From contig CAZVUM010000011.1 in NCBI GenBank assembly GCA_964629575.1, forward strand, positions 75,299 through 87,586: a DNA stretch of 12,288 nt. The letters are read 5' to 3'. Each line of letters starts with the position of its first letter. Positions within the stretch are counted from its first letter, which is position 1. Below are positions 1 through 12,288 of this stretch, in pieces. The translations under genes and the position numbers were made by a program. The notes under the pieces are model-generated. The model was not told the origin of the DNA. It did no database searches and saw only the letters and a list, made by a program, of their open reading frames with translations. The stretch comes from an uncultured Acidimicrobiales bacterium. Its GTDB lineage: Bacteria > Actinomycetota > Acidimicrobiia > Acidimicrobiales > Poriferisodalaceae.

Positions 1-43
1 CAGGGCCGAGGACCCAGCGCAGGCAGCGATTAGATTGCCTTGC

Positions 44-1057
44 ATGAAGGTTGATGGCGGAATTGGCGTTGACAGCGGTTTCGACGGGGTGATGGACAAG
101 TCCCGCGAACAAGAGGAGATGGGGTACGACGGGCTCTGGGTGCCCGAGACCAAGCACGACCCGTTCACGATCCTGCCGTTGATGGCGATCGCGACCGACC
201 GGGTCGAGATCGGGACCAACATCGTGGTCGGGTTCGCCCGCAACCCGATGACCCTGGCGACCAGCGCGAACGACATCCAGCTTCTGTCCGAGGGGCGATT
301 CATCCTCGGCCTCGGCAGCCAGATCAAGCCGCACATCACGAAGCGTTTCTCGATGGAGTGGTCGAAGCCGGCGGCGCGGATGCGGGAGATGATCCTGGCG
401 ATTCGGGCGATCTGGCGGACGTGGGAGACCGGCGAGAAGCTCGATTTCCGCGGCGACTTCTACACGCACACGCTGATGACGCACTTCTTCGATCCGGGAC
501 CCAACCCGTTCGGCAGCCCCAAGGTCGCGCTGGCCGGTGTCGGTCCGCTCATGACCGAGGTGGCGGGCGAGACCGCCGACGTGTTCCTGTGTCACGGGTT
601 CACGACGGAGAAGTACCTGCGCGAGGAGACCATCCCGGCGCTGGAGCGTGGCGCGGCGAAGGCCGGCCGTTCGATGGATGAGATCACGATCTCGGGTCCG
701 TCGTTCATCGCCACGGGCAACGACGAGAAGCAGCTCGAAGCGGCCAAGAGCGGTGTGAAGCAGCAGATTGCGTTCTACGGCAGCACCCCGGCGTACAAGC
801 CGGTGTTCGACTGTCACGGGTGGGGCGAGCTGCAGCCCGAGCTCAACGGCCTGTCGAAGCAGGGCAAGTGGGTGGAGATGGGGAACCTGATCGAGGACGA
901 GATCCTCGATGCGTTCTGTGTTGTCGCCGAGCCCGAGCGGGTCGCCAGCGAGCTGAAGCGTCGCTACGACGATGTGGTCGACCGGGTGAGCTTCTACGCG
1001 CCGTACAAGTCCGACGCCGAGCGGTGGCGCCCCGTGTTCGAGGAACTCAAGGCGTAG
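44..1057 (+). CDS. LLM-class (luciferase-like monooxygenase family) flavin/F420-dependent oxidoreductase
   Basis: The 340-aa ORF in this frame runs 35..1057; this call uses the first ATG at 44 (the ORF track begins 3 codons earlier at TTG). N-terminus MKVDGGIG...YDGLWVPETKHDPF, together with the TIM-barrel-like motif run (GRFILGLGSQIKPH, FYGSTPAYKP), is characteristic of the luciferase-like/F420-dependent oxidoreductase family. GC3 is high throughout this frame. Stop TAG at 1055-1057. Confidence 0.85.
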   Translation: MKVDGGIGVDSGFDGVMDKSREQEEMGYDGLWVPETKHDPFTILPLMAIATDRVEIGTNIVVGFARNPMTLATSANDIQLLSEGRFILGLGSQIKPHITKRFSMEWSKPAARMREMILAIRAIWRTWETGEKLDFRGDFYTHTLMTHFFDPGPNPFGSPKVALAGVGPLMTEVAGETADVFLCHGFTTEKYLREETIPALERGAAKAGRSMDEITISGPSFIATGNDEKQLEAAKSGVKQQIAFYGSTPAYKPVFDCHGWGELQPELNGLSKQGKWVEMGNLIEDEILDAFCVVAEPERVASELKRRYDDVVDRVSFYAPYKSDAERWRPVFEELKA

Positions 1058-1060
1058 CCG

Positions 1061-1975
1061 GTGCTGCGCGAGCCCCTTGAGATTCGGGAAGTGGGGCCCC
1101 GCGACGGGCTCCAGAACGAGGAGACCATTCCGGTCGATCAGCGCGTCGCGCTGATCGACGCGCTGTCGGGGACCGGTCTTCGGGCGATCGAGGCGGCGTC
1201 GTTCGTTCACCCGAAGGCCATCCCGCCGATGGCGGGATCGGGCGAGGTGATGGCGGCGATCGATCGTCACCCCGATGTGCGCTATCGGGTTCTCGTTCCC
1301 AACGAGCGCGGTGCGCACGACGCGCTGGCTGCTGGGGCTGACGAGATCGAAGTGGTGATGTCGATCTCGGAGACGCACAACCGCAAGAACATCAAGATGT
1401 CGCCCGAGGACAGCGTGGATCAGATCGTCGCTCTGACCGAGTTGGCCCACAGCGAGGGAACTCCGGTCGAGGCGATCCTGTCGACGGCGTTCGGTTGCGC
1501 CTATGAGGGCGATGTCGATCCGGCGCGGGTCGCCCATTTCACCCGACGGGTCATCGACGAGGCAGGGGTCGAGGGTGTGTCGTTCGGCGATACGAGCGGC
1601 ATGGCGTCACCGCGGGTGGTGAACGAGCTCCTCGATGCGCTCGAAGCGGCCGACGTCGACGTGAGCGAGATCGGGCTGCACTTTCACGACACTCGCAACC
1701 TCGGGCTGGCGAACATCTTGACCGGCGTCGAGCGGGGCGTCCGCAAGTTCGACGCATCGATCGCCGGACTCGGCGGGTGTCCCTACTCCCCCGGCGCGAC
1801 GGGAAATGTCGCGACCGAGGATGTGGTGCACATGCTCGAAGATCTCGGGTACGACACGGGCGTCGACCTGGAGTCGCTGATGTCGGCGGGCCGCCTCGCC
1901 GAAGAACTCGTGGGACGACAGCTGCCCTCTGCGGTTCTTCGAGCCGGCCCCCGAACCCGCACCGTCCCGGCCTGA
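1061..1975 (+). CDS. Hydroxymethylglutaryl-CoA lyase family enzyme (HMGL-like DRE-TIM aldolase/lyase)
   Basis: N-terminal IREVGPRDGLQNE is the hallmark HMGL-like motif. There are two later HxH-type metal-ligand regions (GLHFHDTRNLGLAN; DASIAGLGGCPYSPGATGN). The GTG start at 1061 lies 3 nt after the LLM stop, which is a coupled arrangement. Stop TGA at 1973-1975. ATG/GTG choice is uncertain by a few codons. Confidence 0.85.
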   Translation: MLREPLEIREVGPRDGLQNEETIPVDQRVALIDALSGTGLRAIEAASFVHPKAIPPMAGSGEVMAAIDRHPDVRYRVLVPNERGAHDALAAGADEIEVVMSISETHNRKNIKMSPEDSVDQIVALTELAHSEGTPVEAILSTAFGCAYEGDVDPARVAHFTRRVIDEAGVEGVSFGDTSGMASPRVVNELLDALEAADVDVSEIGLHFHDTRNLGLANILTGVERGVRKFDASIAGLGGCPYSPGATGNVATEDVVHMLEDLGYDTGVDLESLMSAGRLAEELVGRQLPSAVLRAGPRTRTVPA

Positions 1976-1981
1976 CCCCAA

Positions 1982-2025
1982 CTGCCAGCTCACAGGGACA
2001 CCGCATTCGCCCTACAAGCTGGCAG
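1982..2025. promoter_or_regulatory. Perfect 9-bp inverted repeat CTGCCAGCT-N26-AGCTGGCAG in the HMGL/membrane-protein intergenic region. Candidate T-tract-less terminator hairpin or regulator binding site.
   Basis: Read directly: ctgccagct at 1982-1990 and its exact reverse complement agctggcag at 2017-2025. It sits 7 nt after the HMGL stop and about 70 nt upstream of the next predicted start. No U-tract follows. Confidence 0.35.
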
Positions 2026-2097
2026 AACGGAAATCCCCGGGTTGGGGGCAACGGCTCGGTACCGTCAGCCTCGGGCTGAGCTGGGGTGGAGGTCTTC

Positions 2098-2910
2098 GTG
2101 GACACCACTCTGGTCACAACGGACGCATCGTTTCCTGCGAAGCGGCGCTTCGACATCGACGAACCGGCGGCGGCTCGCCGCGTCGCGCACGCGTGGCCGT
2201 GGGCTCTCGTCGGTGTCATCGCGATTCCGACGGCCTGGGTCGACCTCTACGTCGTCGCCCGCACGATCGACCGAACGTGGATGTGGGCCCTGGCCATCGC
2301 CGGGCAGTCCCTGGCCGTGTTCCTGGCGACGGCCTCGGTTCGCAGAGCGGCTGCGGGACGACTCTTCGAATCGAAAGCGGCCAACCGGAGAGCAGGGCAT
2401 TTCCTCGGTGCGCTCCTTCTACTGCCTTACACAGTGTTCGCCGAGCAGCACCGAACCGCCCGCCTGGCCGCCCGTCGCGCCGACGGGTCGCCATGGGCAC
2501 TCGACGGAACCGGCATGACCGGTCTCGCCATCGACGCCACGGCTCGCCGGGGCGGCGGGTATGAAGCGTGGCGAGAGTCCTTCAGGATCCTGGCCGGCGA
2601 GACTCACGCCGAGACCCACTCCCCACAACAGATCCGTTCGGCCCTCGTGAGCGTCGTCTCGTGCGTGTGGATGCTGACCGTCGCGATCGTTGGGTTTCGC
2701 TTCTCCACTCAGGCGTGGGCGGCCGCCTGGCTGCTCCCCCTCGCGATCGGGACGACAACCGCCTTCGTCGTCGGACGCATCGGCAGGCCGAACCGCATCG
2801 CCGTGGATCGCCGGGCTGTCGCGTTCGAGGTCGTCGGACCCGGGCCCCTCCCCGAGATTCAGCCGATCAGCCCCCGCTCGCGCAGCTGGGCGATCTCGGC
2901 CGGCTCGTAG
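2098..2910 (+). CDS. Hypothetical integral membrane protein (about 5 predicted TM segments), no recognisable family
   Basis: The ORF is open over 2086..2910. I place the start at GTG 2098 because GGAGG at 2088-2092 lies 5 nt upstream. Hydrophobic stretches (WPWALVGVIAIPTAWVDLYVVA, WMWALAIAGQSLAVFLATA, FLGALLLLPYTVFA, ALVSVVSCVWMLTVAIVGF, AAAWLLPLAIGTTTAFVVG) and high GC3 in this frame support coding. The 3' end overlaps the convergent CoA-transferase by about 52 nt. Confidence 0.4.
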   Translation: MDTTLVTTDASFPAKRRFDIDEPAAARRVAHAWPWALVGVIAIPTAWVDLYVVARTIDRTWMWALAIAGQSLAVFLATASVRRAAAGRLFESKAANRRAGHFLGALLLLPYTVFAEQHRTARLAARRADGSPWALDGTGMTGLAIDATARRGGGYEAWRESFRILAGETHAETHSPQQIRSALVSVVSCVWMLTVAIVGFRFSTQAWAAAWLLPLAIGTTTAFVVGRIGRPNRIAVDRRAVAFEVVGPGPLPEIQPISPRSRSWAISAGS

Positions 2911-4058
2911 CCACCCACCTCCGCCAACACGCTGTCGGTGTGCTCACCCAGTCTGGGACCGAGTGTCTGGATCTCGCCCGCCGTCCGTGAGAAGTGTGGA
3001 ACCGGAGCCGCCATCGGCACCTCGGCGGCGAGAACCTCGTCGTCGAAGCGTCGAATCATGTCCCGCGCCGCGAACTGTGGGTCGCCGAGCATGTCGGGAG
3101 CGGTGAAGATCCGCCCGTAGGGCACAGCGTGCTCGTCGAGCAGTGCCTCGAGCTCCACGACGGCCAGGCTCGACGTCCACCCCTCGATGAGCTCGTCGAG
3201 TTCGGTCTGATTTGCACCCCTGGCCTCGTGCCGGGCGTACCGGGGGTCCGTCGCCAACTCTGGCCGCCCCATCGCCGAACAGAGTCGTTCGAAGATCGCA
3301 TCGGCGTTGCCCGCGATGAGCACATCGGCGCCGTCGGCGGTCGCATAGACATTGGACGGCGCAACTCCCGGGAGCACCGACCCCGACCGCCCCCGCACGT
3401 GCCCGGCCAGCTCGTAGTCCACGACCGTGGATTCCATGAGGGCGAACACCGCCTCGTAGATGGCCACGTCGACCTCCTGCCCGCGGCCGGACACGTGACG
3501 CTCGTTGAGCGCGGCCATCGTCCCGACGACGGCGAAGAGGGACGCGATCGCATCACCGAGGCTGATGCCGGCCCGCGTGGACTGTCGGTCAGGCCAGCCG
3601 GTCGTGTGCCGGATGCCGCCCATTGCCTCACCGATCGACCCGAATCCCGGATCGGTCGCCCGCGGCCCTGTCTGGCCGAACCCCGACACGTGCGTCATCA
3701 CGAGACCCGGGTTGTCTGCGCTGAGGTCGTCGTAGCCGAGACCCCATGCCGCCAGACGCCCTGGTGTGAAGTTCTCCAGCACGACGTCGGATTGGCTCGC
3801 CAGGCGCCGAACGATGGCGCGGCCGTCGTCGGTTCGAAGATCGATGGTGATCGACTTCTTGTTGCGGGCGATGGCGGGCCACCAGTAGCTGTGGCCGGCC
3901 GCGTCGCACGTGCCCCACTTGCGCATCGGATCGCCCAGCCGTGGCGGCTCCACCTTGATCACCTCGGCCCCGTAGTCGCCGAGCAGCTGTCCGGCGAAGG
4001 GCCCAGCGATGAAACTTCCGAGCTCGAGAACGCGGACCCCTGCGAGAGGACCCGCCAC
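2859..4058 (-). CDS. CoA-transferase family III (CaiB/BaiF/Frc-type) acyl-CoA:acid CoA-transferase
   Basis: GVRVLELGSFIAGPFAGQLLGDYGAEVIKVEPP is the classic family-III N-terminal motif. The C-terminal end ...AEIAQLRERGLIG is typical of the family. The ORF tool extends it to 4193. I place the start at GTG 4058..4056 because the upstream gene's TGA (4062..4060) is followed 1 nt later by this GTG (TGAcGTG), and that start gives the canonical N-terminus VAGPLAGVRVLELG. Confidence 0.85.
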   Translation of the reverse strand: MAGPLAGVRVLELGSFIAGPFAGQLLGDYGAEVIKVEPPRLGDPMRKWGTCDAAGHSYWWPAIARNKKSITIDLRTDDGRAIVRRLASQSDVVLENFTPGRLAAWGLGYDDLSADNPGLVMTHVSGFGQTGPRATDPGFGSIGEAMGGIRHTTGWPDRQSTRAGISLGDAIASLFAVVGTMAALNERHVSGRGQEVDVAIYEAVFALMESTVVDYELAGHVRGRSGSVLPGVAPSNVYATADGADVLIAGNADAIFERLCSAMGRPELATDPRYARHEARGANQTELDELIEGWTSSLAVVELEALLDEHAVPYGRIFTAPDMLGDPQFAARDMIRRFDDEVLAAEVPMAAPVPHFSRTAGEIQTLGPRLGEHTDSVLAEVGGYEPAEIAQLRERGLIG

Positions 4059-4059
4059 G

Positions 4060-4437
4060 TCAGGCGGTCGAACCGAGCGGCGCGCAGTCCGAACCACAGT
4101 CCGCGGCCGACCCCTCGGGTGCAGGTGCGGGGCGGTGGAGGACACCCGACGTCGGGGTGACGACGAGCTCGTCGCCGTCCACGGCGCACTCACCGTCGAC
4201 GATCATCGAGTACCCGCCCTCCTCATGGGGCGGCCACAACACCGACATGGTCGGCCGATCAGCGACATTGCGGGCCGCAGTCCGGCTCGCGCCACACCGA
4301 AGGGCGCCGTCCTGCAGGGTGAAGGTCACGTGCGCAACGTGCGGGGTCGAATCGTCGCGCACCGTGAGGACATAGGCCGAGGCGCCGAATCGTTCGAGCT
4401 CCGCGGCCAGCTGGCTGACATCGACAGGAATGCTCAT
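4060..4437 (-). CDS. Small PNPOx-like (pyridoxamine 5'-phosphate oxidase family) FMN/F420-binding split-barrel protein
   Basis: The 125-aa ORF has an ATG start. The sequence AYVLTVRDDSTPHVAHVTFTL...TMSVLWPP...GYSMIVDGEC has the flavour of PNPOx/general-stress split-barrel proteins. It is translationally coupled to the downstream CoA-transferase. The family assignment is from memory of the motifs, not from a search. Confidence 0.55.
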   Translation of the reverse strand: MSIPVDVSQLAAELERFGASAYVLTVRDDSTPHVAHVTFTLQDGALRCGASRTAARNVADRPTMSVLWPPHEEGGYSMIVDGECAVDGDELVVTPTSGVLHRPAPAPEGSAADCGSDCAPLGSTA

Positions 4438-4488
4438 ACGCCGAGCCTACTGGCGGGCTCCCACTCCGCTGCCGCCCGGTGGAGGCGG

Positions 4489-7400
4489 TCAGTCCATGCG
4501 CCGCAACAGGCTCTCCAGCGCGCCCTGCAGGGTCGAGTCGAGCTGGCCCAGTGCGCTGGCGACCGGATCGGGTCCGTCGGGCTCCCGACGAGCTGCGAAC
4601 GCTGCAACGATCTGATCCCATCTCGCCCGTTCGTCCTCGGTGAGCACACCGCGGAGTTGGCGTAGCTTCAGCGTGTTCTCCTCCGCACCCGCGGCGAGGG
4701 TCTGCGCCTCGCCGATGTAGTGGTCGTCGAGAAGGTCCTCCACCTCCTCGGAGGACATGACGGGGACGACCTTCTCGGCAAGGCGGTTCATGTTGCGGTA
4801 CGAGCCCTGCAGCCGGAACGGCGGCTCGGTGCGATAGTCGTCGGCCGTCGCGGCAGACGCGATGTACTGCAGGTTGACGGCGAGCACCGCTTCCTGAATT
4901 CGCAGCAGATGGCCGACCACACGGGTGATCTGATCGATCTCGACGGCGGAGTACGGGTGCGACAACTCCTCCGGAGACACGGGCTCGCCTCGCGCCAGAT
5001 CGACGAAACGCAGCAGGTCGCCGGGATCCCGACCGGCGAGCGGCGCGAGCACCGCGTTGGAGGTGAGCGCGTTCTGGAGATAGCTGAGAGCGAACTGCTC
5101 CTCCCGACCGCTGAGCACGTCGCCGAGATTCCACGTGTCGGCCCTGTTGGCCAACATGTCGGGGATCTGGAAGCTCTCGCCCGACTCGGTGTAGGGGTTT
5201 GCGGCCATCACCACGGCGAATCGCTTACCGCGTAGGTCGTAGGTGCGCGTGCGGCCGTTCCAGACGCCCTCGACTCTCCGCTGCCCGTCGGACAGGGAGA
5301 TGAACTTCTGCAGAAGCTCGGGGTTCGTGTGCTGGATGTCGTCGAGATAGAGCAGAACGTTGTTGCCCATCTCGAAGGCGAAGTTGATGCGCTCCACTTC
5401 CTGCCGCGCCGTTGCATCGGGGGCCTCGGCCGGATCGAGGGAGGTGACCTCAGTGCCGAGTGCCGGGCCGTTGACCTTCACGAACACGAGACCCAACCGA
5501 TCGGCCACGTACTCCATCAGCGTCGTCTTGCCGTACCCGGGCGGCGAGATCAGAAGCAGCACGCCGGACTGATCGACCCGACTCCCGCCGACGGTCCCGA
5601 GTTGCTTGGCCAGGTTGTCGCCGATCAACGGGAGGTAGACCTCGTCGATGAGCCGGTTGCGCACGAATCCGCTCATTACGTTGGGAACGAACTCCTCGAG
5701 CCGCAACCGCTCACGCTCTCGGGTGAGCAGCCCATGCCGGGCAGCCTGATAGGCCGCAAAGCCCGGCTGCACCTCGGCGGCGTGGGTGTGGACCCGATCG
5801 AGCAAGTCGTCGAGGCGGGTCACCAGCCGACCCTCGACGATGCGGTCGTGGTCCGACAGCAGGCCTTCGACCGTGATCGCGAGGTCGATCTCGACAGGGC
5901 GACGTTCGACGTCTGCGACGATCGAGGCGGCGATCTCGGGTGCCTCGTCTGGCAGGAAGCCCTCCGCCGAGAGCCAGCCGCGGACCCACCCATCCACCAC
6001 CCGGTACCACCCGGCCTCGTCGTCGCCCAGGCTGCGCTGGGCGTCGAGGAACACGGATTCGTTACCGCTCGCGCTCAGCCAGTTGCGGAACGCGTGCAGG
6101 TGTTCGACCGAGGTGGTGCTGGTGGCGAAGGTGGGGACCTCCTCGGCGACCTCCATCGCGAGGTACCCGGCGACGCGGTCCGGATCGACGGCGAGGTCCC
6201 ACCCAGCGCAGAACTCGGCGACCGATGCGACCAACGTCGTCGAGAGTGCGTCGAATCCGCCGTCCTCCCGGAGCGACTCCCGCAGGGCAGCGGCCGCTCG
6301 GGCGGTCGCGTGGATACGACGTCGCTCCGCCTCGCTGAGCCCGTGCGCCCAAAACAGCTGGGCGGCCGATCGGACCGCTGCGAGGACCCGCAACAGGCCC
6401 GCATCGGAGAAGGTCCGAACCGCGGCCGCCAAGATCAGCGCCGCATCGGCATCGTGCACTCCGCGTTCGTACCCCTCCGCAAAACGGGTCTCGATCGCAG
6501 CGCGCACGACATCCACCAGGCGGTCGGTGGCCGCCGCCGAGAGATCGGCGAGCGAACCATCGGATTCGGCCCCGAGCAGAATGGTGCCGGCCAGATACTC
6601 GGCGCGGGAGAGATCCGGGGACTCCGAGCTGACCCGCATGTTCCAGTACGGCCGCGTCTTCTCGAACTCCGGATCCACGACCGGCTCGCGGTAGTCGGTG
6701 CCCACCAGGAGGAGATCTACCCCGTCACCAGAGGGCACGAGCGACGCCTCCAGTGCCTGGCTGTTGACGCTGAAGCGGTGGGCCCCGAATCGGATGACAT
6801 CGCCACCGTCCTCGAAGATGTCGAGCTGATCCCGCAACCCTCGCTGTGCCTGCTCACCTGCGGCGGACAAACGAAGCAGGATCTCATCGGCCCGCACGAC
6901 CTCGCCGAGCTCCCGCAGTTCGGCGACGATCGAGCGCAGCCGTTCGATCATGGGGTCGCCGGCGAAGAACGCAGCCACCTCGGTGGGCTCGGAGAACGAC
7001 GCCGCCCGCCGGGTCACCGTGGCGAGCACCCGGGTCGCAGCGTCATCGAGGCGTTCGGCAGTGCGAAGCCGACCGTCCACGAGCGCCTGCTTACGAGCCG
7101 CGAAAGCGTCGTAGACGTCGTCGCGCTTGTCGTGGATCTGCGAGGCAAACTCAGCGACGGCGCCGAATCGGCCCTCGAGGTTCTCCAGAGCCACCAGCAT
7201 GCGACCGAGCTGCTCGTCGGCGGCTTCGGGAGACGCGGATTGGGCGAGTGCGCCGGCGACGCTCTGGGTCACCAGGCTGAACTCTGCGCCGAACTCCGCC
7301 CGACCCTCATGCTCGGCGAGCTCCGTGCGGCGTCGCTCCAGCAGGGCCCGCACCCGATTGGCGACGCCAACCACCTCACCGATTCGGCCGAGGATGCTGG

Positions 7401-9384
7401 TTCGGACCACCGGATCGGCCACGTCGAGGCCCGAAACGACATCCGACACGACGTCGAGCTCGCGTCCGAGCTCGTCGAGCTCGGCGCCTACGTCTTGGGC
7501 CTGCACCGTCGTCTCGAGGCCAACCACCTCGCGCTCGTGGTCGGTCAGGCGCTGGTGGAACGGGTCGAACGATGAGTCCGCTGCGAGGTGTTCGACCGTT
7601 CGTTCGGCGAGGTCGGCGAACGTCGAGTCGAGATCGGCGTCCAACTCCTCGAGACGGGCCTCGTCGACATACCGCAGGTCGCGCAGCGTGACGAGGGTTC
7701 CGCGGTGCTCACGTAGCTGAGCCAGAAGTGACGTGTGGTCGTCCGACCGTTCGATCGTTCCACGCGACCTGGCATCCAGATCGCGAAGACGAGACGCCGC
7801 CTCGTCGACGCGAGTCGCGGCTGTTTCGCGGAGGGCTTTCACCTGAGCGAACTCGTCGAGGACGAGACCGGCAATCTCTCGAATATCGCGGACGACATCG
7901 GCGATGCGTCCCACCTCGGCATCGTCGAGCCAATGATGCGCGTCCATGGTGCGCGATGCCGCGGCGATCAGGTCCTCGAACGCCCGCTCCCCCTCGGCGC
8001 GGGACCGGGCGAGACGACCCACGGTCAGGGCATCGCTGATCCCGCGAACCAACTCGGCATTGCCGATCCGGGCCAGTGGGCCGGTGTCGACAGCGTGGGC
8101 GGCCTGGTGCTCGTCGGACACATACGGGGTTCGCCACACCTGCATCGGGTGAACGCGAGTCGGTTCGGCGTCCGTGTCTCGGAACACCACGAGGTGGCCA
8201 TCGTCGAACCGGCATACGCCGTGGCACTGGATGGGTGTGTGGACGTCCTTGCGCACCTGGTTGTACGACAGCAGGACGTAGCTGCCGACTTCGCGGTTGC
8301 TGAACGTGTAGAGCACGTCTTCGCCGTTGGGCGACCTGACCACCGACTCGAACTCCATGTCGGTGGTGTCCACGTCGAACGCCCGGTGCTCACCGTCTTG
8401 GAGGTGAAAGCCGCCGGGAAAGATGACCCCGTGGTCCTCGGGCAGCGTCTGACACGCGAGCGCGATGGCGTCGAGGCGGGTCACCGTGCTCGACCGTCGG
8501 TTGAACACGTAGGTGCGTTCGTGTGTCTCCCTGTAGGGCGTGATCCGCAAGAGGATGAGCGATCCGCGTACCGCATAGTCGACCATGCAGTCGGCCAGGC
8601 TCTGCTCGGCATCGTCGACCGGCTCGACGAGGATCACCGCTCCATCGGGCGTGTTGTCCTCCGCCCGGAGCTCCAGCGAGCCGCCCGTCGGATCGATGAA
8701 GACCTCGTCGATCACCGATATCGCGGGGTGCCGTCCACCGCGATGGTCGGCCCGGCCAGTGGGCGTCCATTCGAAATCGAACCGCGGCGGGAACCGGTAG
8801 TCGCGGTCCCCGCGCGAGTCGATGTACTCACAGTCGCCCTCGGGCGTGAGTCGCCACCGGAACACCCGCACGTCCTCGAGCGTCGCTCCGATCTGAAATG
8901 CAGCGAGCAGGCGCTCGCCGGTGTTGACCAGGTCGAGCAGCCGAGCCGCCTTGTAGTAACGGTAGAGATCGATGAACTCCTCTTCGAACCGCGGGTCGGC
9001 GAGGAAGTAGCCGGGGTCCTCCACCCCGACCTGGTGAAGATCGACGTCACCTCCGCCGGTGAGGGCGAGACGGTGAAGGGCGAACACGTCGGCGGGGCGG
9101 ATCGTCTCGCGCAACCCGATGAAGACGTTGTACCCGAAGAGAAGGAGCTCGCCGACCTGCACCACATCGCGGGGGACGCAGCTGTTCTCGGTGCGGATTC
9201 GGGCGCCGCCGACCAGTTCGATCGTGGTCGCGCCGAACTCGGCGACTCGGCGATTGTTGAGCTGGTGGGCCCGCGACGCGAGTTCGGTTGCGCTGGCGCT
9301 CAGCCGCTGCTGGAGCAGTTCGTAGGCTCCAGCGGCGATCTGCTCTCCGTTCCCGTCGTTGGCCTGCGTCGACGCGTCGCTCAT
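4489..9384 (-). CDS. Giant (1631 aa) multidomain protein with a single C-terminal AAA_5-type (MoxR/dynein/midasin/McrB-like) P-loop ATPase module. N-terminal about 480-aa domain and about 800 aa of helical/acidic linker are of unknown function. Proteins of this kind are often auto-annotated vaguely as 'DNA repair ATPase' or 'AAA family ATPase'.
   Basis: A continuous 4.9-kb ORF with high GC3. Walker A LLLISPPGYGKTTL is encoded at about 5521-5560. Walker B VLLYLDDIQH is at 5329-5355. A sensor-1-like AVVMAANPY...IPDMLANR is typical of AAA_5. The ATG at 9384..9382 overlaps the flotillin TGA (ATGA at 9381-9384). Stop TGA at 4491..4489. Confidence 0.9.
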   Translation of the reverse strand: MSDASTQANDGNGEQIAAGAYELLQQRLSASATELASRAHQLNNRRVAEFGATTIELVGGARIRTENSCVPRDVVQVGELLLFGYNVFIGLRETIRPADVFALHRLALTGGGDVDLHQVGVEDPGYFLADPRFEEEFIDLYRYYKAARLLDLVNTGERLLAAFQIGATLEDVRVFRWRLTPEGDCEYIDSRGDRDYRFPPRFDFEWTPTGRADHRGGRHPAISVIDEVFIDPTGGSLELRAEDNTPDGAVILVEPVDDAEQSLADCMVDYAVRGSLILLRITPYRETHERTYVFNRRSSTVTRLDAIALACQTLPEDHGVIFPGGFHLQDGEHRAFDVDTTDMEFESVVRSPNGEDVLYTFSNREVGSYVLLSYNQVRKDVHTPIQCHGVCRFDDGHLVVFRDTDAEPTRVHPMQVWRTPYVSDEHQAAHAVDTGPLARIGNAELVRGISDALTVGRLARSRAEGERAFEDLIAAASRTMDAHHWLDDAEVGRIADVVRDIREIAGLVLDEFAQVKALRETAATRVDEAASRLRDLDARSRGTIERSDDHTSLLAQLREHRGTLVTLRDLRYVDEARLEELDADLDSTFADLAERTVEHLAADSSFDPFHQRLTDHEREVVGLETTVQAQDVGAELDELGRELDVVSDVVSGLDVADPVVRTSILGRIGEVVGVANRVRALLERRRTELAEHEGRAEFGAEFSLVTQSVAGALAQSASPEAADEQLGRMLVALENLEGRFGAVAEFASQIHDKRDDVYDAFAARKQALVDGRLRTAERLDDAATRVLATVTRRAASFSEPTEVAAFFAGDPMIERLRSIVAELRELGEVVRADEILLRLSAAGEQAQRGLRDQLDIFEDGGDVIRFGAHRFSVNSQALEASLVPSGDGVDLLLVGTDYREPVVDPEFEKTRPYWNMRVSSESPDLSRAEYLAGTILLGAESDGSLADLSAAATDRLVDVVRAAIETRFAEGYERGVHDADAALILAAAVRTFSDAGLLRVLAAVRSAAQLFWAHGLSEAERRRIHATARAAAALRESLREDGGFDALSTTLVASVAEFCAGWDLAVDPDRVAGYLAMEVAEEVPTFATSTTSVEHLHAFRNWLSASGNESVFLDAQRSLGDDEAGWYRVVDGWVRGWLSAEGFLPDEAPEIAASIVADVERRPVEIDLAITVEGLLSDHDRIVEGRLVTRLDDLLDRVHTHAAEVQPGFAAYQAARHGLLTRERERLRLEEFVPNVMSGFVRNRLIDEVYLPLIGDNLAKQLGTVGGSRVDQSGVLLLISPPGYGKTTLMEYVADRLGLVFVKVNGPALGTEVTSLDPAEAPDATARQEVERINFAFEMGNNVLLYLDDIQHTNPELLQKFISLSDGQRRVEGVWNGRTRTYDLRGKRFAVVMAANPYTESGESFQIPDMLANRADTWNLGDVLSGREEQFALSYLQNALTSNAVLAPLAGRDPGDLLRFVDLARGEPVSPEELSHPYSAVEIDQITRVVGHLLRIQEAVLAVNLQYIASAATADDYRTEPPFRLQGSYRNMNRLAEKVVPVMSSEEVEDLLDDHYIGEAQTLAAGAEENTLKLRQLRGVLTEDERARWDQIVAAFAARREPDGPDPVASALGQLDSTLQGALESLLRRMD
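5100..5600 (-). other. AAA_5-type ATPase core of the giant protein (P-loop, Walker B, sensor-1 region)
   Basis: GYGKTT is encoded by 5521-5538 (minus). LLYLDDIQH is at 5329-5355. (V)VMAANP is around 5200-5230. Domain boundaries are approximate. Confidence 0.7.
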
Positions 9385-11426
9385 CGCAGGAGCTGGCCGA
9401 CCGGAACGTCACCCAACCCCGCACCCTGCGCCGCTTCGAGGATCTGGCCGAGCTGGCCGGCTCTCTCGCCGGAGCTAGCGGAGATCATGCGGCCGAGGAA
9501 CGCAGCGAGCGTCAGATCGCCGATCCCCGAAGCACCGAGGCCCGAAACAGCGTCGCCGATGTCGGCGACGAGATTCCGCTCGCCCTCCAGGTACGGACCC
9601 ATGACCGTGGACGTGGTCTCGGATCGCTCGACGAACTGGTCGACGGCCTTGCCCCCCGACACTGCGCTGACGATGCGGTCGACGAAGATGTCGCTGCCAC
9701 CGACGATGTCGATGTCGGCGTTGGAGAGACCCGACGAGATCGCCTCGGCCTGGGCTTGGGCGATACCGACGTTGGCGTCGACTTCAGCGAGGCGTACCTG
9801 GACATCTGCATCGAGACGCCTGCTGAATTCCTCGAACTCTTGACCGACGCCCTCGAGCTCTCGCATGGCATCGGCCTTCTCGGTGAGGCCAGACGCCTCG
9901 CCCTTGAGCTTCGCCTCGGTCGCCTCGGCTTCGGCCGTGCCCTTCTCGCGCACCACATTGGCTTCGGCGAGGCCCTGCTTTTCGGTGGCGAGGGCGTCGG
10001 CCTCCTTGACGTGCACCTCGGCCAGACCGAGCTTCTCGATGGCCAGCGCGTCGGCCTCCTTCACGTGCACCTCGGCCAGACCCTCTGCCGCAAACTCGGC
10101 CTTCGCGCCCTCGGCGAGCTTGATCTGGGCCTCCGAACGCAGGCCTGCCGACTCCAACTCGGCGTTGGCGATGGTCACCTCTTCCTTGGCCCGGTGGTTG
10201 GCGGCAGCTTCCGAGGCCTCCGCGGCCTTGATGTCCTTGACGAAGGACGCCTGAGCATCACCTTCGGCCTCGAGAACGACAGCGTCCTTCATCCGGCTGG
10301 CATCTTCGACCACCCGCAGCGTGGCGATCGCTTCCTCCTCGCGAGCGACGTCCTTCTCGACCGCGACCCGATCGCGCTGGAGCTCGGCGATCGCCGCCTT
10401 CTCCTCTTCGAGGGATCGCTCGGCAGCGGTGGTCTCGACCTCTCGGTTGACCACCTCGATCTGGCGAGCCTTCTCGACCTTCTCGGTCTCGACCGCCACG
10501 ACGCGCTCGCGGTTCTTCGCTGCCACATCGATCTCGCGCAGACGGTTCTCGTCGTCGATACCGATGGCGAGCTCCGCTGTGATCCTGGCCTGCTCTGCAC
10601 GCTGATGTTCTTCGGCCTCGACCTGCAGGGTCGCCGACGCCTCCCTGGCGCGCACCACCTCGATCTCGCGCTTTTGCCGCGCCTCGGCCTCGGCCTGCTG
10701 CCGTTCGAGTTCGAGCACCGCCTCTCGGGTCTCGACGTTCTTGCGAGTGAGCGCCTTGGTCTCCTCGTTCTGGGCCTCGTTGGTCGCCACGTGCTCGATC
10801 GCCGTGAGCTCGGTGATCTTCCTGATGCCCTCGGCATCGAGGATGTTGTTCTCGTCCAGTAGTTCAAGCGGTGTCTGCTCGAGATAGTCGATCGCAGCGT
10901 CCTCGAGCACGTACCCGTTGAGGTCGGTACCGATGATCTGCACGATCGCATCGCGGAAGCGGTTTCGCTCGGTGTACAGGTCGACGAAGTCGAACTGCTT
11001 GCCCGCAGTCTTGAGAGCCTCGCTGAACTTGGCGTTGAAGAGCTCCTCGAGCGTCACCTGGTCGCTCGCCCGCTCGGTCCCGATGGCCTGGGCCACCTTG
11101 ATGACGTCCTCGGCGGTCTTGTTGACCCGAACGAAGAAGCGCACGGCGATGTCGGCCCTGATGTTGTCCTGGCAGATCAACCCGTCCTGGCCTCGGCGGT
11201 CGATCTCGATCGTCTTGACCGAGATGTCCATGATCTCCGCCTTGTGAATCACGGGGATCACGACGCGGCCGGTGAAGGTCACCACCACGTCCTTCATGGT
11301 GCTGACGACGAGCGCTTTGCCCTGGGGCACCTTCCGGAAGAGGCGACTGACGAGGAGCGCGATGCTCAACAGCACCACCAGGACGATGCCCACCACCGTC
11401 GCGATCGCAATCAGAACGCTGTTCAT
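9381..11426 (-). CDS. Flotillin-family protein (SPFH/band-7 domain plus long EA-rich coiled coil; YqiK/FloT-like)
   Basis: N-terminal TM/hairpin MNSVLIAIATVVGIVLVVLLSIALLV. SPFH-type region (KALVVSTMKDVVVTF..., VKTIEIDRRGQDGLICQDNIRADIAVRFFVRV...). This is followed by about 350 aa of E/A/K/R-rich heptad-like repeats (EAEARQKREIEVVRAREA...), typical of flotillins. ATG at 11426..11424 overlaps the upstream NfeD TGA. Its own TGA overlaps the giant gene's ATG. Confidence 0.9.
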   Translation of the reverse strand: MNSVLIAIATVVGIVLVVLLSIALLVSRLFRKVPQGKALVVSTMKDVVVTFTGRVVIPVIHKAEIMDISVKTIEIDRRGQDGLICQDNIRADIAVRFFVRVNKTAEDVIKVAQAIGTERASDQVTLEELFNAKFSEALKTAGKQFDFVDLYTERNRFRDAIVQIIGTDLNGYVLEDAAIDYLEQTPLELLDENNILDAEGIRKITELTAIEHVATNEAQNEETKALTRKNVETREAVLELERQQAEAEARQKREIEVVRAREASATLQVEAEEHQRAEQARITAELAIGIDDENRLREIDVAAKNRERVVAVETEKVEKARQIEVVNREVETTAAERSLEEEKAAIAELQRDRVAVEKDVAREEEAIATLRVVEDASRMKDAVVLEAEGDAQASFVKDIKAAEASEAAANHRAKEEVTIANAELESAGLRSEAQIKLAEGAKAEFAAEGLAEVHVKEADALAIEKLGLAEVHVKEADALATEKQGLAEANVVREKGTAEAEATEAKLKGEASGLTEKADAMRELEGVGQEFEEFSRRLDADVQVRLAEVDANVGIAQAQAEAISSGLSNADIDIVGGSDIFVDRIVSAVSGGKAVDQFVERSETTSTVMGPYLEGERNLVADIGDAVSGLGASGIGDLTLAAFLGRMISASSGERAGQLGQILEAAQGAGLGDVPVGQLLR
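9994..10083. repeat. Tandem in-frame direct repeat (54-nt period, about 36-nt near-identical core, 2 copies) inside the flotillin coiled-coil region
   Basis: gcgtcggcctccttgacgtgcacctcggccagacc at 9994-10028 and gcgtcggcctccttcacgtgcacctcggccagacc at 10048-10082, with 1 mismatch. This encodes the duplicated peptide LAEVHVKEADALA(I/T)EK. Confidence 0.8.
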
Positions 11427-12067
11427 GTCTGCCCTTCTTCCCCACTCGGGGAGTTGTTGCTGTCAGCATCCGGCGGGGTGTCGTCGAACGACAGGTCGGC
11501 CGGAACGACCGTGTAGACCTCGTTGGAGTCGTCGTGGTCGACGACGATCACCTCGTCGCCGCGCCGGATGTCGACGCCGACCCGCGCCCGGCCTTCCACC
11601 AGCAGCACCGAGCCCTGGGCGTCGGTGAGCTCCACCTGGCCGTAGCGGTCATCGAGCCGCTCCGTGCGCACCCGCCCGATCGAGCCGATGAAAGCCGAGC
11701 GGGAATCGGCCTCGCTGGTCTCCATCATCCGCCCGAGAGGGCGAGCGAGCAGGACAGCGAACGTCGCGCCGACCGCGACGGACAACAGCAGGACGAGAAT
11801 CACCACCACGAGGGCGATCCCGTCACCGAAGACCGAGACGAAGATCACGCTCGTCAGCCATCCGCCGGCGCTCAGAAAGGTCAGCACCGCCGCCGGCGGA
11901 ACACCCCCCAGCTGCACGGCATCGAGCATGCCTTCGACCGGCCCGCCGAGATCGATCTCATCGCCGATCCCCAGCACCGCCATCAGCAGCCACCACCCGA
12001 GGCTGATCGCGAGCAGCACCGTGAACACGATCGTGGGGAAGGAAAAGATGATGTCGAAGAAGCTCAC
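11423..12067 (-). CDS. NfeD-like (YqiJ/YuaF-type) membrane protein with C-terminal OB-fold, the canonical flotillin operon partner
   Basis: Two hydrophobic blocks (FFDIIFSFPTIVFTVLLAISLGWWLLMAVLGIG; ALVVVILVLLLSVAVGATFAVLLA). The C-terminal motif GSIGRVRTERLDDRYGQVELTDAQGSVLLVEGRARVGVDIRRGDEVIVVD matches the NfeD OB-fold beta-barrel pattern. The gene lies directly upstream of the flotillin with an ATGA overlap. The start codon (GTG at 12067) is uncertain. Confidence 0.75.
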   Translation of the reverse strand: MSFFDIIFSFPTIVFTVLLAISLGWWLLMAVLGIGDEIDLGGPVEGMLDAVQLGGVPPAAVLTFLSAGGWLTSVIFVSVFGDGIALVVVILVLLLSVAVGATFAVLLARPLGRMMETSEADSRSAFIGSIGRVRTERLDDRYGQVELTDAQGSVLLVEGRARVGVDIRRGDEVIVVDHDDSNEVYTVVPADLSFDDTPPDADSNNSPSGEEGQT

Positions 12068-12288
12068 GCCTCACCGCCCAGCCCGCTCGCGAACACGGCC
12101 GGCTCAGTCCGACCGGACCGCATTCTGTCATCACCCGGCCACGTCACCGGCCACACACTCATCACCCCATCTCGGCCCACCCACGGGCCTCCACTCGAAG
12201 ATGACAACGAGATGACGATCGAGAAGGTTCCCTGTTGTCGCTGCGGGCTCGCTTCGGCCCCAGGCGGCCTCCAAAGGGGCCTCTCGCT
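12068..12288 (-). promoter_or_regulatory. Upstream non-coding leader/promoter region of the nfeD–flotillin–giant-ATPase operon, containing short direct repeats (TCATCACCC x2 flanking GTCACCGGCC)
   Basis: No convincing ORF on the operon strand. tcatcaccc occurs at 12128-12136 and 12159-12167, with cacccggcc/caccggcc variants between. A GC hairpin ggcccc(N14)ggggcc lies near 12254-12279. No confident -35/-10 assignment is possible by eye. Confidence 0.3.

Follow-up and report, generated by a model that had tools for sequence, protein, structure and literature searches.

A divergent, compact NfeD-like–flotillin–DUF3686 ATPase operon in an uncultured Acidimicrobiales bacterium

Genes coding for an NfeD2-type membrane protein and an SPFH2 flotillin are known to occur as pairs, such as yqiJ-yqiK in E. 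coli and yuaF-floT in B. subtilis (Hinderhofer et al., 2009; PMC2636767). A larger arrangement, in which a YqiJ/YuaF gene and a flotillin gene are followed by a gene for a protein with a β-propeller, a coiled coil and an AAA+ domain, was described in mSystems by Ravi et al. (2024; PMC11237479), who reported that this operon occurs either with CesT/Tir-PspA or as "abbreviated operons" without CesT/Tir-PspA, and gave the neighbourhood of PspA ANH61663.1 in Dokdonia donghaensis DSW1 as an example. That study, which was purely computational, proposed ATP-dependent membrane remodelling and chaperone-like assembly as the role of the system. Here we analysed a stretch of 12,288 nucleotides (the window) from an uncultured Acidimicrobiales bacterium, and found that it carries a divergent, compact member of this already described operon, which adds no new principle to it. 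The gene products, their domain architectures and the gene order are the same, and the trio corresponds to the PspA-less abbreviated operon; the window copy, from a high-GC organism sampled in a JGI metagenome, differs in that it is without PspA, CesT and PLD and in that both of its gene junctions overlap. The original prediction held that no characterised flotillin operon includes such a partner, which is literally true, since we found no experimental study of any operon member in the searched literature, but the trio itself had already been described (PMC11237479).

The ORF listing of the window revealed three consecutive ORFs of 214, 681, and 1631 aa on the minus strand: an NfeD-like gene (gene 1; 11423..12067; GTG start), a flotillin gene (gene 2; 9381..11426; ATG start), and the gene for a giant DUF3686 ATPase (gene 3; 4489..9384; ATG start). 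Genes 1 and 2 share an ATGA, in which the stop of the former overlaps the start of the latter (11423..11426, minus strand; "gacATGAac" at 11426-11423), and genes 2 and 3 are joined in the same way (9381..9384, minus strand; "gcgATGAgc" at 9384-9381), so the coordinates and both junctions of the predicted cassette were verified in the sequence. Gene boundaries were identical in the JGI and ENA gene calls for the same contig, and the chosen starts are supported because each of the three proteins aligns with its family at the N terminus. Since homologues keep the same order in other genomes, the three ORFs are genes and not chance ORFs. The 4-base type is the commonest overlap in bacterial operons, and the overlaps alone are therefore unremarkable; it is the conserved gene order, not the overlaps, that stands above chance level. 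A promoter scan found no σ70-like promoter upstream of the cassette, and a terminator scan found no terminator-like site 3' of the giant gene on the cassette's own strand. The genes neighbouring the cassette on this contig are metabolic. A downstream ORF of 125 aa (window 4060-4437) was rejected as a fourth cassette gene, having no homologue in the 80 loci described below and no Pfam match.

We then compared 80 loci from GTDB species representatives of the Actinomycetota, Myxococcota, and Gamma- and Betaproteobacteria. The flotillin gene was located upstream of the ATPase gene on the same strand in all 78 loci having upstream sequence (78/78), immediately 5' of it in every locus except one (L076), and the NfeD-like gene was present in approximately 74 of the 75 evaluable loci. 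When all flanking ORFs were clustered without bias, every other family was confined to at most 12 loci. In a set of 72,556 plasmid records, full-length matches to the gene 2 flotillin occurred in 13, exactly those with the ATPase, and the two genes were adjacent; another 24 records matched the SPFH domain of the flotillin alone. As a plasmid-borne mobile module the cassette is rare (13/72,556), and its carriers are mostly megaplasmids, chromids, or mislabelled chromosomes. There was no match among 50,697 phage records, and a phage origin of the cassette was rejected. Pairwise distances of the ATPase were correlated with those of the flotillin (r = 0.95) and of the NfeD-like protein (r = 0.86); in 500 permutations the observed value was never reached. 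Shared species phylogeny also contributes to this correlation. The three genes form a real, tightly packed operon, kept together as a unit in many bacterial phyla; adjacency of the giant gene to flotillin and NfeD is not sporadic, as the 78/78 loci and the plasmids (13/13 in both directions) attest. The ATGA overlaps, in contrast, did not hold up as a conserved feature: overlaps were seen in ~20% of the loci, namely 4-nt overlaps (mostly GTGA) between flotillin and ATPase in 14/77 and overlaps (mostly 1 nt) between NfeD and flotillin in 13/72. All flotillin/ATPase 4-nt overlaps were actinobacterial save that of an uncultured delta proteobacterium (L021). The "stoichiometric co-expression" that had been read from the overlaps goes further than translational coupling allows. 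At one locus we observed a toxin-antitoxin pair and an NYN-domain gene inserted within the operon.

Genes for DUF2170 (YjfI, CesT-like) and PspA were found directly upstream of the trio in 11 of the 80 loci, all from Proteobacteria, and a Hymenobacter plasmid carried the order Tir-chaperone, PspA, DUF1449, flotillin, ATPase; the full five-gene form of the operon of Ravi et al. was thus recovered in 11 proteobacterial loci and on the Hymenobacter plasmid. On plasmid pQBR103, PspA is encoded on the same strand ~4 kb upstream of the trio (trio start 89658). Neither the 16-kb nor the 40-kb contig of the organism studied here showed CesT/Tir-PspA linkage, and in all non-proteobacterial loci sampled the 8-kb flanks were without PspA, so a PspA-centred mechanism cannot be general.

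Gene 1 is encoded directly 5' of the SPFH/flotillin gene, with a 4-nt overlap in the window. Its AF2 model (pLDDT 75.9 overall; ~90 in the barrel) predicted TM helices at residues 2-32, 58-80, and 86-116, followed by a C-terminal five-stranded OB-like β-barrel at residues 130-189, and the hydropathy profile likewise displayed three hydrophobic segments. The top three Foldseek matches in the PDB were all NfeD proteins: YbbJ in QmcA-YbbJ, the best (8z5g; E 6.4e-5), the YuaF soluble domain (2k14; E 1.8e-4; TMt 0.66), and P. horikoshii 1510-C (PH1510-C, 3wwv; E 4.7e-4; TMt 0.76). The predicted fold, in agreement with the OB folds of these three proteins, identifies gene 1 as coding for an NfeD2/YqiJ-YuaF-type membrane protein, as originally proposed; the assignment rests on this model and not on a Pfam match. 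No Pfam model matched gene 1, and NfeD (PF01957), YqiJ_N (PF21001), and YqiJ_OB (PF07290) gave nothing even at E ≤ 10; the NfeD and YqiJ models matched 0 of 54 members of the NfeD-like family; E. coli YqiJ itself matches both YqiJ models in the same type of scan. Whole-protein NCBIfam and PADLOC scans of gene 1 also gave no match. Alignment of the gene 1 family profile with E. coli YqiJ yielded an hhalign probability of 72.8% (E 3.2e-5), a suggestive match only; some relatives are labelled "YqiJ family" or "DUF1449" in UniRef, and DUF1449 is also the annotation of the Hymenobacter orthologue. A single-sequence homologue search with the gene 1 protein retrieved only 4 proteins, and the matches of a profile search with its family were almost all from Streptomyces.

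Gene 2 encodes a YqiK-type flotillin (SPFH2) of a distinct, longer subfamily. The protein has an N-terminal membrane anchor at approximately residues 1-34, corresponding to its one N-terminal hydrophobic segment (hydropathy), and an SPFH/Band_7 domain at residues 32-174 (E 7.7e-10), detected by a Pfam scan of the N-terminal 243 aa alone; whole-protein Pfam, NCBIfam, and PADLOC scans gave no match. The middle of the protein is a long E/A-rich coiled-coil region, and the C-terminal ~170 aa, which had no Pfam match, are specific to this flotillin subfamily. BLASTP aligned query residues 1-458 with E. coli YqiK (E 9e-35; 29% identity over 467 aa), the similarity extending through the coiled-coil region; this alignment and the Band_7 match bear out the prediction that gene 2 codes for a flotillin. 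The Flot domain (PF15975), which E. coli YqiK carries (E 6.4e-41), was not detected by Pfam in gene 2 or in nine orthologues, and a PDB sequence search with the gene 2 flotillin returned no matches.

From N to C terminus, the giant protein comprises a β-propeller, some 430 residues of helical/coiled-coil structure, additional helical domains, and the AAA+ module, and by hydropathy it is soluble, without a hydrophobic or TM segment. It has more than 5599 homologous clusters and is ~53% identical to its nearest relatives, no closer. The DUF3686 domain (PF12458; E 1.5e-178) spans residues 34-484 (7933..9285, minus strand); in an AF2 model of residues 1-1200 (pLDDT 83.3) it forms an N-terminal helix (20-50) and an all-β, propeller-like part (56-418) of ~26 β-strands. 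Foldseek matches were β-propellers, including nucleoporin 7tdz_i, PfCyRPA, the clathrin terminal domain, YncE, the prolyl oligopeptidase propeller, and EED. Almost every complete protein of 1550-2036 aa carries DUF3686 at its N terminus or close to it; P0385 (1798 aa) has an internal match only. In the giant protein, residues 424-856 (6817..8115, minus strand) form a long region of helical, coiled-coil, or spectrin-like character, within which DUF7902 lies (residues 605-688; 7321-7572, minus strand). This propeller-then-long-helical build loosely recalls membrane-coat proteins, the Foldseek matches including clathrin heavy chain, nucleoporins, and IFT-A.

The predicted AAA_5 module was also present: the P-loop core occupies residues 1276-1401 in the Pfam span (5182..5559, minus strand), and the AAA_5 (E 2.6e-7) and AAA (E 7.9e-7) models score equally. 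Walker A reads GYGKT at 1283 and Walker B reads LLYLDD at 1344, with DD instead of DE; N1396 is probably sensor 1 and R1414 (in ANRAD) probably the Arg finger. The motif residues are invariant across 15 full-length homologues. In a PDB sequence search, residues 1243-1315 weakly matched Rix7, VAT, and p97; because these matches are weak and at Walker A level, the AAA+ clade is not assignable from them. No aromatic pore-loop motif was seen in the sequence after Walker A, which makes classical substrate threading by the giant protein doubtful.

The flotillin subfamily of gene 2 and the giant AAA+ ATPase were found linked at each locus that we studied, and this linkage, together with the presence of PspA in some phyla, suggests ATP-driven remodelling of a flotillin scaffold. 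We favour, with a probability of roughly 60%, the reading that the operon encodes a self-contained three-protein membrane module whose ATPase would remodel the flotillin scaffold. Its most likely function would be that of a membrane-stress or membrane-remodelling module, with the ATPase acting on flotillin/PspA assemblies; a physical interaction between flotillin and ATPase, the topology, the ATPase activity, and the substrate are what we infer. In the flotillin the anchor, and in the NfeD-like protein the third TM helix, is followed by a K/R-rich stretch, and by the positive-inside rule, with a giant protein free of TM segments, all soluble domains are placed in the cytoplasm. The flotillin, aided by the NfeD-like protein, would oligomerise into a scaffold or cage at the cytoplasmic side of the membrane. 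The giant protein may dock onto this scaffold via its propeller or coiled coil and would spend ATP on building up, taking apart, or reshaping the flotillin polymer. Where a PspA gene is present, it might also remodel the PspA (ESCRT-III-type) polymer. Such remodelling would occur during envelope stress or membrane repair, in a role analogous to that of Vps4 on ESCRT-III. The narrower proposal, that the giant protein is a machine dedicated to ATP-driven assembly, disassembly, or remodelling of flotillin cages, is one that we put forward tentatively and at less than even odds; in it, the subfamily-specific C-terminal ~170 aa of the partner flotillin would serve for docking.

An unlikely alternative is that the module serves membrane-protein quality control, the flotillin/NfeD cage confining damaged or unfolded membrane proteins and the AAA+ protein acting as an unfoldase or extractor, a protease-less analogue of FtsH within HflK/C. 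An SPFH-AAA+ partnership is indeed established for HflK/C-FtsH, β-propellers commonly bind substrates or adaptors, and the pre-Walker-A helix and Walker A region of the giant protein resemble those of the AAA unfoldases Rix7, VAT, and p97; S. aureus FloA-NfeD stabilises unfolded proteins, according to one report (PMC11222466). The giant protein, however, has no protease domain and no conserved protease gene in its neighbourhood, its sequence shows no canonical aromatic pore loop, and the PspA/CesT link favours polymer dynamics over proteolysis.

Less probable still is an anti-phage or conflict system in which the giant NTPase would sense infection and flotillin/NfeD would be the membrane effector in abortive infection. 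Large NTPases in which repeat domains serve as sensors typify defence systems, and the patchy distribution of the module, its variable flanking genes, its occurrence on some megaplasmids including pQBR103, and the one locus with the toxin-antitoxin and NYN-domain insertion would fit this idea. Against it, a search of PADLOC-DB 2.0 gave solely a Walker-A-only match of the ATPase to IetA (E ~2e-3) and nothing for genes 1 and 2; no nuclease, protease, TIR, Sir2, or other effector domain was found; and the metabolic neighbours on this contig, the lack of matches in phage records, and the repeated linkage of the module to the PspA stress system all point elsewhere.

That the giant protein is a DNA repair enzyme merely adjoining flotillin genes without shared function, as the PGAP product name of its family ("DNA repair ATPase") and the Pfam description of DUF3686 ("ATPase involved in DNA repair") would have it, is strongly disfavoured and most improbable, given that Pfam, NCBIfam, and fold searches found no DNA-binding, nuclease, or helicase domain in gene 3, that clustering of flanking ORFs found no DNA-repair gene in the conserved neighbourhood, that flotillin adjacency is complete in the loci and on the plasmids, and that no paper in the searched literature mentions DUF3686 or PF12458. 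A "DNA repair ATPase" together with flotillin was not found in that literature. The name, carried by thousands of DUF3686 proteins, is without visible support and probably wrong.

The role of bacterial flotillins is still disputed, and the flotillin-ATPase linkage offers a concrete experimental handle because culturable carriers exist (among them Streptomyces, Myxococcus, Pseudomonas, Proteus mirabilis, and plasmid pQBR103). As in yqiJ-yqiK and yuaF-floT, a protein with three TM segments and an OB fold is encoded directly 5' of the flotillin; the window flotillin aligns with YqiK, and the window OB domain matches YuaF (2k14). E. coli yqiJK has no downstream ATPase gene, however, and is followed by the sibD/ibsD locus. 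The window flotillin is ~130 aa longer than YqiK and without a Pfam Flot-domain match, and the NfeD-like protein, unlike YqiJ, is below Pfam detection. In HflK/C-FtsH, too, an SPFH scaffold works together with an inner-membrane AAA+ ATPase, as is predicted for the window proteins. FtsH is a membrane-anchored protease and the SPFH domains of HflK/C are periplasmic, whereas the window ATPase is a soluble protein of ~1600 aa with a propeller and a coiled coil and without a protease domain, and the window SPFH domain is predicted to be cytoplasmic. Our working analogy is with Vps4/CdvC-ESCRT-III and PspF-PspA, in which a dedicated AAA+ ATPase is encoded beside a membrane-remodelling polymer; PspA, an ESCRT-III family member, joins the extended operon in Proteobacteria and Bacteroidota. 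The giant ATPase lacks an MIT domain and shows no specific homology to Vps4 that could be detected, and its constant partner is flotillin, PspA being absent at the window locus. If the narrower proposal made above is true, the giant protein would be the first flotillin partner known to consume energy, fulfilling a Vps4-like role for SPFH scaffolds.

The cassette occupies the minus strand of the window as three consecutive ORFs: the NfeD-like gene (11423..12067; 214 aa, GTG start), the flotillin gene (9381..11426; 681 aa) and the gene for the giant ATPase (4489..9384; 1631 aa). ORF listing and junction sequence confirmed the two ATGA overlaps described in the original prediction. Both 4-nt stop-start overlaps are real, since the minus strand reads gacATGAac at the NfeD-like/flotillin junction (11426-11423) and gcgATGAgc at the flotillin/ATPase junction (9384-9381). 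The window lies within a 16,135-bp JGI metagenome contig, Ga0114932_10003257 (comparison locus L001); independent gene calls there gave identical trio boundaries, and the window's organism was also found in ENA and Logan assemblies. The GC content is ~67%. The trio is a compact gene set that is probably co-translated. Around it, the contig carries genes for an enoyl-CoA hydratase, a σ70-family protein, tRNA-Ala, a CoA-transferase, an HMG-CoA-lyase-like protein and a luciferase-like monooxygenase. The tRNA-Ala(GGC) gene (L001:3637-3710, minus in L001, just past window position 12288) falls between the divergent enoyl-CoA hydratase gene and the cassette, within the 780-bp gap preceding the NfeD-like gene, and is encoded on the strand opposite to that gene. 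A 125-aa ORF called by both JGI and ENA (4060-4437, minus strand, 52 nt beyond the end of the giant gene) was rejected as a cassette member because it had no Pfam match and no homologue among the 80 related loci.

The NfeD-like protein had no Pfam match, and neither did 53 relatives; it falls under the detection limit of curated sequence models. Its predicted structure consists of three transmembrane helices and a five-stranded barrel, and the best three PDB matches of this model were all NfeD proteins (YbbJ from the QmcA-YbbJ complex, YuaF, and P. horikoshii 1510-C). Alignment of the family profile with E. coli YqiJ gave an hhalign probability of 73%. Judging from the model, the PDB matches and the profile alignment, the predicted name is correct for fold and architecture, of the YqiJ/YuaF (NfeD2) type, though not at the level of curated sequence models. 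The middle gene was rightly called a flotillin: its N-terminal 243 aa alone matched Band_7/SPFH (hmmscan, E 7.7e-10), and the whole protein aligned with E. coli YqiK over 467 residues (E 9e-35). At full length it gave no Pfam match, and Band_7 was also missed in full-length scans of 6 of 9 orthologues. Apparently the long coiled coil, with its biased composition, masks the match, which may be why many orthologues are labeled "hypothetical protein". E. coli YqiK has the Pfam Flot domain, whereas this domain was detected neither in the window flotillin nor in the nine orthologues.

Homologues were scanned in one genome per GTDB species, which confirmed at least 570 relatives, and 80 loci from Actinomycetota, Myxococcota, Gamma- and Betaproteobacteria were retained for synteny. 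Every one of the 78 loci with upstream sequence had flotillin upstream of the ATPase and on its strand, and the NfeD-like gene was present in ~74 of the 75 evaluable loci, so that the predicted position of the ATPase just downstream of flotillin and NfeD is not sporadic. Clustering all flanking ORFs of the 80 loci revealed no other widely conserved neighbor. Carriers amenable to genetics include Streptomyces, Myxococcus or Corallococcus, Pseudomonas with pQBR103, and Proteus mirabilis. A reverse search from flotillin through 72,556 plasmid records returned 13 with a full-length match, the same 13 that carry the ATPase, with the two genes adjacent; the remaining 24 matched the SPFH domain only. 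Because of this 13/13 coincidence, the partner flotillin is a separate subfamily, one-to-one with the ATPase in the plasmid collection. Pairwise distances were also strongly correlated (ATPase vs. flotillin, r = 0.95; ATPase vs. NfeD-like, r = 0.86). The flotillin-ATPase-NfeD linkage is near-universal.

Several loci carry additional ORFs between flotillin and ATPase. In Lampropedia hyalina (L076:4609-8001), the two genes are parted by a 3.4-kb insertion that codes for a protein with an NYN domain and for a toxin-antitoxin pair of the MNT (Polbeta nucleotidyltransferase)/HepT type. Pseudomonas/Lysobacter loci (L042:7643-7882, L059:7558-7818, L063:7638-7925) share a conserved 79-95-aa ORF with weak TerB/EF-hand-like similarity (TerB E 5.8e-5, slightly below cut-off), and in an Aquabacterium locus (L043:7351-7917) this position is taken by a zinc-ribbon ORF of 188 aa. 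The ATGA overlaps, which the original prediction had treated as a meaningful feature, are not conserved and amount to a lineage-specific detail. Flotillin and ATPase genes share 4 nt in 14 of 77 loci, of which a single one is not actinobacterial, the other junctions being gaps of a few nt up to ~600 nt; the NfeD and flotillin genes overlap, mostly by 1 nt, in 13 of 72.

The giant protein contains DUF3686 (PF12458; residues 34-484, E 1.5e-178), the Pfam domain DUF7902 (605-688) and a Pfam AAA_5/AAA module (1276-1401). Its Walker B motif is DD, and no aromatic pore loop was seen in the AAA+ sequence. An AlphaFold2 model of residues 1-1200 (51 aligned homologues, pLDDT 83.3) shows, in order, an N-terminal helix, an all-β domain (56-418), very long helices (424-856), a small β unit and another helical domain. 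The closest homologues among the matches listed are only ~53% identical. One MAG labeled "uncultured Clostridia bacterium" (L003; CAZQBW010000056.1) holds the whole cassette with an ATPase 51% identical to that of the window; the other close relatives among the matches listed are all Actinomycetota, and this placement may result from mis-binning or horizontal transfer. Two Polyangiaceae (myxobacterial) ATPases (L061:12966-14297 and L038:8135-9517) have an extra C-terminal ~440-460 aa ending in a PilZ domain (L061: E 1.4e-4, 22.6 bits vs. cut-off 22.5; L038: E 3e-3), a sequence feature that hints at c-di-GMP control in this lineage.

PspA is absent from the window's own contig, and its linkage to the trio is recurrent elsewhere. 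DUF2170 (YjfI, CesT-like) and PspA lie directly upstream of the NfeD-like gene in 11 proteobacterial loci of the 80-locus set, and a Hymenobacter plasmid has the order Tir-chaperone, PspA, DUF1449, flotillin, ATPase. On pQBR103, a well-studied megaplasmid of P. fluorescens SBW25 (L085; NC_009444.1, 85-98 kb), the trio is joined to a PspA/polyamine gene set, with PspA, rhomboid protease, DUF2491, DUF350, DUF1190 and glutathionylspermidine synthase ahead of it on the same strand; this array fuses into one the two classes of PspA operon that Ravi et al. (2024) distinguished.

By the positive-inside rule, all soluble domains of the trio would be cytoplasmic. We propose that flotillin and the NfeD-like protein may form a membrane scaffold onto which the giant protein would dock, spending ATP to remodel flotillin, plus PspA where present, during envelope stress. 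Two features of the AAA+ sequence call for caution here: the DD form of Walker B and an aromatic pore loop that is not visible. A rival reading, and a near variant of this idea, would be a quality-control unfoldase without a protease. A defense system is possible but less likely; PADLOC defense models gave no match for the trio proteins beyond a Walker-A-level one of the ATPase to IetA (E ~2e-3), and none of 50,697 phage records matched the trio. A true role in DNA repair has no support beyond the annotation name, "DNA repair ATPase" or "ATPase involved in DNA repair" (PGAP, Pfam), which is carried by thousands of DUF3686 proteins and, in PGAP, by most of the >5599 clusters homologous to the giant protein; we saw no backing for it in domain content, gene context or searchable literature, and it looks like a propagated misnomer.

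The association put forward in the original prediction is real and meaningful, and all three proteins were rightly identified. Its further statement, that no characterized flotillin operon includes such a partner, holds in that our literature search found no experimental study of the giant ATPase and no paper naming DUF3686 or PF12458, but a computational description exists. Ravi et al. (2024; mSystems, PMC11237479; preprint 2020) described an operon uniting CesT/Tir-PspA with three further genes, among them one for a 3-TM YqiJ/YuaF protein, reported PspA-less abbreviated operons as more widespread, and proposed chaperone-like assembly and ATP-dependent membrane dynamics. Their supplement gives the Dokdonia order as YqiJ-YuaF, Band-7/flotillin, β-propeller+coiled-coil+AAA-ATPase. 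The gene order of the window trio is the same, and the trio is a new, divergent member of this computationally known operon type.

Follow-up and report, generated by a model that had tools for sequence, protein, structure and literature searches.

The window analyzed here, a stretch of DNA of 12,288 nucleotides, carries three overlapping genes on its reverse strand (Table 1). The last and largest is an ATG-initiated ORF encoding a product of 1631 residues (the giant protein), and it is identical to a JGI gene call (P0001). Directly before it lie the genes for a YqiK-type flotillin, which was matched to E. coli YqiK using hhalign (99.9%, E 2.7e-33), and for a YqiJ-like membrane protein, which was matched to E. 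coli YqiJ (88%, E 3.2e-6). The stop of the YqiJ-like gene overlaps the start of the flotillin gene in the sequence ATGA, and the flotillin stop overlaps the start of the giant gene in the same manner. Together the three form a cassette in the order yqiJ-like, yqiK-type flotillin, giant ATPase, in which the giant gene comes third and is translationally coupled; the genes flanking it in the window have metabolic functions. Hydrophobic segments were present in both the flotillin-like and the YqiJ-like proteins, and none was found in the giant protein.

Table 1. Features of the giant gene and its two partner genes in the window.
Feature	Residues	Position	Strand	Basis
Giant ORF, DUF3686 - DUF7902 - AAA+ family, 1631 aa (NCBI name 'DNA repair ATPase')		4489..9384	-	
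Pfam DUF3686 match	34-484	7933-9285	-	594.3 bits
Divergent beta-propeller-like domain, ~26 strands, 6-7 blades; DUF3686 core	56-420	8125..9219	-	
Helical rod, 88% helix, helices of up to 58 residues, spectrin-like bundles	436-856	6817..8079	-	AlphaFold
DUF7902, inside helical rod	605-688	7321-7572	-	Pfam
Pre-AAA region, mixed beta/helical	863-1227	5704..6798	-	AF2, pLDDT >90 over most
AAA+ alpha-beta-alpha core	1244-1420	5125..5655	-	Pfam AAA_5 / AAA; Foldseek
Walker A SPPGYGKTT (GYGKT 1283-1287); Tyr1284 invariant	1280-1288	5521..5547	-	
Walker B VLLYLDD (LLYLDD 1344-1349); invariant DD, usually DE	1343-1349	5338..5358	-	
Pre-sensor-1 beta-hairpin RVEGVWNGRTRTYD	1370-1383	5236..5277	-	AF2 strands and conservation
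Sensor-1 segment AANP; N1396 invariant	1394-1397	5194..5205	-	
PDMLANRAD; R1414 invariant	1408-1416	5137..5163	-	
Enlarged lid and C-terminal helical domain	1421-1631	4492..5124	-	
Invariant QGSYRNMN	1526-1533	4786-4809	-	candidate sensor 2
YqiK-type flotillin (SPFH), 681 aa, one N-terminal transmembrane segment		9381..11426	-	
YqiJ/YuaF-like (short NfeD, DUF1449) membrane protein, 214 aa		11423..12067	-	

The ORF is a real gene, as established by the JGI call, more than 5,500 homologues retrieved in protein searches, a DUF3686 match of 594 bits, and AlphaFold models, built with homologues from two protein searches, with pLDDT values of 89.8 and 91.7. Family members were aligned with 98-100% coverage of the query, the closest named proteins being 52-53% identical to it. 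An alignment of 81 homologues contained few indels, and the family was collinear at full length with 42-53% identity from Actinomycetota to Gammaproteobacteria. The window protein shares this collinearity, including a C-terminal AAA+ module with SPPGYGKTT, LYLDDIQH, NP, and ANRAD. Two ORFs of the plus strand inside the giant gene (5329-7575 and 7735-9843) were rejected as antisense artefacts of high-GC DNA.

The family is widespread in bacteria and is of an already known, uncharacterised kind. A literature search found only one description and no experiment on any member: in one paragraph, Ravi et al. 2024 (mSystems, PMC11237479) described the operon and the architecture, proposed a role for the operon in the assembly of a sub-membrane complex, and drew an analogy with ESCRT. 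The window agrees with that description in domain order, Pfam families, and flotillin and YqiJ partners, and it carries the 'abbreviated operon' form mentioned in that paper; the window protein differs from the named members in its origin from an uncultured organism of high GC content, whose 16-kb contig has no pspA or CesT/Tir gene. The NCBI name matches the description of Pfam PF12458 (DUF3686), "ATPase involved in DNA repair". An earlier, sequence-only reading of this DNA had suspected that the label reflects no real homology, and this was borne out: the name matches the DUF3686 description line, and no SMC/SbcC-type (ABC) signature was found using Pfam and NCBIfam (an ASRP match at E 0.04 was insignificant). 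NCBIfam and PADLOC scans returned no significant family for the giant protein. In SMC, SbcC, and RecN proteins, the Walker A and B motifs lie at opposite ends of a long coiled coil and belong to an ABC fold, whereas in the giant protein they are adjacent, 65 residues apart (1283 and 1348), in a single AAA+ fold.

The N-terminal ~1250 residues had been described as unassigned, which is incorrect, as two Pfam families fall within them and the architecture was given by Ravi et al. 2024. DUF3686 was matched end to end (profile positions 1-448 of 448, E 1.5e-178, cut-off 25 bits) and DUF7902 scored 84 bits (cut-off 26); neither family has a known function. The N-terminal domain proved to be beta-rich, as had been guessed, strands making up 50% of residues 56-420 in the AlphaFold model, and the long helical region expected to follow it was likewise found. 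The term 'extremely acidic' was an overstatement, since residues 480-1000 contain 19.6% Asp plus Glu compared to 17.0% in the whole protein (pI 4.7). A second helical domain had been placed before the AAA module; the domain is present, and small beta subdomains occur there too. In the AF2 model, a beta domain (863-901) comes first, the helical domain (927-1156) second, and then a beta element (1161-1190) that leads to a long connecting helix (1191-1227).

Sequence and profile searches of the PDB using residues 1-870, 425-860, and 858-1240 gave no match at E <0.07. The top Foldseek matches were to nucleoporins and the clathrin heavy chain, as if the protein were a protocoatomer (propeller plus solenoid), and this kinship was rejected because the TM values were ~0.1-0.17 and the helical part fits spectrin-type bundles rather than alpha-solenoids. 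A STAND NTPase with a WD40 sensor was also considered. No NACHT or NB-ARC match was obtained in the Pfam scan, and in STAND NTPases these domains are N-terminal to the repeats, the reverse of the order in the giant protein.

A single C-terminal AAA+ module with intact motifs, as originally proposed, was recovered using Pfam and AF2. The residues G1283, Y1284, G1285, K1286, T1287, D1348, D1349, N1396, P1397, and R1414 showed no variation among the 81 homologues, which represent several phyla, and the motifs are therefore not degenerate. The positions first given for GYGKT, the hhhhDD Walker B, AANP, and CHGVC (residues 387-391) were accurate. Two findings had been named that would have spoken against the proposal, an N-terminal region belonging to a family of known function and AAA motifs degenerate in orthologues; no function is known for the N-terminal families, and the motifs are invariant. 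Conservation was highest in the AAA module (mean column conservation 0.82-0.87), and the fold, with its pre-sensor-1 hairpin (strands 521-526 and 529-534 in the numbering of the C-half AF2 model), was modelled at pLDDT >90. Conserved residues in the hairpin region are W1375, Y1382, R1385, and K1387. R1414 appears to lie where an arginine finger is usually found, at the end of helix alpha4, a 33-residue helix of the C-terminal domain (1480-1512) may be a pre-sensor-2 insert, and the pattern of QGSYRNMN makes this motif a candidate sensor 2. No conserved aromatic pore-loop-1 residue was found in the alignment between strand beta2 and helix alpha2. From its motifs and modelled fold, the module is predicted to be catalytically competent.

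The module had been called 'MoxR/dynein-type', a description that holds only in part. The Foldseek search placed MCM, the MoxR proteins NorQ and CbbQ2, and RuvB (HCLR clade) nearest among solved folds, with similar E-values; NorQ and CbbQ2 were the best target-normalised matches (TM 0.58-0.61). The Pfam scores were approximately equal (AAA_5 31.1 bits, above its cut-off, and classical AAA 30.0 bits), all 43 family members scanned matched both models, and no VWA partner was found. An hhalign comparison of the AAA profile with E. coli RavA, in which the template was a single sequence, gave a probability of 13.5%, and single-sequence and profile searches of the PDB with the AAA region matched only the P-loop stretch of Rix7, p97, and RuvB. 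Like NorQ, CbbQ, and RavA, the giant protein contains one AAA+ module that bears a pre-sensor-1 hairpin, and it has the segment NP-x-x-E-x-G ... P-x-x-L-x-N-R from sensor 1 to the arginine. It is unlike them in its DD Walker B, and the assignment to a clade is ambiguous at the sequence level. MoxR proteins are ~250-500 residues long and have a VWA/MIDAS partner, whereas the giant protein has 1240 additional N-terminal residues; no VWA domain was detected in the ORFs of the window, and the loci have no conserved fourth gene. Analogies with McrB and midasin found no specific support. A conserved neighbour resembling McrC was not seen across the loci, and Pfam and AF2 gave one AAA module, not the six concatenated modules of dynein and midasin.

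The partnership with flotillin that had been assumed for the giant protein was supported by gene neighbourhood. A flotillin-like gene was located directly upstream on the same strand in all 77 loci with upstream DNA, among them loci of Actinomycetota, Myxococcota, Gamma- and Betaproteobacteria, and Acidobacteriota, and plasmid records of Bacteroidota and Deinococcota showed the same arrangement, as did independent gene calls. This linkage is obligate in the loci examined. Band_7 matched 8 of 42 flotillin orthologues. This flotillin subfamily escapes routine Pfam annotation, and the linkage is thereby hidden from automated pipelines. Matches to the YqiJ-like gene, whose protein has hydrophobic segments, were obtained in 67 loci using tblastn. 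No conserved fourth gene was found across the loci, only lineage-specific additions; locus L071 has a toxin-antitoxin-like insertion within the operon, and the Hymenobacter locus has a gene for a LexA-family regulator nearby. PspA_IM30 is encoded directly upstream, with DUF2170 (CesT/Tir-like) before it, in at least 13 loci of Proteobacteria and in the one from Hymenobacter (Bacteroidota); this recurrent linkage was not detected elsewhere. The family occurred in 13 of 72,556 plasmid records. The YqiJ/YqiK pair is found without the giant ATPase, for example in E. coli, which indicates that the flotillin does not depend on the ATPase.

Because a flotillin gene always adjoins it, the giant protein is probably a motor that remodels membrane scaffolds rather than a "DNA repair ATPase". 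The best reading, for which the chances are judged about even, is a cytoplasmic AAA+ remodeller of flotillin (and PspA) membrane-stress scaffolds. The protein would be a soluble giant consisting of a propeller-like domain, a rod of ~420 residues, a pre-AAA region of ~365 residues, and one AAA+ module. Its AAA+ modules would form a ring, as the invariant arginine at the arginine-finger position suggests, while the propeller and rod would bind the cytoplasmic side of the flotillin/YqiJ assembly at the membrane. ATP hydrolysis might then remodel, disassemble, or extract scaffold proteins under membrane stress, and the ESCRT-III-like PspA polymer might also be remodelled where pspA shares the operon. 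The nearest solved folds (MCM, NorQ, CbbQ2, and RuvB) are remodelling or translocating rings, which was counted in favour of a motor. The recurrent neighbourhood of PspA and the proposal of Ravi et al. 2024 speak for a membrane-stress setting; counted against the reading were the YqiJ/YqiK pairs that lack this ATPase and the missing pspA on the contig of the window.

The DD pair of Walker B and the lack of a conserved aromatic pore-loop residue are no less compatible with slow nucleotide switching than with processive unfolding. The giant protein could accordingly be a nucleotide-dependent assembly switch or scaffold, in which ATP binding and slow hydrolysis, as in initiator-type AAA+ proteins, time the joining or organising of the flotillin platform and no substrate is unfolded or translocated. 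The invariance of the DD pair and the interaction-type architecture (propeller plus spectrin-like rods) of three quarters of the protein favour this explanation, but it is considered unlikely, given that the closest folds are active ring motors, that conservation peaks in the AAA module, and that the four conserved residues of the hairpin region could contact a substrate.

A role as disassembly ATPase of PspA/IM30 (bacterial ESCRT-III), with flotillin/YqiJ serving only as a membrane platform, would make the giant protein a functional analogue of Vps4. As in Vps4/ESCRT-III (CdvC/CdvB), an AAA+ protein is encoded together with the ESCRT-III superfamily member PspA in a subset of loci, where CesT/Tir-PspA heads the operon, and the ESCRT analogy of Ravi et al. 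2024 (PMC11237479) points the same way. This role is nevertheless quite unlikely, as the link to PspA is facultative while flotillin is constant, pspA being absent from the window operon and not detected beside the cassette outside those proteobacterial loci and the Hymenobacter locus; moreover, an MIT-like domain was not detected and the AAA module is by fold outside the classical Vps4 clade.

An anti-phage or conflict system, in which flotillin/YqiJ would sense at the membrane and be coupled to a giant NTPase whose propeller serves as a sensor domain, is improbable. Giant repeat-domain NTPases are common in defence systems, the P-loop region has weak, sub-threshold matches to IetA/IteA models, and the L071 insertion resembles a toxin-antitoxin pair; against this, PADLOC returned no significant match, no effector domain (nuclease, protease, or TIR) was found in the Pfam scan, and the full-length collinearity across phyla, the scarcity in plasmid records, and the metabolic flanking genes of the window are at odds with such a system. 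That the protein truly acts in DNA repair, whether as an SMC/SbcC/RecN-like ATPase or as a DNA translocase of the MCM/RuvB type, is scarcely credible: the database name, an AAA fold as close to MCM/RuvB as to MoxR proteins, and the LexA-family gene near the Hymenobacter locus are outweighed by the match of that name to the DUF3686 description, the missing ABC/SMC signature, the absence of a nuclease or DNA-binding domain and of a conserved repair-gene neighbour, and obligate partners that are membrane proteins.

What bacterial flotillins do has long been an unsettled question, and single deletions usually have weak phenotypes. None of the loci examined had the giant gene without a flotillin gene, and flotillin function could be approached directly by mutating the invariant, easily changed catalytic residues of the ATPase (K1286, D1348/D1349, or R1414). 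The name "DNA repair ATPase", given to thousands of database entries, has no support from homology. A tentative extension of the remodeller reading, made by analogy with FtsH for HflK/C and Vps4 for ESCRT-III, is that bacterial flotillin assemblies have a dedicated ATP-driven partner: a ring of six 1631-residue subunits (~1 MDa) might dock on YqiK-type flotillin/YqiJ via the propeller and spectrin-like rods and drive assembly, disassembly, or client extraction in membrane repair. If true, such a partner would provide the first defined biochemical output for bacterial flotillins.

Other SPFH scaffolds are known to work with AAA+ machines, FtsH in the case of HflK/C and the m-AAA protease in that of prohibitin. 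The giant protein differs from FtsH in having neither a protease domain nor a transmembrane anchor and in belonging to a different AAA clade, and its SPFH partner is a YqiK-type flotillin, not HflK/C. As in HflK/C-FtsH and prohibitin-m-AAA protease, an SPFH membrane scaffold is genetically paired in the giant cassette with an AAA+ ATPase.

The best-supported reading of the giant protein is that of an ATP-driven remodeller acting on a cytoplasmic flotillin assembly, for which we infer the binding, the formation of a ring and the direction in which it remodels. The strongest fact is the obligate, apparently translationally coupled tie of a soluble, motif-intact, ring-type ATPase to a flotillin/YqiJ pair, to which a recurrent PspA link adds. 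The 4896-nt ORF is a real gene, because a 16-kb JGI metagenome contig encodes an identical protein, protein searches returned more than 5,500 homologues, Pfam DUF3686 was matched at 594 bits, and two AlphaFold2 models spanning the whole chain were obtained with mean pLDDT values of 89.8 (residues 1-870) and 91.7 (residues 850-1631). Antisense ORFs within the gene are typical high-GC artefacts. In an Actinoplanes MAG the giant gene is broken by an in-frame stop, as a pseudogene or an assembly error.

The sequence-only reading had left the N-terminal region unassigned; Pfam places two domains there (Table). Foldseek matches to the N-half model (residues 1-870) were almost exclusively beta-propellers (about 400 aligned columns, probability near 1, low TM-scores), including CyRPA, paraoxonase, Vps11 WD40, the clathrin terminal domain, EED and nucleoporins. 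It follows that the modelled N-terminal beta domain is a propeller of divergent type, predicted to have 6-7 blades, and that helical bundles make up the rod-like middle region. Against PDB sequences, profiles of the three N-terminal regions gave no match. When the propeller domain alone was used as query, 693 clusters at 50% identity were returned; among the best 150 listed, the longest proteins are about 1590-2036 aa and match at the N-terminus, so that the domain appears confined to the giant-ATPase architecture, the shorter entries probably representing fragmentary genes. The protein is acidic overall (pI 4.7), the middle region, previously called extremely acidic, lying only slightly above the rest (D+E 19.6% vs 17.0%), and no transmembrane segment was predicted in it. 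C-terminal extensions of about 100-500 aa, free of Pfam domains, run past query residue 1631 in homologues from related genome loci L038, L059 and L070 and in other Proteobacteria/Myxococcota homologues; the window protein carries none. The earlier observation is confirmed, with corrections to domain boundaries, acidity and the unassigned region.

The window protein was aligned with 80 homologues (81 sequences) from genomes that include Actinomycetota, Myxococcota, Gamma-/Betaproteobacteria and Acidobacteriota. The four motifs lie where they had been placed (Table), and G1283, Y1284, G1285, K1286, T1287, D1348, D1349, N1396, P1397, R1414 and R1530 are invariant in 81/81. The catalytic motifs, whose possible degeneration had been raised, are intact, and the P-loop Tyr and DD Walker B are therefore fixed family features rather than decay. 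The protein has only one AAA module, and the position of R1414 at the end of helix alpha4, the usual arginine-finger site, suggests an oligomeric ring. In PDB sequence searches the module matches Rix7, p97 and RuvB over the P-loop stretch only. With the C-half model (residues 850-1631) as query, the fold search returned MCM subunits (E 3.5e-6), the MoxR-family proteins NorQ and CbbQ2 (E about 8e-6; TM 0.58-0.61, the best target-normalised) and RuvB (E 1.7e-5). These matches and the pre-sensor-1 hairpin seen in the model point to the hairpin-bearing AAA+ clades, nearest the MCM/MoxR group; this placement is not sharp, because Pfam AAA and AAA_5 match alike in 43/43 family members tested, hhalign against RavA was uninformative, and no VWA partner gene was found in a search for conserved neighbours across related loci. 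The earlier interpretation is supported in part. The DD Walker B, with no conserved aromatic found between strand beta2 and helix alpha2, is compatible with a processive motor and with a slow switch. That the protein is a nucleotide switch or scaffold, not a motor, is considered unlikely.

The two genes upstream of the giant gene share its strand, and ATGA stop/start overlaps join all three, which suggests translational coupling. The 681-aa flotillin-like product has one N-terminal transmembrane segment; single-sequence Pfam and PDB searches gave no match, although its orthologue profile aligned with E. coli YqiK at 99.9% probability (hhalign, E 2.7e-33, 415 columns), and the subfamily is therefore missed by routine annotation. 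Band_7 was passed by 8/42 orthologues, and orthologues in two other genomes likewise have no precomputed Pfam match. A 54-nt tandem duplication in the coiled-coil region codes GLAEVHVKEADALA[I/T]EK two times. The 214-aa YqiJ-like product was aligned with E. coli YqiJ at 88% probability.

Of 80 genome loci surveyed, 77 include upstream DNA, and every one of these has a flotillin-like gene directly upstream of the giant gene and on its strand. A YqiJ-like gene was detected in 67 of the 80; no generally conserved fourth gene was found near the cassette in these loci. The same trio occurs in Litorilituus and Hoyosella (independent gene calls) and in Hymenobacter and Deinococcus (annotated records). 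A PspA/IM30 gene, with a DUF2170 (CesT/Tir-like) gene ahead of it, directly precedes the cassette in 13 proteobacterial loci and a Hymenobacter locus, the carriers being Gamma-/Betaproteobacteria and one Hymenobacter plasmid. Neither gene is present on the window's contig, and the window operon is of the abbreviated form without PspA, the more widely distributed one (Ravi et al. 2024, PMC11237479). A role as a PspA-specific Vps4 analogue, to which the paired loci would speak, is rated as rather improbable. The family is essentially chromosomal: among 72,556 plasmid records it occurs in 13, most of them megaplasmids. That the cassette is a defence system seems very doubtful.

Several neighbouring features were also recorded. 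A small conserved ORF lies between the flotillin and giant genes in Pseudomonas and Lysobacter loci. In Lampropedia (L071) a 3.4-kb insertion parts these genes, and its ORFs resemble, by eye, an NYN-type protein and a nucleotidyltransferase/HEPN toxin-antitoxin pair. The JGI-called 125-aa ORF that immediately follows the giant gene has no Pfam match and a counterpart in 0/80 related loci; it therefore probably does not belong to the system, and it may be no gene at all. The longest ORF of the family III CoA-transferase gene (444 aa, GTG start) has about 45 Arg/Pro/Ser-rich residues ahead of the Pfam domain and the JGI product is 367 aa, which probably puts the true start further downstream.

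Positions of features in the giant protein, the window and related loci
Feature	Position	Remark
Disordered	residues 1-19	AlphaFold
Single helix	residues 20-50	AlphaFold
DUF3686	residues 34-484	Pfam, E 1.5e-178; "ATPase involved in DNA repair"
Beta domain	residues 56-420	AlphaFold; 50% strand, about 26 strands
CHGVC	residues 387-391
Helical region	residues 436-856	AlphaFold; 88% helix, longest helices 58 residues
DUF7902	residues 605-688	Pfam, E 8e-24
Small beta domain	residues 863-901	AlphaFold
Helical domain	residues 927-1156	AlphaFold
Beta element	residues 1161-1190	AlphaFold
Long connecting helix	residues 1191-1227	AlphaFold
Alpha-beta-alpha AAA+ core	residues 1244-1420	AlphaFold
AAA_5 / classical AAA	residues 1276-1401	Pfam, 31.1 vs 30.0 bits, equal fit
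GYGKT	residues 1283-1287
LLYLDD	residues 1344-1349
Two-stranded hairpin between Walker B and sensor 1	residues 1370-1383	AlphaFold
AANP	residues 1394-1397
Enlarged helical lid and C-terminal domain	residues 1421-1631	AlphaFold
CoA-transferase gene	window 2859-4193 (-)
125-aa ORF	window 4060-4437 (-)
Giant gene	window 4489-9384 (-)	1631 aa
Antisense ORF	window 5329-7575 (+)	748 aa
Antisense ORF	window 7735-9843 (+)	702 aa
Flotillin-like gene	window 9381-11426 (-)	681 aa
ATGA overlaps	window 9381-9384, 11423-11426
Tandem duplication	window 9977-10082	2.0 copies, 90% match
Broken giant gene	L022 7986-10526	Actinoplanes MAG
DUF2170 and PspA/IM30 pair ahead of cassette	L042 3433-4765, L049 3728-5056, L070 3202-4316, L082 2574-3690, others
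79-86-aa ORF	L042 7643-7879, L057 7558-7815, L078 7629-7868	weak TerB-like match, E 5.8e-5, just under Pfam cut-off
Insertion	L071 4609-8001

A literature search found no mention of DUF3686 (PF12458) and no experimental work on any giant-family member; the flotillin/YqiJ/giant ATPase operon is treated in one paragraph by Ravi et al. (mSystems). With 52-53% identity to the nearest named proteins, the giant gene is a new, rather divergent member of a family known in silico and functionally uncharacterised. A true DNA repair enzyme is almost certainly the wrong reading, since the name "DNA repair ATPase" agrees with the DUF3686 description line and no support for it was found in the giant-gene analyses.

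The family is of moderate interest because it gives a tractable enzymatic way into bacterial flotillin function. As a remodeller, the giant protein would be docked by its propeller and rod on the cytoplasmic flotillin assembly, and under membrane stress it might assemble the flotillin scaffold, take it apart or pull proteins out of it. SPFH scaffolds are paired with AAA+ machines elsewhere, HflK/C with FtsH and prohibitin with the m-AAA protease, and the proposed pairing of flotillin with the giant ATPase would be comparable to these.
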